DNA of 64,000 nt from Alphaproteobacteria bacterium (GCA_963555825.3 CAUVXB020000001.1:1920001-1984000), one strand, 5' to 3'; counted from the first letter of the stretch, positions 1 through 64,000 are shown. The notes: generated by a model from the sequence alone, not told the origin. Numbers and translations: made by a program.

Positions 1-103
1 AATGCCGGTGGCGGGAGGCGTCCACAGAATCGGAAGGTGACACGCGAGAATGGGTGCAATTGTCGTGCCAAACGTACAAAATCGATGCCGAAGGATTTAT
101 GGA

Positions 104-991
104 ATGGCGCAACGGCGACAAGACATCGAGGCGTTCGTGCGGCACCTCTTCGTCGAAGTCGAGGCCGCCGAGGCGGCGGGGATGATTGCGCCCCAAGCCA
201 TCGCCGATCATTTCAACGCCAAGGGCGTCACCACCCGCAAGGGCCGGCGCTGGACCGGCGCGACCGTGGCCAAATTCCTCGGCAGCCCGGGCGCCAAGCG
301 CTACCGTTCGGGTGGGAAAGCGGGGCGCACGGTGGAGCCGAAGGGTAATCCCGACAAGCCGTCCTACGCGCTCGATAAAGCACAATTGCGGCACATTTCG
401 GAAATAACCATCGGCCATTATGACCGGACGGCCGAAGATTACTGGGACGGCACTCGAAATCACGATGTCGGCCAGAACTATGAGGCGCTCTTGGAAGCGA
501 TCGAGGGCGCGCCCCCCTATGCCATCCTCGACTTGGGTTGTGGGCCGGGACGAGACTTGCATTTTTTTCGGTCGTCGGGCCATGACGCCACGGGTCTGGA
601 CGGATCGATGGCGTTCGTCGCCATGGCGCGCCGTTATTCCGGGTGCGATGTGCTGCACCAGAATTTTCTCGCGATGAATTTGCCGGTGAACCGCTTCGAC
701 GGCATTTTCGCAAATGCGTCGTTGTTCCACGTGCCGAGCCAGGAATTGCCCCGGGTGTTAGCGGAACTCGCCGATTCCCTGAAGCCCCGGGGCATCCTGT
801 TCTGCTCCAACCCGAGAGGGAACAACGAAGAAGGCGTCAGCGGCGACCGCTTCAGCTGCTTCCTCGATCTTACCACCTGGCGCGATTTCGTCACTGATGC
901 CGGGTTCACGGAGTTAAGGCATTACTACCGCCCGCCCGGACTCCCGCGCGACAAGCAATGGTGGCTCGCTACGGTCTTGCGCAAAGGCTGA
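104..991 (+). CDS. Class I SAM-dependent methyltransferase with N-terminal recombinase-type DNA-binding-like domain
   Basis: ILDLGCGPGRD SAM motif and FDGIFANASLFH; N-terminal QAIADHFNAKGVTTRKGRRWTGATVAKFL resembles the serine-recombinase Recombinase domain; ATG 104 follows AAGGA (track ORF starts at 50). Confidence 0.8.
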   Translation: MAQRRQDIEAFVRHLFVEVEAAEAAGMIAPQAIADHFNAKGVTTRKGRRWTGATVAKFLGSPGAKRYRSGGKAGRTVEPKGNPDKPSYALDKAQLRHISEITIGHYDRTAEDYWDGTRNHDVGQNYEALLEAIEGAPPYAILDLGCGPGRDLHFFRSSGHDATGLDGSMAFVAMARRYSGCDVLHQNFLAMNLPVNRFDGIFANASLFHVPSQELPRVLAELADSLKPRGILFCSNPRGNNEEGVSGDRFSCFLDLTTWRDFVTDAGFTELRHYYRPPGLPRDKQWWLATVLRKG

Positions 992-1124
992 GTATGCTCA
1001 CTCTTCAAACACGCTGTCGGCGGGTATGGCTCCGGAAACTGATCGAGACAGGGTGGTGAGACAAGACCCGGCGGAGCCGCATTTTCTCAAAACCGGGATT
1101 GTCCAACCGCAATAGTTGCTCGGG

Positions 1125-2837
1125 TCAAAGGGAGCGGAACGGTTTGATTCGTTCTGGGGGCAAGTGGTCGTATGCGGGCAGCGTGGTGAGGCGTTCATCC
1201 TCCACGGCTCCGCCGACCGTGAAGTGATAGAGGCTCTGCCAAGCATCGTCCCCAAGGTCGATGTCGAGCAGTCGATGTACGAAGTCGTCGAAGTAGCAGC
1301 CCATGCCGGTTGAGCGCACGCCGGCCGCCTCGGCCTCGAGGTACAGCACCTGGCCGATCAGGCCAGTTTCCCAGAACAGGCGGCGGTATGCCCACGCCCC
1401 ATCCTCCTCAAGAGTGCGCGCAAAGTCGGCCACCATGCCCAGGCTGAAGGCGCTGTCGCCGGCGATCGCCTGGAAGCAGCTTGCATGCGCGGCAGCCTCG
1501 CGACAGTCCCCCAGGGCTAAGGCGTAGAGCGGTATACCGCTCGACACGACGTGCCCCCAGGCGAATCCATCGTGACAGGCGGCCCGGAAGGCGTCGAGGC
1601 GGGCCTCGTCACGCATGAGAACGTAGAGGCCGGGCGAGAGCCCGTCGATCCTGTGCACGAACAGGCACAAATGGATTCGCGCGGGAAAGTCGGCGGCCGT
1701 CCACGGCGGGTGGGGCCGATCGGGCAGCGTACGCGCAAGCATGCCGAAGAACACATCGATCGACAGCCCGGTTTGCCCATCCATGTCGACGGCGCTCCGC
1801 CGTTGACGGATGATCGCCGCCGCCCGTGGAACATCACGCATCGACCGTGGTGCAGGCGTAGTGGTTGCCGCGTAACCGCGCAGCGGGAGCGGCGCCGTCG
1901 GCGGCTTGACGGTGGCTGCCTCAACGGCTGTGATTGCCGGCCAGTCGACGCGGCTTGGGCTAAGCCGGTTCGCCGTTCCCGTCCAATGACCGGCGCGCAC
2001 GGCGGCGACCGCGCCCTCGGCCAGGCGCCGAGGCGCCGCTACGGCCGGGTCGGTTACCACCGCCGCAATCAAGTCGGGGTGCTCGGCCTCGACACCGGCG
2101 AAATCGGCAGCACGGTCGAGGCCGAGTAGTCCGGCGACATCGGCGTCGGAGGGTGCCGACAGGAGTTCGGCGCGCCAACCCAGGGAAGCGGCGGCGAAGC
2201 ACAATGCCCCGAGCGCGTGGCCCGCGTCGTGCTGACAATAACGGTAGGCGCGCTCGCCGTACTTCCAGGCTTCGCGCCAATGCACCGATGTGAGGCCGAC
2301 GAGGAAGGCGCCGGCCGGCAGCCCGGCAACGAGCGTCCTCCACGCCGGTTCGTCAACGGCGCAGCGCTGTTCGAGCGCGTGTTCGCTTGGTGCGTAGTGA
2401 TACACGCCGGGGCGATCCGAGAGCTCGGCGAGCACGGGCAGCACGACATAGCCCTCGGTCGGATGCAGGTTGCCGCTCGACGGGTTACTGCGCAACGCCC
2501 AGCGCGTTCCCTGGAATGCCTTCCACGCGGTGAGCCCGAGCGAGAGTTCGAGGAACAGGCCGAGGCTCTCGGCGGTCAGCGGCCGAGGCGATATTCGCTG
2601 GGAACGGAACAACTGGTCGTATGGCGGCGTGCCGTCATCGCGCACCAGTGGCAGCTCGATCATGCGGGCGCCCGAGAAGCGGCGAAACGGGTCGGGTTGG
2701 TTGGCCCAGTCCATGTGACCCGGTCCCGGCGCGTAACGCTGGGGCATGTGCTTGGTGCGCTGGTGGTAGGCGCGCACCTGCGCAACGGCGTCAGGAACTC
2801 CACGGATGGCGCTGGATCGGCTCAAAATGGTCATCAC
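1125..2837 (-). CDS. SagB/ThcOx-family dehydrogenase (tandem nitroreductase domains)
   Basis: YHQRTKH, LRSNPSSGNLHPTEGY, WKYGERAYRYCQHDAGH, RQRRSA, LYLEAEAAG motifs. Confidence 0.85.
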   Translation of the reverse strand: MMTILSRSSAIRGVPDAVAQVRAYHQRTKHMPQRYAPGPGHMDWANQPDPFRRFSGARMIELPLVRDDGTPPYDQLFRSQRISPRPLTAESLGLFLELSLGLTAWKAFQGTRWALRSNPSSGNLHPTEGYVVLPVLAELSDRPGVYHYAPSEHALEQRCAVDEPAWRTLVAGLPAGAFLVGLTSVHWREAWKYGERAYRYCQHDAGHALGALCFAAASLGWRAELLSAPSDADVAGLLGLDRAADFAGVEAEHPDLIAAVVTDPAVAAPRRLAEGAVAAVRAGHWTGTANRLSPSRVDWPAITAVEAATVKPPTAPLPLRGYAATTTPAPRSMRDVPRAAAIIRQRRSAVDMDGQTGLSIDVFFGMLARTLPDRPHPPWTAADFPARIHLCLFVHRIDGLSPGLYVLMRDEARLDAFRAACHDGFAWGHVVSSGIPLYALALGDCREAAAHASCFQAIAGDSAFSLGMVADFARTLEEDGAWAYRRLFWETGLIGQVLYLEAEAAGVRSTGMGCYFDDFVHRLLDIDLGDDAWQSLYHFTVGGAVEDERLTTLPAYDHLPPERIKPFRSL

Positions 2838-2867
2838 ACTGCAGAACGGCGCGTCGGGCTGACCGAC

Positions 2868-3470
2868 TCAGGTCAGGAAGGTTGCGACCAACTCCTCGAG
2901 CCGCGCCTTGGCGTCCTCGAGGATAGGCTCTCCATCACCGACGAGCAGCGAATCAAAGTCGAGATCGAGGAGCCGGCGCACGCTCTGCCTTAGGCGCTGT
3001 GGGTCGTCCATCACCTGCTCGCGCAGCAGCCCACAGCTGCCCGGTGGGTTGCCGATCACTGCATCGCCGACGATGAGAAGACGCCTCTCCGGCCAGTGGA
3101 GCGCCACCTCGCCGGACGATTTTCCGGGGACCTCGACCACCACGAGCGGTCCGATGGCCTGCCCCACCGCGAGCGCATCATCCAGCAGGGCGCCCTGGTC
3201 TCGCGCGTGGGGCGCGTCGTCCGGATGAATGGCGGTTCGCGCGCCGGTGCGCTCGCGCACATTGTTGGCTGCGCGCGAATGGTTGCGGTTGGTCACCAAT
3301 ATGCGGGCGACGCCCAAGCGGGCGATCTCATCGAGCCCCTCTTCCCCAGGCTCGACGGGGTCGATGCAGAGGTTGCCTTCGGCGTGCCGGATGAGGTGGC
3401 CGTTGAAGTTGTACCCGTGGGGCTCGGAAAACCACGGCCAGGTGAAGATATCGTTCAAGATTTCCCGCAT
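2868..3470 (-). CDS. Metallo-beta-lactamase-fold protein with degenerate metal motif
   Basis: LCIDP, ILVTNRNHSR, VPGKSSGE, LLIVGDAV, LLVGDGEP align to MBL-fold motifs, with several His replaced. Confidence 0.75.
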   Translation of the reverse strand: MREILNDIFTWPWFSEPHGYNFNGHLIRHAEGNLCIDPVEPGEEGLDEIARLGVARILVTNRNHSRAANNVRERTGARTAIHPDDAPHARDQGALLDDALAVGQAIGPLVVVEVPGKSSGEVALHWPERRLLIVGDAVIGNPPGSCGLLREQVMDDPQRLRQSVRRLLDLDFDSLLVGDGEPILEDAKARLEELVATFLT

Positions 3471-3654
3471 TCTGCAGCCTCCTTCGGCGCGCCAGAATCA
3501 TCCTTCCATGCCGCATGCCGCCAAATCTTAGCGTTCGGACGGCTTGCGCGAGAGGCGAGCGATGGCTCGTGCATACGAGGCCCCGACCGAAGGAACAGGT
3601 TGCCTACGGTTCGCCGAATGGGGGGAAGTTTGCTTGTGCAATTTCGAGCTTGCA

Positions 3655-3996
3655 TCACGAGCCGCCCGCCGAACCCGGTTTGGGGCTGAAGTACTTCATC
3701 TTGTCGGGCACGTCCCGCCACGCGTCGGCGTCGGCGGGCGGCGTCCCCATGCGCGTGATGTTGGGCCACTGCTCCGAATAGTCGCGGTTGAACTCGACCC
3801 ATTTGGAGACGTCGCCCTCGGTATCGGGCAGGATCGCCTCGACCGGGCATTCGGGTTCGCAGACGCCGCAATCGATACACTCGTCGGGATGGATGACGAG
3901 CATGTTCTCGCCCTCGTAGAAGCAGTCGACCGGGCACACCTCGACGCAGTCCATCAGCTTGCATCTGATGCAGGAATCGTTAACGATGTACGTCAT
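3655..3996 (-). CDS. fdxA: 7Fe ferredoxin (FdxA family)
   Basis: [51 protein letters not shown]. Confidence 0.95.
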
Positions 3997-4044
3997 GATC
4001 CTTCTCCCGTCCTCGAACGGGCGCGCCCGGCCCGTGACCAAGAT

Positions 4045-4158
4045 CTAGAGCGCGAGCCCCCTCTTGGCCACCTCGAATCCGAGTGTCCGGTAGAACCGTA
4101 CCGCGCGCGACATGTCACGGGTCGCCAGTGTTATGGCACTGATGCACTCGATGGTCAT
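4045..4158 (-). pseudogene. Truncated VOC/glyoxalase-family N-terminus
   Basis: MTIECISAITLATRDMSRAVRFYRTLGF matches the first VOC beta-alpha-beta unit; stops after 37 aa. Confidence 0.65.
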
Positions 4159-4189
4159 ACGCGCATCGTAGCAAATCTGCCGTCGAGGT

Positions 4190-4338
4190 TCGTTCTGGTC
4201 AAGCGCCTGCACGTCGACCCGACCCGCCGGCTGATCACGATCTCCTGCGACAGCACCAACTACCCGCCGCTCGCGCCCGTCGAACCCAGCGACGTCGAAG
4301 TCGCCGGCCGGGTGATTTGGGTCGGGCGGCGGTTGTAG
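4190..4338 (+). pseudogene. C-terminal remnant of S24 peptidase (CI/LexA-like phage repressor)
   Basis: VLVKRL...ITISCDSTNYPP...VEVAGRVIWVGRRL-stop is the typical S24 tail; no plausible start or HTH domain; left coordinate approximate. Confidence 0.7.
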
Positions 4339-4406
4339 GCGGGCCGGCGCATTCCTTTCGCGAGGGGCCGCATCATGGGGTGGAGGATGAGCTATAACCG
4401 AATCTT

Positions 4407-6207
4407 GACGGGGCGGTAAAAAGTTGTTGGCCGATGGCGTGCTTGTACAGGTCTTTGCGGTTCGGTGAAGAATATTTGCCTGTCTCCGCGTTGCTGGTGG
4501 ATAAAACCTGATATTACCTACCCTTGGCTTCTCCTTGGCTTCGTTTTTTATGGTGCGATTGCCGCGCAGCGTCGGATATTGAGGCCGAGGGCACGCAGAT
4601 TGACCACGTAGCGCATGGCCGGCATGCCGCGAATGCGTAGGTGAGCCAGGTTCATCTGGTACTTTAATCGCGACATGGTCGCTTCTATGCCGGCCCGCCA
4701 TCTGTAGACGTTGCGGAAGGCATCGCTTTGTTCATAAAGCCGGCGCTTTTGGTTGGCAGCCCTGGCCGGGGTATATTGAAAGCGGGAAAATTGGCCGTCA
4801 CGCTTGGCCGCCTGCACGGGACATCGCAGTATATCGGGACATTTTTGGCAGATGGAGAGGTCGAAACGGGCCTGCAGCTTGGCTTTGGCGAGCGAGGCTG
4901 AAACCGGTTCGACGTTATTGGGACAGCGCAAGACCAAGCCTTCTTCGTTGAGAGTGAAATCCTCCAACGTCAACCGTCCCGAGACGGCGCCTTTCGGCGG
5001 TCGTGCGGGCGCCACGAGATTGATGTTCTGTTCGCGCGTCAGAGCCATGTTGTCACTGGAACCGTAATGTGAATCACCCAGCATCACCGCCGGCGTCAGC
5101 GCGCGCTCGCTCAGATCATCCAGCGCATCGGCTAAGCGATGGCCGTCATGCACCGTCATCTTGTGGACCTCCACGTGGGTGATGAGGTCCGGTGTCGCGG
5201 CAACCGCCTCGTTACTGACATCTTCACAATAGGTTTCGACGATCTGCGCCATGTATCCTTGACCCTTGTGCGCGTTGTAGCTCGCGTCCGGGTCGGCCGG
5301 ATTGCCGACGGTATCGCACGGCACATCCTTTGGATCTCGAATCGCGGCGCGCGTTGCGTCACGATCGCCATACTCATCATCAACGATCTCGAACTGATCG
5401 CGCAGAACCCTCTCCAGGATCGCAAAACTGAAAAGCTTTGCCGCCGCCGTGTCACGGAATTGCAGCACCAGGGCTAGGAGATACTGACCCGCTTCGCCGA
5501 GGCGCCGTTTTGAAACACTCGGCGCCGTATTCGCGAACGCGCCATTACCCTCGCGATCGACATAGCGGCGGATCACCTCCTTGCTGATCTGCTCGTGCAG
5601 ACCGGGATGATATCGCTCAAGCTCACGGGCAAACTTCGAGATGCTCTCAACAACGATACCAAGTCGTGTCAGCGCCCGCATTGCCGAACGAAGGGCCGTC
5701 GAATCCATGCGTTGGTGGCTGGTATCGACAGAGAACCCCTGCACCAGCCGATCCGTCAAACACCGGAACAGCAATTCATCGAGACCTTGTTCGATAAACA
5801 GACGGCGATAGTTGCGCAGGGTTTTCTCACAGAAATAGCTGTCCGCTTCGCTGCGCACGTCCAAGGCATAGTGCCACGCCATATTGAAGGCCAGGGCCTC
5901 GACGGTCTCTGCATCGCTCAGATCGTGCAGCTGCTGCAAAAGCAAGACCCCGATGACAACGTGTAGATCCTTCGATGGTCGGCCCATGCGTTCATCAAGG
6001 TGACGGCAAAGATCGTCAACCGGAAGTTCGACAAGCAGATGGTTCCGAAAAACCCCGGCCCAGGATTGCTCCATCAGGCGCCGACGTTTGTCCCCGAAAT
6101 CGGACCAGCGATCAAACAATTCCCCAGTCCGTCGGTCGCGTAAAGTAAACATGCACAATTATAATCCAGCCGACTCTCATGAGGAATCGACTTTTTACCG
6201 CCCCGTC
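4407..6207 (-). mobile_element. IS1182/IS5-like insertion sequence
   Basis: Perfect 17-bp TIR GACGGGGCGGTAAAAAG (4407-4423) / CTTTTTACCGCCCCGTC (6191-6207); 7-bp direct repeat GAATCTT at 4400-4406 and 6208-6214. Confidence 0.92.
4548..6158 (-). CDS. DDE transposase, IS1182/IS5-like
   Basis: GRPS...LLLQQLHDLSD (DUF772-like), RMDST, DPDAS, GDSHYG, YRWRAGIEATMSRLK. Confidence 0.88.
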   Translation of the reverse strand: MCMFTLRDRRTGELFDRWSDFGDKRRRLMEQSWAGVFRNHLLVELPVDDLCRHLDERMGRPSKDLHVVIGVLLLQQLHDLSDAETVEALAFNMAWHYALDVRSEADSYFCEKTLRNYRRLFIEQGLDELLFRCLTDRLVQGFSVDTSHQRMDSTALRSAMRALTRLGIVVESISKFARELERYHPGLHEQISKEVIRRYVDREGNGAFANTAPSVSKRRLGEAGQYLLALVLQFRDTAAAKLFSFAILERVLRDQFEIVDDEYGDRDATRAAIRDPKDVPCDTVGNPADPDASYNAHKGQGYMAQIVETYCEDVSNEAVAATPDLITHVEVHKMTVHDGHRLADALDDLSERALTPAVMLGDSHYGSSDNMALTREQNINLVAPARPPKGAVSGRLTLEDFTLNEEGLVLRCPNNVEPVSASLAKAKLQARFDLSICQKCPDILRCPVQAAKRDGQFSRFQYTPARAANQKRRLYEQSDAFRNVYRWRAGIEATMSRLKYQMNLAHLRIRGMPAMRYVVNLRALGLNIRRCAAIAP

Positions 6208-6295
6208 GAATCTTGTGTACGGCGTTGAAATGAAGGCGGCGTATCCTGGTGATTGTTGATGTCACCACTTGAGCTAAGCCAAGGAAGGATACGCC

Positions 6296-7540
6296 ATGAA
6301 AGAGAATACCGTTGTTGCTTTTCAAAACCCATCTGATTTTCAGAAAGATCCGTTGACGGAAGTCCTACAAGCTGGAGCTCGCGAGTTGTTGGCCCAAGCC
6401 GTTGAGGCCGAGGTCTCCGTGTTTTTGGGTAGCCATGCGGCGCTTGTTGACGCCGCCGGCCGCCGCCGGGTTGTCCGCAATGGATATCTGCCGGAACGCT
6501 TCATCCAGACCGGGATCGGCCCGGTGAGCGTGCGCCAACCCCGTGTGCGGGACCGGGGGGACGGCGCCATCCGCTTCACGTCGGCGATCCTGCCGCGCTA
6601 TCTGCGCCGCGCCAAGAGCCTGGAAGACCTTTTGCCATGGCTGTATCTGAAGGGCATTTCCACCGGCGACTTCGGGGAAGCCTTGGCGGCGCTCCTGGGG
6701 AGCTCCGCGCCGGGGCTTTCGGCCTCCACGATCACCCGGCTGAAAGAGGTCTGGGGGGTTGAGGCGGAGCGCTGGCAACGGCGCGACCTCACGGCCAAGC
6801 GCTACGTCTATTTCTGGGTGGACGGCATCTATTTCAGCGCCCGCATGGAGGAAGAGAAGCAGTGCATCCTGGTGATCGTCGGGGCCACGGACAAGGGACA
6901 GAAGGAACTGATCGCCATCGCCGACGGCTATCGCGAAAGTGAGCAGTCCTGGCTCGAAGTTCTGCTCGATCTCAAGCGGCGCGGCCTTGAAATGGGTCCG
7001 CAACTGGCGCTCGGCGACGGCGCGCTCGGCTTCTGGAAGGCGCTCCGCCAAGTCTACCCAGGCGCCCGCGAGCAACGCTGCTGGGTTCACAAGACGGGCA
7101 ACGTCTTGAACAAGCTGCCCAAGGGTCTGCAAAAGAAAGCCAAGGGGCGCCTGCAAGACATCTGGATGGCCGAAACCAGGAAGGATGCCGAGAGCGCCTT
7201 CGACTTCTTCCTGGAAGCCTACGGGCCGAAGTACGACAAGGCCGCGGCCTGCCTGGCCAAGGACCGCGACGTCCTGCTGACGTTCTACGACTTCCCCGCC
7301 GAGCACTGGAAGCATGTACGCACGACCAACCCCATCGAGAGCACGTTCGCCACGGTTCGTCTGCGCACCTACCGGACCAAGGGCTGCCTGTCGCGCAAGA
7401 CGGCGATGGCCATGGTCTTCAAACTATGCCAGTGCGCTCAGAGAAAATGGAGAAAACTCGATGGATCGAACCATCTCGCCGAGATCATTCGCGGCGTCAA
7501 ATTCGTAGATGGAGAACGCCAGGATCGCGCCGCCGCATGA
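6296..7540 (+). CDS. IS256-family (Mutator) transposase
   Basis: RNGYLPER, LYLKGISTGDF, YFWVDGIY, GDGALGFW, QRCWVHK, RTTNPIESTF. Confidence 0.96.
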   Translation: MKENTVVAFQNPSDFQKDPLTEVLQAGARELLAQAVEAEVSVFLGSHAALVDAAGRRRVVRNGYLPERFIQTGIGPVSVRQPRVRDRGDGAIRFTSAILPRYLRRAKSLEDLLPWLYLKGISTGDFGEALAALLGSSAPGLSASTITRLKEVWGVEAERWQRRDLTAKRYVYFWVDGIYFSARMEEEKQCILVIVGATDKGQKELIAIADGYRESEQSWLEVLLDLKRRGLEMGPQLALGDGALGFWKALRQVYPGAREQRCWVHKTGNVLNKLPKGLQKKAKGRLQDIWMAETRKDAESAFDFFLEAYGPKYDKAAACLAKDRDVLLTFYDFPAEHWKHVRTTNPIESTFATVRLRTYRTKGCLSRKTAMAMVFKLCQCAQRKWRKLDGSNHLAEIIRGVKFVDGERQDRAAA

Positions 7541-7633
7541 TCAGCCCATACACAACTTTTGACAATAGCTCGTGGAGGATGAGGGGGCAGCCTCTACTGA
7601 TGACAGGTGGCCGCGTCCGCATTAACATTCCAT

Positions 7634-8989
7634 ATGGATATTCGCAACGACGAGCCGACACTTGTCGACCAATTGCGCCGAAAGTCCCTGGTCTCCCAGG
7701 TCGGCCGCGCGGCCGCGATCTGTTCCCCGCCGCAGGTGCTGGGGGTGCATGGCGACTGGGGGCTCGGCAAGACGAGCTTCCTGCAGCAGGTGCAGTACTA
7801 TCTGAGTGGAATCTGCGCCGCCCAGAGCAAACAAGAGCTGGCGAATGCGAGGAACAACGCTCCGCGCATTGATCTCAATCTTCGAGACCGCACCACCGTC
7901 GTCTGGTTCGAGGCATGGCGCTATCAACACGAAGAGAACCCGATCGTCGCCCTGCTCCACGAGATGCGGGGGCAGCTCGAATGGGCGGCCAAGCTCAAAC
8001 GCGGGATCCGCAAAACCGCAGAAGTAGCGTTCCTTGGCACACTAATGTCCATGGAGTCAGTGACCAAGAAAATCGGCCTTCAGGCATCCAAAGTCCGTGA
8101 GGAAGGGGAGCGCTGGGAGCGCGAGAACCTGGCGGTCAGCTTGCCCGCCCACACGATCCGGACGCTCTTGACCGAAGTGATCGGGCAATTGATCGGCCGG
8201 GAGGGTCGGGGTCCAGCCCGGAAACGCCGCCTCGTCGTGATCATCGACGACCTGGACCGCTGCGAGCCGGCAGCCATCGACCGGCTGCTGGAGGGCCTCA
8301 AGCTGTATCTCAGCATCGAGAATTGCGTCTTCATCCTCGGCATGGACCAACGCCAGGTCATCCGAGCCATCGCCGCCATGCAGCCGGAATCCCAGGAAAA
8401 CCAGGACCGCTTGCGTTGGGCTGCGGATTACTTGGAGAAGCTTTGCCAGAACGTCTGGCGGTTGCCGAGCATCGCCGACCCGAAGGACTTCCTTTGCCGG
8501 AAGTTGCCGGCGGGGTCGTTACGCGACAGGGTTGACACGGCGATCGGCGATATCAGGTGCCTGCCGGGTAACCCGCGTCGGCTCACGGGGCTCGCCAACC
8601 TGGTACTACGGCTGGACGGGCGGCAAGGCCCCGAAGGGGATCATATCTACCAGACCCGTCTCATGCTTATCGTTGCCTATGTCTACCAGTTCCATCCCGA
8701 TCTTTATGTACGCTGGCGATACGACCCGGATTTCTTTGAGCTCATTCTGGATTGGGTGAAGGGCACAGGCCAACGTACCGGGCCCTTGGAGAACCTGATA
8801 AGACCGGACAATTACATCGCCGAAGACGAGACACCCACACCGAGGGGCGCCACCGAGGAGGTGCGAAAATTGTATCCGGACCCGTCGGCGAGCAACGTCT
8901 TCTGGATTCAGCGCCTGATCGTCGCAATTATCAAGGACGTCCAATGGGAGCACTTCAAGCCCTACTTCTCCGAACCGGAAGAGAAGTGA
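7634..8989 (+). CDS. KAP-family P-loop NTPase
   Basis: Walker A VLGVHGDWGLGKTSFL, VWFEAWRY, Walker B LVVIIDDLDRC, FILGMD, YLEKL, NPRRL; no obvious transmembrane helices; ATG 7634 chosen over GTG 7607. Confidence 0.9.
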   Translation: MDIRNDEPTLVDQLRRKSLVSQVGRAAAICSPPQVLGVHGDWGLGKTSFLQQVQYYLSGICAAQSKQELANARNNAPRIDLNLRDRTTVVWFEAWRYQHEENPIVALLHEMRGQLEWAAKLKRGIRKTAEVAFLGTLMSMESVTKKIGLQASKVREEGERWERENLAVSLPAHTIRTLLTEVIGQLIGREGRGPARKRRLVVIIDDLDRCEPAAIDRLLEGLKLYLSIENCVFILGMDQRQVIRAIAAMQPESQENQDRLRWAADYLEKLCQNVWRLPSIADPKDFLCRKLPAGSLRDRVDTAIGDIRCLPGNPRRLTGLANLVLRLDGRQGPEGDHIYQTRLMLIVAYVYQFHPDLYVRWRYDPDFFELILDWVKGTGQRTGPLENLIRPDNYIAEDETPTPRGATEEVRKLYPDPSASNVFWIQRLIVAIIKDVQWEHFKPYFSEPEEK

Positions 8990-9146
8990 CCCTAGGCAAT
9001 TGCCAGGCCCCATCGAGCGTGCCGTCTTCCCCCCATGAGCACCCCCGGGGGCGATGGCACGCTTGTGGGCGAGTCGGCCGGGGAAGACCGCCCCGCCCCG
9101 GATTCTCTCCTTCCCCGCGGTCGATGGCGGAGGGACTCAGGGTTCC

Positions 9147-11708
9147 ATGAGCCACGACGACTTCCAGGACCCGTACCAAGACCCGACGTTGGCGGCGTAT
9201 CTGTCGAACGTGATCGACTGGCATGGCTACATCCGCTTCCTGGGCCTCCCCCATCTCCGCGACAACCCGGACATCCGCATCGACCGGCTTTACGTGGAGC
9301 CCAGGCTGGCCGAGCGCCACATCTCCCCCGACTCCGATCCCGACGAGTGGCCTGAAACCCGAACGCTGCACCAGGCGCTGACGGAGCGTCCATCGCTGGT
9401 GGTCCTCGGCGACCCCGGAAGCGGCAAGTCGACGCTCGTGAGTTGGCTCGCCTGGCGCTTCGCCCATGGGCCGGAGAGCGCGTGGACGGAGACGTTCGGG
9501 CGGTTGGTGCCAGTGCCGTTGGTGCTGCGCGAGCTTGAGATCGGCGCGGGGATCGATTGGCGCGGGTTGTGGGCGGCCTTTCTCGACCATGAGATGGCCA
9601 CTCCCCTTCGCAATGCGGGCAACGTCGAAGGGTTCTTGGAGCGCGGCCAAGCGTTGATCCTGTTCGACGGGATCGACGAGATCGGCGGCATTGCAGTTCG
9701 GAAGGCGCTCATGGCGGCGATCCGGGAGGGGGTCGACCTGTATCCGGAGTGCCGATGGCTGTTGACATCGCGGCTTGTCGGCTATGCCGAGGCGCCCCTC
9801 CATCTATTCGACGATGACCGGGAGAATGTCATGCGGGAGGCCGACCTTGGAGACTCGATTTTTGTGTCGAGTCCGGCCGCCGCCTGGTACGTCGCCCCCT
9901 TCACCGACGCCCAGATCGACCACTTCGCCCGCAACTGGTACGCCCAGCGCGAAGCGGCGCCGAAGGTGGCAGCGGAGCAATCGCAAGCCCTGGTGGGCGC
10001 CATCGGCGATGCCACCGCGACGCGACGGCTCGCACGGGTGCCCAACCTGTTGACGATGATGGCGCTGATCTTCCGGGTGCGGGCGCGGCTACCGCACGGG
10101 CGGGCTCTCCTCTACGACGAGATCTGCGAGGCCTACCTGGAATCCATCGATGAGTTCCGGGGTGTCGACCGCCTCGACTATCCCCTTGTGGAGAAAAAAC
10201 GCTGGCTCGCTGCCGTCGGCCTGCGACTGCAACAGCGCCGGGCGGAGCAACAGCAGAACGACGACGAACCGAGGGAAACGCGCGAAATTCTCGTCGAAGG
10301 GTCCGATGTCAAAGCCTGGATCGGCGGGGCCATGGAAAACTCGGGCTATCCCGGCGACGAGGCCGACGCCGCGAAGTTCGTCGACTACATCGGCCGGCGG
10401 AGCGGCCTGCTCCTCCCCCGAGGCGCCGACACCTTCGCGTTCATGCACCTGTCTTTCCAGGAATACTTCGCCGCCTGCGCCCTGGAAGACTCGGTGACTT
10501 CGCCCGGATGGCTGCGCAAGGGCGAGACTGCCGACGGTATTACGAAGGCCACCCTCCAGGCGTGGACGCGCGACACGAAATGGCGGGAAACCTTCATATT
10601 CCTGTTCGAACGCCTGGCGAGCCGCCGCGAGTGGGTGGAAGCCTTGTCCGAAGACCTGTTCGGCGCCGACTTCGAGAACTTGGTGCCTGAAAATGAGAAT
10701 GCCTACTCGGTCGCCGTCCTCGTGACTCTGCTTACAGTCAATCCGCATTCAGGGTTCACGCAGGCGATGCGGGAGGCAGCGATCGAGAAGAGCATCATCG
10801 CCGAGGTGGCCGAGCAGCAAAGGCTGGTTCGGGACAGAGGCAAAGGCGGAAGCTTATTCTGGCAAGCGGTTTCCATTGTCCGAAACGGGTTTTCCACCGA
10901 CTACGAGTGGAGGACGAAGGTTCCGGAACTCATCGCGAACGCGGCCGATGGTGCCGAAGTGTTGGCTCTTGATGGCGCGAGCGGCGTCAAGGATATCTGT
11001 TTTCTTGCTCGCATTTCGACGTTGAAGTCGCTTTCTCTCGACGATACGGCCGTTTCGGATCTGGGGCCGCTCGCTGGGCTGACAAGATTGAAGGTGCTCT
11101 ATCTGAGCCGCACGGCCATTTCGGATCTGGGGCCGCTCGCTGGGTTGACCGGATTGCAGCGGCTCTATCTGGACGGCACGGCCGTTTTGGATCTGGGGCC
11201 GCTCGCTGGGCTGACCGGATTGCAGGTCCTCGACTTCAACGACACCGGCGTTTCGGATCTGGGGCCGCTCGCTGGGCTGACCAAATTGCTAAACCTCGGC
11301 TTAGACAGCACAGACGTTTCGGATGTGGGGCCGCTCGCTGGGCTGACCAAATTGGGGCGCCTCAGGCTCGGCAACACCGGCGTTTCGGATCTGCGGCCGC
11401 TTGCTGGGCTGACCGGATTGTGGAGCCTCAGCCTCGACAACACGGGCGTTTCAGATTTGGGGCCGCTCGCTGGGCTGACCGAATTGTGGAACCTCAGCCT
11501 CGCGAACACTGGCGTTTCGGATCTGAGGCCACTCGCTGGGCTGACCGGATTGCAGCACCTCGACCTCGACAACACCGGCGTTTCCGACCTAAGCCCGTTG
11601 CTACGCCTAGAACGATTGGAATCCTTGTCCCTCCGAAGCACCAACGCCCCCCCCGAGCAAGTCGCAGCCCTTCAAAAATCCGTAGAGATTGACGGTCTCG
11701 GCGCCTAA
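9147..11708 (+). CDS. NACHT NTPase with C-terminal leucine-rich repeats (NLR-like)
   Basis: Walker A LVVLGDPGSGKSTL, PVPLVLREL, Walker B LILFDGIDEI, LLTSR, PNLLTMM, RSGLL, FMHLSFQEYFAA, W-R-E motif, then 22-aa LRRs; alternative start 9054. Confidence 0.92.
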   Translation: MSHDDFQDPYQDPTLAAYLSNVIDWHGYIRFLGLPHLRDNPDIRIDRLYVEPRLAERHISPDSDPDEWPETRTLHQALTERPSLVVLGDPGSGKSTLVSWLAWRFAHGPESAWTETFGRLVPVPLVLRELEIGAGIDWRGLWAAFLDHEMATPLRNAGNVEGFLERGQALILFDGIDEIGGIAVRKALMAAIREGVDLYPECRWLLTSRLVGYAEAPLHLFDDDRENVMREADLGDSIFVSSPAAAWYVAPFTDAQIDHFARNWYAQREAAPKVAAEQSQALVGAIGDATATRRLARVPNLLTMMALIFRVRARLPHGRALLYDEICEAYLESIDEFRGVDRLDYPLVEKKRWLAAVGLRLQQRRAEQQQNDDEPRETREILVEGSDVKAWIGGAMENSGYPGDEADAAKFVDYIGRRSGLLLPRGADTFAFMHLSFQEYFAACALEDSVTSPGWLRKGETADGITKATLQAWTRDTKWRETFIFLFERLASRREWVEALSEDLFGADFENLVPENENAYSVAVLVTLLTVNPHSGFTQAMREAAIEKSIIAEVAEQQRLVRDRGKGGSLFWQAVSIVRNGFSTDYEWRTKVPELIANAADGAEVLALDGASGVKDICFLARISTLKSLSLDDTAVSDLGPLAGLTRLKVLYLSRTAISDLGPLAGLTGLQRLYLDGTAVLDLGPLAGLTGLQVLDFNDTGVSDLGPLAGLTKLLNLGLDSTDVSDVGPLAGLTKLGRLRLGNTGVSDLRPLAGLTGLWSLSLDNTGVSDLGPLAGLTELWNLSLANTGVSDLRPLAGLTGLQHLDLDNTGVSDLSPLLRLERLESLSLRSTNAPPEQVAALQKSVEIDGLGA
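11022..11615 (+). repeat. Nine tandem 66-bp units encoding internalin-like 22-aa LRRs
   Basis: Recurring core GTTTCGGATCTGGGGCCGCTCGCTGGGCTGACC; protein consensus LxxLxLxxTGVSDLGPLAGLTx. Confidence 0.95.
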
Positions 11709-11998
11709 CACCTGATTCTCATGCGAATGTCAGAGCTAGGCCTTGTCTGTTGCCGAGACGACGCCGAATAGCAGCGACGAACGTCTCCTTCGGGTCAACA
11801 GCGGCTGTATCGACGATCGCGCGTCGAGGTCCGCCCTTGGGGGCAAAGCGGACGTGATCCGCTGGAAAACCGAGAATCCGCGGGCTGGTTCGGCAAGGTT
11901 TCAAACAGAGACCCGACCCCGCCCGGCCCGTTGCACCGGCCCCGCCGCGTGATATAACGAATTTTCCCCGGCGCACCAAGAGGGTCGCGAAGACACCG

Positions 11999-12454
11999 AT
12001 GCCCGCCACCGTCCTCATCCTGAACGGCCCCAACCTGAACCTGCTCGGCACGCGCGAGCCGGAGATCTACGGCGACGAATCGCTCGCCGACATCGAGGCG
12101 GCCTGCGCGGCGCACGCCCCGGCGCTCGACCTCGCGGTGAATTTCCGCCAGTCGAACAGCGAGGGCGCCCTCGTCGATTGGGTGCAGGGCGCGCGCGGCA
12201 CGGCGGCCGGGTTGATCGTCAACGCGGGCGGCCTGACGCATTCATCGGTCGCGCTACTGGACGCGCTGCTCGCGGTCGGCCTGCCGGTCGTCGAGGTGCA
12301 TCTGACGAACATTCACCGGCGCGAACCGTTCCGCCATCACTCCTACGTCTCGCAGGGGGCCGTGGGCATGATTTGCGGTTTCGGCGGTCATGGCTATATT
12401 CTGGCGCTCGACGCGCTGGCGCGAATATTGAATGGGGCCAGAGACGACGCATGA
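11999..12454 (+). CDS. aroQ: Type II 3-dehydroquinate dehydratase
   Basis: LNGPNLNLLGTREPEIYG, QSNSEG, EVHLTNIHRREPFRHHS. Confidence 0.97.
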   Translation: MPATVLILNGPNLNLLGTREPEIYGDESLADIEAACAAHAPALDLAVNFRQSNSEGALVDWVQGARGTAAGLIVNAGGLTHSSVALLDALLAVGLPVVEVHLTNIHRREPFRHHSYVSQGAVGMICGFGGHGYILALDALARILNGARDDA

Positions 12455-12897
12455 GCGGTTTCGACGTCGACAGCGACCTGATCCGCCGGCTCGCCGAGCT
12501 GCTCGACGAGACCGGTTTGAGCGAGATCGAGGTCGGCGAGGGCGAGCACCGCGTGCGCGTCGTGCGCGCTGTCGCCGGCGCGGCGCCGGCGACCGCCAAC
12601 CCGGCGCCGGCTACTGCCGATGCGCCAGCCACCCAGGCGACGGCCGACGCCGACGCTGCCCATCCGGGCGCCGTGACCTCGCCGATGGTCGGCACCGTCT
12701 ACACCGCGCCCGAGCCTGGTGCTGCGCCCTACGTCAAGGTCGGCGACACGGTGAGCGAGGGCCAGCCCCTGTTCGTCATCGAGGCGATGAAGGTGATGAA
12801 CCCGATCCGCGCGCCGCGCGCCGGCACGGTGACGCGCGTCCTGGTGCAGAACCGCGACCCGGTCGAGTACGGCGACGTCCTGCTGATCCTCGAATAG
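12451..12897 (+). CDS. accB: Acetyl-CoA carboxylase biotin carboxyl carrier protein
   Basis: SPMVGTVY, EAMKVMN biotinylation motif; ATGA overlap with aroQ. Confidence 0.96.
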   Translation: MSGFDVDSDLIRRLAELLDETGLSEIEVGEGEHRVRVVRAVAGAAPATANPAPATADAPATQATADADAAHPGAVTSPMVGTVYTAPEPGAAPYVKVGDTVSEGQPLFVIEAMKVMNPIRAPRAGTVTRVLVQNRDPVEYGDVLLILE

Positions 12898-12918
12898 CGC
12901 CGGCGAAATTACACGACG

Positions 12919-14262
12919 ATGTTCGACAAGGTCCTGATCGCCAACCGCGGCGAGATCGCCTTGCGCATTCACCGCGCCTGTCGCGAGATGGGCATCCACA
13001 CCGTGGCCGTGCATTCGACCGCCGACGCCGAGGCGATGCATGTGCGCCTGGCCGACGAAAGCGTCTGCATCGGCCCGCCGCCGGCCGCCGACAGCTACCT
13101 CAACGTGCCGGCGATCATCGCCGCCGCCGAGATCACCGGGCCCGATGCGATCCATCCCGGCTACGGTTTCCTGTCGGAGAACGCCGGCTTCGCCGAGATC
13201 GTCGAGGAGCACGGCTTCACGTTCATTGGGCCGACGCCGGAACACATCCGTATGATGGGCGACAAGATCGCCGCCAAGGAGACGATGCAGCGCCTCGGCG
13301 TGCCGGTGACGCCGGGTTCCGACGGGCCGGTCACGAGCGCCGAGGAGGCGGCCGGGCTGGCCGAAGACATGGGTTACCCGGTGCTGCTCAAGGCGGTCGC
13401 CGGCGGCGGTGGCGTGGGCATGAAGCTGGTGCGCGGCGCGGGCGAGATGGCCGACGCGCTGTCGACCACGCGCGCCGCGGCCAAGGCGGCCTTCGGCGAC
13501 GACGCGGTCTACGTCGAGAAGTACCTCGACCGGCCGCGCCACATCGAGATCCAGGTCGTCGCCGACGGTCAGGGCGGCGTCGTCCACCTGGGCGAGCGTG
13601 ACTGCTCGCTGCAGCGGCGCCACCAGAAGCTGGTCGAGGAGACGCCGTCGCCCGCGCTCAACGACGACCTCAGGCGCCAGCTCGGCGACACCGTCGTCGC
13701 CGCGGTGCGCGAACTCGGCTACCGCGGCGTCGGCACGGTCGAATTTCTCTACCAGGGCGGCGCGTTCTACTTCATCGAGATGAACACGCGGCTTCAGGTC
13801 GAGCACCCGGTGACCGAGATGATCACCGGCATCGATCTGGTGCGCGAGCAGATCCGTATCGCCGCGGGCGCGCCGCTCGGCTACGGCCAGGACGACATCC
13901 GCTTCAACGGCCACGCCATCGAATGCCGGGTCAACGCAGAGAACCCCGAGACCTTCACGCCGTCGCCCGGGCGCATCGGCAGTTACCACGCGCCCGGCGG
14001 CCTCGGCGTGCGCGTCGAATCGGCGCTCTACGCCGGCTATACGATCCCGCCGACGTACGACAGCCTGATCGCCAAGGTCGTCGTCCACGGCACGACGCGC
14101 ACCGAATGCCTGATGCGGCTGCGCCGGGCGCTCGAGGAATACGTCATCGACGGCGTCGAGACGACGATCCCGCTCCATCAGCGTCTGATCAACGAGCCCG
14201 ATTTCGCCAACGGCGCCTACGACGTCGCCTGGCTCGAGGAGCTGCTCGGCCAGGGCGACTGA
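12919..14262 (+). CDS. accC: Acetyl-CoA carboxylase biotin carboxylase subunit
   Basis: [46 protein letters not shown]. Confidence 0.98.
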
Positions 14263-14264
14263 CG

Positions 14265-14855
14265 GTGGTCGCGGTGACCCCGGAAATGTTGTTGCGCGCG
14301 TATGGCCTGGGCATCTTCCCGATGGCCGAGAGCCGTGACGACCCGAGGCTCTTCTGGGTCGATCCGGACACGCGTGGCGTCATCCCGCTCGACGCCTTCC
14401 ACCTATCCAGGCGGCTTGCACGGCGCGTCCGCTCGGGCGTCTTCGAGCCCCGCATCGACAGCGATTTTTCCGGCGTAATCCAGGCCTGTGCCGAACCCCG
14501 CCCGGGTCATCCCGAGACCTGGATCAACGACCAGATCGTCGCGCTCTATGCGGCGCTCTTCGAGCGCGGCCACGTCCACACGGTCGAGTGCTGGCGTGAG
14601 GGCAGCCTGGTCGGCGGCCTCTACGGTGTCTCGCTGCGCGGCGCCTTCTTCGGCGAGAGCATGTTCAGCCGCGAAAGCGACGCCAGCAAGGTGGCGCTCG
14701 TTCACCTGGTCGACCACCTGCGCGACCGTGGCTTCCGACTGCTCGACGTCCAGTTCCTCACCCCCCACCTCGAGACCTTGGGCGCCATCGAGGTGAGCCG
14801 CGCCGACTACCAGAACCTGCTGCGCGGCGCCCTCGACGTCGACGCTCGGTTCTAG
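14265..14855 (+). CDS. aat: Leucyl/phenylalanyl-tRNA-protein transferase
   Basis: [39 protein letters not shown] start approximate. Confidence 0.95.
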
Positions 14856-14910
14856 GCGGGCGGGCGAGTACCACACCGCCCAAGGCATAATCTGATCAAT
14901 TGGAATCGGT

Positions 14911-15033
14911 CGGATTATGCCAGCCCGCGACCGCGGGCCGCCGACCGTTCGGCCAGCCCTTGTGGGATAAAGATTGGCATGCGCGGCGATTGAGCGCAGG
15001 TCATCTTTGCGCGAGTCAAAGATGACCGCACAA
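14911..15033. repeat. 123-bp structured dispersed repeat, copy 1
   Basis: Ungapped match to 33481-33603 with 17 mismatches by hand count; hairpin GGTCATCTTTG-N7-CAAAGATGACC. Confidence 0.9.
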
Positions 15034-15039
15034 TACTTT

Positions 15040-15231
15040 CTACTGGCAGTTCTCCGGGCTCGCCTGCCCGCCGTCATAGCCGCCGTCGGCGTTCGGCTTC
15101 TGGTACATCACGACCGAGCCGTCGGGCGCGCAATAGGGCTCCAAGACCGAGCCCACCCGGCGCCCCTCGCCGCAGCCGCCGAGCACGACCCCGGCTAGCA
15201 ACAGGGTTCCAATCACGATTCCATGTCTCAT
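15040..15231 (-). CDS. Small putative lipoprotein
   Basis: Basic N-terminus, hydrophobic stretch, lipobox LGG-C; two further Cys; 63 aa. Confidence 0.65.
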   Translation of the reverse strand: MRHGIVIGTLLLAGVVLGGCGEGRRVGSVLEPYCAPDGSVVMYQKPNADGGYDGGQASPENCQ

Positions 15232-15312
15232 CGGCCAGTCCCTCCAGATTTGTGCCCGACGATCATAGCAGACCCAGGGCCGCGGACCGATAAACGTGGT
15301 CCATCTGTCGCC

Positions 15313-15795
15313 CTACTCCGTCGATGGCTCGGGCGGCGGGATCGGGATTGGCGAGTCGACCTCGGGGATCGTCTCGGGCGCGATTGCCGGCGGCGCGGTG
15401 CCCGGGGCCTCGACCTCGCGGCAGTCGAGCACCCAGATGTCGTAGACCGGATGCTCGAGCGCCGACAGCGCCGGCGACGAGGCGAACATCCAGCCGGTAA
15501 ACAGGCGGACCGCGTCCTCGCCCGGCTTGACGTCGTCGATCTCGAGAAAGACGGCGCTCTCGGGCGGCTCCTCGGGCGGCGCCTTCCAGCAGGTCCGCAT
15601 GGTGATCGAGAGCGTGCCGAACGTGACCGCGCGGTCGACCGCCGCCTCGATCGGCGAGACCCGCGCGGTGATCTTGTTGAGCCCCTGCAACAGCGCCTGC
15701 TTGGCGGCCAAGGCGGGCGCCGGCGCGAGCGCGAGCAAGGCGGCGGCAAACAGCGGCGCGCCGATCGCTCGCCGGTATCGCACTGCCTGGCTCAT
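15313..15795 (-). CDS. DUF2155-family exported protein
   Basis: Signal peptide, LQGLNKITAR, FTGWMFASSPALSALEHPVYDIWVLDC. Confidence 0.88.
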   Translation of the reverse strand: MSQAVRYRRAIGAPLFAAALLALAPAPALAAKQALLQGLNKITARVSPIEAAVDRAVTFGTLSITMRTCWKAPPEEPPESAVFLEIDDVKPGEDAVRLFTGWMFASSPALSALEHPVYDIWVLDCREVEAPGTAPPAIAPETIPEVDSPIPIPPPEPSTE

Positions 15796-15803
15796 ACCAA
15801 GGA

Positions 15804-16034
15804 TTAATCCTTGAACGGCTCTTCGAGTTGCTCGATCAACTCGCGCATGACCTCGCGCGCCTGGGCCTCGTCGCAGCCCATCAGCACCGCGTCCTCGAGC
15901 GCCTCCTGGGCCATCTCGCGGATCTCGTCGAGGTTTTCCTCGAGCACCTTGAGCTTCTCGTAGCACGACACCGGCGCGCCGTCGGGTGCGCGCCAGATGC
16001 GTTTGGTCGTTGGTTGCCGTGCGTCCTGTGGCAT
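15804..16034 (-). CDS. Conserved alphaproteobacterial hypothetical protein
   Basis: WRAPDGAPVSCYEKLKVLEENLDE...EDAVLMGCDE; tight operonic spacing. Confidence 0.75.
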   Translation of the reverse strand: MPQDARQPTTKRIWRAPDGAPVSCYEKLKVLEENLDEIREMAQEALEDAVLMGCDEAQAREVMRELIEQLEEPFKD

Positions 16035-16039
16035 GAGGT

Positions 16040-16807
16040 CTATATATGCGCGGCGAAGCGCAAGCGCACGTAATCGACCGACCAGCCGCCGTCGGCGTCT
16101 CGGTTGGTCGCCGCGAGCGCCGCCGCCGCTTCGTCCTTGAGCGCCGCGCGCTCGGCCGTCGGAACGGCATCGAGAAAACTCTCGCAAAATGTCTCGAGCC
16201 AGTCGCGGATGTCGCCCGGCAGCGGCGTCGGGCGCGGGATCAGCGCGATGGAAGCGACCGTGAAGCCATGCGCTTCGAGCCTCTCGCGATAGGCCTCGGG
16301 CGTCGGGAAATACCAGGGCGAGCGCGCCCGCCCGTCGATGCCGCGGCGATCCAGCGCGGCCACCAGCGCGCCCCTCACATTGGCGACGTTGCCGGCGCCA
16401 CCGAATTCGGCGACGAAGCGGCCGCCGGGCTTGAGCGCGCGCTTGACGCCCGAGATCACCGCGTCGGCGTCGCGCATCCAATGCAGCGCGGCGTTCGAGA
16501 AGACGGCGTCGAAAGCGGCGTCGAAGGTCAGCGCCTGGCCGTCGCCGATGCGGGCGTCGATGCCGAGTGCCCTGGCCGCAGCGATCATGTCGGCGCCGGA
16601 ATCGACACCGACGACCGCGGCACCGGCGGCCATCAGCTCGACGCTCAGCGCGCCATCGCCACAGCCGAGGTCGAGGATGTGCTCGCCCGCCCGGGGCGCC
16701 AGCAGCGCGACCAGAGGCGCGCCCAGATCGGCGACAAACCGCGCGTTCCGCGCATAGCGCTCCGGGTCCCAGCTCTGTGTTCGCGCCGTGGTCGCCGCCC
16801 TGGTCAT
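16040..16807 (-). CDS. Class I SAM-dependent methyltransferase (trans-aconitate methyltransferase-like)
   Basis: WDPERY, ILDLGCGDG, FDAVFSNAALHW, DYVRLRF. Confidence 0.9.
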   Translation of the reverse strand: MTRAATTARTQSWDPERYARNARFVADLGAPLVALLAPRAGEHILDLGCGDGALSVELMAAGAAVVGVDSGADMIAAARALGIDARIGDGQALTFDAAFDAVFSNAALHWMRDADAVISGVKRALKPGGRFVAEFGGAGNVANVRGALVAALDRRGIDGRARSPWYFPTPEAYRERLEAHGFTVASIALIPRPTPLPGDIRDWLETFCESFLDAVPTAERAALKDEAAAALAATNRDADGGWSVDYVRLRFAAHI

Positions 16808-16847
16808 GATCGCGCGGCTCAGCCGCCGCCGGGAACGCCGGGCGCCA

Positions 16848-17198
16848 TTACGGCCGCCACGGCTCGTAAGACTCGGGTATGCCGCGCGCTGGCTCGCCCC
16901 CGGCCATGTCGCCGGGCGGTCGGTAGGCGTGGCTGGTGCCGGTAAGATTAGGCAGGTGTTGCTTCTGCCACGGCTTCGGCGCGGCGGTTTCCTCGCTGGG
17001 TGGCGTCGCGGCGCCGCCGTGCAGCCAGCGGTGCCACTCGGGCGGCACCTTGGACGCCTCGACGTCGCCCTTGTACATGACCCAGCGCCGCGGCTTGGCG
17101 ACATTGCCGCGCTCGCGGTAGTAGTGGTTGCCGAAATCGTCCTCACCGACGAGCTCGCCCTTCATCCGCGTGTACAACCAGGTTCCGATCGACATCAT
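16848..17198 (-). CDS. NADH:ubiquinone oxidoreductase NDUFA12-family protein
   Basis: GELVGEDDFGNHYY, RRWV, EASKVPPEWHRWLH, PNLTGT, YEPWRP. Confidence 0.92.
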   Translation of the reverse strand: MMSIGTWLYTRMKGELVGEDDFGNHYYRERGNVAKPRRWVMYKGDVEASKVPPEWHRWLHGGAATPPSEETAAPKPWQKQHLPNLTGTSHAYRPPGDMAGGEPARGIPESYEPWRP

Positions 17199-17376
17199 CG
17201 ACAATTCCTCTCGCTCGAAGCGGCCCGACTATGGCACCGAGCCGCTGTGGCGTCCAGCGTCGGTGTGGCAGAATCGCTCGGTCGCCGACGCCGACGGCAG
17301 CCACGGGCACCGCCGCCAATCGTGGATATGTGGGTGGTCGGCCGTCCCGGCAATGGCCGTGGCAATTTACAAAAAT

Positions 17377-17474
17377 ACACAAGTTGTTGTGGTCTATTGC
17401 GATCCAGCCGCAAAATCTTGTTGCACCACACCACCGATTGTGATTTGCTCCTCGGTCGGCACTAGATGTCGGGT
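17377..17474 (+). promoter_or_regulatory. Tandem NrdR boxes upstream of nrdJ
   Basis: ACACAAGTTGTTGTGG (17377-17392) and CCGCAAAATCTTGTTG (17408-17423), starts 31 bp apart; weaker third GCACTAGATGTCGGGT (17459-17474); consensus acaCwAtATaTwGtgt. Confidence 0.7.
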
Positions 17475-17574
17475 TCGGGCGGCTCCGGGGGCAATCGGCA
17501 ACCGCGAATTCAGTAGTACCAGTTCAGGTCCGCGAGTTAACAAAAAAGCGGATTCAAGGGGGAGTTAAGTCAGT

Positions 17575-20500
17575 ATGCGTATCTCGCGGCGGTTCACGGC
17601 TGAAGGCACCTCGCCTTACGACGGCATCGAGTTCCGTCGAACGACTAGCGAGATACGAAATCCCGACGGATCGGTGGTCTTCCGCCTCGAGGACATCGAG
17701 GTCCCGACGGCTTGGTCGCCGGTCGCCGCCGACATTTTGGCGCAGAAGTATTTCCGCAAGGCCGGCGTCGCCGTCTGCCTCAAGGCCTGCGAGGAAAGCC
17801 AAGTGCCGTCGTGGCTGTGGCGTCACGTGCCCGACGAGGCAGCGCTCGGGAAACTCGCCGAGGACGACCGCGCCGGTCCCGAGCGTTCGGCCAAGCAGGT
17901 CTTCGACCGGCTCGCCGGCACCTGGACCTACTGGGGCTGGAAGGCCGGCTACTTCGACGCCGAGCAAGACGCCAAGGCCTACTACGACGAGATGCGCTAC
18001 ATGCTGAGCACGCAGATGGGCGCGCCCAACTCGCCGCAGTGGTTCAACACCGGCCTGCATTGGGCATACGGCATCGACGGCCCGGCCCAGGGCCATCACT
18101 ACGTCGACTATCAGACCGGCGAGCTGACCCGATCCGAATCGGCCTACGAGCACCCTCAGCCGCACGCCTGTTTCATCCAGTCGGTCGCCGACGACCTGGT
18201 CGGCGAGAACGGCATCATGGATCTCTGGGTGCGCGAGGCGCGGCTGTTCAAGTACGGCTCGGGCACGGGCAGCAACTTCTCGAAGCTGCGCGCCGAGGGC
18301 GAGTCGCTCTCGGGCGGCGGCAAGTCGTCGGGACTGATGAGCTTCCTCAAGGTCGGCGATCGCGCCGCCGGCGCCATCAAGTCGGGCGGCACAACGCGGC
18401 GCGCGGCCAAGATGGTCGTCGTCGACGCCGACCATCCCGATATCGAGAAGTTCATCGACTGGAAGGTCGTCGAAGAGCAGAAGGTCGCCGCGATGGTCGC
18501 CGGCTCGAAGCTCTGCGCCAGGCATCTGAACGAGATCATGGTCGCCTGCCGCGACGGCGACGGCGACGACCGCTTCGATCCCAAGGCGAACGAAGCGCTT
18601 CGACAGGCGGTTCGCGACGCGCGCAAATCGGCGTTGATTCCGGAGACCTACATCCAGCGGATCATGCAGTTCGCCCGCCAGGGCTACACCTCGATCGAAT
18701 TCCCGACATACACGACCGACTGGGATTCCGAATCCTATGTCACGGTGTCGGGGCAGAATTCGAACAACTCGGTGCGCGTTACCGACGACTTCATGCACAA
18801 GGTCATGAACGACGGCGAATGGGTGCTGTTCCGGCGCACCGATGGCAAGCCAGACCGCGCCATCGCGGCGCGCGACCTGTGGGAGAAAATCGCGTACGCC
18901 GCATGGGCCTGCGCCGATCCGGGCGTGCAGTACGATACCACGATCAATGACTGGCATACCTGCCCGGCCTCGGGCCGCATCAACGCCTCGAACCCGTGCT
19001 CCGAGTACATGTTCCTCGACGACACGGCGTGCAATCTGGCGTCGCTCAACCTGCTGACCTACCGGACCGAAGACGGCGGATTCGATGCCGACGGCTTCGC
19101 CCATTCGGTACGGTTGTGGACGATTGCACTCGAGATCGCGGTAACCATGGCGCAGTTCCCGTCGGCCGAGATCGCCCGCCGCTCCTATGACTTCCGCACG
19201 CTGGGCCTCGGCTTCGCCAATATCGGCGGCCTGCTGATGACCGCCGGCCACGGCTATGACAGCGTCGAGGGCCGTGCGATCTGCGGCGCGATCTCGGCGC
19301 TGATGACGGGCGTCGCCTACCGCACCTCGGCCGAGATGGCCGGTGAGCTTGGTGCGTTCCCCGAATACGAACCGAACCGCGCGGCGATGCTGCGGGTCAT
19401 CCGCAATCACCGGCACGCAGCCTACGGCCGGCGCGACGACTATGAAGGTCTGTCGGTACCGCCGACGCCACCGGCCGACGGCGAATGTTCCGACAAGGCA
19501 TTGGTCGAGGCCGCGCGCAAGGCCTGGGACGAGGCGCTCGATCTGGGCCAGAAGAACGGCTACCGCAACGCGCAGGTCAGCGTGGTCGCGCCGACCGGCA
19601 CGATCGGCCTGGTGATGGACTGCGACACCACCGGCATCGAGCCCGATTTCGCCCTCGTCAAGTTCAAGAAACTGGCCGGCGGCGGCTACTTCAAGATCAT
19701 CAACCGCTCGGTGCCCCAGGCGCTCGCCACGCTGGGCTACAGCCAGCTTCAGATCGACGAAATGGTGCGCTACGCGGTCGGCAACGGCACGATCGCCGGC
19801 GCGCCGGGCGTCAACCACGAGACGCTCGCTGAACGCGGGCTCGACAGCGACGCGATCGACAGGGTCGAGGAGGCGCTGGCCAGCGCCTTCGACATCCGCT
19901 TCGTGTTCAACAAGTGGACGCTGGGCGACGCGTTGTGCACCGGCGCACTCGGCTTCAGCGCCGAGCAGCTCGACGAGCCGGGCTTCGACATGCTCGCCTC
20001 GATGGGCTTCGACAAGGCCGACATCGAGGCCGCCAATCTCTTCTGCTGCGGCGCGATGACCCTAGAAGGCGCGCCGCATATGAAGGCCGAGCATCTGCCC
20101 GTGTTCGACTGCGCGAGCCCCTGCGGCCGAGTCGGCAGGCGCGCACTGTCGACCGACAGCCACATCCGCATGATGGCGGCATCGCAACCGTTCATCTCGG
20201 GCGCCATCTCGAAGACCATCAACATGCCGACCGAGGCGACGGTCGAGGCCTGCAAGGACGCCTATCACCTGTCCTGGCGGCTTGGTCTCAAGGCGATCGC
20301 GCTCTACCGGGACGGCTCCAAGCTGTCGCAGCCGCTCAGCGCGCTGACAATCGACGACGATGACGAGGCGGAGACGATCCCCGAGACCGTGCCAGAACGG
20401 ATATTGCGCGTCGTCGAGAAGCAGGCGGCGGTTGGGCGTCAGCGTCTGCCGCAACGGCGCCGCGGCTACGCCCAGAAGGCGATCATCGGCGGACACAAGG

Positions 20501-21201
20501 TCTACCTGCACACAGGTGAGTACGACGATGGCAAACTGGGTGAGATTTTTCTCGACTTGCACAAGGAAGGCGCGGCATTCCGCAGCCTGATGAACAACTT
20601 CGCCATCGCCATATCGATCGGCCTGCAATATGGCGTGCCGCTCGAGGAATTCGTCGAGGCCTTCACTTTCACGCGCTTCGAGCCGTCGGGCATCGTCGAG
20701 GGCAACGAGGCGATCAAGATGTCGACGTCGATCCTCGATTACATCTTCCGCGAATTGGCGATCTCGTATCTCGGCCGCTCCGACCTCGCCCATGTCGAGC
20801 CGAGCGACCTGTTGCCCGACAGCGTCGGGCGCGGCGAAAGCCAAGCCGAACTGGGCGGCAAGTCAGGCCCGGGCGGCGGTGGCCGCGACGATCTCGACAT
20901 CGTCGCGCAGGTCGCCAGTAACGGCTACGTCCGCACGAACCTTAGAGTCGTCGGGGGCGGCGGTAGCGCGGCGACCATTTCGGCCGGAGACATGCAAGCG
21001 GGAACCGGAGGCGGTGGTGCGGCTGCCGCCATCGCGGTTCGCGCATCAATGAGTATCGATCCACGCACCGCGGAAATTCGCGAGGCGCGGATGAAAGGGT
21101 ATGAGGGGGATCCGTGCAACGAATGCGGCAACCTCACACTTGTTCGCAACGGGACGTGTCTGAAGTGCGTCACGTGCGGCGGAACGAGCGGCTGCTCGTG
21201 A
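17575..21201 (+). CDS. nrdJ: Class II (B12-dependent) ribonucleotide reductase
   Basis: [41 protein letters not shown]-terminal CxxC..CxxC and SGCS. Confidence 0.97.
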
Positions 21202-21321
21202 GCCGGTAGTCGACGGTGGTCTAGACATAGTCCCGTTGCGGCGCCTGCGGCCTGGCACTAGGTCTGCCGGGTCGCGTAGTAAGCCATGGCTCTGTCCATG
21301 GTGTGTCCTCCCTGACTTATG

Positions 21322-21351
21322 GGGCGCGCGCCCGGAGCGCCCCATTTTTTT
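21322..21351 (+). terminator. Putative intrinsic terminator downstream of nrdJ
   Basis: GGGCGC...GCGCCC stem followed by A and a T8 run. Confidence 0.55.
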
Positions 21352-21381
21352 GCCCGTCTTTCGGCGCACATCCGTGACGTC

Positions 21382-21410
21382 GTAGGGGCGGGTTTCAAAC
21401 CCGCCCCTAC
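21382..21410. repeat. GTAG-type REP-like palindrome
   Basis: GTAGGGGCGGGTTT-C-AAACCCGCCCCTAC, perfect 14-bp arms, between convergent nrdJ and aspS. Confidence 0.8.
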
Positions 21411-21434
21411 ATCAGTCGGCTTTTCGCCTACTGG

Positions 21435-23222
21435 CTAACCGTCTTCCTTGAGCTTGGGCGGCAAGGCGACGCGAATGTGCAGTTCCTTGAGATGCGTGTC
21501 CGCCGCTGGCGCCGGCGCGCCCATCATCAGATCCTGCGCCTGCTGGTTCATCGGGAAGGTGATAACCTCGCGAATGTTCGGCTCGTCGGCGAGCAGCATG
21601 ACGATGCGATCGATGCCTGGCGCAATGCCGCCGTGGGGCGGCGCGCCGAACTTGAAGGCGTGCAACAGCGCCGGGAACTGCGTCTCGACCGCCGTGGCCG
21701 GATAGCCGGCGATCTCGAAGGCCTTGTACATGATTTCGGGCAGGTGGTTCCGGATCGCGCCGCTCGAAAGTTCGGTGCCGTTGCAGACGATGTCGTACTG
21801 ATAGGCCAGTACGTCGAGCGGGTCCTGGCTTTCGAGCGCCTCGAGCCCGCCTTGCGGCATCGAGAACGGGTTGTGGCTGAATTCGACCTTGCCGGTCTTC
21901 TCGTCCAGCTCGTACATCGGATAGTCGACGACCCAGCAGAAACGAAAGACGCCGGGCTCGATAAGCCCGAGGTCCGTGCCGATACGGGTGCGCACCGTGC
22001 CGGCGAACTTCTCGGCCGCCGGCTGTTTGTCGCAGGCGAAGAACACCGCATCGCCGTCGCCGACGCCGGCGATCTCGCGGATCATCGCCAGCCGGTCGTC
22101 GTCGAGCAGCTTGGCGATCGGCCCCTTGCCGGCGCCGTCGGCGAAAATGATGTAGGCGAGGCCCGCCGCGCCCTCCTCGCGCGCCCAGTCGTTGAGCTTG
22201 TCGAAATAGCTGCGCGGCCGGTCGCCGGCGCCCGGCGCCGGGATCGCGCGCACCACCGCGCCCTTCGCAATGTTGCCGGCGAAGATGCCGAAACCCGAAT
22301 CGCGAAATGCATCGGTGACGTCGGTGACGATCAGCGGGTTGCGCAGATCGGGCTTGTCGCTGCCATATCTCAGCATCGTCTCGGCATAGGGGATGCGCGG
22401 AAACGGTGACGCAGTCACGGTGTTATCGGTAAACTCTTCGAACAGCCCGTGCATGACCGGCTCGATCGCCGCGAAGACGTCGTCTTGCTCGACGAACGAC
22501 ATCTCCATGTCGAGTTGGTAGAACTCGCCGGGCGAGCGATCGGCGCGCGCGTCCTCATCGCGAAAGCACGGCGCAATCTGGAAGTAACGGTCGAAGCCCG
22601 AGACCATGACCAGCTGCTTGAACTGCTGAGGCGCCTGCGGCAAAGCGTAGAACTCACCCGGATGCATTCGGCTGGGCACCAGGAAGTCGCGCGCGCCTTC
22701 CGGCGAGCTGGCAGTCAGGATTGGTGTCTGGAACTCGGTGAAGCCCCGCTCGATCATGCGGCGCCGGATGCTCGCGATGATCTCGGCGCGCAGCATGATA
22801 TTGGCGTGCATCTTCTCGCGTCTGAGATCGAGGAAGCGGTAGCGCAAGCGCGTCTCTTCCGGGTATTCCTGATCGCCATGGACTTGCAACGGCAATACAT
22901 CGGCCATCGACTGGACCTCGAAGTCGCCGATATCGACCTCGACTTCGCCCGTCGCCAGCTTGGCGTTTACCGTGTCCTCGGTGCGCGCGACCAGCTCGCC
23001 CGTCACCGTGACGACGCTTTCCGGCCGCACGCCTTCGACCGCGGCAAAGTCGGCGTGACTCGTATCGACGACGCATTGCGTGATGCCGTAATGGTCGCGC
23101 AAATCGAGGAACAACAGATTGCCGTGGTCGCGCTTGCGATGGACCCACCCGGAAAGGCGAACCGTCTCGCCGACGTGCGTCGGCCTCAACTCGTTGCAGT
23201 TGTGCGTCCGATACCGATGCAT
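21435..23222 (-). CDS. aspS: Aspartate-tRNA ligase
   Basis: [47 protein letters not shown]. Confidence 0.98.
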
Positions 23223-23371
23223 TCTCGCGTCCCTCTTCACCACGCCGACGCCGGTTTCGGCCGGCCTCGGGCGAGCGGAACAGCGCATGGAACCGCTGCC
23301 CTTGTCAAGGACCGAGACCGGCGTGGATTTGCCAGCGGGCAAAACCGCGCCACAATGCCTATGATGGGGTC

Positions 23372-24541
23372 ATGAAAACGATTACCAGTACCGACGACCT
23401 TGCGCGACTTTGCGCGCGCCTTGCGAGCGCGGACTATGTCACGGTCGACACCGAGTTCATGCGCGAGACCACGTTTTGGCCGCTGCTCTGCCTGGTGCAG
23501 ATCGCCGGACCCGACGACGCGGCGATCATCGATCCACTGGCCAACGGGATGGACCTCGCGCCGCTTTTCGAATTGATGGCCAACGAAGGCGTCCTCAAGG
23601 TCTTCCACGCCGCGCGCCAGGATCTCGAAATCTTCCATCATCTGAGTGGCCACGTGCCGACACCGATATTCGACAGCCAGGTGGCGGCGATGGTCGCCGG
23701 CTTCGGCGACTCGGTGTCGTACGAAGCGCTCGCCTCGAAACTCGCCAAGGCGCGCATCGACAAGTCCTCGCGCTTCACCGATTGGTCGCACCGGCCGCTC
23801 AGCGATCGCCAGCTCAAATATGCGCTCGACGACGTAACGCATCTGCGCGTCATTTACCAACGTCTTGCCAAACAGCTCAAGCAGACCGGCCGGGCCGATT
23901 GGCTGACCGAGGAGATGGCCGCACTCGCCGACCCACGGACCTACGAACAGCACCCCGAGGACGCTTGGAAGCGCCTCAAGACCCGCTCGACCGAGCCGCG
24001 TTTCCTTGCCGTGCTGTTCGAGGTCGCCGCATGGCGTGAGCGCGAGGCCCAGCGCCGCGATCTGCCGCGCAACCGCGTCCTGCGCAATGAGGCGCTGATC
24101 GAGATCGCCGCGCATCGGCCGACGACGCCGGAGGCGTTGGCGCGAACACGCGGCCTCGGCCGGTCACTCGCCGAGGGCGCCATGGGCCGCGGCATCATCG
24201 CGGCGGTCGAGCGCGGCAAGGCCTTGCCTGATGCGGATTGCCCCCGGCTGCCGGCAGCGCAGCCCAAATCGCGTGGCATCGGTCCCGTTGTCGAACTCAT
24301 GAAAGTGTTGCTCAAACTGCGCTGCGAGGAACACGACGTGGCGCAGAAGCTGATTGCCAACGTCGCCGATCTCGAACGGATCGCCGGCGAGGACGACCCG
24401 GACGTGCCGGCGCTTCACGGCTGGCGGCGCGAAATCTTCGGCGCCGACGCGATCGCACTCAAACGCGGCGAGCTTGCGCTTGCACTACGCGGCGGCCGCC
24501 TCCAGCCGGTCCCCCTCGCCCGCATCCAGGCGGCCGACTGA
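23372..24541 (+). CDS. rnd: Ribonuclease D
   Basis: VDTEFMRE, VFHAARQD, FDSQVA, TDWSHRPL, YALDDV, HRDC domain. Confidence 0.96.
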   Translation: MKTITSTDDLARLCARLASADYVTVDTEFMRETTFWPLLCLVQIAGPDDAAIIDPLANGMDLAPLFELMANEGVLKVFHAARQDLEIFHHLSGHVPTPIFDSQVAAMVAGFGDSVSYEALASKLAKARIDKSSRFTDWSHRPLSDRQLKYALDDVTHLRVIYQRLAKQLKQTGRADWLTEEMAALADPRTYEQHPEDAWKRLKTRSTEPRFLAVLFEVAAWREREAQRRDLPRNRVLRNEALIEIAAHRPTTPEALARTRGLGRSLAEGAMGRGIIAAVERGKALPDADCPRLPAAQPKSRGIGPVVELMKVLLKLRCEEHDVAQKLIANVADLERIAGEDDPDVPALHGWRREIFGADAIALKRGELALALRGGRLQPVPLARIQAAD

Positions 24542-24878
24542 ACTCCTCGTCCTACAGCGTACCCGGGTAGTTGCCGCCGTCGAGCAGCAGGTTCTGGCCG
24601 GTGATGAAGCCGGCCTGGGCACTGCACAGATAGGCGCAGGCGTCGCCGAACTCGGGCCGGATCGCCGAAGCGGCCGGCGGGGTTGCGCGCGGCGCCCTCG
24701 GCATAGACTTCGTCAAACGGGCGACCGGACTTCTCAGCCGAGTGACTGTAGTTCGAACGCAGCCGGTCCGTGTCGAAGGGTCCCGGCAACAGGCCGTTGA
24801 TCGTGACGTTGTGGCGCACCGTCTTGCGCGCGACGCCGGCGACGAAGCCGGTCAGGCCGGCGCGGGCGCCGTTCGACA

Positions 24879-26531
24879 GGGTGTGGGTCTGGTATGGAAA
24901 ATCTAAGTCATTGATTTAGTGCGTTTTTGTGTCGAGACGAACGGCCGAAATCGGCTATTCGTGACAATGGGCCGCTCCAAGGCAGGATTTTGTTACGACG
25001 GCAGGGTCGAGCAGGGGAAGGTGGGAACGCTCCGCACCGCCAGAAGCGGTACGATGCCGTGTCTCGAAACCCAACATCGGGAGCATTCCCATGGCAGTAT
25101 CCCCGCCTCCGGCGCCTTCGTCCATCGATCTTTCCGGCCTGCCTCCTCGGGTCGTCGAGGCGGCCGCCCGGGTGCTCGCACTGTGTCGCGAGGAGCTTCG
25201 TTCCGAGCCGCGCCCCGAGGCGCCCGAGGAGGTCGAGTTGCGGGTGCGTGAGGCCACGAACGAGTTCGCTCGCGATGTCATGGGCGCCGTCATCGAGAAC
25301 CGGGACGATGGCGCTTCCCGGATCGAGCGGGACGGGCAGAGCTGGTTCCGGGTCGCGGTGACGCCGAAGACGATCATGACCTCGCTCGGTCCGGTGACCT
25401 ACCGGCGAGCGCGTTACCGCAGCGGCGCGAGCGGGGCATCGCCGGTGCCGGTCGACGAGAGCCTGGGCCTCGTCGACGATTACCTGACGCGGCCGGCGGC
25501 CGAGCTCGGTCTGCTGATGATGGGTCACTGCACGGCCCGGGAAGCGGCGGCGTTCTTTGCGAAGACCGGCGCCATGACGCCGTCGGTGAGCACCCTGCAG
25601 CGCCTGACCCTGAGCATGCACGAATGCTGGGAGAGCCTCGGCCCGGAGACGCTGGGCAGCATCCGTGAGGCCGAGGGCATACCGCAGGACGCGACCACCG
25701 CCTCGGTCTCCCTCGACGGCGTCATGGTGCCGCTGAGACCCGGCGAGGACGGTCGCGCCAAGGCCTCCTGGCGCGAGGCTGCCTGCGGCACGGTCTCCTT
25801 CCACGACGCCGAGGGCAAGCGCCTGAAGACCCTCTATCTCGGCCGCATGCCGGAGAGCGGCAAGCTCACGCTGAAGGCGCAGCTTGCAAGCGAAGTCGCA
25901 CACATCAGGCGAGCACGCCCCGAGATCGGGATCGTCGCTATCGCCGATGGCGCCGCCGACAACTGGACCTTCCTGGAGACCCTGTCGCCCGAAACCGAGG
26001 TGATCGACTTCTGGCATGCTTGCGAACATCTGCAAACCGCGTCCGACCATGCCGTGGCGCCCGGCTGGTTCGAGAAGTACCGCGAGATCCTCCGTCACGA
26101 TCCCCGTGGCGTCGCCAAGGTGATCCGGGCGCTGCGCCACCTTCGCGATGCCGCCGCTGCGCCGGACCGGGCCGAGACCGAGCGGGAACTCGCCTTCTTC
26201 CGCAAGCATCGCCATCGCATGCGCTACCACGCCCTGAAGGAAGAGGGCATCGCCATCGGCTCAGGCGTGGTCGAAGCTGCCAACAAGACCCTGGTGACAC
26301 AGCGCATGAAGCGCTCCGGCATGCGCTGGCGGATCGTCGGCGGACAGGCTGTTCTGACCTTCCGCGCCCTGATCAAATCCGGCCGCTTCGAGCGGGCATG
26401 GAAGGCCCTGATCAGCGCAACCGACACACCGGCCAACGACAACATCAGTCCACGTGCAGCAGCCATGGCAATCGCTGCCTGAACTCAACGAACCAAGCCG
26501 CAGACATCACTGCCATGCGAGACTCGCACCC
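24879..26531 (+). mobile_element. ISKra4-like insertion sequence
   Basis: Ends GGGTGTGGGTCT / AGACTCGCACCC; 8-bp direct repeat GTTCGACA at 24871-24878 and 26532-26539. Confidence 0.9.
25091..26482 (+). CDS. ISKra4-family DDE transposase
   Basis: SLDGVMV, IADGAADNW, IDFWHACEHL, IGSGVVEAANK, RMKRSGMRW. Confidence 0.9.
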   Translation: MAVSPPPAPSSIDLSGLPPRVVEAAARVLALCREELRSEPRPEAPEEVELRVREATNEFARDVMGAVIENRDDGASRIERDGQSWFRVAVTPKTIMTSLGPVTYRRARYRSGASGASPVPVDESLGLVDDYLTRPAAELGLLMMGHCTAREAAAFFAKTGAMTPSVSTLQRLTLSMHECWESLGPETLGSIREAEGIPQDATTASVSLDGVMVPLRPGEDGRAKASWREAACGTVSFHDAEGKRLKTLYLGRMPESGKLTLKAQLASEVAHIRRARPEIGIVAIADGAADNWTFLETLSPETEVIDFWHACEHLQTASDHAVAPGWFEKYREILRHDPRGVAKVIRALRHLRDAAAAPDRAETERELAFFRKHRHRMRYHALKEEGIAIGSGVVEAANKTLVTQRMKRSGMRWRIVGGQAVLTFRALIKSGRFERAWKALISATDTPANDNISPRAAAMAIAA

Positions 26532-26995
26532 GTTCGACAGGCCGAGAATATCGATCGGCGCCTTCACCGCGCCCGAGGTGATGTTGACGATGCGTCCGAA
26601 GCGGCGCGCGATCATGCCGTCGACCGTCGCCTTGATCAGGAAGATCGCGGTCAGCATGTTGGCGTCGATCGCCTTGATCCAGTCGTCGCGGTCCCAATCC
26701 CGAAAATCGCCGGGCGGCGGGCCGCCGGCGTTGTTGATCAGGATGTCGGGCTCGGGACAGGCGGCCAGCACCCGTTCGCGGCCCTCGGGCGTCGTGATGT
26801 CGCAGGCCACCGCGGCAACCTTGGCGCCGGTAGCGGTGCGGATCTCCGCCGCCGTCGCCTCAAGGGTCTCCGCCGTCCGCGCGTTGATCACGAGGTTACA
26901 GCCTTCGCGTGCGAGCGATAGGGCGCAGGCGCGTCCCAGCCCCTTGCTTGCGGCGCAGACGATGGCGTGTTTTCCGGCCAATCCCAGTTCCATGG

Positions 26996-28117
26996 CTAGT
27001 GTCCCGATTCCGAAGTTCGCATGATTTTCGCCTGCTGTTCAGCGATTTCGATTGTTCGGAGGCAGAAGCGCTGGATGGCGCCGAGGATGTCATCGGCGGA
27101 TTTGGTCCATTTGAAGGGTTTGGGGTTCTGGTTTGTCGTGTCGATGTAGTCGAGGATGGTGCGCTCCAACTCCTTGGTGGAGCGATGGACGCCGCGCCTG
27201 ATCTGCTTGTCGGTCAGCAGCCCGAACCAGCGCTCGACCTGGTTCAGCCAGGAGGCGCTGGTGGGTGTGAAATGGGCCTGCCAGCGCGGCCGTTTGGCGA
27301 ACCAGTCGCGGATCGCCTTGGTCTTGTGGGTCCCGTAGTTGTCCATGACGATGTGGATGTCGAGATCAGCAGGGACGTTCGCCTCGACGAGGTCGAGGAA
27401 TTTGCGGAACTCTCGGGCCCGATGGCGCGGGAAACATTTGCCGATGATCTCTCCCGTGGCGATGTCGAGGGCCGCGAAGAGAGAGGTCGTGCCGTGGCGC
27501 TTGTAGTCGTGGCTGCGCCGCTCCGCCTGCCCGGGGCGCATCGGCAAGAGGGGCTGGGAACGGTCCAGGGCCTGGATCTGGCTCTTTTCGTCGACACAGA
27601 GAACCAGGGCACGATCCGGCGGCGCCAAATACAGACCGACGATGTCGCGGACCTTCTCCACGAAGAAGGGATCGCTCGACAGCTTGAAGGTCTCCGAGCG
27701 ATGCGGCTGCAAGCCGAAGGCCCGCCAGATGCGATGAATGGTCGAGGGCGCGTGGCCGCTCGCCCGCGCCATCGAGCGAAGGCTCCAATGGGTCGCGTCC
27801 GGCGGCGTCTCTTCCAGCGTCAGCCGGACCGCTTCCGCGATGGCGTCATCGCCGATTTGACGCGGCGCGCCGGGGCGGGGTTCGTCGTACAGACCGTCGA
27901 GGCCCTCCGCCGCATAGCGGCGACGCCACTTGCCCACGGTGTCCGCGCTCGCCTCGAGACGAACGGCGATCTCCTTGTTCTCCAACCCTTCCGCCGCCGC
28001 CAAGACGATCCGAGCCCGCCGCGCAAGCCCCTGCGACGTCTTGCGACGACGAGACAGCGCCTCCAATTCGGCGCGCTCGTCATCGCTCAAAGAGATCGTC
28101 ACCGCCACTCTCGCCAT
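26996..28117 (-). CDS. IS630-family transposase
   Basis: HTH region, [50 protein letters not shown]. Confidence 0.96.
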
Positions 28118-28176
28118 CAATCGCGCCTCCTAAAAACAAATAGAGACATAATCATATCAATTTATCGATCAGGACA
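27000..28176 (-). mobile_element. IS630-family element
   Basis: Ends TGTCCCGAT / ATCAGGACA flanked by CTAG at 26996-26999 and 28177-28180 (TA-centred target). Confidence 0.9.
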
Positions 28177-28860
28177 CTAGCTTCCTTTGTCGTTTACTTC
28201 GATCTCGTTCAGGACCCGCCGCGCGAGCGGGATGGTGATGTTCCGGTGCCCGGTCAGCGCGGCTGCGTCGAGCGCGGCGACAATCCGCCGGGCGGCATCG
28301 AGCGAGCGTTCCATGCGCGCCAACAGGAAGCTCACGACCTCTTCGCCAACACGCAGCTGGCGGTCAAAGAACAGCTTGGCGAGGACGGCGCCGATCAGCG
28401 CGTCGTTTGGCGCCCCGATGGCCACCGCGGGCGCCGCGGCGAGCCGTGAGCGCAAATCGGGCAAGTCGATCGGCCAGCGCGCCGGCGGCGCCTCGGCCAG
28501 GATGAGCAGATGGCCGCCGCGCTCGGCCACCACATTGAAAAGGTGAAGCAGGGCCTGCTCATCCAACCGTGTTGGGTCGATATCGTCGACGACGGCGTAT
28601 CGCCACTCGCCCAGAACCTCGGCCGGGGTGCGGCCGGCAACTTCGGAAGCAATCAACCGCCGCGCGCTACTGTTTGCCTGCCAGACATGCGCTAGATGGG
28701 TCTTGCCGCAGCCCGGAGGGCCATGAATCGTCAGCGCGGGCGCCGGCCAGTCGGGCCAGCGATCGAGCCACAACACCGCGCCTCGATTCGATTCGGCAAT
28801 CAGGAAGTCGTCGGCGCCGAGCGCGGCACGATGTCCAAAATCCAGAGCGAGTTGGCTCAA
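28177..28860 (-). CDS. hdaA: DnaA regulatory inactivator HdaA
   Basis: QLALDF beta-clamp motif, GPPGCGKTHLA, LPDLRSRL, RMERS; TTG start overlaps upstream stop. Confidence 0.88.
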   Translation of the reverse strand: MSQLALDFGHRAALGADDFLIAESNRGAVLWLDRWPDWPAPALTIHGPPGCGKTHLAHVWQANSSARRLIASEVAGRTPAEVLGEWRYAVVDDIDPTRLDEQALLHLFNVVAERGGHLLILAEAPPARWPIDLPDLRSRLAAAPAVAIGAPNDALIGAVLAKLFFDRQLRVGEEVVSFLLARMERSLDAARRIVAALDAAALTGHRNITIPLARRVLNEIEVNDKGS

Positions 28861-29951
28861 TCCGGCGGCTCCCCGTCTTGACCGGCGACCGGCGCCGAGG
28901 TTCCCCGGTATAGCGGGCTTTCCGAATAGCGCTCGACAGCGAAGCGCACCAGCACGCCGACGATGGCCGTCATCGGCACCGCGATCAGGATGCCGACGAA
29001 ACCGAACAGCACGCCGCCGGCGAGAATACCGAAGATGACCCAGACGGGATGCAGCCCGACACGGTCGCCGACCAGCTTGGGGGTCAGCACGTTGCCTTCG
29101 AGCACCTGGCCGATGACGAACACGATGGCGACGGCGCCGATACGGACGAAATCGTCGAACTGCAGAAACGCCATGCCGACGCTTGCGATCAGCCCGACGA
29201 TGGCGCCGACGTAGGGAATGAACGAGATGAGGCCGGCAAGAAGGCCGAGAACGAGTGCAAAGTCCAACCCCGTGATCAGCAGGCCGACGACGTAGAAGAC
29301 CGCGAGCGCCAGGCAGACCAACCCCTGGCCGCGGACGAAACCCGCCAGCGTCTCGTCGATCGCCTTGACCTGGGTACGGATGACATCGGCGTGGTCGCGC
29401 GGCAACAACGCGTCGATCCGTTCGACGATGCGGTCCCAGTCGCGCAGCAGGTAAAAGGCGACGATCGGCGTGATGAACAGGAGCGACAGGATGTTGACGA
29501 TCGCCAGTCCCGACTTCCATATATTCTGCACTAGGCCAAGCGCCCATTTCACCAACTGCGCCGTCACGCCTCCGATCGCGTCGCGCACCCGCTGGACATC
29601 CTCGGGATCGAGACGCGCGATCAATGATTCCGACAGCGGCGCGACGATGTCGCTAATCGCGCGGGTGTAGGTGGGGACGCGGGCGATGAAGTCGACGATC
29701 TGCTGGTACAGTAGGGGCAGCAGGAGAACGAAACCGCCGATCGCGATGAGCATGAACAAGACGGTGATAACGACGGTCGCGAGCGTCCGTGACGCGCCCC
29801 ATTCCTCGAACTTGTCGGCCACCGGATCGAGAAAATAGGCGACCGCCATGCCGGCGACGAAGGGCAGCATGATGCCGCTCAGGGCGAACAGACAGATTCC
29901 GAAGACGATCAGGCCGATCGCCCAGAAAAGGAGCTGGTTGCGTAGGGTCAT
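28857..29951 (-). CDS. AI-2E/PerM-family membrane transporter
   Basis: LPFVAG..AYFLDP, FIPYVG, PKLVGDRVGLHP; multiple TM helices. Confidence 0.92.
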   Translation of the reverse strand: MTLRNQLLFWAIGLIVFGICLFALSGIMLPFVAGMAVAYFLDPVADKFEEWGASRTLATVVITVLFMLIAIGGFVLLLPLLYQQIVDFIARVPTYTRAISDIVAPLSESLIARLDPEDVQRVRDAIGGVTAQLVKWALGLVQNIWKSGLAIVNILSLLFITPIVAFYLLRDWDRIVERIDALLPRDHADVIRTQVKAIDETLAGFVRGQGLVCLALAVFYVVGLLITGLDFALVLGLLAGLISFIPYVGAIVGLIASVGMAFLQFDDFVRIGAVAIVFVIGQVLEGNVLTPKLVGDRVGLHPVWVIFGILAGGVLFGFVGILIAVPMTAIVGVLVRFAVERYSESPLYRGTSAPVAGQDGEPPD

Positions 29952-30493
29952 TCGGCAGGCTCGACGCCGGCGGCGCGGCGCGTCCATTGAACGACGTAAG
30001 CCCCACCGGAAGCGAGCGTCGTTGCGGCGACGACCAAGACCAAGACATCGATCAGCATCGGCAAACCGAGGTCCAGGCCGCCGTTACCCAAAACCACCGC
30101 GGCGAGCACGATTTGCGCCACCGTGTTCACCTTGCTGACCATCAGGGGTTCCATGTCGAGCGATCGCGTCAGCAATCGAAACAGCAGCGCGCCGCCGACG
30201 ATCAGCAGGTCGCGGAACACCACCAGGATGACCAGCCACAACTCCAGCATGCCGTTGCTGCCCAGCGCGGCATAGGTGCCAACCAGCAGGACTTTGTCGG
30301 CGATCGGGTCGAGAAACCCGCCTAAGACCGTCGTCGCTCCCAGTCGCTTGGCAATAAAGCCGTCGACGCCGTCGGAGACAGCGGCAGCCAAAAATAGCCA
30401 GAACGCCGCCGTGATCTCGTTCGAAAGAATGAGCCAGACAACGAGCGGCGCCGAAAACAAACGCGCGAGACTGATGGCGTTGGGAAGGTTCAC
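29948..30493 (-). CDS. CDP-alcohol phosphatidyltransferase family protein
   Basis: [20 protein letters not shown]...GGFLDPIADK. Confidence 0.92.
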   Translation of the reverse strand: MNLPNAISLARLFSAPLVVWLILSNEITAAFWLFLAAAVSDGVDGFIAKRLGATTVLGGFLDPIADKVLLVGTYAALGSNGMLELWLVILVVFRDLLIVGGALLFRLLTRSLDMEPLMVSKVNTVAQIVLAAVVLGNGGLDLGLPMLIDVLVLVVAATTLASGGAYVVQWTRRAAGVEPAE

Positions 30494-31668
30494 TCTACCG
30501 CGGGCCCGTCTGGGATATCCGTGACTTCCGCCGGTACTTCGGCGTTGGGGAGCACCCCGCCACCACGCTCGAGACGCCAGATTCCAATACCTTGGCGAAG
30601 CTCGAGGCCGCTGCTGGCCAAGGCGCCCGAGAGCTGCCGGAGATCGCCCAGAAAATCGATCGTCACCCGCGCCGCCACGGCCGACAGCGCGACGATCTCG
30701 ACGCGTCGGACCAATGCCAGTTCTTCGAGCTTGGCACGGATCTCGAGCCAATCGCGGAAGCTTCCGATCGGGATATCGGCCAGCAGGCTGTCCTCCCGGT
30801 CGAAGCGTAGCAGGTTGGCTTCCTTCCATTCGTCGTCGACCTGAGTGCGGGTCTCCAACGCGGCGGTCGCGAGGATGGCGTCCAATGCCTCCCAGTCCAT
30901 GCCGCTGTACGTCCCGCCACCGATACGCACGCCCTCCGACTGGAACCGGCGCAGCGTTACCCTGATCATCGGCGCGTTGCGCTGCACGTCGAGCACCACC
31001 TCGGCCGCGGCGACGGCAACTTCATCGGCGCCATAGCGTTCGGCGAGTTCGGCGAAGGCGGCGCGGTCACCCCGGTCGGCGCGGCTCGCGTCGACGAGCA
31101 TCAGATCGGCGAGTTCACCGAGTGGCACGACCATGCGCACCAGGCCATCCGACGCCGGCAGGTCGGTCCAGGCCTCGCGCCAGACGTTGCCGTCCTCCCA
31201 CAGGATCGCGCCACCCTCGTCCTGGTAGAGCGGCAAAATAACGATGCGCCTGAGCGGCGTCGCGGCATAGGCAATGCCATGGTCGCGGAACAGTTGGCCA
31301 ACCGACCGATCATTAAAGTGAAATATCAATGATGCCGTGTAACGTACTGCAGATACTTTTTCTTCTGAAACCTCAAAGCTCTTTACGAGGTCAGTGATCG
31401 CGACATCGTCGGGCGTCGGCAGCCGGTTGTGATCGATCGTCGGCACGAGCCGCCGCAGCAACCGTTCGAGTGCGTTGCGCTGGCCGATCGCGAGCGCTTT
31501 GGCGCGCGCCGTGGTGGCGTCGGTCGATGTGACGTCGACGGTGACATTGCTGACACTGAAGGCAGACGCGGCTGTCGCCGCGCCAATGCCGGGACGTGGT
31601 GCGAACAACGCGACACACAGCGCCATCGCGACAACGACAATGGCGACCTGGCGCCGCTTGTGAGCCAT
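30490..31668 (-). CDS. DUF2066-family periplasmic protein
   Basis: Signal peptide, [19 protein letters not shown]; usual position divergent from purM. Confidence 0.75.
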
Positions 31669-31750
31669 TGCAAACCGTCCGCGATCAAGTATCTTCGAAT
31701 CGAAGAGCGGCACTATATCGGACATTCGCGCCAAGAGCGAGGGGCCCATT

Positions 31751-32812
31751 ATCGGCATTACATACAAAAAGGCCGGCGTCGACGTCGCCGCTGGCGCCGG
31801 TTTGGTCGAGGCGATCAAGCCGCTCGCACGGTCGACCGCGCGCCCCGGTTCCGAGGCCGCGATCGGTGGATTCGGTGGGCTATTCGACCTCGCCAAGGCG
31901 GGCTATCGCGACCCGCTGCTGGTCGCCGGCACCGACGGCGTTGGGACCAAGCTGAAGATCGCAACGGCGGTCGGCCGCCACGACACCATCGGCATCGACT
32001 TGGTGGCGATGTGCGTCAACGACATCGTTGTCACGGGCGCCGAGCCGCTGTTCTTCCTCGACTACTTCGCCACTGCCCGGCTCGATCCCGAGGTCGCGCG
32101 CGACGTTGTCGCCGGCATCGCCGAGGGTTGCCGTGCCGCCGGCTGTGCGCTGATCGGCGGCGAGACCGCCGAGATGCCGGGGCTCTACGCGCCAGGCGAC
32201 TATGACCTTGCCGGCTTCGCGGTCGGCGCGGTCGAGCGCGATGCGGTGCTCACCGGCGACGGTATCGAGGTCGGCGACATCGTCATCGGGCTCGCCTCCG
32301 ACGGCCTGCATTCGAACGGCTTTTCGCTGGTCCGGCGCGTGGTCGAGCTGGCGCAGGGCGACTATGGCGACACGGCGCCTTTCGCACGTGAGACGACGTT
32401 CGGCGACGCCCTGCTGACGCCAACGCGCATCTATGTCCCGAGCTGTCTCGCGGCCGCGCGGGCGGGTCTCGTCAAGGCGATGGCTCATATTACCGGCGGC
32501 GGCCTGGTTGAAAACCTGCCGCGCATGCTGCCCGACGGCATGGCACTCGACATCGACGCCGGCGCCTGGCCGATCAGCCCGGTCATCGCCTGGCTCGCGG
32601 AGACCGGCGGGATCGCAGCCGGCGAACTTGGCCGCACATTCAATTGCGGCATCGGCATGGCCGCGATCGTCGCGCCCGATGACGTGCAGGCGGCGATCGA
32701 CCTGTTCAACGGCAACGGCGAGACCGCCTATCGCATCGGCGCGGTGGTCGGCGCTGAGGCGGGCCGGCCGGCGGTCACCATTCGAAACGTGGAAACGGCA
32801 TGGCCCGGCTGA
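31751..32812 (+). CDS. purM: Phosphoribosylformylglycinamidine cyclo-ligase (start codon non-canonical or uncertain)
   Basis: [47 protein letters not shown]. Confidence 0.95.
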
Positions 32813-33453
32813 AACTCGCCGTCCTGATTTCGGGGCGCGGCAGCAACCTGCAGTCCCTGATCGACGCCTGCGCGGCACCCGACTTTCCCGCCGAGATCGT
32901 CATCGTCGTCTCCAACGAGCCCAACGCCGCCGGGCTCGATCGAGCGCGCGCGGCGGACATCCTGGCAACGGTCATCGACCATCACGATTATGCCACGCGC
33001 GAGGCGTTCGACGAGGCGCTCAGCGAAGCAGTCCGCGCGGCGGGCGCCGAACTCGTCTGCCTGGCCGGCTTCATGCGTCTGGTCACCGAGGCGTTCCTGC
33101 ACGATTGGCGTGACCGACTGATCAACATTCATCCGTCGTTGCTGCCCGCCTTCGGCGGCCTCAACACCCACGCCCGCGCGATCACCGCTGGCGTCCGGTT
33201 CACCGGCTGCACGATCCATTTCGTGCGCGCCGAGATGGACGCCGGTCCGATCATCGTGCAGGCCGTGGTTCCGGTGCTGGCCGACGACACACCCGACAGC
33301 CTCGCCGAGCGCGTACTCGTTGCCGAACATCAGGCTTATCCGCTGGCGATACGCTTGATCGGCGAGGGGCGCGTCCGGGTCGTCAACGAGGTCGCGCACA
33401 TCGACGGCATCCGTTCACCGCGCGAAGTTCTTATGAATCCGACCGGAAGCTGA
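32800..33453 (+). CDS. purN: Phosphoribosylglycinamide formyltransferase
   Basis: [30 protein letters not shown]. Confidence 0.97.
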
Positions 33454-33480
33454 CCGCCAATCAATATTCGAGCGAAGGAT

Positions 33481-33603
33481 CCGATTATTTCAGCCTGCGA
33501 CCGCAGGCCGCCGACCGTTCGGCCAGTCTTTGCGGAAATAAGATTGGCCCACGCGGCGCTTGAGCGCAGGTCATCTTTGCGCGAGTCAAAGGTGACCACA
33601 CAA
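33481..33603. repeat. 123-bp structured dispersed repeat, copy 2
   Basis: Same-orientation copy of 14911-15033, between convergent purN and ndk. Confidence 0.9.
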
Positions 33604-33624
33604 AAAGGGTGACCGCACCAAGAA

Positions 33625-34047
33625 CTACCCAACGATGTCGATGTCGCTGAAGAAGAAGGCGATTTCGGCGGCGGCGGTCTCGGGCGCGTCCGAGCCGTGC
33701 GTCGAATTGGCCTCGACCGATTCGCCGAAGTCGGCGCGGATCGTACCCGCATCGGCGGCGACCGGGTTGGTCGCGCCCATGATCTCGCGGTTGCGGGCGA
33801 TCGCGTTCTCGCCCTCGAGCGCCTGCACGACCACCGGGCCCGAAATCATGTAATTGCAGAGATCGTTGTAAAACGACCGCTCGGCATGAACCGCGTAGAA
33901 ACTCTCGGCTTGGCTTCGGGTAAGCTGAATGCGCCGCTGGGCGACGATCCGCAGGCCCGCTTCCTCGAAGCGCGCGTTGATCGTGCCGGTCAGATTGCGC
34001 CGCGTCGCGTCGGGTTTGATAATCGAAAGCGTGCGTTCGGTGGCCAT
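33625..34047 (-). CDS. ndk: Nucleoside diphosphate kinase
   Basis: [30 protein letters not shown]. Confidence 0.97.
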
Positions 34048-34188
34048 GGCGTCGTTCCTGCCCTTGTGTATCCTGGTATCGGGAAGGCGCCTTATAGCGG
34101 CTCAATCGCGGCGCGGCAACACCCCGGTCCGGCGGCCGTGCGTGTCGGGCTTTTCGCATTGCCGGCCGCGTGCTATGACCCCGGCGCC

Positions 34189-36081
34189 ATGCTTCGAATT
34201 AACAACATAACATGCCGCATCGCCGGACGCGTCCTCTTGGAGGGCGCCAGCGCCGTCGTGCCGGTCGGCCACAGGGTCGGCCTGGTCGGCCCCAACGGCT
34301 CGGGCAAATCGACGCTCTTGCGCCTGATCACCGGTGGGATCGAGCCGGACGACGGAGACATCAAGCTGCGCCGCCGGGCGCGCATCGCGACCGTCGCGCA
34401 GGAGGCGCCGAGCAGCCCGATGAACCTGCTGGAGGCCGTCGTCGCGGCCGACCGCGAGCGCGCCGACCTGCTCGCCGAGGCCGACACCGCGACCGATGCG
34501 CACCGCATCGCCGAGCTGCACACCCGGCTGGTCGACATCGACGCCCATTCGGCCGAGGCGCGCGCCGGCGCCATCCTGGCCGGCCTCGGCTTCGACGCCG
34601 ACGCCCAGCGCCGCCCGCTCGACTCCTTCTCGGGCGGCTGGCGCATGCGTGTCGCGCTTGCCGGAACGCTGTTCACCGAGCCCGATCTCCTGCTGCTCGA
34701 CGAACCGACGAACTATCTCGACCTCGAGGGCACCATGTGGCTCGAGGGCTATCTCGTGACCTATTCGCATACCCTGCTCGTCGTCAGCCATGACCGCGAC
34801 CTGCTCAACTCGGTCGCCAAAACCATCCTGCACATCGACGGCGGTAGGCTCACATCCTACACCGGCAATTACGACGACTTCGTGCGCGTGCGCACCGAGC
34901 GGCTCGCCCAGCAAGTCGCCGAGCGTGCCAAGATCGACGCCCAGCGGCGCCACATGCAGGCCTTCGTCGACCGCTTCCGCTACAAGGCATCGAAGGCGCG
35001 CCAGGCGCAGAGCCGCCTCAAGGCGATCGCCCGGCTGGCCCCGGTCGCCGCGGCGGCGAGCGGCGCGACCACGGTCTTCCGGTTCCCCCAGCCGACGCAG
35101 CTCGCACCGCCGATCGTCAGCCTCGACGGCACGTCGGTCGGCTACGACGATGGCAAGCCGGTGCTCTCGGGCCTCGATCTGCGCATCGACATGGACGACC
35201 GCATCGCGCTGTTGGGCGCCAACGGCAACGGCAAGTCGACGCTCGCCAAGCTGCTCGCCGGCCGGCTCAAGCCAATGTCCGGCCATCTCACCGCTTCGTC
35301 CAAGCTGCGTATCGGTTATTTCGCCCAGCACCAGATCGACGAGCTCAGGCCCGGTGAGACCGCCTTCCAACACATGAAACGGCTCTTGCCCGAAGCCGGC
35401 GACGCCACGGTGCGCGCGCGTGTCGGCGGCTTCGGCCTGGTCCAGGACAAGGCCAATGTCGACGTCGCGGATCTGTCGGGCGGCGAGAAGGCCAGGCTGC
35501 TGTTCGCTTTGATGAGCCACGCCGCGCCTCACCTGATGTTGCTCGACGAACCGACCAACCATCTCGACGCCGACGCCCGCGACGCGCTGATCCAGGCGCT
35601 CAACGATCACCAGGGCGCGGTCGTGCTGATCACCCATGACCGGCACCTGATCGAGACCTGCGCCGACCGCCTGTGGCTGGTCGCCGACGGCACGGTCGCG
35701 CCTTACGACGGCGACATCGACGACTACCGCCGCCAAGTGCTCAAACAGCGCCGCCAGCCACGCCAGCGCCCGGTCGAAGACGTGGCGACCGCCAAGCCGC
35801 CGCGCCGGAACAAGCGCGAGGCGCGCCAGGCGTCCGCCAGGGCGCGCGAGGACAAGTCCGCGCTGCGCCGCGCCGTACGCGACGCCGAGGCACTGGTCGC
35901 AAAGCTGACCGCCGAGGTCGCCAAGATCGAGGCATCGCTCGCAGGCCCGGAGGTCTACCAGGGCCCGACCGCGGCGCTCGCCAAGCTCGCCAAGCGGCGC
36001 AGCGACGTCAAGCGCCGCGCCGCCGCCGCCGAGCAAGCCTGGCTCGCCGCCCAGCAGGCAATCGACACCGCGGCGGAGTGA
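34189..36081 (+). CDS. ABC-F family ATPase (YheS/Uup-like)
   Basis: Two ABC domains GPNGSGKST and GANGNGKST, FSGGWRMR, LLDEPTN, C-terminal coiled coil; no TM segments. Confidence 0.95.
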   Translation: MLRINNITCRIAGRVLLEGASAVVPVGHRVGLVGPNGSGKSTLLRLITGGIEPDDGDIKLRRRARIATVAQEAPSSPMNLLEAVVAADRERADLLAEADTATDAHRIAELHTRLVDIDAHSAEARAGAILAGLGFDADAQRRPLDSFSGGWRMRVALAGTLFTEPDLLLLDEPTNYLDLEGTMWLEGYLVTYSHTLLVVSHDRDLLNSVAKTILHIDGGRLTSYTGNYDDFVRVRTERLAQQVAERAKIDAQRRHMQAFVDRFRYKASKARQAQSRLKAIARLAPVAAAASGATTVFRFPQPTQLAPPIVSLDGTSVGYDDGKPVLSGLDLRIDMDDRIALLGANGNGKSTLAKLLAGRLKPMSGHLTASSKLRIGYFAQHQIDELRPGETAFQHMKRLLPEAGDATVRARVGGFGLVQDKANVDVADLSGGEKARLLFALMSHAAPHLMLLDEPTNHLDADARDALIQALNDHQGAVVLITHDRHLIETCADRLWLVADGTVAPYDGDIDDYRRQVLKQRRQPRQRPVEDVATAKPPRRNKREARQASARAREDKSALRRAVRDAEALVAKLTAEVAKIEASLAGPEVYQGPTAALAKLAKRRSDVKRRAAAAEQAWLAAQQAIDTAAE

Positions 36082-36084
36082 GGG

Positions 36085-36534
36085 CTAGCCCCCCTTCTCC
36101 CAGCCCCCCTGCGGGGTCTGTTGCCAGTAGGTCAAGGTGTGGCCGGCGTCCTTGAGGCGCTTCCAGCGTGCCCGCGCGGCCTCGACCGCGGCCTCGTCGT
36201 TGCCGTCGAACAGGTCGAGGCAACGATCGAAGCCATCGAGATAGGCTGGCTCGACGCCGTCGACAAGCACCAGGAGGGTAGCGCCGTTAGGGTTCTCCTC
36301 GGTTGTCGTCAGGTAGATCGGCTGCGCCTCGGCGTTGCCGTCGCGCGACGTGCCGTGGGGCAGGAACGATGCCGGGTCGAACGTCCAGAGCGCCGCGTCG
36401 AGTACCGCGATGCGCTCTTCCGACGCCGCCAGGACGACGGCGCGCATGCCCGCCTCGTGGGCCTTGCCGAGCAGCCTCGGCAGCGCCCGGTCGAGCGCCG
36501 TCGCGGTCAGGTGGTAGAAGCCGACCTCGGTCAT
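36085..36534 (-). CDS. holC: DNA polymerase III subunit chi
   Basis: MTEVGFYHL, LDAALW, SFLPHG, ARARWK. Confidence 0.95.
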   Translation of the reverse strand: MTEVGFYHLTATALDRALPRLLGKAHEAGMRAVVLAASEERIAVLDAALWTFDPASFLPHGTSRDGNAEAQPIYLTTTEENPNGATLLVLVDGVEPAYLDGFDRCLDLFDGNDEAAVEAARARWKRLKDAGHTLTYWQQTPQGGWEKGG

Positions 36535-36559
36535 CGCCCGCGCTTGGCAGCCGCCCGCC

Positions 36560-38050
36560 TCACGCCTCGTAGTTGTCGGCGACCAGGCGGTCGAGCAAGC
36601 GCACGCCGAAGCCGGTACCGCCCTTGGGCACGGTCGCCGTGGCGCTCTTCGACCAGGCCACGCCGGCGATGTCGAGATGCGCCCAGGGCGTCTCGTTGAC
36701 GAAGCGCTGCAGGAACTGCGCCGCGGTGATGCTGCCCGCCTCGCGGCCCTTGCCGACGTTCTTCATGTCGGCGATGTCGGAGTTGATGTCCTTGTCGTAG
36801 CGCGCGCCCAGCGGCAGGCGCCAGACCGGCTCGCCGACCGCCTTGCCGGCGGCCGTCAGCTTGGCCGAGAGATCGTCGTCGTTGGCGAACAGCCCGGCCT
36901 GGTACGAGCCGAGCGCGACGATGACGGCGCCGGTCAGCGTCGCCAGATCGACGATGAAGCGTGGCTTGAACTTGGACTGGCAATACCACAGCGCGTCGGC
37001 CAGCACGAGGCGGCCCTCGGCGTCGGTGTTGATGACCTCGATGGTCTGGCCCGACATCGAGGTGACGACGTCGCCCGGCCGCTGCGCCTTGGCGGACGGC
37101 ATGTTCTCGACCAGGCCGACGATGCCGATCGCGTCGACCTTGGCGGCGCGCCCGGCGAGCGCCTTCATCAGGCCGATGACGACGCCGGCGCCGCCCATGT
37201 CCCACTTCATATCCTCCATGCCGCCGGCCGGCTTGATCGAGATGCCGCCGGTGTCGAAGGTGACGCCCTTGCCGACGAAGGCGATCGGCGCGGCCTTCGA
37301 GCGCTTTGGCGCACCGTTCCAGCGCATCACGACGAGTCTGGAATCACGGTCGCTGCCCTGGCCGACGCCCAACAGCGCGCCCATGCCGAGCTTGGCCATG
37401 CGCGCCTCGGTCATGACCTCGACGTCGACGCCGAGACGCGACAGCGTGCGCGCCTGTTTGGCGAGCGATTCGGGGTAGATCACGTTAGCCGGCTCGGAGA
37501 CCAAGTCTCGCGTGAAGAACACGCCGTCGGCGATCCTGTCCAAGCGGCCGAACGCCTTCTGTGCCTCGCGCGGATGCGCGGCGACGACGGTGATGCGCTC
37601 GAGCGTCGGCTTGCTCTCGGCCTTCTCCTTGGTGCGATACTTATCGAAACGATAGCCACGCAACCGGGCCCCGAACGCGAGGTTGGCGGCATGCGCCGAT
37701 GACCCCACCGACTTGCCCTCGACCATGACGGCAACCTTCTTGGCGCCCGCGTGGTTGAGATGCGCAACGAGTTGGCCGCCCAGTTCCTGAGCCGCCAGGT
37801 CGTCGATCTTGTCGCGCTTGCCGTGGCCGACGAGGACGACGCGCGCGGCCTTGACGCCGCTCGGCGCGTTGACGTCGAGGAACTGCCCGCGCGCGCCGGT
37901 GAACCGGCTGGTCGCCATCGCGCGGCCCAGGGCGCCGCCGGTCGCCTTGTCGATATCGCGCGCGGCGCTGCCAAGCATCCTGCCCTCGAAGATGGCGACT
38001 GCTACGGACTCGGGAGCGACTGGCGATTTGGCGGCGAATGTGATCTTCAT
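36560..38050 (-). CDS. pepA: Leucyl aminopeptidase (M17)
   Basis: GKGVTFDTGG, MKWDMGG, NTDAEGRLVLAD. Confidence 0.97.
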   Translation of the reverse strand: MKITFAAKSPVAPESVAVAIFEGRMLGSAARDIDKATGGALGRAMATSRFTGARGQFLDVNAPSGVKAARVVLVGHGKRDKIDDLAAQELGGQLVAHLNHAGAKKVAVMVEGKSVGSSAHAANLAFGARLRGYRFDKYRTKEKAESKPTLERITVVAAHPREAQKAFGRLDRIADGVFFTRDLVSEPANVIYPESLAKQARTLSRLGVDVEVMTEARMAKLGMGALLGVGQGSDRDSRLVVMRWNGAPKRSKAAPIAFVGKGVTFDTGGISIKPAGGMEDMKWDMGGAGVVIGLMKALAGRAAKVDAIGIVGLVENMPSAKAQRPGDVVTSMSGQTIEVINTDAEGRLVLADALWYCQSKFKPRFIVDLATLTGAVIVALGSYQAGLFANDDDLSAKLTAAGKAVGEPVWRLPLGARYDKDINSDIADMKNVGKGREAGSITAAQFLQRFVNETPWAHLDIAGVAWSKSATATVPKGGTGFGVRLLDRLVADNYEA

Positions 38051-38234
38051 GGCGTCCTCGTCTTGTGACTTTCCGGGTGATCGCGGGCGTACGGCGCGCG
38101 TCTCGCGAGAAACTTAGCCGATGCGGCGGGGATTAACAGCGATAGTTGCTTCCATCCATGGCGGCGCGCGTTTCGCCGCTACCCCGAATCACCGCTCGGG
38201 CGGTATGATGGGCCCGATTTCGCACCGGCGACGG

Positions 38235-39095
38235 ATGACACGGATGATTGCGATTCTCGGGGCGACGGGCAAGACCGGACGCTATCTCGTCAAACGGCTG
38301 TGCGACGAGGGCCATGACGTGACTGCGATCGGCCGCTCCGCGGCGCGCCTCGAGGCGATCGACCCGCGCGCCAATACCGCCATCGCCGACATCGAGGAGC
38401 GGGCGACGCTCGGTCAGGCGCTGGCCGGTGCGAACGCGGTCGTGAGCTGCGCCCATGCCCGCTTCACCGAGGCCGTGCTCGCGGTTCTCCCGGTGTCCTG
38501 CCAGCGACTCGTATTGACCGGTTCGACACGCCGTTTCTCGACGCTGCCCGACCCCGCCGCCGACGCGGTCCGCGCCGGTGAAGCGGCATTCCTCGCCTCG
38601 GGCGTCGCGGGCGTCATGTTGCACCCATCGATGATTTACGGCGCGCCCGACGACCGCAACGTCAACCGGTTGCTGCGTCTGGTGCGCCGCTACACCGTGA
38701 TTCCCCTGCCAAACGGCGGCCGGCATCTGGTCCAGCCCGTGTTCGTCGACGATGTCGTCGCGGCGCTCGCCGCGGCAATCACGCGGCCCGAGGCGCCAGG
38801 GCCGTCGATCGTCGTGGCCGGGCCCGCGCCGATCAGTTACGCCGACATGCTGCGCGCCTGTGCGGTCGCCCTCGATCGTCGGGTCGCGATTTTTCCGGTG
38901 CCGACCGCTTTGCTCGTCGCCGGCGCACGGATAGCGGTGGCAGTGGGGTTCAAGATACCGTTCGACGCCGCCGAGATCAGGCGCGCGACCGAGGACAAGC
39001 GCTTCGACGTCGGGCCTCTCGAGAACCGGCTCGGCATCACGCCGCGACCCTTCGACGAAGGCCTGCGCCTCAAACTGGAGCGTGGTTGGACATGA
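38235..39095 (+). CDS. NAD(P)-binding atypical SDR/epimerase family protein
   Basis: GATGKTG Rossmann motif, PSMIYG, QPVFVDDV. Confidence 0.85.
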   Translation: MTRMIAILGATGKTGRYLVKRLCDEGHDVTAIGRSAARLEAIDPRANTAIADIEERATLGQALAGANAVVSCAHARFTEAVLAVLPVSCQRLVLTGSTRRFSTLPDPAADAVRAGEAAFLASGVAGVMLHPSMIYGAPDDRNVNRLLRLVRRYTVIPLPNGGRHLVQPVFVDDVVAALAAAITRPEAPGPSIVVAGPAPISYADMLRACAVALDRRVAIFPVPTALLVAGARIAVAVGFKIPFDAAEIRRATEDKRFDVGPLENRLGITPRPFDEGLRLKLERGWT

Positions 39096-39203
39096 TCTCG
39101 GCCAATAGCGTGGCGCGCCGCCCGTACGCGTACGCAACGGCTGACTGTACGCAGCCGGGGCAGCGGGCGTATAATCGCGGCTCAGCAGGGCAAATGATCA
39201 CGC

Positions 39204-40325
39204 ATGCAGGGACTCACACGGTACGTCTTGCGCCAACTCATCTGGGCGACATTGTTCGTTACGCTTGCCCTGACGGGCGTGGTGTGGCTGTCGCAATCCT
39301 TGCGCTTCGTCGATCTGATCATCAATCGTGGCCTTTCGGCCGCGACCTTCCTTCATCTCACGGTTCTGCTGCTGCCGACCTTTCTGGCGATCATCCTGCC
39401 GATCGCGCTGTTCTGCGCCATCGTCTACACCTATCATCGCCTGTCGACCGACAGCGAGATCGTCGTCATGCGTGCCACCGGGTTGAGCCAGGCGGCCCTG
39501 GCGCGACCGGCGCTGATCCTGGCCGCCGTGACGACCGTCGTGTGCTACGCCATCACGCTCTACTTCATGCCGCTGGGGTTCCGCACGTTCAAGGACCGGC
39601 AGTTCACGATCCGCAGTGATTTTTCGCACGTGCTTTTGAAGGAAGGCACCTTCAACACATTGCCGGACGGATTGACCGTCTACCTGCGGGCGCGCCAGGC
39701 CAACGGCGAGTTTGTCGGAATCTTGGTACACAACAACCGGAACCCCGATGTGCCCGTCACCATGATGGCCGAGCGAGGCGCGCTCGTATCGACTCCACGC
39801 GGACCCAGGCTTCTGTTGATCAACGGCAACCGGCAAGAAATGCAACGGGCATCCAACAAGTTGAGCCTGCTCTACTTCGACCGCTACAACATCGATCTCT
39901 CGGGCCTTGCCAACGTCGATGAGCAACGCTGGCGCGAACCGCGCGAGCGGTACCTACACGAACTCTTTGGTCCGCCCAAATCAGGCAGCGACAGGGCCTA
40001 TCGCAACGGACTCCTCGCCGAGGGACACCAAAGGCTGGTCGCGCCGGTGTTCAGTATAGCCTTCGCCCTGATCGGACTCGCCGGCCTGTTATCGGGTGAA
40101 TTCAGCCGGCGCGGCCAGATGCCGCGCATGTTCGCGGCCGCGGCCGCGGTGATCGTATTCCAAATTCTTTCACTGACGCTGGCAAACGTCATCGTCAAGA
40201 CGCCGGTGTTGACGCCGCTGCTCTACATGAACGTCGTGTTGGCGGTGTTGGCTGCCGGCTATGTCCTGCTCCGCGAACGGTCGCCACGTGCGCCCCGTGT
40301 CCGCGCCGCGCCGGATGTCGGCTAG
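39204..40325 (+). CDS. lptF: LPS export ABC permease LptF
   Basis: YjgP/YjgQ pattern, DSEIVVMRATGLS; gene context. Confidence 0.92.
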   Translation: MQGLTRYVLRQLIWATLFVTLALTGVVWLSQSLRFVDLIINRGLSAATFLHLTVLLLPTFLAIILPIALFCAIVYTYHRLSTDSEIVVMRATGLSQAALARPALILAAVTTVVCYAITLYFMPLGFRTFKDRQFTIRSDFSHVLLKEGTFNTLPDGLTVYLRARQANGEFVGILVHNNRNPDVPVTMMAERGALVSTPRGPRLLLINGNRQEMQRASNKLSLLYFDRYNIDLSGLANVDEQRWREPRERYLHELFGPPKSGSDRAYRNGLLAEGHQRLVAPVFSIAFALIGLAGLLSGEFSRRGQMPRMFAAAAAVIVFQILSLTLANVIVKTPVLTPLLYMNVVLAVLAAGYVLLRERSPRAPRVRAAPDVG

Positions 40326-40334
40326 AATCGAGCG

Positions 40335-41429
40335 ATGCGCCTGTCATTCACCTTGACGACATATATTGCTCGGCATTTCCTGAGCGGCATCGCGCTCGTG
40401 CTGTTGGTCCTGGTCGGGCTGGTCGCACTGATCGACGTGATCGAGTTGCTGCGGCGTTCGTCCAGCCGTGAAGCGGCGACTTTCTTCGCGGTCCTACAAA
40501 TGGCGCTCCTGCGCGCACCATACCTGGCACAGAAGATTATCCCGTTTGCCGTCTTGTTCGGCGGCATGCTGGCGCTCACCCGGCTGACCCGAACCCACGA
40601 GCTCGTCGTGGCACGCGCGGCGGGTGTATCGGTCTGGCAGTTCCTGCTGCCCGGACTCGCGCTGGCTCTCGTGATGGGTGGGTTCGTTGTCACCGTCTTC
40701 AACCCCTTGGCGTCGGCCACGACGTGGCGCTACGAACAACTCGAGGCGAAGTTCCTGCGCGGCCGACCAAGCCTGTTGGCCGTTTCTTCGTCCGGCCTAT
40801 GGCTGCGCGAAGGCACCAAGGAAAGCCAGTCGGTCGTCCATGCACTGCGCGTCTCGCAAGAGGATATGGAACTCCACGACGTCATCATCTTCGTTTACGA
40901 GGGCACTGACCGGTTCGTGCGTCGCATCGACGCGCCGACGGCCAAATTGCAGGACGGGTACTGGCAGCTGCGCGACGCCTGGATCAGCAGGCCCGATGAG
41001 GCGGGTTTCTATGTCGCCGACTATCGCATCGACACGAAGCTGACGCTCGACCGCATCCAGGAGAGTTTCGCGAGCCCCGAGACCATGTCGTTCTGGGACC
41101 TGCCCGAGTTTATCGAAACGTTGGAGGCGGCGGGCTTCTCGGCCCGCAACCACCGCCTGCATTGGCACTCGATCCTCGCCGGACCGCTGTTGCTCTGTGC
41201 GATGGTGCTCATCGCGGCGACATATTCGCTTCGGCTCACGCGCCGCGGCGGCACCGGATTGTTGATCCTGGCCGGCCTGTTCACCGGATTTCTGTTGTTC
41301 TTCCTGAGTAAAGTCGTGCAAGCGTTGGGGCTGTCTGCAGGCATCCCCATCGTGCTCGCCGCATGGGCGCCGGCCGGGGTCTTTACGCTCCTAGGCGTCG
41401 CTATGCTCTTGCACCTGGAAGACGGGTAA
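40335..41429 (+). CDS. lptG: LPS export ABC permease LptG
   Basis: ELVVARAAGVSVWQ, LAAWAP; follows lptF. Confidence 0.92.
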   Translation: MRLSFTLTTYIARHFLSGIALVLLVLVGLVALIDVIELLRRSSSREAATFFAVLQMALLRAPYLAQKIIPFAVLFGGMLALTRLTRTHELVVARAAGVSVWQFLLPGLALALVMGGFVVTVFNPLASATTWRYEQLEAKFLRGRPSLLAVSSSGLWLREGTKESQSVVHALRVSQEDMELHDVIIFVYEGTDRFVRRIDAPTAKLQDGYWQLRDAWISRPDEAGFYVADYRIDTKLTLDRIQESFASPETMSFWDLPEFIETLEAAGFSARNHRLHWHSILAGPLLLCAMVLIAATYSLRLTRRGGTGLLILAGLFTGFLLFFLSKVVQALGLSAGIPIVLAAWAPAGVFTLLGVAMLLHLEDG

Positions 41430-41434
41430 AAACG

Positions 41435-43579
41435 GTGCGCGGCCTGTTCGCCGTCGTCTTGCTGGCGCTCGGATTGGCCGCGGCCGATGCCCGTGCGCAG
41501 ATCGCCACGCTCGACGGTTCGGCGCCCGTGGTGCTGCGCGCCGACGACGTCGCCTATGACAGCCGACAAGGTATCGTCATCGCAACCGGCAATGTCGAGG
41601 TCGCGCAGAACAATCGCATTCTCTTCGCCGACCGGATCACCTTTGACAAGCAGACCAACACCGTCAAGGCATCGGGCAACGTGTCCTTGCTCGAACCGAC
41701 CGGCGAGGTACTGTTCGCCGAGGAGGTCGAGCTGACCGACGAGATGAAGGAAGGCGTGATGCGCGACATCCGCATCATCCTGACCGACAACTCGCGGATG
41801 GCCGCGAACGGCGCAGTGCGTAGCGGCGGCTATCGTACCGAGATGCGCCAGGCCGTATTTTCGCCGTGCAAACTGTGCCCCGATAACCCCGACGCCGCGC
41901 CGCTCTGGCAATTGAAGGCGGCACGCGTGGTGCACGACCAGCGCCGCCACGAAATCGAGTACAGCGACGTCGTGCTCGAGGCCTTCGGTGTGCCGATCGC
42001 GTACGCGCCGTTCTTTTCGCACCCCGATCCGACGGTCAAGCGGCGCAGCGGTTTCCTGACGCCGACTTACCGCAGCGGCAGCGAACTCGGCTTCTCGTTG
42101 CAGGTGCCGTACTACTTCAATTTGGCGCCCAACCGAGACGCGACGCTCGCGCCGATCTTCACCACCAAGGAAGGTCCCGTACTCGTCGGCGAATACCGGG
42201 CGCGCACCGAACGTGGCGAATACCAGCTCGCCGGCAGCATCACCAACCCCGAAAGCCGCGGTCTCAACGGCGAGACGATCGGCGGACGCGACGTACGCGG
42301 TCATATCGAGGGTACTGGGGCCTTCCAGCTTTCAGATGTCTGGCGCTGGGGTTATCAACTCGATCGCGCGACCGACGATACCTACCTTCGTCGTTATAAT
42401 TTCAGTAACGAGGACACGCTCACCAGTCGGCTTTATCTGGAAGGCATCGATGGGCGGAACTATGCCGGCATAAATGGCTACGCGTTTCAAGGTCTAGAGG
42501 TCGACGACGATCCTGGCCAGGCGCCACTCGTCCTGCCCATCGCCGAATACAACCTGGTACTCGAAAAAGGCCTGTTCGGCGGGAATTACACGTTCGACGC
42601 CAATCTGATGTCACTGTCTCGGACCGAGGGAACCGATACCCGCCGGCTCTCCGTCGACGGTGGCTGGCACCTGCCATTCATTGGCAGCGCCGGCGACATT
42701 TACACCCTGAATACGCAGCTTCGCGGCGATCTCTATTGGGTCGATGATCTGGCGAATCGGGGGCGAACGGCATCGAGCGACGAGATCACCGGCCGCATCG
42801 TGCCTTCGCTTTCGCTCGACTGGCGTTATCCGTGGATCCGCCAAGCCGGCACGACGCGCCAAATCATCGAACCTGTCGCGAAAATTGCGGTCAGCCCCTA
42901 TGGCGGTAATCCCGACGGCATTCCCAACGAGGACAGTCAGGACTTCGAGTTCGACCACACCAACCTATTCGATCTGATGCGCTTCCCCGGGCTCGACAGG
43001 GTCGAGGGCGGACCACGGGTGAGCTATGGGTTGCGCGCGGGCGTCTATGGCATTAGCGGCGGCCGCACGACGGCGTTCTTCGGTCAAAGTTACCGCGTCA
43101 AGGCGGATTCAACGTTTGAGCGCGGCAGCGGACTCGAAGATAAATTTTCGGATTTCGTTGGCAGCGTGAACATTTCGCCGGCCGATTTCGTCGACCTCTC
43201 GTTCCGATTTCGGCTGGATCACGACGACCTTTCGCCGCGCCGGTCGGAGGTCAATTTGAATGGCGGGCCCAACTGGCTTCGCATCAACTTTGGATACCTG
43301 TCGCTCGACGACCCACCGGACAATCTCGACGATGACGTCGAAGCGCGTGAGGAGATCAACGTATCGGCCCGCTTTCGGTTCGCCTCAAACTGGTCAATCT
43401 CGGCAAACACCCGACGCAACCTGACCACGGACAATACGATTAGATACGGCTTCGGCATCAACTACGGCGATGAATGTCTGATCTTCTCGACCCGATTCGT
43501 CCGGAGTTTCACCCAAGATCGCGACGTCGAGCCCACAACGTCGATCCAATTCGTTGTCACGCTGCGTAATTTGGGCTGA
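41435..43579 (+). CDS. lptD: LPS assembly outer-membrane protein LptD
   Basis: Signal peptide, OstA-like domain, SPCKLC, RRSGFLTP, beta-barrel, terminal LRNLG. Confidence 0.94.
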   Translation: MRGLFAVVLLALGLAAADARAQIATLDGSAPVVLRADDVAYDSRQGIVIATGNVEVAQNNRILFADRITFDKQTNTVKASGNVSLLEPTGEVLFAEEVELTDEMKEGVMRDIRIILTDNSRMAANGAVRSGGYRTEMRQAVFSPCKLCPDNPDAAPLWQLKAARVVHDQRRHEIEYSDVVLEAFGVPIAYAPFFSHPDPTVKRRSGFLTPTYRSGSELGFSLQVPYYFNLAPNRDATLAPIFTTKEGPVLVGEYRARTERGEYQLAGSITNPESRGLNGETIGGRDVRGHIEGTGAFQLSDVWRWGYQLDRATDDTYLRRYNFSNEDTLTSRLYLEGIDGRNYAGINGYAFQGLEVDDDPGQAPLVLPIAEYNLVLEKGLFGGNYTFDANLMSLSRTEGTDTRRLSVDGGWHLPFIGSAGDIYTLNTQLRGDLYWVDDLANRGRTASSDEITGRIVPSLSLDWRYPWIRQAGTTRQIIEPVAKIAVSPYGGNPDGIPNEDSQDFEFDHTNLFDLMRFPGLDRVEGGPRVSYGLRAGVYGISGGRTTAFFGQSYRVKADSTFERGSGLEDKFSDFVGSVNISPADFVDLSFRFRLDHDDLSPRRSEVNLNGGPNWLRINFGYLSLDDPPDNLDDDVEAREEINVSARFRFASNWSISANTRRNLTTDNTIRYGFGINYGDECLIFSTRFVRSFTQDRDVEPTTSIQFVVTLRNLG

Positions 43580-43716
43580 CCGCCACCACGCCGCACCCGT
43601 CAACGCATGCGACGGCGTCACTCGGGGTGACGCTGCACCGTGGCGTTACGCGAAGATTTGATATATTCCTTGCGCGACCGATCGTGATCGGATCGGACCT
43701 CGAACGGTTTTCAGGG

Positions 43717-44997
43717 ATGAAACGTCACTACACCCTTGCCACACTCGCGTTCGTCATGGTCGCGCTGGTTCAGCTCACCCTTGCGCCCCATGCAACAGCG
43801 CAGGAGGTGCAGCGCATCGCGGCCATCGTCAACGACGAAGTCGTCTCGGTGATGGACTTGGTCGGCCGAATCAATTTGGTCATCTTTTCAACGGGGCTCC
43901 AGGATTCGGCCGAGACCCGCAAGCGTATCGGGCCCCAAGTCCTGCGCACGCTGATCGACGAGCGATTGCGCTTGCAGGAAGCGAAGCGTCGGAACATTAC
44001 CGTGACGGAAGCCGAATTGCGCGAAAGAATTCGATTGATCGAGCAGCAGAACAACATCCCCGAGAACCAGATTACCAAATTCCTGGAGGCACAGCGCATC
44101 GCACCCGAATCCATGTTTACCCAAATTCGATCGGAAATTTCCTGGATCAAGCTGGTGCGCCGACGGCTGCAATCGACCGTGACGATTTCGGATGACGAGG
44201 TCGACGAATGGTTCGCCCAACGCCAGGCGAGCGAAGGCCGGACCGAGTATCGTCTGTCAGAAATCTTCACCATCGTCGAAAATACCCGGGAAGACGCCGA
44301 AATTCGCGACAGTGCGACACGAATTGTCGACCAGTTGCGCGGCGGCGCGGATTTCGCAAGCATGGCTCGGCAGCTTTCGAACGGGGTCACGGCGGCAACC
44401 GGGGGCGACGCCGGCTGGGTTCTGCAAGAACAACTACAAGAGGAAGTCAGCGCCGCGGTCGTGGCGCTAGAACCGGGCCAAATTTCCGATCCGATAAGCA
44501 CGAGTGGCGGCTACCTGATCGTTCTTTTACGTGATCGCCGGGAACGTCTCGCCACGAAGCCCAACGAAGTAAAGGTCGCGCTGAAACAGATTCTTTTGCC
44601 CGTCTCGGGCGACGCCGGCGCTGACGAAATCGAGAGCCAAACAGAGCTCGCCCGGGAGATAAGCGGCACGGTCGCGGGTTGCGATGACATGGCCCGAACA
44701 GCCGCCGAGCTGGACCCATCAACCTCGGGCGATGTCGGCACCGTACGTATCGGCGATTTGCCGGTTACCCTACGATCGGCGGTGCTCGGGCTCGAAATTG
44801 GCAAAATCAGCCAACCCGTGCGAACCGAATCCGGCATCCATCTCTTGATGGTTTGTGAGCGGATCGAGCCGCCGGGATCGCGAATGCCGAATCGGGAAGA
44901 GGTTCGCGCCCGTTTGATGGAGAACAAGCTTGAATCTCTCTCGCGCCGCTACCTTCGTAATCTGCGCCGCGAAGCCTTCGTGGACATCCGTATATGA
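43717..44997 (+). CDS. surA: SurA-like periplasmic chaperone/peptidyl-prolyl isomerase
   Basis: IAAIVNDEVVS, parvulin motifs ADFASMARQLS and GGDAGW; lptD-surA-pdxA-rsmA order. Confidence 0.9.
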   Translation: MKRHYTLATLAFVMVALVQLTLAPHATAQEVQRIAAIVNDEVVSVMDLVGRINLVIFSTGLQDSAETRKRIGPQVLRTLIDERLRLQEAKRRNITVTEAELRERIRLIEQQNNIPENQITKFLEAQRIAPESMFTQIRSEISWIKLVRRRLQSTVTISDDEVDEWFAQRQASEGRTEYRLSEIFTIVENTREDAEIRDSATRIVDQLRGGADFASMARQLSNGVTAATGGDAGWVLQEQLQEEVSAAVVALEPGQISDPISTSGGYLIVLLRDRRERLATKPNEVKVALKQILLPVSGDAGADEIESQTELAREISGTVAGCDDMARTAAELDPSTSGDVGTVRIGDLPVTLRSAVLGLEIGKISQPVRTESGIHLLMVCERIEPPGSRMPNREEVRARLMENKLESLSRRYLRNLRREAFVDIRI

Positions 44998-46010
44998 CCG
45001 AGCGTCGTTCAGGCTCGCCACTCGCCGTAACGATGGGTGAGCCGGCAGGCATCGGCGGCGACATTTCTTTGAAAGCATGGCGACGCCGCACCGAGTTGGA
45101 GCGCCCATTTTTCGTCATCGACGATCCCGACCGCCTGCGCTCGCTGTCGGCACGGATGAACATCGACGTTCCGGTCGCCGAGATTGCCGAACCCGAAGAG
45201 GCGGCCGCGGCATTCGGTGAGGCGTTGCCCGTCCTGCGCCAATCGATCGATGCCCCGGTCGTACCGGGGAGACTCGACGCCGCAAACGCGCCGGCCGTCA
45301 TCGCCGCCATCGACCGTGCTGTTGCCCTGGCGATCGGCGGCAGGGTCGCGGCCATCGTGACCAACCCGATACACAAGAAGTGCCTCTATCAGGCCGGCTT
45401 CGATTACCCCGGCCACACCGAATATCTCGCTGCCCTGGCGGGTGGTGGCGCGCGGTCGGTGATGATGCTTGCCTGCCCGGGGCTGCGTGTCGTGCCGGTA
45501 ACCATTCACATGGCGCTCGGTGATGCCATCGCCGCGCTCGACGCCGACGACATCGTGCGCTGCGGCGCCGTCACCGACCACGCATTGCGACACGACTTCG
45601 CCATCGCAGCGCCACGCATCGCGGTCGCCGGGCTCAACCCGCACGCCGGCGAGGATGGCAGCATCGGCCGTGACGAGATCGAAACCATTGCACCGGCGGT
45701 CGCGCGGCTCGCCCGGGCGGGTGTCGATGTCAGCGGGCCCGCGCCGGCCGACAGCCTGTTCCACGCACGCGCACGCGCTTCATACGATGCCGTACTGTGC
45801 ATGTATCACGACCAGGCACTAATCCCACTCAAGACGATTGATTTCGACCGCGGGGTCAACATCACGCTCGGCCTGCCGTTCGTCCGCACCTCGCCGGACC
45901 ACGGCACCGCCCTCGACATCGCGGGCAGCGGCGCGGCGCGCGAGGACAGTTTGCTTGCCGCCCTCGCGACCGCCGCCGAGATCGCGCGCAACAGACGAAA
46001 CGATGGTTGA
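44994..46010 (+). CDS. pdxA: 4-hydroxythreonine-4-phosphate dehydrogenase
   Basis: TMGEPAGIG, PGHTEYL, GLNPHAGE, MYHDQ, RTSPDHGTA. Confidence 0.97.
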   Translation: MTERRSGSPLAVTMGEPAGIGGDISLKAWRRRTELERPFFVIDDPDRLRSLSARMNIDVPVAEIAEPEEAAAAFGEALPVLRQSIDAPVVPGRLDAANAPAVIAAIDRAVALAIGGRVAAIVTNPIHKKCLYQAGFDYPGHTEYLAALAGGGARSVMMLACPGLRVVPVTIHMALGDAIAALDADDIVRCGAVTDHALRHDFAIAAPRIAVAGLNPHAGEDGSIGRDEIETIAPAVARLARAGVDVSGPAPADSLFHARARASYDAVLCMYHDQALIPLKTIDFDRGVNITLGLPFVRTSPDHGTALDIAGSGAAREDSLLAALATAAEIARNRRNDG

Positions 46011-46860
46011 ACCGCCGCCGGCGGTCGCGCTGCCGCCGCTTCGCGAGGTTATCGCCCGCTACCGCCTCAGTGCCCGCAAGTCGCTGGGACAAAACTTCCT
46101 GCTCGATCTCAACTTAATCGATCGCATCGCCCGTGCCGCCGGTGACACCACGAGGACATCGATCATCGAAATCGGGCCGGGACCCGGCGGGTTGACGCGC
46201 GCCCTGCTCGCCAACGGCGCCCAAGCGGTGATCGCCGTCGAGCGCGATCCGCGGTGCATAGAGGCGCTCGCGGAGCTCGCCGGCGCCTACCCCGACAGGC
46301 TGCGCATCATCGAGGGCGACGCGCTCGACATCGACGCGGCATTGCTTGCGCCGGCGCCGCGCGCCATCGTCGCCAACCTGCCCTACAACATCGCGACACC
46401 GCTGATGTTCGCCTGGCTCGGCAACATCGGCGCGTTCACCAGCCTCACGCTCATGCTGCAACGGGAAGTCGCGTTGCGCATCACCGCCCGGCCGGGCAGC
46501 CGGGATTACGGCCGGCTATCGATCGCCGCTCAATGGCGCTGCGAGACATGGCGGCTGTTCGACGTGCCGCCCACCGCCTTCGTCCCGGCGCCGAAAGTGA
46601 CCTCGAGCATCGTCCGTTTCGTGCCGCGCCCCGAACCGCTCGCGCCAGCCGACGCGGCGACGTTGGAACGGGTCGTCGCGGCAGCCTTCGGTCAAAGACG
46701 GAAGATGCTGCGCTCGAGCCTCAGACAGCTCGGCGTCGACGCCGAAGGTCTTCTGGCCGACGCCGGTATCACACCGACATTGCGGGCCGAGGATATCGAC
46801 ATCGAGGGCTTCTGTTCGATCGCCCGCGCCTTCGCGGCGCGCGACGACGCCGCATCATGA
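46003..46860 (+). CDS. rsmA: 16S rRNA m6,2A1518/1519 dimethyltransferase
   Basis: KSLGQNFL, EIGPGPGGLT, ANLPYNI, QRRKMLR. Confidence 0.97.
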   Translation: MVEPPPAVALPPLREVIARYRLSARKSLGQNFLLDLNLIDRIARAAGDTTRTSIIEIGPGPGGLTRALLANGAQAVIAVERDPRCIEALAELAGAYPDRLRIIEGDALDIDAALLAPAPRAIVANLPYNIATPLMFAWLGNIGAFTSLTLMLQREVALRITARPGSRDYGRLSIAAQWRCETWRLFDVPPTAFVPAPKVTSSIVRFVPRPEPLAPADAATLERVVAAAFGQRRKMLRSSLRQLGVDAEGLLADAGITPTLRAEDIDIEGFCSIARAFAARDDAAS

Positions 46861-46953
46861 CCCTTGCAGCCGCCATGTCGGTCGTGTAGAGAGCGTCTCG
46901 AGCGAGGGTGGCCCCGTCGGGCCGCCCGTTGACCGGCGGAAGAGAACCCAGGC

Positions 46954-47049
46954 ATGTCCTGCGTTACCTGTACAGAACGGCGACGACGACGACATACGCC
47001 CGCACGACCGTGCGCGGCGTCCGCCGCCGGCTATCGCCTGTCCAGGTAA
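46954..47049 (+). promoter_or_regulatory. Putative Arg-rich leader peptide (uORF) upstream of GNAT gene
   Basis: MSCVTCTERRRRRHTPARPCAASAAGYRLSR-stop; codons CGG CGA CGA CGA CGA; purine-rich GGAAGAGAA upstream. Confidence 0.45.
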
Positions 47050-47159
47050 GCGCGCCACCACCAGAACCCCGCGTTCAGCGCACTTCCCGACATCGTCGAC
47101 CCGGCATGCGGACGCAATACGTCCCAACCAAGTTTCGACCAAAAAGCCGGTGTCTGACC

Positions 47160-47693
47160 ATGATTACGATCGTTCCCCAACGGCCCGCCGACGCGCCGAT
47201 CATCGAGCAACTCCTCGACGGCGCCTTCGAACCCGAGCGTCGGTTGCGGCCCGCCTATAGCCTGCGCGGCAATGCCGCACCGCTCGACGAACTCGCTTTT
47301 ATCGCGCGTGCCGACGGGCGGCTTGTCGGCACCATACAATTCTGGCCGGTGACGATCGGTCGTACCTCGGCCGCCTTGTTGCTCGGTCCGCTCGCCGTCG
47401 TGGAAGCCTTCCGCCGCCGTGGCGTCGCCGCCGCGCTGGTCGGCCACGGCCTAGATGCGGCACGCGATCAAGGCCACCGCATCGTCGCCGCGATCGGCGA
47501 GATGCCAGTGTTCGTGCGCTTCGGGTTCGTTGCAGCGCTTGATCAGGGCCTGACGATGCCAGTGCCGGTCGCGCCGGCGCGCTTCTTGGCTTGCGCGTTG
47601 ACACCGGGTGCGCTCGACGGCGTCGGCGGTGTCTTGGGATCGGCCGTGGCGGCCGGCGCGTCGCCAGTCAGGACGCTTCGCCGAGCGATCTGA
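47160..47693 (+). CDS. GNAT-family N-acetyltransferase (YhbS-like)
   Basis: LLLGPLAV, FRRRGVAAALV acetyl-CoA motif, FVRFGF. Confidence 0.88.
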   Translation: MITIVPQRPADAPIIEQLLDGAFEPERRLRPAYSLRGNAAPLDELAFIARADGRLVGTIQFWPVTIGRTSAALLLGPLAVVEAFRRRGVAAALVGHGLDAARDQGHRIVAAIGEMPVFVRFGFVAALDQGLTMPVPVAPARFLACALTPGALDGVGGVLGSAVAAGASPVRTLRRAI

Positions 47694-48315
47694 CGAAGCG
47701 GGCGAGACCTTCGTCGCGGCGCGTGCGACGCAGTCGCTCGGCCTTCAGGATGGCGCGGACATTGGCGACGCTCTCGTCGAGGACGTCGTTGACGATGACG
47801 TAGTCGTATTCCGGCCAATGGCTCATCTGTTCGGCGGCGAGTTTCATGCGCTCGGCGACGACCGTATCGGAATCCTGGGCGCGCCCGCGCAAGCGCCGCT
47901 CGAGCTCGGCCATCGACGGCGGCAGGATAAAGACGCGCACGACGTTTTCAGGCATCGCCGTGGCGAGGTCCCTGGCGCCCTGCCAATCGACGTCGAACAG
48001 CACATCGGTGCCGAGATCGAGCGCCTCGACGACGGGCGCGCGCGGCGTGCCATACGCGTTGCCAAAGACGGTTGCGTGTTCGAGCAGCTCGCCCTCGGCC
48101 GCCATCTCGTCGAACCGCTCTCGGTCGACGAAGTAATAATGTTTGCCTTCGCGCTCACCGGTGCGCTGCGGCCGGGTCGTCGCCGAGACCGACAGAGGCA
48201 TTTCCTCGAGGTCGGATATCGCGAGTGCGATCGCGGTCTTGCCCGCCCCCGAGGGGGACGACAGGACGAGCATCAGTCCTTGGCGGCCTATCATCGGCAT
48301 GGTCACACGCAACAT
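47668..48315 (-). CDS. gmk: Guanylate kinase
   Basis: SSPSGAGKT, SVSATTRPQR, YGTP, FILPPS; alternative start 48300. Confidence 0.96.
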   Translation of the reverse strand: MLRVTMPMIGRQGLMLVLSSPSGAGKTAIALAISDLEEMPLSVSATTRPQRTGEREGKHYYFVDRERFDEMAAEGELLEHATVFGNAYGTPRAPVVEALDLGTDVLFDVDWQGARDLATAMPENVVRVFILPPSMAELERRLRGRAQDSDTVVAERMKLAAEQMSHWPEYDYVIVNDVLDESVANVRAILKAERLRRTRRDEGLARFVRSLGEAS

Positions 48316-48317
48316 TC

Positions 48318-49205
48318 CTATTCGAGGTTCTGTACCTGCTCGCGCAACTGGTCGATCACCACCTTGAGATCGAGCCCGATGCGCGTGAGTTCGACATCCG
48401 TCGCCTTCGAACACAGGGTGTTGGCCTCACGGTTGAATTCCTGGCACAGGAAGTCGAGCCGGCGGCCGACGGCGCCGCCCGCTTCGATCAGTTCGCGCGC
48501 CGCGGCGACATGGGCACGCAGCCGATCGATTTCCTCGCGACCGTCGGATTTGACCAGCAACAACGCAACCTCCTGGGCAAGCCGCTCCTCGGGCAACGCG
48601 GGCGTCGCATCGATCAATGCGCCGACGCGCTCGTTCAGGCGCGCACGCAGCGCTTCAGGCTGCAGCGCGGCATTATCCGCCGCTTGTTCGGCGAGCTTGG
48701 CAATCTCGTCGAGTTGATCGGCAAGCACCGCGGCGATGCGCGCACCCTCGTCCTGGCGTGACGCAAGCAGCGCGTCCAGGGTCTCGCGTAAGTTGCTGAC
48801 GATCAGCGCGTCGCGCTGACTGCGCGTCTCGGGCGCCTCCTCCTCCTCCGCCAGCTCAACGACGCCACGGATTGCCAACAGTGCCTCGAGCGAGGGCGGC
48901 GCGGCATCGACGTCTTGGCGCAGTTCGCGGCAAACATCGAGCATCTGATCAAGCGCATCGCGGTTGACGCTGAGACGCGTCTGCCCTTGGCCACCGTCGA
49001 TTTGCAGGGAGACGGACAGGCTGCCGCGAGCGAACAACTTGCCGGCGATACGGCGGATTTCGGGATCGATCGCGTCCATACCGGCCGGCAGCCGGCACCG
49101 GACATCGAGCCCGCGTCCATTGACGCTCTTGGCTTCCCAGGCCCAGGCGACAGAGCCGTCCTGGCCCGCGCCACGCGCGAAACCGGTCATGCTGGCAACG
49201 GGCAC
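48318..49205 (-). CDS. yicC: YicC/YloC-family endoribonuclease
   Basis: SMTGFAR, KSVNGRGLD, GRRLDFLCQEFNREANTLCSK, REQVQNLE. Confidence 0.95.
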   Translation of the reverse strand: MPVASMTGFARGAGQDGSVAWAWEAKSVNGRGLDVRCRLPAGMDAIDPEIRRIAGKLFARGSLSVSLQIDGGQGQTRLSVNRDALDQMLDVCRELRQDVDAAPPSLEALLAIRGVVELAEEEEAPETRSQRDALIVSNLRETLDALLASRQDEGARIAAVLADQLDEIAKLAEQAADNAALQPEALRARLNERVGALIDATPALPEERLAQEVALLLVKSDGREEIDRLRAHVAAARELIEAGGAVGRRLDFLCQEFNREANTLCSKATDVELTRIGLDLKVVIDQLREQVQNLE

Positions 49206-49323
49206 TGGCTCCTCGTAAGGTAATGATTGCAGCGGTTTGCGTCCGCCATGGCGGGCCTAAGCACTATATACTCAGCGTACTGGAGCCAACAAGCCACCAG
49301 CGACGGAAACTGCGAAAGGCAGC

Positions 49324-50100
49324 ATGCGAAATCCACGGTCGATTCTGATCACCGGCGCGAGCAGCGGTCTGGGCGCCGCGCTCGCCGAGGCGTATGCCGC
49401 CGACGGCGCCACCTTCGCGCTCATCGGGCGCAACGAAGAGCGACTCGAGGCCGTCGCCTCGCGCTGTCGCGCCCAGGGCGCACAAGCCGAATGCGCCACC
49501 ATCGACGTCACCGATGCCGCCACGCTCGCAGCATGGATCGCCGACATCGACGACCGTGCGTCGCTCGACCTGGTCATCGCCAATGCCGGCATCTCGGGCG
49601 GCACGTCGGGCGGCGAAGGCGAGGATCAGGCGCGGCGCATCTTCGCCGTCAATCTCGACGGCGTACTCAACACCGTGTTGCCGGTGATACCGCGCATGCG
49701 CGCGCGGCGCCGCGGCCAAATCGCTCTGATGAGTTCGCTCGCCGCGTTCCGTGGCTTTCCTGGCGCGCCGGCCTACTGTGCGACCAAAGCAGCGGTCAAG
49801 CATTGGGGCGAGGCGCTGCGCGGCACCCTGCGTGGCGACGGCGTTGAGGTATCGGTCATTTGTCCCGGCTTCGTCCGCTCGGCGATGACCGATGCCAACC
49901 CGTTCCCGATGCCGATGCTGATGGACTCAGGCCCCGCCGCCGCCCTGATCAAGCGCCGTCTGGCGCGCAACGCCGCGCGCATCGCATTCCCCTGGCCGAT
50001 GTACGCGGCCGTCTGGTTCTTCGGCATGCTGCCGCCGCTGATCACCGACCCGCTGTTCGCCCGCCTGCCCGAGAAACCGACGCTGCCCGAGGACGTCTAG
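49324..50100 (+). CDS. Short-chain dehydrogenase/reductase
   Basis: TGASSGLG, ANAG, YCATK, PGFVRS. Confidence 0.93.
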   Translation: MRNPRSILITGASSGLGAALAEAYAADGATFALIGRNEERLEAVASRCRAQGAQAECATIDVTDAATLAAWIADIDDRASLDLVIANAGISGGTSGGEGEDQARRIFAVNLDGVLNTVLPVIPRMRARRRGQIALMSSLAAFRGFPGAPAYCATKAAVKHWGEALRGTLRGDGVEVSVICPGFVRSAMTDANPFPMPMLMDSGPAAALIKRRLARNAARIAFPWPMYAAVWFFGMLPPLITDPLFARLPEKPTLPEDV

Positions 50101-50105
50101 CGTCT

Positions 50106-51098
50106 TTACTGGGTTTGCTGCTTGCGGGTGCGCTGGATCTTGCGCCACTTTGCGACGTTACGATTGTGCTCGGCGAGCGTCTCGGCGAAGGCGTGGCCAC
50201 CGGTGCCGTCGGCGACGAAATAGATGTCCTTGGTCGGCAGTGGATCGAGCACGGCGGCGATCGCGGCGCGCCCCGGATTGGCGATCGGCATCGGCGGCAG
50301 GCCGGTGACGCGGTACGTGTTGTAGGGGCTGTCGACATCGAGGTCGGCGCGCGTCAACGGCCGGTCCATGGCGCCGTCGGGGCCGGCGATGGCGTAGATT
50401 ACCGTGGTGTCCGACTGCAGGCGCATGCCCTGGTTTAGCCGGTTGACGAAGACCCCCGCGACGTGCCGCCGTTCCTCGGCGAGCGCGGTCTCCTTCTCAA
50501 CGATCGAGGCAAGTACGCGCGCTTCGGCGGGCGACGCCAGCGGCAGGCCCTCGGCACGGTCGGCCCATAGCTCCGCCAGTGCCGTATCCATCGCACGGCG
50601 CATGCGGTCGGCGATCTCGCGGCGCTTGTCATCGCGCGAGTAATAGTAGGTCTCCGGCAACAACGTGCCCTCGCCCGACACCTCGCCGGTCTCGCCCACG
50701 AGATTGGCCGCGCTGGCAATCATCGCCAGCGTCTGGCGGTTGGTCAGGCCTTCGGGAATGGTCAGGCGGTGCTGAACGGTGCGTCCGCCCAGCAGAACCG
50801 CCATCACGCCCTCGGCGCTGATGCCGGGTGCGAACGCGTACTCGCCGGCCCGCAACGCGCGCGCCTTGCCCGATGCGCGCACGCCGATGGCAAAGACCCA
50901 CCACCGCTCGACGACACCCGCCTTCGCCAGACGCTGCGCGAGTTCGTCGAGGCCAATGCCCTGGGGCAGCATGACGACAATTTCCTCGCGCGCCGGGCCG
51001 GGCCGCTCGAACGCCTGGCGGCCCCATTGGTAGGCGGTCGCGGCGGTAGCGGCGACGATCAGAAGGAATAAGGCGGTACGGGCGAGGATCCGCCGCAC
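50106..51098 (-). CDS. mltG: Endolytic murein transglycosylase
   Basis: TIPEG, EGTLLPETY, ASIVEKE, SPYNTY, GLPPMPIANPG. Confidence 0.95.
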   Translation of the reverse strand: MRRILARTALFLLIVAATAATAYQWGRQAFERPGPAREEIVVMLPQGIGLDELAQRLAKAGVVERWWVFAIGVRASGKARALRAGEYAFAPGISAEGVMAVLLGGRTVQHRLTIPEGLTNRQTLAMIASAANLVGETGEVSGEGTLLPETYYYSRDDKRREIADRMRRAMDTALAELWADRAEGLPLASPAEARVLASIVEKETALAEERRHVAGVFVNRLNQGMRLQSDTTVIYAIAGPDGAMDRPLTRADLDVDSPYNTYRVTGLPPMPIANPGRAAIAAVLDPLPTKDIYFVADGTGGHAFAETLAEHNRNVAKWRKIQRTRKQQTQ

Positions 51099-51102
51099 GG
51101 AC

Positions 51103-52362
51103 TCACGTCACCTTGGAGAATACCAACGAGGCGTTGGTTCCGCCGAAGCCGAAGGAATTCGACAGCGCCACGCGCACCGGTCGTTGCTTGGCGTCGTGGG
51201 GCACCAGGTCGATGTCACAACCAGGCGACGGATTGTCCAGGTTGCGTGTCGGCGGCACGACGCCGTCCTTGATGGCGAGAATCGAGAATACGGCTTCGAC
51301 GCCGCCCGCGGCGCCCAGCAGATGACCGATCGACGATTTCGTCGACGACATCGAGAGCGAATATGCATGGTCGCCGAACAGGCGCTTTACCGCGGACAGC
51401 TCGATCTCGTCGCCCAACGGCGTCGAGGTGCCATGAGCGTTGATGTAATCGACATCGTCGACATTTAACGTGGCGCTTTGCAGCGCCGCGCGCATGGCAC
51501 GAAAACCACCGTTGCCGTCGGGCGGTGGCGCGGTGATGTGGTGCGCGTCGCCCGACATGCCGTAGCCGACGACCTCGGCATAGATCGTCGCGCCGCGTTT
51601 CTTCGCGTGCTCGAGTTCCTCGAGCACGATGATCCCGGCGCCCTCGCCCATGACGAACCCGTCACGATCGCCGTCCCACGGCCGCGACGCACGATCCGGT
51701 TCATCGTTGAAGTGTGTCGAGAGCGCGCGCGCCGCCGCGAAGCCCGCCATGCCCAGCCGGCACACCGCAGCCTCGGCGCCGCCGGCGACGATGACGTCGG
51801 CCTTATCGTCGCGGATCAACCCCGTCGCGTCGCCAATCGCATGGGCGCCGGTCGAACACGCCGTAACGACGGCATGGTTCGGACCCTTGAAGCCAAAGCG
51901 GATCGACACCTGACCCGAGACCAGATTAATCAGCGCCGAGGGAATGAAGAATGGGCTGATGCGCCGCGGCCCACGATTTGCGAGCGTCAGCGAGGCGTCG
52001 TCGATCGATTTCAGACCGCCGATGCCCGAACCGATCATCACCCCTGTGCGTTCGCGCGCGTTTTCGTCGTCGGGCGTCCAGCCGGAATCCTCGACCGCCT
52101 GTACCGCGGCCGCGATGCCGTACAGGATGAAGTCGTCGATTTTGCGCTGGTCTTTCGGCACGACGAAATCGTCGGGGTGGAAGGCGTCCGCATCGTCGCC
52201 GCGCGGAACTTGCGCGGCGACCTGGCAGGAGATGTCGCTGACGTCGAAGGTCTCGATACGGCCGAACCCCGACTCTCCGTCAAGCAGCCGTTCCCAGGAA
52301 CGCTGTACGCCACTGGCGAGTGGCGTGACCAGCCCGAGACCGGTGACGACGACGCGTCTCAT
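51103..52362 (-). CDS. fabF: Beta-ketoacyl-ACP synthase II
   Basis: RRVVVTGLG, VTACSTG, NAHGTST, GHLLGAAG, SNSFGFGGTN. Confidence 0.97.
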   Translation of the reverse strand: MRRVVVTGLGLVTPLASGVQRSWERLLDGESGFGRIETFDVSDISCQVAAQVPRGDDADAFHPDDFVVPKDQRKIDDFILYGIAAAVQAVEDSGWTPDDENARERTGVMIGSGIGGLKSIDDASLTLANRGPRRISPFFIPSALINLVSGQVSIRFGFKGPNHAVVTACSTGAHAIGDATGLIRDDKADVIVAGGAEAAVCRLGMAGFAAARALSTHFNDEPDRASRPWDGDRDGFVMGEGAGIIVLEELEHAKKRGATIYAEVVGYGMSGDAHHITAPPPDGNGGFRAMRAALQSATLNVDDVDYINAHGTSTPLGDEIELSAVKRLFGDHAYSLSMSSTKSSIGHLLGAAGGVEAVFSILAIKDGVVPPTRNLDNPSPGCDIDLVPHDAKQRPVRVALSNSFGFGGTNASLVFSKVT

Positions 52363-52414
52363 GGCGACGGGTCAGGGTGGGGTCGAGAGGACGGCGTGTC
52401 CTGTATGCAACCGG

Positions 52415-52648
52415 CTAGACGTTGTCCCCGATAAAGGTGATGGCGTCTTTTACGGTGAGGATGTTTTCGGCCGCGTCGTCGGGAATCTCGCAACCGAACT
52501 CCTCCTCGAACGCCATGACCAACTCGACCGTATCGAGGCTGTCCGCCCCGAGGTCATCTATGAAGCTCGCCGAATCGGTAACCTTCGCTTCGTCGACCCC
52601 AAGGTGCTCAATAACGATCTTTTTTACGCGCTCAGCGACATCGCTCAT
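52415..52648 (-). CDS. acpP: Acyl carrier protein
   Basis: [20 protein letters not shown]. Confidence 0.98.
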
Positions 52649-52806
52649 AATCGCTATCCCTCTGTTTTCTAAATTTCGGCTTTCTTTGGCATTGGCGGCG
52701 CCGCTAGCGCCACTTTCGTACAAGATCTCGCCGGCCCCTGAAGGCGAGGTTTCGTAACATACTTTCTAGCCCTTGACCAGTCGCCGCGAACGCGCCCGGA
52801 ACGGCA

Positions 52807-53544
52807 TCAAACCATGAGCAATCCGCCGTTCACATGGAGCGTCTGACCGGTGACGTAAGCCGCTTCGTCACTCGCCAGGAACACGGCGCATCCGGCGATA
52901 TCCTCGGGCACGCCGGCGCGACCCATCGGGATGCGGCCGAGCATCGCGTCGCGCGCCACGTCGCCCAGCACGGCGGTCATCGCGGTCTCGACCATGCCAG
53001 GCGCGATGCAGTTGACGGTAATGCTGCGGCGCGCCACTTCCTGCGCCAACGCCTTGCTGAAACCGGCCATGCCCGCCTTCGCCGCGGCATAATTCGTCTG
53101 ACCCGGGTTGCCACTCGTTCCGACCACCGAAGTGACGCCGATGACCCGGCCCCATCGTTGCTTCAACATGCCGCGTAGCACGGCGCGGGTCAGTCGGAAG
53201 GCCGCAGTGAGGTCGACGTCGATGACGGTCTGCCAATCGTCGTCGCTCATGCGCATCATCAGGCCGTCGCGCGTCAGCCCGGCGTTGTTGACCAGGATAT
53301 CGAGACCGCCCATCACCGCCTCGGCCACTGCCGGCAACGCTGCCAGCGCCTCGGCATCGGCCAGATCGGCCGTTGTGACATGGGCCCGTTCGCCGAGTTC
53401 GCTGGCGAGCGCGTCGAGCGCGTCGCGCCGGGTGCCCGATAGCGCCACGGCCGCCCCCTGGGCATGGAGCGCGCGGGCGATGGCGCCGCCGATGCCACCC
53501 GACGCGCCGGTCACCAGCGCACGTCTGCCGCTCAAGTCGAACAT
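52807..53544 (-). CDS. fabG: 3-oxoacyl-ACP reductase
   Basis: TGASGGIG, NNAGLTRD, GQTNYAAAKAG; fab cluster context. Confidence 0.96.
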   Translation of the reverse strand: MFDLSGRRALVTGASGGIGGAIARALHAQGAAVALSGTRRDALDALASELGERAHVTTADLADAEALAALPAVAEAVMGGLDILVNNAGLTRDGLMMRMSDDDWQTVIDVDLTAAFRLTRAVLRGMLKQRWGRVIGVTSVVGTSGNPGQTNYAAAKAGMAGFSKALAQEVARRSITVNCIAPGMVETAMTAVLGDVARDAMLGRIPMGRAGVPEDIAGCAVFLASDEAAYVTGQTLHVNGGLLMV

Positions 53545-53555
53545 CGCACAAACCC

Positions 53556-54497
53556 CTATAATGTCTGCAGCAAAGCCTCGATGTCGTCGGGCGCCGCGAC
53601 CGATATGGCCGAAAGATCGCGGTCGATACGCCGCGCGAGACCGCTCAATACCTTGCCCGCGCCCAGCTCGACCAGCGTGTCGACGCCGTGGTTGCGCATG
53701 TACAGCACGCTCTCGCGCCAGCGCACCCGTCCCGTCACCTGCTCGACGAGCAGCCGGCGGATGTCGGCCGGTACGGCGACCGGCGCGGCGGTCACGTTGG
53801 CGATCACGGGGACCGACGGCGCCGCGATGATCACGCCGTCCAGGGCTTCCGACATGGCATCGGCCGCCGGCGCCATGAGCGCGCAATGGAAGGGTGCGCT
53901 TACGGGCAGTTCGACGCATCGCCGCGCGCCGTGGTCGGGCGCGATCACGATAGCGCGCTCGACCGCCGCGCGCGCGCCGCTGATGACGACTTGGCCCGGT
54001 GCGTTGTCGTTGGCCGCGACGCAGACTTCGCCCTCGGCCGCCGCCTCGGCAACCGCCTCGGCGGCCTCGATGTCGAGACCCAGTAGCGCCGCCATCGCGC
54101 CCTCGCCAACCGGCACCGCCTGTTGCATGGCCTGGCCGCGATGACGCACCAGGCGCACCGTATCGGCCAGACCGAGGGCGCCTGCCGCCGCCAGCGCGGC
54201 GTATTCACCGACCGAATGGCCGGCGACGAATTCGGCATTCTCGGCCAGCGTCACACCGCCCTCGCTTTCGACGACCCGCACCACCGCCAGCGACATCGCG
54301 GCCAGTGCGGGTTGCGTGTTCTCGGTGAGCGTCAACTCGTCCTCGGGGCCGTCGAACATCAGCCGCGAGAGGTGTCGGTCGAGTGCGTCGTCGACCTCCT
54401 CGAACACGTGCCGCGCAGCGGGAAAGGCCTCGGCGAGAACGCTGCCCATGCCGACATGCTGAGACCCCTGGCCCGGAAAAACGTATGCACGCGCCAC
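53556..54497 (-). CDS. fabD: Malonyl-CoA:ACP transacylase
   Basis: FPGQGSQ, GHSVGEY, VSAPFHC. Confidence 0.97.
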   Translation of the reverse strand: MARAYVFPGQGSQHVGMGSVLAEAFPAARHVFEEVDDALDRHLSRLMFDGPEDELTLTENTQPALAAMSLAVVRVVESEGGVTLAENAEFVAGHSVGEYAALAAAGALGLADTVRLVRHRGQAMQQAVPVGEGAMAALLGLDIEAAEAVAEAAAEGEVCVAANDNAPGQVVISGARAAVERAIVIAPDHGARRCVELPVSAPFHCALMAPAADAMSEALDGVIIAAPSVPVIANVTAAPVAVPADIRRLLVEQVTGRVRWRESVLYMRNHGVDTLVELGAGKVLSGLARRIDRDLSAISVAAPDDIEALLQTL

Positions 54498-54620
54498 GCT
54501 TTCACCCCCTTTCGCGATGATCTGATTGCCCGATGGGCGAAGCTTACAATCGGCAACGTCACGGGGACTGTCAAGCGCGCTTGCGCGGCGCGCGAATTCG
54601 AGTATAGTGCGCCGCCTCAT

Positions 54621-54717
54621 AGCTCCTTGCCGGCCTAGCCGGCTTAGCTCGAACCGCCGTAGCGCGAGTTGTTTCGCCCGGCGCCGAGCACCCAACAGCC
54701 AGAAGGAGTAGCTAGGG
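54621..54717 (+). promoter_or_regulatory. Probable S6:S18 autoregulatory leader RNA
   Basis: CTCCTT (54623-54628) can pair with the SD AAGGAG; CCC motif just 5' of the SD; located upstream of rpsF-rpsR. Confidence 0.6.
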
Positions 54718-55410
54718 ATGCCGCTCTACGAGAGCACGTTTATCGCGCGCCATGACATGTCGACCCGCCAGGTCGAATCTCTGGCCGAAGATATAACCAC
54801 CATCGTCAAGGACAACGGGGGCGAGGTCGCCAAGACCGAGTTCTGGGGTCCACGCACGCTGGCCTACCGGATCAAGAAGAACCGCAAGGGCCACTACGTC
54901 TTCTTCAATCTGGATGCGCCGTCCGAAGCGGTCCAGGAATACGAGCGCAACATGCGCCTCAACGAGGACGTTCTGCGCTACATGACGGTTCGTGTCGACG
55001 AACTCGATCCCAACCCGTCCGCGATCATGCAATCGCGCTCGGCGCGCGACGATCGGTCGCGCCGTGGCGGACCCGGGAGAGACCATGGCGACGCGGCACC
55101 GGGCGACGGCGAGGCGGCAAAGACCAAGGATGAGCCTGCCGCCAAGGCGGAACCCGCGGCCGACGGCGACACGGCGAAATCGCCTGACCCGGCGACGCCC
55201 GACACCGCCGCGGCGGCAGCCGAGGCCACGCCGACCGAGGCGGCGAGCGAAGCGGCTGACGCGGCGGCAGCCGACGCCACGCCAACCGAGGCGAAGAGCG
55301 AAGCTGCCGACACTAAGAAGCCCAAGCCCAAGCCCAAGGCCAAGGCCAAATCGAAGGCCAAGAAGGCGGACGACGACGCAAGCGCTGACGAAGATGGAGA
55401 GACGTCATGA
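54718..55410 (+). CDS. rpsF: 30S ribosomal protein S6 with long low-complexity C-terminal tail
   Basis: [26 protein letters not shown]. Confidence 0.96.
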
Positions 55411-55682
55411 CCGAAGCAAGCGAGGCCGCGGGCGGTACCACGGTTGCACGGCCCGAGCCGCGCCGGCCTTTCGTCCGGCGCCGCAAGGTGTGCCCCTTCT
55501 CGGGCGATAACTCGCCCAAGATCGACTACAAGGATGTCAAGCTGCTCCAGCGCTACCTGTCTGAGCGCGGCAAAATCGTGCCGAGCCGAATCACGGCAGT
55601 GTCCGCGAAGCGGCAGCGCGAATTGGCCCGGGCGATCAAGCGGGCACGCAATCTGGCGCTGCTGCCGTTCGTCGTCAAATAG
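55407..55682 (+). CDS. rpsR: 30S ribosomal protein S18
   Basis: [34 protein letters not shown]. Confidence 0.98.
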
Positions 55683-55709
55683 GAATTGTCGGCGGCCGCC
55701 GGACATCTC

Positions 55710-56657
55710 ATGTGGAAGCAGCTCGCCATCGTTCTAACGGCCGGAGTCGCCAGCGGTTTGGTATTCGTTGCACCGTCGGCGAATGCATCGGTTGGATTGC
55801 TCGTGATCAACTATTTCGCGCAGTTGCCCCTGTTGCTCATCGGTCTCAGTCTCGGCACGATGTCGGTCGCCACGGCGGGTATGGCGGCGCTCGTATCGGT
55901 CACCGTCGTCATCGGACTGGCCGGCGCGCTGCAGTACCTGATCGTCTTCGTCATCCCGGCCATGGTCGTCGTCAACCGTTCGCTGCTTAGCCGGGTGGGG
56001 CCCGACGGCGGTACCGAATGGTATCCGACCGGCAACCTGTTAGCGATCCTTGCCGGTTACGGCGCCATCGCATTCATCGCGGTGTTGATCATGCTCGCCG
56101 GCCAAGACGGTGGCCTTCGTGCCTTGATCCAAGACGCGATCGTCGCATTCGTCGCGATGTTCGCGCCCTCAGTGCCCGAGGGCGATCTGATCGCCATCGC
56201 GAAGCATTGGGCGCAATCGGTGCCGGCGATGATCGTCATGTCTTGGATGCTGATGATCGTCGTCAATTCGGCGATCGCGCAGAGCACATTGGTGGCCTCG
56301 GCCAAGAATTTCCGCCCGACACCCCGCTATTCATACTTCGAGCTGCCCCGATTGCTGGCCGCGATACTCGCGGCGGCCCTCGCCGTTTGGGCGCTTGGCA
56401 CAGACGACGTGGCGTTCATTGGCCGCACGCTCTCGATGGTCTTCGCGACACCATACTTTTTGCTCGGTCTTGCGGTTATTCACCGGCTGGTAAGTAAGTG
56501 GCCGTTACGCCGCCTGTTTTTGATCATTTTTTACATCATGCTGCTTCTGCTTTTGGACTGGCCCAGCTTCGCCGCGGTGGTCGGGCTCGGCTTTGCCGAG
56601 CAGTGGCTTGGACTGCGCCGGCGCTACGCGACTGGCCCGCCAGCTAAGGAGGACTAA
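55710..56657 (+). CDS. DUF2232-family membrane protein
   Basis: Multiple TM helices, EWYPTG, LLGLAVIH; usual position between rpsR and rplI. Confidence 0.8.
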   Translation: MWKQLAIVLTAGVASGLVFVAPSANASVGLLVINYFAQLPLLLIGLSLGTMSVATAGMAALVSVTVVIGLAGALQYLIVFVIPAMVVVNRSLLSRVGPDGGTEWYPTGNLLAILAGYGAIAFIAVLIMLAGQDGGLRALIQDAIVAFVAMFAPSVPEGDLIAIAKHWAQSVPAMIVMSWMLMIVVNSAIAQSTLVASAKNFRPTPRYSYFELPRLLAAILAAALAVWALGTDDVAFIGRTLSMVFATPYFLLGLAVIHRLVSKWPLRRLFLIIFYIMLLLLLDWPSFAAVVGLGFAEQWLGLRRRYATGPPAKED

Positions 56658-56659
56658 TC

Positions 56660-57334
56660 ATGCAAGTGATCCTGCTCGAACGGATCGAAAAGCTCGGACA
56701 GATGGGCGACGTGGTCGACGTCAAGCCGGGCTATGCGCGCAATTTTCTGATGCCCAAGGGGAAGGCGTTGCGCGCAACCAAAGATAATTTGGCGCAGTTC
56801 GAGCAGCGCCGTGGGCAGCTCGAGGCGACGAATATCGAAAAGCGCAGCGAGGCCGAGGCGCTCGCCGATCAAGCCAAGGAATTCGCCTGCATCCTGTTGC
56901 GCCAGGCGAGCGATAGCGCCCAGCTCTATGGCTCGGTCACGGCGCGCGACATCGCGCAGGCGATCAGCGACAGCGGCGTGACGGTTCACCGCACCCAGGT
57001 CATGCTCGATCAGCCGATCAAGATGCTCGGCATCCACACGGTTCGCGTCGCGCTGCACCCCGAGGTGATCATCGACACCGAGGTCAACGTCGCGCGCACC
57101 GCCGAGGAAGCCGAAGCGCAGGCCGGGGCCGCCGCGCGCGGCGAAGCTCTGCCGACGCTCGCCGCGGCCGAGCCCGAAGAGGCTGGTGATGCCGAGGCGG
57201 CGCAAGAGGCGCCGGCCGATGATGACAGCAGCGACGAACCCGACGGGACCGAGACCGAGGCGGTCGAAACGGCGAGCGAATCCGAGGCCGAGCCCGGCGG
57301 CACCGATACGGGCGAAGCCGACCCAAAGGACTGA
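56660..57334 (+). CDS. rplI: 50S ribosomal protein L9 with acidic tail
   Basis: MQVILLE, VKPGYARNFL, LYGSV. Confidence 0.97.
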   Translation: MQVILLERIEKLGQMGDVVDVKPGYARNFLMPKGKALRATKDNLAQFEQRRGQLEATNIEKRSEAEALADQAKEFACILLRQASDSAQLYGSVTARDIAQAISDSGVTVHRTQVMLDQPIKMLGIHTVRVALHPEVIIDTEVNVARTAEEAEAQAGAAARGEALPTLAAAEPEEAGDAEAAQEAPADDDSSDEPDGTETEAVETASESEAEPGGTDTGEADPKD

Positions 57335-57621
57335 TGGCCCTGCCCTGCCGATGCAGGGCGTCGTCTACGCAGTCCCGCCGTGGCAGCCGGCCCCGACGGG
57401 TTCAGACCGGCGTGCGCCGCGAATTTGCCACAGGCGCGCCGGACGGCGCGGCGCTGTCGTTTACCTCGACGTCGGCTCGACTATCCCCGATGTTATCCCC
57501 CTGTGGACGGAATCAATCCCCAAGTAATTCGATCCAGTCGCTAGCATTGAGACTGCATGCCGGGTGCCATACGTGTTACATAACTGGCCGAGGTGAGGAT
57601 CGATAGGTCGGTGGGTGGTTG

Positions 57622-59136
57622 ATGGCGGTAGAGAGCGTTTTCAGCGAACGGGACGACAGCGTTTCATACCGCAGCCTGCCCCACAATATCGAGGCCGAAC
57701 AGGCGCTGCTTGGCGCCATGCTGGTCAACAACGAAGTCGCCAACCGGGTCTCGGCGTTCCTCAGACCGGACCATTTTTTCCAACCGGTTCACGGCCGCAT
57801 CCACGAAGCCATTCTGGCGCTCGTCGAGCGCGGCCAGATCGCGACGCCGGTCACGCTGAAGACCTATTTCGAGGGCGACGAGGCACTCGTCGACGTCGGC
57901 GGCGCCCAATATCTCGCCCGGCTCGCCGGCTCGGCCGTGACGATCATCAATGCCGAGGACTACGGGCGCACGGTCCACGACCTCTACCTCCGCCGCGAAC
58001 TGATCAATCTCGGCGAAGACGTCGTCAACACGGCGTTCGACCACCGCGTCGACACGCCGGCCCAGGCGCAGATCGAGGAGACCGAGCAGCACCTCTTCAA
58101 CCTCGCCGAGGAGGGCCAGTACGAAGGCGGATTCGTCGCGATGCGGGAGTCGCTCGATACCGCGATCGGCGTGATGGAGAGCGCCTACAAGCGCGACGGG
58201 GGTATGACTGGCGTGCCCACGGGACTGGTCGACATGGACAACCTGCTCGGCGGGATGCACGCGTCGGACTTGATCATCATCGCCGGCCGGCCTTCGATGG
58301 GCAAGTCCGCGCTCGCCACCAATATCGCCTTCCACGCCGCCAAGAACTATCGCGTCGAGACCGACGACGACGGCAACCCGGCCGTCGCCGACGGCGCCGT
58401 CGTTGGGTTCTTTTCGCTCGAAATGTCGGCCGAGCAACTGGCTCTCCGCATCCTCGCCGAGGAGACCGGTGTCCCGTCCGAGAAGCTGCGGCGCGGTCAG
58501 CTGACCCGGGCCGATTTCGAAAATGTCGTGCTGGCGAGCCAGCAACTGAGCCGCGTGCCCTTCTTCATCGATGACACGCCGGCGCTCTCGGTCGCCGCGC
58601 TGCGCACCCGGGCGCGCAGGCTCAAGCGCACGCACAAACTTTCCATGGTCGTCGTCGACTATCTGCAGTTGCTGCAGCCGGCCGGGCGGTCCCGGCACGA
58701 TAACCGCGTCGTCGAGATCGGGCAGATCACCCAGGGCCTCAAGGCGCTGGCCAAGGAACTCGACGTGCCGGTGCTCGCGCTCGCCCAGTTGTCGCGCGCG
58801 GTCGAACAGCGCGAGGACAAGCGTCCGCTGTTGTCCGATTTGCGTGAATCGGGCTCGATCGAGCAGGATGCCGACGTGGTCATGTTCATCTTCCGCGAAG
58901 AGTATTATCTGAGCCGCAGCGAACCGACCCACCGGACCGAAGAATCCGACGAGAAGTACACCGAGCGCTACCAAAAATGGCACTCGAGGCTCGAGTCGGT
59001 CGCCGGTACCGCGGAAGTCATCGTCGCCAAGCAACGCCACGGCCCGATCGGCAACCTGCGCCTGCAGTTCACCGGAGAAACGACGAAATTCTCCAATCTC
59101 GACTCCGATCACGGTGTTGAAGATGCCCCGTTCTGA
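57622..59136 (+). CDS. dnaB: Replicative DNA helicase
   Basis: PHNIEAEQ, AGRPSMGKS, FSLEM, VDYLQL, LSDLRESGSIEQDAD, KQRHGP. Confidence 0.98.
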   Translation: MAVESVFSERDDSVSYRSLPHNIEAEQALLGAMLVNNEVANRVSAFLRPDHFFQPVHGRIHEAILALVERGQIATPVTLKTYFEGDEALVDVGGAQYLARLAGSAVTIINAEDYGRTVHDLYLRRELINLGEDVVNTAFDHRVDTPAQAQIEETEQHLFNLAEEGQYEGGFVAMRESLDTAIGVMESAYKRDGGMTGVPTGLVDMDNLLGGMHASDLIIIAGRPSMGKSALATNIAFHAAKNYRVETDDDGNPAVADGAVVGFFSLEMSAEQLALRILAEETGVPSEKLRRGQLTRADFENVVLASQQLSRVPFFIDDTPALSVAALRTRARRLKRTHKLSMVVVDYLQLLQPAGRSRHDNRVVEIGQITQGLKALAKELDVPVLALAQLSRAVEQREDKRPLLSDLRESGSIEQDADVVMFIFREEYYLSRSEPTHRTEESDEKYTERYQKWHSRLESVAGTAEVIVAKQRHGPIGNLRLQFTGETTKFSNLDSDHGVEDAPF

Positions 59137-59378
59137 GGCCTCGCCGATCGGCTCGGACGCGCGCTTGCGGCCCGACGACGCGACGCGGTTGGAACCAAAG
59201 CGCCGCACAGTCTGGGCGCGATCTCACGGTTTCTCGATGGCCGGCACCACGCCGCCTCGATTCGCCAATCGTCACGCGGACGCGTCGCGCCGCCGTTTGG
59301 TCGACTCGGCGCCCGACGCCGAGACACCGACGGAATAGCGGCGTTCGCCACGTACGTCACCTTCCGACCGGTCCGACC

Positions 59379-60482
59379 ATGAACGACATCGAGCGCGCCA
59401 GCGCGGTCCTGACCATCGATCTCGACGCGGTCGCCGAAAATTATCGTCGTCTTTCCACTCACTCGGGTGTCGCCGAATGTGCGGCGATGGTCAAGGCGAA
59501 CGCCTACGGCGTCGGCATCGAACGTGTCGCGCCGGTCCTCGCGCGTGTCGGCTGCCGTCAATTCTTCACGGCTTCGCTCGACGAAGGCATGCGCCTACGA
59601 GCGCTGGAGCCCGAGATCGACATCGCCGTCCTGAATGGCGTTTTGGGCGGCGACGAAGAGACCTACGAATGCCACCGCCTGGTTCCTGTGCTGAACGATC
59701 TCGGCCAGATCGAGCGCTGGGCGCGGCGCGGCCTCAATGACAATCCGCGGGCCGCCATCATCCACCTGGACACCGGCATGTGCCGCCTTGGCCTGCCGGC
59801 GGACGAAGTCGACCGCCTCGCCGATGAGCCGACGCGGCTCGACGGCCTCGATCTTCGCCTCGTCATGAGCCACCTCGCCTGCGCCGAGGACCCGGCGCAT
59901 GCCATGAACGAGGCGCAGCGCAAGCTCTTCGAGGCGCAGCGCGCGCGTTTGCCGGCGGCCCCGGCAAGCCTCGCCAACTCGGCGGGCATCTTCTTCGGTG
60001 CCGAATACCATCTCGACATGGTGCGCCCGGGGATCGCGCTCTATGGTTCGAATCCGCTTTTTGGCGCACCGAATCCGATGGTTGAAGTCGTTCGATTACA
60101 GGGCAAAATCACTCAGCTGCGTGACGTTGACTCGCCCCAGACCGTTGGCTATGGTGCCGCGCATCGTGTCGCCGGGCCGGGGCGAATCGCAACCGTGCCG
60201 GTCGGTTATGCCGACGGATATTTGCGATCGGCCAGTGGCCGCGCCTTCGCCGCGATCGGCGACACTCGGGTGCCGTTGGTGGGGCGCGTTTCGATGGATT
60301 TGATAACCCTCGATGTTTCGACCCTGCCGCCCGGTCGCGCCGAAATCGGCACGACCGTCGACCTCATTGGCGGCCCTTGCCCAATCGACGAAGTCGCTGG
60401 CTGGGCCGGTTCGATCGCCAACGAGTTTCTCACCGGCCTCGGGGCCCGTTATGCGCGCCGCTACGTCGGCGAGGAAACATAG
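59379..60482 (+). CDS. alr: Alanine racemase
   Basis: VKANAYG PLP lysine, DTGMCRLG, MSHLACA, RPGIALYG, GYADG, GRVSMD. Confidence 0.96.
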   Translation: MNDIERASAVLTIDLDAVAENYRRLSTHSGVAECAAMVKANAYGVGIERVAPVLARVGCRQFFTASLDEGMRLRALEPEIDIAVLNGVLGGDEETYECHRLVPVLNDLGQIERWARRGLNDNPRAAIIHLDTGMCRLGLPADEVDRLADEPTRLDGLDLRLVMSHLACAEDPAHAMNEAQRKLFEAQRARLPAAPASLANSAGIFFGAEYHLDMVRPGIALYGSNPLFGAPNPMVEVVRLQGKITQLRDVDSPQTVGYGAAHRVAGPGRIATVPVGYADGYLRSASGRAFAAIGDTRVPLVGRVSMDLITLDVSTLPPGRAEIGTTVDLIGGPCPIDEVAGWAGSIANEFLTGLGARYARRYVGEET

Positions 60483-60485
60483 ACG

Positions 60486-60551
60486 ATGAACCCGCTCGCA
60501 CTCATCGGCCGCGCCGAAGGTCCGAACCAGATGGCGGTAAGGAACGCGTGA
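60486..60551 (+). pseudogene. Probable mlaE/mlaF fusion remnant (deletion scar)
   Basis: 21-aa ORF MNPLALIGRAEGPNQMAVRNA resembles an MlaE N-terminus joined to an MlaF C-terminus, at the usual mlaEF position between alr and radA. Confidence 0.55.
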
Positions 60552-60592
60552 ACGCCTCGGCGCCGTTTTCGGCCACGCCCGAGGCCCGTTGA

Positions 60593-61966
60593 ATGGCCGC
60601 CTCCGCCAAGCGTTACGCCTGTCAGGAATGCGGCGCCAGTCACGGCAAGTGGGCCGGCCGATGCGACGCCTGCGGCGCCTGGAACACGATCGTCGAGGAG
60701 CTGCCGCGCGAGGCGACGCCCAAGGGACTGGGTAGCGGCGCCGGACGCAAGATAGAACTGGTCGGCCTGCGCGGCGATGAACCCGAGCCCCCGCGCATCA
60801 CCACCGGCATCAGCGAGCTCGATCGTACCTTCGGCGGCGGCTTGGTGCGTGGCTCGGCGGTGCTGATCAGCGGCGATCCGGGCATCGGAAAATCGACCCT
60901 TCTGTTGCAGGCCGCCGCGGCGCTGGCCCGTCGGGAAGCCTCCTGCGTCTACATCTCGGGCGAGGAAGCCACCGGGCAGCTCAGGCTGCGCGCCGGCCGC
61001 CTCGGGCTCGGCGAGGCGTCGGTGCTGCTCGCCGCGGCGACCAATGTCCGCGACATTCTGACCAGTCTCGATACACCCGAGGGCGTCGACGTCGTGGTCA
61101 TCGATTCGATCCAGACGATGTTCGTCGATTCGCTCGACTCGGCGCCAGGCACCGTCGCCCAGGTGCGCACCAGCGCCCAAGAACTAATCCGTTTCGGCAA
61201 GCGCAAGGGTGTCGTGATGCTGCTCGTCGGCCATGTCACCAAGGATGGCCAGATCGCCGGACCGCGCGTGCTCGAGCACATGGTCGACACCGTCCTCCAT
61301 TTCGAGGCCGAGGGCAGTCACCAGTACCGCATCCTGCGCGCTGTCAAGAACCGCTTCGGCGCGAGCGACGAGATCGGCGTTTTCGAGATGACCGACGGTG
61401 GCCTCAACGAAGTGCCCAATCCGTCGGCCCTGTTTCTCGGCGATCACGAGCACGACATCAGCGGCGCCGCCGTCTTCGCCGGGCTCGAGGGCACGCGTCC
61501 TGTGCTGGTTGAAATTCAGGCGCTCGTCGCCCCCTCGCCGCTGGCCACGCCACGCCGCGCGGTGGTCGGCTGGGACGGCGCACGGCTCGCCATGTTAATG
61601 GCCGTGCTCGATGCACGATGCGGGCTTGCGCTGGGCGGCAACGACGTCTACTTAAACGTCGCTGGCGGCTTGCGTATCGGCGAGCCGGCGGCGGACCTCG
61701 CGGTTGCCGCAGCGCTGGTCTCGTCGGTCACCGGCGAACCGTTGCCGGGTACCACGGTGGTATTCGGCGAGGTCGGGTTATCGGGCGAGGTACGACAGGT
61801 GAGTCAGGCCGACATTCGGCTCAAGGAAGCGGCCAAATTGGGCTTTACGAGGGCCATCGCGCCGCGGCGTAAGCGCGGCGAACCGGCCGGTGCGATTGCG
61901 GTCAACGAAATCACGCGCCTGCAGGACATGGTCGACCTGTTCGGCACATCGTCAGCCCGCGGGTAA
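60593..61966 (+). CDS. radA: DNA repair protein RadA/Sms
   Basis: CxxC-CxxC zinc finger, GDPGIGKSTL, KNRFG, Lon-like C-terminal domain. Confidence 0.97.
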   Translation: MAASAKRYACQECGASHGKWAGRCDACGAWNTIVEELPREATPKGLGSGAGRKIELVGLRGDEPEPPRITTGISELDRTFGGGLVRGSAVLISGDPGIGKSTLLLQAAAALARREASCVYISGEEATGQLRLRAGRLGLGEASVLLAAATNVRDILTSLDTPEGVDVVVIDSIQTMFVDSLDSAPGTVAQVRTSAQELIRFGKRKGVVMLLVGHVTKDGQIAGPRVLEHMVDTVLHFEAEGSHQYRILRAVKNRFGASDEIGVFEMTDGGLNEVPNPSALFLGDHEHDISGAAVFAGLEGTRPVLVEIQALVAPSPLATPRRAVVGWDGARLAMLMAVLDARCGLALGGNDVYLNVAGGLRIGEPAADLAVAAALVSSVTGEPLPGTTVVFGEVGLSGEVRQVSQADIRLKEAAKLGFTRAIAPRRKRGEPAGAIAVNEITRLQDMVDLFGTSSARG

Positions 61967-61974
61967 CGGCCGAG

Positions 61975-62643
61975 ATGGACGTGTCATCGGTCAACATCGC
62001 CGACGCTGCCGTTGCGATCATTCTGCTGGTTTCCGGCGCGCTTGCCTTCTTTCGCGGCGCCGTACGCGAGCTGCTCGCAATCGTCGGCTGGGTGGCGTCC
62101 GCCGGCATGACCTTCTTCGCCTTCGACTACGTCCAGCCCTTCGCGCGTGAGCTGATTGAGGTGCCGCTAGTCGCCGATGGCGCCGGCGCGCTTGCCATCT
62201 TCATCGCCACGCTGGTTCTCTTCGCCTTGATCGGCGGCATCGTCTCGCGGCGCATCAAGGCAAGCAGCTTGGATGCGGTCGACCGATCGCTCGGCTTCGT
62301 CTTCGGCCTGTTGCGGGGCGGTGCGATCATCTCGATCGCCTATGTCATGGTGATCTGGGCGACCCTGCCCGACGACCCGCCCGACTGGCTTCGCGACGCA
62401 CGCGCCGGTCCGATCGTGGTGCATGGCGCGGCGATCGTCTGCCGGGCGATCCCGCCGGCGGCGCGCGCCGCCGGAAACGGCGCCTGTGACAAGGTCTCGG
62501 AAGCGATGAGAGACACGCTGGACGAAGCCGAGGTCTTCGAACTTCTGAGCAATCCGCCGCCGACGGTCGACAGCGAGCAGCGCGACGGCTATACCAACGC
62601 CGAGCGCAAGGCAATGGAACGACTAATCCAGGGTACCGAATGA
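61975..62643 (+). CDS. cvpA: CvpA (colicin V production) family membrane protein
   Basis: RGAVRE, DRSLGFVFGLLRG; directly upstream of purF. Confidence 0.9.
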   Translation: MDVSSVNIADAAVAIILLVSGALAFFRGAVRELLAIVGWVASAGMTFFAFDYVQPFARELIEVPLVADGAGALAIFIATLVLFALIGGIVSRRIKASSLDAVDRSLGFVFGLLRGGAIISIAYVMVIWATLPDDPPDWLRDARAGPIVVHGAAIVCRAIPPAARAAGNGACDKVSEAMRDTLDEAEVFELLSNPPPTVDSEQRDGYTNAERKAMERLIQGTE

Positions 62644-64000
62644 CAGCGCCGCCGTTTATCCACCCCTTCGACGACGACAAGCTGCACGAAGAGTGCGGCG
62701 TCTTCGGCATCTTCGGCCATCACGATTCGGCCGCGCACACCACTCTCGGCCTCCACGCGCTGCAGCACCGCGGCCAGGGATCGGCCGGTATCGTGACCTT
62801 CGACGGCATGCAATACCACAGCCACCGCAGCCTCGGCCTGGTCGGCGACAACTTCAGCTCGGCCTCGGTCATCAACCGGCTCAAGGGCCGCGCGGCGATT
62901 GGCCACAACCGCTATGCCACGACCGGCGAAATCGTGCTGCGCAACGTTCAGCCGCTGTTCGCCGAGTTCGCGTTCGGCGGCCTGGCGATCGCGCATAACG
63001 GCAATCTGACCAACGCGATCACGCTGCGCGATCGGCTGGTGAAGCGCGGCTGCCTGTTCCAGTCGACTACCGACACCGAGATCATCATCCATCTCATCGC
63101 GACCAGCCCCCACGCCACCGTCGTCGACCGCATGGCCGATGCGTTGAACCAAGTGACCGGCGCCTTCTCGATGATCGCGCTGAGCAACGATTCGCTGATC
63201 GGCGTGCGCGACCCAAAGGGCGTGCGCCCCCTGGTGCTCGGCATCATCGAAGGCGCGCCGATCTTGACGTCGGAGACCTGCGCGCTCGATATCCTGGGCG
63301 CCGAATTCGTTCGCGACGTCGAGCCGGGCGAGATCGTCGTGATCAACGACGACGGCATCACGAGTCTCAGGCCGTTCCGAGACACGTCCAGCCGATTCTG
63401 CATTTTCGAGTACGTCTATTTCTCGCGGCCCGACAGCCACGTCGAGGGCTTGAGCGTCTACGAGGTCCGCAAGCGCATCGGCGCCGAACTGTCTCGCGAA
63501 TCGGGCGTCGACGCCGACATCGTCGTGCCGGTGCCAGACTCGGGTGTCGCCTCGGCGATCGGCTATGCGAGGGAGGCCGGGCTGCCGTTCGAGATCGGCA
63601 TCATCCGCAACCACTATGTCGGCCGCACCTTTATCGAGCCGACCGACCAGATACGCCACCTCGGCGTCAAGCTCAAGCACAACGCCAACGCCGCCAGCCT
63701 GACCGGCAAGCGGGTCGTGCTGGTCGACGACAGCATCGTGCGCGGTACGACGGCGACCAAGATCGTCGAAATGGTGCGCGGCGCCGGCGCCGCCGAGGTC
63801 CATATGCGCGTCGGTGGCCCGCCGACGACACATTCGTGCTTCTACGGCGTCGATACGCCGTCGCGCGACAACCTGCTGGCGGCGCGGCATGACGTGTCGG
63901 GCATGGCCGACTACATCGGCGTCGACAGCCTCGCGTTCCTGTCGATCGACGGTCTCTATCGCGCGGTCGGCAGCCACGGCCGTAATGACGACGCGCCACA
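62640..64000 (+). CDS. purF: Amidophosphoribosyltransferase (runs off window end)
   Basis: Translated by hand from ATG 62640: DDDKLHEECGVFG, LQHRGQ, GHNRYAT, AHNGNL, VPDSG, LVDDSIVRGTT. Confidence 0.96.
   Translation, partial: MTAPPFIHPFDDDKLHEECGVFGIFGHHDSAAHTTLGLHALQHRGQGSAGIVTFDGMQYHSHRSLGLVGDNFSSASVINRLKGRAAIGHNRYATTGEIVLRNVQPLFAEFAFGGLAIAHNGNLTNAITLRDRLVKRGCLFQSTTDTEIIIHLIATSPHATVVDRMADALNQVTGAFSMIALSNDSLIGVRDPKGVRPLVLGIIEGAPILTSETCALDILGAEFVRDVEPGEIVVINDDGITSLRPFRDTSSRFCIFEYVYFSRPDSHVEGLSVYEVRKRIGAELSRESGVDADIVVPVPDSGVASAIGYAREAGLPFEIGIIRNHYVGRTFIEPTDQIRHLGVKLKHNANAASLTGKRVVLVDDSIVRGTTATKIVEMVRGAGAAEVHMRVGGPPTTHSCFYGVDTPSRDNLLAARHDVSGMADYIGVDSLAFLSIDGLYRAVGSHGRNDDAP

Follow-up and report, generated by a model that had tools for sequence, protein, structure and literature searches.

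A widespread two-gene module of a KAP-family NTPase and an effector-less NACHT-LRR protein with a probable role in bacterial defense

The question raised by this locus is whether two neighboring genes, one encoding a KAP-family NTPase and the other a NACHT protein with C-terminal LRRs, form a single system and, if so, what that system does. Both genes lie on the plus strand of the window (the whole 64,000-nucleotide stretch of alphaproteobacterial DNA that was analyzed), where the KAP-family P-loop NTPase gene occupies positions 7634..8989 (451 aa; an alternative GTG start is at 7607) and the NACHT-LRR (NLR-like) gene positions 9147..11708 (853 aa). A longer frame of the latter opens at 9054, and alignments of its homologs begin near the Met at 9147. 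The genes are separated by a 157-nt spacer (8990..9146, plus strand), in place of which most relatives have a 4-nt overlap. Upstream of the pair lie an IS on the minus strand (4407..6207), with a DDE transposase (ORF 4548-6158; Pfam DDE_Tnp_1_6, DUF772, and DDE_Tnp_1) and terminal 18-nt inverted repeats (4407-4424 and 6190-6207) that are 100% complementary, and an IS256/Mutator-family IS on the plus strand (6207..7572; transposase 6296-7540, Pfam Transposase_mut, 1.3e-58). At least 36 copies of the latter with 100% identity are present in the same genome and have query positions 58-1422/1423 of window segment 6150-7700 in common; the copy described here stops 62 nt short of the KAP ATG. Downstream, the island is bounded by the core gene aroQ for type II 3-dehydroquinase (11999..12454, plus strand; Pfam DHquinase_II, 2e-56), and the GC content over ~4-12 kb is below that of the flanking core genes. 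ORFs, spacing, and flanks agree with the first-pass annotation, which had placed two co-oriented genes 157 nt apart in an IS-scarred island beside aroQ.

The product of the first gene had been taken for a soluble KAP NTPase with intact Walker motifs, and the protein analysis bore this out. The 451-aa protein matched Pfam KAP_NTPase with 94.3 bits (cut-off 20), and both the Walker A motif GDWGLGKTS (7751..7777, plus strand) and the Walker B motif DDLDRCE (context IIDDLDRCE; 8246..8266, plus strand) are invariant or nearly so among 57 homologs, with residues D205, D206, D208, R209, and C210 invariant in all 57 sequences. The maximum hydropathy in 19-residue windows was 1.26, below the TM-like level throughout, so that the protein is soluble; a value of 1.6 was attained by 3 of the 57 family members. 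TM helices inserted in the NTPase domain are typical, although not universal, for prokaryotic KAPs; such an insert is absent from the window KAP by the hydropathy test, and its own insert was modeled, at low confidence, as soluble helices. Full-length homologs number in the hundreds at 45-54% identity and form 257 clusters (E<=1e-30). The structural model (pLDDT 87.2) was closest, among solved structures, to the RdrA rings 8hrb, 8hr8, and 8fnw (E 4e-7 to 5e-5; TM 0.43-0.50), at a sequence identity of 12-14%.

The second protein passed the Pfam NACHT cut-off narrowly (28.1 vs 26.7 bits) and matched LRR_4 with an E of 3e-31. In its Walker A motif GDPGSGKS (9408..9431, plus strand), D89, P90, G91, G93, and K94 are invariant and G88 nearly so among 57 sequences, and in the Walker B motif DGIDE (9666..9680, plus strand) D174, G175, D177, and E178 are invariant in the same set. 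The latter matches D[GAS]hDE, which is described as the NACHT-clade Walker B signature in the available part of Kibby et al. (bioRxiv 10.1101/2022.07.19.500537), and the Walker A pattern GxxGxGK[ST] is also satisfied. The winged-helix motif FMHLSFQEYFAA (10440..10475, plus strand) contains the invariant F432 and His434, the latter being the counterpart of H443 in NLRC4, and the nearly invariant L435-F441 and A443, and the modeled strands and helix at residues 422-450 are compatible with a winged helix. The LRR domain (10953..11705, plus strand) consists of internalin-type repeats, nine of them regular 22-residue units with further ones flanking, and is visible in the DNA as a tandem array (11046-11584; 66-nt unit, 8.2 copies). 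The model places 11 beta strands at residues 605-849 and superimposes on the internalin A LRR with an rmsd of 1.3 A. Entropy reaches ~2 bits at repeat positions 1, 3, 4, 6, 8, and 9, on the variable LxxLxLxx face, and is near 0 at scaffold positions. For the whole protein (pLDDT 89.3), the best PDB matches of the model were NLRC4 4kxf (E 6e-21) and NOD2 5irm, so that the NACHT-clade features, i.e., a helical domain, a winged helix that bears the conserved His, and an NLR-like fold, are all present. The initial assignment of a NACHT protein with both Walker motifs, the winged-helix motif, and LRRs is in line with these Pfam matches, invariant motifs, and the 11-strand model.

The same protein had been described as lacking a recognizable effector, and searches of Pfam, PADLOC, and NCBIfam returned no effector family for it. 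The domain scan of 57 full-length NACHT partners detected NACHT in all 57 (E<=0.001) and LRR_4 in 55, with an effector domain in none of them; relative to the tripartite STAND architecture, the window protein and its 57 homologs have the C-terminal repeats and lack the effector domain. The short N-terminus pointed out in the first-pass annotation is likewise effector-less, with 87 residues before the P-loop glycine, but this ~87-aa segment belongs to the NACHT module, of which it forms the conserved portion ahead of the P-loop, and is not the trace of a missing domain.

Whether the genes belong together was assessed in 80 KAP-family loci from ~11 phyla, as judged by record titles. A NACHT homolog was found directly downstream on the same strand in 79 of them, as the suggested adjacency check required, and in the remaining locus the contig ends 71 nt past the KAP gene. 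The KAP stop and the NACHT start overlap by 4 nt in 44 of the 79 loci, the spacing is between -26 and +21 nt in 72, and KAP is always the first gene of the operon; in most loci, the translation of the two genes is coupled. Distance matrices of the KAP and the NOD part of the NACHT protein were correlated at r=0.93, a value reached by 0 of 999 permutations, and no conserved third gene was detected, the most frequent flanking cluster occurring in only 9 of the 79 loci. Among more distant NACHT loci from a 401-genome sample of the phylum, 10 of 24 had a KAP gene upstream; the four examined in full encode a KAP of 471-523 aa and a NACHT protein of 1022-1073 aa without LRRs, the two genes overlapping or lying apart by 4-8 nt. 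In the tree, a branch with SH-aLRT 100% separated the NACHT-linked KAPs from the KAP-LRR fusions. No KAP-NACHT fusion was seen among longer proteins, which is weak evidence against a joint module.

These data bear directly on the reading that the island brings together, by chance, a PDC-S20-like KAP and a bNACHT-like NLR, each of them an independent system of one gene. The N-terminal half of the KAP does match the single-gene candidate PDC-S20 (E 8.7e-25), and single-gene bNACHT and KAP defenses are on record in the available parts of the literature. However, adjacency in 79 of 80 loci, the frequent 4-nt overlap, the co-divergence of the two proteins, and the extension of the KAP linkage into a sister clade already contradict chance proximity, which we regard as extremely improbable. 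Adjacency, overlap, and co-divergence in the compared sequences instead support the view that the KAP and NACHT genes are one functional unit.

No named system for the pair was found in PADLOC or NCBIfam, as the first-pass annotation had anticipated, and text searches of the literature found no description of a KAP and NACHT-LRR pair. The claim of novelty therefore holds for the pairing but not for the combination of NACHT with LRRs in bacteria, which is already known from bNACHT16 (Kibby et al., bioRxiv 10.1101/2022.07.19.500537, available part). The second protein resembles the bNACHTs in its central NACHT module, whose Walker B follows D[GAS]hDE, and in the winged helix that holds the conserved His, and it shares C-terminal LRRs with bNACHT16. 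It differs from them in that none of the 57 KAP-linked members carries an N-terminal effector domain and in that it always stands behind a KAP gene, usually overlapping it, whereas bNACHT01 is described as lying outside any operon and the available text of Kibby et al. has 0 occurrences of KAP. Avs/AVAST was rejected, since the sole PADLOC match of the NACHT-LRR protein was mad8 (E 0.0094) and NCBIfam EruA reached 24.5 bits, where the cut-off is 1000.

The window KAP shares the P-loop domain and intact Walker A and B motifs with the defense KAPs PifA, QatA, Tmn, EF_KAP, and PDC-S20, and the PADLOC models PDC-S20, QatA, and PifA gave weak to moderate matches to it. In contrast to those, it has a NACHT protein as its partner rather than standing alone, and it is a soluble protein in which a helical insert takes the place of the TM helices found in many KAPs. 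PDC-S20 was rejected because the match covers only profile positions 8-237 of 464, within the N-terminal half of the KAP, and because a NACHT gene always follows. Qat was rejected on the QatA NCBIfam score (93.2 bits vs a cut-off of 600) and on the neighbors, which are IS elements, the NACHT-LRR gene, and aroQ, with no QatB, QatC, or QatD adjacent. RADAR likewise comprises two genes, centers on a ring ATPase, and provides the nearest folds, but RdrA has ~800-850 aa compared to 451 aa here, and its partner is the deaminase RdrB rather than a NACHT-LRR protein; with no deaminase gene and no PADLOC RADAR match, the likeness is one of fold to RdrA only. The unnamed family of KAP-LRR fusions (452 matches at E<=1e-20, including one frameshifted copy in the same genome) joins a KAP NTPase to the same 22-residue LRR type, 49% identical to the LRRs of the NACHT-LRR protein, but in one polypeptide with no NACHT module and with KAP domains on a separate branch.

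The genomic context was examined for a link to defense, which the first-pass annotation had proposed as a check. The 127 immediate neighbor genes matched 164 PADLOC families (E<=1e-8) and 101 genes at least 5-6 kb away matched 16, counts that are inflated because one R-M protein matches many models. Matches among the neighbors included mad2 in five proteins, AriA in three, type I, II, and III R-M, DpdF, PsyrT, and IetA. Most immediate neighbors are ordinary genes, e.g., Mur ligases, epimerases, and ABC transporters. KAP NTPases can defend alone, as reported in the available parts of the sources for EF_KAP, which depends on its Walker B motif (PMC13552941), and for Tmn, in which ATP turnover rises upon phage sensing (PMC13001434). 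We concluded that the pair is a real, widespread, and unnamed two-gene STAND/KAP module and, based on context and analogy, that its role is probably in defense.

A conserved module of this kind might instead be non-immune, acting as a switch in cell-cell or host signaling by way of its eukaryote-like LRR or in regulated death within consortia. Record titles show many carriers to be uncultured bacteria that live in complex communities, the LRRs belong to the internalin type, the flanking genes lie mostly outside defense, and searches of plasmids (E<=1e-20) and phages (E<=1e-10) returned no relative. However, neither protein has TM-like segments in the hydropathy scan or a signal peptide recognizable by eye, and the pair also occurs in the free-living genera represented by Pseudomonas putida, Gallionella, Accumulibacter, and Undibacterium. 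Its distribution is patchy, with close family members in only 1 of 400 other genomes of the phylum and no full-length homolog among 40 relatives searched; the surrounding gene order is variable, and defense models are enriched beside the pair. A non-immune role thus appears unlikely to us, and we lean, slightly beyond an even balance, toward an obligate two-protein module of the STAND/NLR type, horizontally spread and most likely directed against phages or other invaders.

From the architecture and by analogy, we infer that in this defense module the NACHT-LRR protein would stand upstream and the KAP downstream. The NACHT-LRR protein would be the receptor, binding an invader-derived or infection-altered ligand through the variable concave face of the LRR horseshoe, after which the NACHT module would leave its closed, NLRC4-like state, open, and oligomerize. 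The KAP NTPase, produced at a set ratio to the receptor, would be the constant partner that converts the signal to an output; it probably forms an RdrA-like ring, whose NTP turnover may lead to growth arrest or a block of replication. The output was assigned to the KAP because it is constant while the C-terminal sensor of the NACHT protein is swapped (LRRs here vs a different domain in sister operons) and because KAP-only and KAP-LRR proteins without any other domain exist.

The wiring could also be reversed, with the KAP as an upstream guard, loader, or chaperone that primes the receptor and the NACHT-LRR oligomer as executor. The invariable first place of the KAP gene in the operon is consistent with this order, as is the nearest solved fold of the KAP, RdrA, which is the ATPase partner of the deaminase RdrB in RADAR and is known to sense and regulate instead of killing. 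In addition, the effector-less bNACHT01 protects alone (Kibby et al., bioRxiv 10.1101/2022.07.19.500537), and host proteins are reported, in the available parts of the sources, to help other STANDs, namely DnaJ with bNACHT25 and EF-Tu with Avs7 (PMC13581612). Nevertheless, the NACHT-LRR protein has no domain able to kill or block, the KAP is the constant component and the NACHT sensor part the varying one, and the KAP-LRR fusions lack NACHT, so that an LRR can be wired to a KAP as its only NTPase. We therefore hold the reversed order to be improbable.

A separate issue is whether the copy in the window is silent or decaying, having been separated from its promoter by an inserted IS. A distance of 62 nt lies between the end of the IS256-family element, of which the genome has so many identical copies, and the KAP start, so that the native promoter may have been lost; moreover, the spacer replaces the family-typical overlap, the other KAP-LRR gene of the genome is frameshifted, and in one DNA run there is a 2-nt insertion close to the 3' end of the NACHT-LRR gene. 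That insertion is the single difference in DNA runs of two further studies, which otherwise gave the same sequence, and in the window both frames are intact with all invariant residues kept. A promoter-like site exists at 7600-7628, although not above chance expectation, and RNA-library contigs reach only a small portion of each gene, with a depth of 2-4 that is similar to that of aroQ, a weak hint given possible DNA carry-over. Taken together, a silent copy seems quite unlikely.

In NAIP-NLRC4 and other plant and animal sensor/helper NLRs, an LRR-bearing NLR that binds the ligand acts with a second, related oligomerizing NTPase. The NACHT-LRR model resembles autoinhibited NLRC4, whereas the second NTPase here is a KAP rather than a NACHT protein, a CARD-like adaptor is absent, and the interaction of the partners is putative. 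We tentatively propose, as a possibility that we would put at somewhat less than even, that the pair is an ancient, self-contained 'paired NLR' of many phyla, in which an effector-less NACHT-LRR receptor would be served by a soluble KAP helper/executor ring that yields an antiviral output by NTP turnover or another activity. If so, it would be a prokaryotic counterpart of the sensor/helper NLR pairs, and the KAP family would more generally serve as an immune output module, with KAP-LRR fusions as its one-protein form and operons of a KAP with a non-LRR NACHT protein as variants with other sensors.

The two genes of the pair were intact and co-oriented. The KAP reading frame (7607/7634-8989) scored 94.3 bits against a Pfam KAP cut-off of 20, and the NACHT-LRR frame (9054/9147-11708) scored 28.1 bits against 26.7 for Pfam NACHT and matched LRR_4 with an E value of 3e-31. 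Since the homologs align to the NACHT-LRR frame from about its Met32, the likely gene is 9147-11708, encoding 853 aa; counted from this start to the KAP stop at 8989, the 157-nt spacing reported in the first-pass annotation was confirmed. The description of KAP as a soluble protein was also correct, as TM-like segments were absent from KAP and likewise from NACHT-LRR.

We assessed the linkage of the two genes by scanning the KAP alignment against one genome per species, which left 80 loci. Full-length homologs of KAP at 45-54% identity number in the hundreds, and the KAP subfamily comprises about 257 clusters at 50% identity (E<=1e-30, 1.84 billion representatives). By record titles, the 80 loci represent ~11 phyla, including Pseudomonadota, Acidobacteriota, Planctomycetota, Verrucomicrobiota, Binatia, and Hydrogenedentota, with further loci from Spirochaetia, Actinomycetota, Abditibacteriaceae/Chthonomonadaceae, Desulfobacterota-type lineages, and Myxococcales. 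In 79 of the 80 loci, the gene directly 3' of KAP on the same strand encodes a homolog of the NACHT part, and the sole locus without this partner lies on a contig that stops 71 nt past the KAP gene; the proposed adjacency of KAP and NACHT-LRR homologs is thus maintained across these phyla. With the NACHT starts assigned by one rule, the two genes overlapped by 4 nt in 44 of 79 pairs and were spaced by -26 to +21 nt in 72 of 79, a signature of translational coupling. Distances between KAP proteins correlated with those between the partner NOD parts at r=0.93, a value inflated by shared ancestry and reached in 0 of 999 label permutations. Because the closest relatives of this alphaproteobacterial pair belong to unrelated phyla, the KAP and NACHT genes move and diverge as a unit. 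The 40 relatives searched had no full-length homolog, and a sample of 400 further genomes of the phylum contained only one close family member; the pair is an accessory module that moves horizontally. Searches of plasmids and phages found no homologs of the pair on either. Neither a conserved third gene nor a trans-encoded effector was found within 7 kb on each side of the 79 loci, where the commonest flanking gene cluster occurred in nine loci, mostly of closely related genomes. Proteins of 791-2255 aa included no KAP-NACHT fusion at E<=1e-30, which is weak evidence. In three loci, namely L021 (1437-nt gap between the genes, 11354-12790), L080 (11051-14788), and L085 (12865-14664), the latter two with the NACHT gene in pieces, the pairs may be decaying copies.

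The alignments of the pair proteins, A2 and A3, contain 56 of the 79 paired loci and the window; 18 loci were left out with a NACHT ORF cut by a contig end or shorter than 650 aa, and L027, L028, L030, L047, and L082 were removed by hand as near-duplicates of L025/L026. A family scan of the 57 full-length partners detected NACHT in 57 and LRR_4 in 55, and none of the 57 matched a nuclease, TIR, SIR2, protease, TM, or adaptor family, in agreement with the first-pass description of a NACHT-LRR protein with no recognizable effector. The GDPGxGK motif, the NACHT-specific DGxDE, an SR pair, and His434 within FMHLSFQEYFAA are invariant or nearly invariant in the family. The 87 residues N-terminal of the P-loop are also conserved family-wide, and in the structural model they form packed strands and helices that run into the first NTPase strand; Kibby et al. 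count signatures N-terminal to the NTPase within the NACHT module. For these reasons, we read this stretch as a part of the NACHT module rather than as an effector that is hidden or has been lost. The AlphaFold model of NACHT-LRR (pLDDT 89.3) matched full-length autoinhibited NLRC4 (E 6e-21) and NOD2, and its LRR matched internalin A at 1.3 A. The LRR consists of nine regular 22-residue repeats with a rigid scaffold, xVSDLGPLAGLT, and varies at the LxxLxLxx positions (~2 bits per position), which are taken to be the concave face, fitting a ligand-binding surface. In every sequence and fold feature tested, the second protein belongs to the NACHT clade; it departs from the tripartite bNACHT architecture in the fused effector.

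The model of KAP (pLDDT 87.2) comprises the NTPase, a helical insert of low confidence, and a confident C-terminal domain. Many KAP proteins have membrane helices at the position where the window KAP has its soluble helical insert. Among solved structures, the heptameric RADAR rings formed by RdrA were the closest, and Cdc6/ORC and clamp-loader ATPases came next. For residues 285-451, an ESM Atlas search returned KAP-like fragments only, with scores of 0.91 or lower.

The same two-gene arrangement extends beyond the LRR-bearing family. In 10 of 24 loci from the phylum sample, KAP stood directly upstream of a more distant NACHT (25-33% identity), and at least two others had no upstream sequence to judge. 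Four of these sister operons were seen in full (L119, 3439-8209; L120, 2430-6967; L121, 1963-6455; L122, 2169-6847), with a KAP of 471-523 aa and a NACHT of 1022-1073 aa separated by a 7-8 nt gap or overlapping by 4 nt. The long C-terminal part of the four sister NACHT proteins matched neither LRR nor any Pfam family, and no PADLOC model for these proteins was found; this part is a putative sensor domain on the same two-gene chassis. KAP also occurs fused to LRR in single polypeptides without NACHT. We obtained 452 matches to such KAP-LRR fusions at E<=1e-20, nearly all of the listed ones containing both the KAP and LRR families, and they are a large unnamed family of their own. A maximum-likelihood tree was built from 28 KAP sequences of A3 (every second row above 400 aa), the four sister KAPs, a random draw of 24 KAP-LRR fusions, and the fusion copy of this genome. 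The 28 LRR-type and four sister NACHT-linked KAPs split from the 25 fusions with 100% SH-aLRT, which in an unrooted tree is a split and not a proven clade. The existence of both KAP-LRR fusions and NACHT-linked KAPs indicates that LRR sensors are connected to KAP NTPases by direct fusion in some proteins and through a NACHT module in others. In the NACHT-linked operons, the sensor part of the NACHT protein is exchanged and KAP is constant.

The fusion copy of this genome lies on the minus strand of contig 2 (locus L005, 8692-10970) and is interrupted by a single frameshift, near residue 398. Its first and second pieces match an intact 748-aa protein from the database, P0273, at 100% and 98% identity, respectively, and this locus was therefore rejected as an independent pair of KAP and LRR genes: the frameshift has split what is a single KAP-LRR fusion gene. 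In L092, from another genome, the fusion homolog is a single ORF with its 5' end cut by a transposase gene.

In the window, both frames of the pair are intact and every invariant residue is kept, and DNA runs of two further studies showed the same arrangement. This copy has its 157-nt spacer in place of the usual overlap and lies in a dip, over roughly 4-12 kb, in the generally high GC content of the window. Upstream are an insertion sequence with perfect 18-nt inverted repeats (4407-6207) and an IS256/Mutator-family element (6207-7572), which ends 62 nt before the KAP ATG; aroQ, accB, and accC lie downstream. The IS256-family element is present in at least 36 copies with 100% identity on both contigs of the 6.04-Mb genome, several of them with the same junction with the neighboring IS end, which points to a recent expansion with a preferred target. 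Farther upstream, a 570-aa protein with two nitroreductase-family stretches (1125-2837, minus strand) adjoins a metallo-beta-lactamase-fold gene (2868-3470) and a methyltransferase gene (50-991). One DNA run had a 2-nt insertion at 11646 in the sole contig covering this position (depth 74.4), which would alter the last ~20 codons of the NACHT-LRR gene. A scan for promoters and terminators, uninformative here, returned two promoter-like sites versus 1.0 expected by chance, and no terminator between the two genes. Two metatranscriptome runs of one study yielded short mismatch-free contigs inside both genes at a depth of 2-4, similar to aroQ, with DNA carry-over possible. Such contigs cannot show a transcript and their uncovered parts carry no meaning, so they give a weak hint of expression.

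The pair consists of obligate, co-translated, active-looking NTPases, one of which folds like an NLR and bears an LRR with a variable face. We infer that NACHT-LRR would be the receptor, which upon ligand binding would open and oligomerize and then engage KAP as a constant output or helper module. KAP may form an RdrA-like ring, and as the outcome either the infected cell or phage replication would be arrested. In a less likely reading, the wiring would run in reverse, with the NACHT oligomer as the executor and KAP acting as its loader or guard. A complex prediction with the alignments of NACHT residues 1-545 and of KAP, the LRR being left out, gave no answer (score 0.00) and speaks neither for nor against binding.

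Defense by KAP NTPases is known from PifA, Qat, Tmn, and EF_KAP. EF_KAP defense depends on the Walker B motif (PMC13552941), and Tmn turns over more ATP when it senses a phage protein (PMC13001434). According to Kibby et al., protection against phages is also conferred by bacterial NACHT proteins, and the LRR-bearing bNACHT16 is hyperactivated by NLRC4-type mutations. By analogy, knowledge of the component families points to a defense role for the pair. Its patchy distribution (0 in 40 relatives, 1 in 400 phylum genomes) also counts for defense, whereas its absence from plasmids and phages and the ordinary nature of most immediate neighbors count against. Neighbor sets consisted of 150-800 aa ORFs predicted by greedy longest-ORF gene calling rather than taken from curated annotation. 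Also in favor of defense, the 127 immediate neighbors, one per side, matched 164 PADLOC families at E<=1e-8, and 101 genes at least 5-6 kb away in the same loci matched only 16, one protein each, by a crude count in which one restriction enzyme matches many models. The matches among immediate neighbors included mad2 (five proteins), AriA (three), type I/II/III restriction-modification, DpdF, PsyrT, IetA, and PDC-M38A.

The first-pass annotation had not recognized the pair as a named system, and indeed neither PADLOC 2.0 nor NCBIfam 20 has a named system that covers it. By model coverage or cut-offs, the soluble window KAP falls outside PDC-S20, QatA, and PifA, and the name PDC-S20 was not found in literature text. 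A search of article full texts found no description of a KAP-NACHT operon; supplementary tables may list this clade or neighboring ones (Kibby et al. Table S1; PMC13581612, STAND clade tables). The described tripartite bNACHT architecture includes a fused effector, whereas the window NACHT-LRR has no recognizable effector and an obligatory KAP partner. Based on the assignment to the NACHT clade and the lack of a named system or described operon, we rated the pair as a widespread and ancient candidate system of the STAND/NLR type in which KAP is the obligatory partner.

The usual description of a bacterial NLR-like protein is of one polypeptide with its own effector; here, an effector-less NLR-type receptor is kept with a second, different NTPase over ~11 phyla. 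The KAP subfamily, with its ~257 clusters, is a marker for unnamed systems where current defense finders report nothing, and the pair offers a possible function for soluble KAP NTPases, the mechanism of PifA-like exclusion having been unclear for decades. The family is a tractable bacterial model for the hand-over of a signal from a STAND-type receptor to another NTPase, the question that sensor/helper NLR pairs pose.
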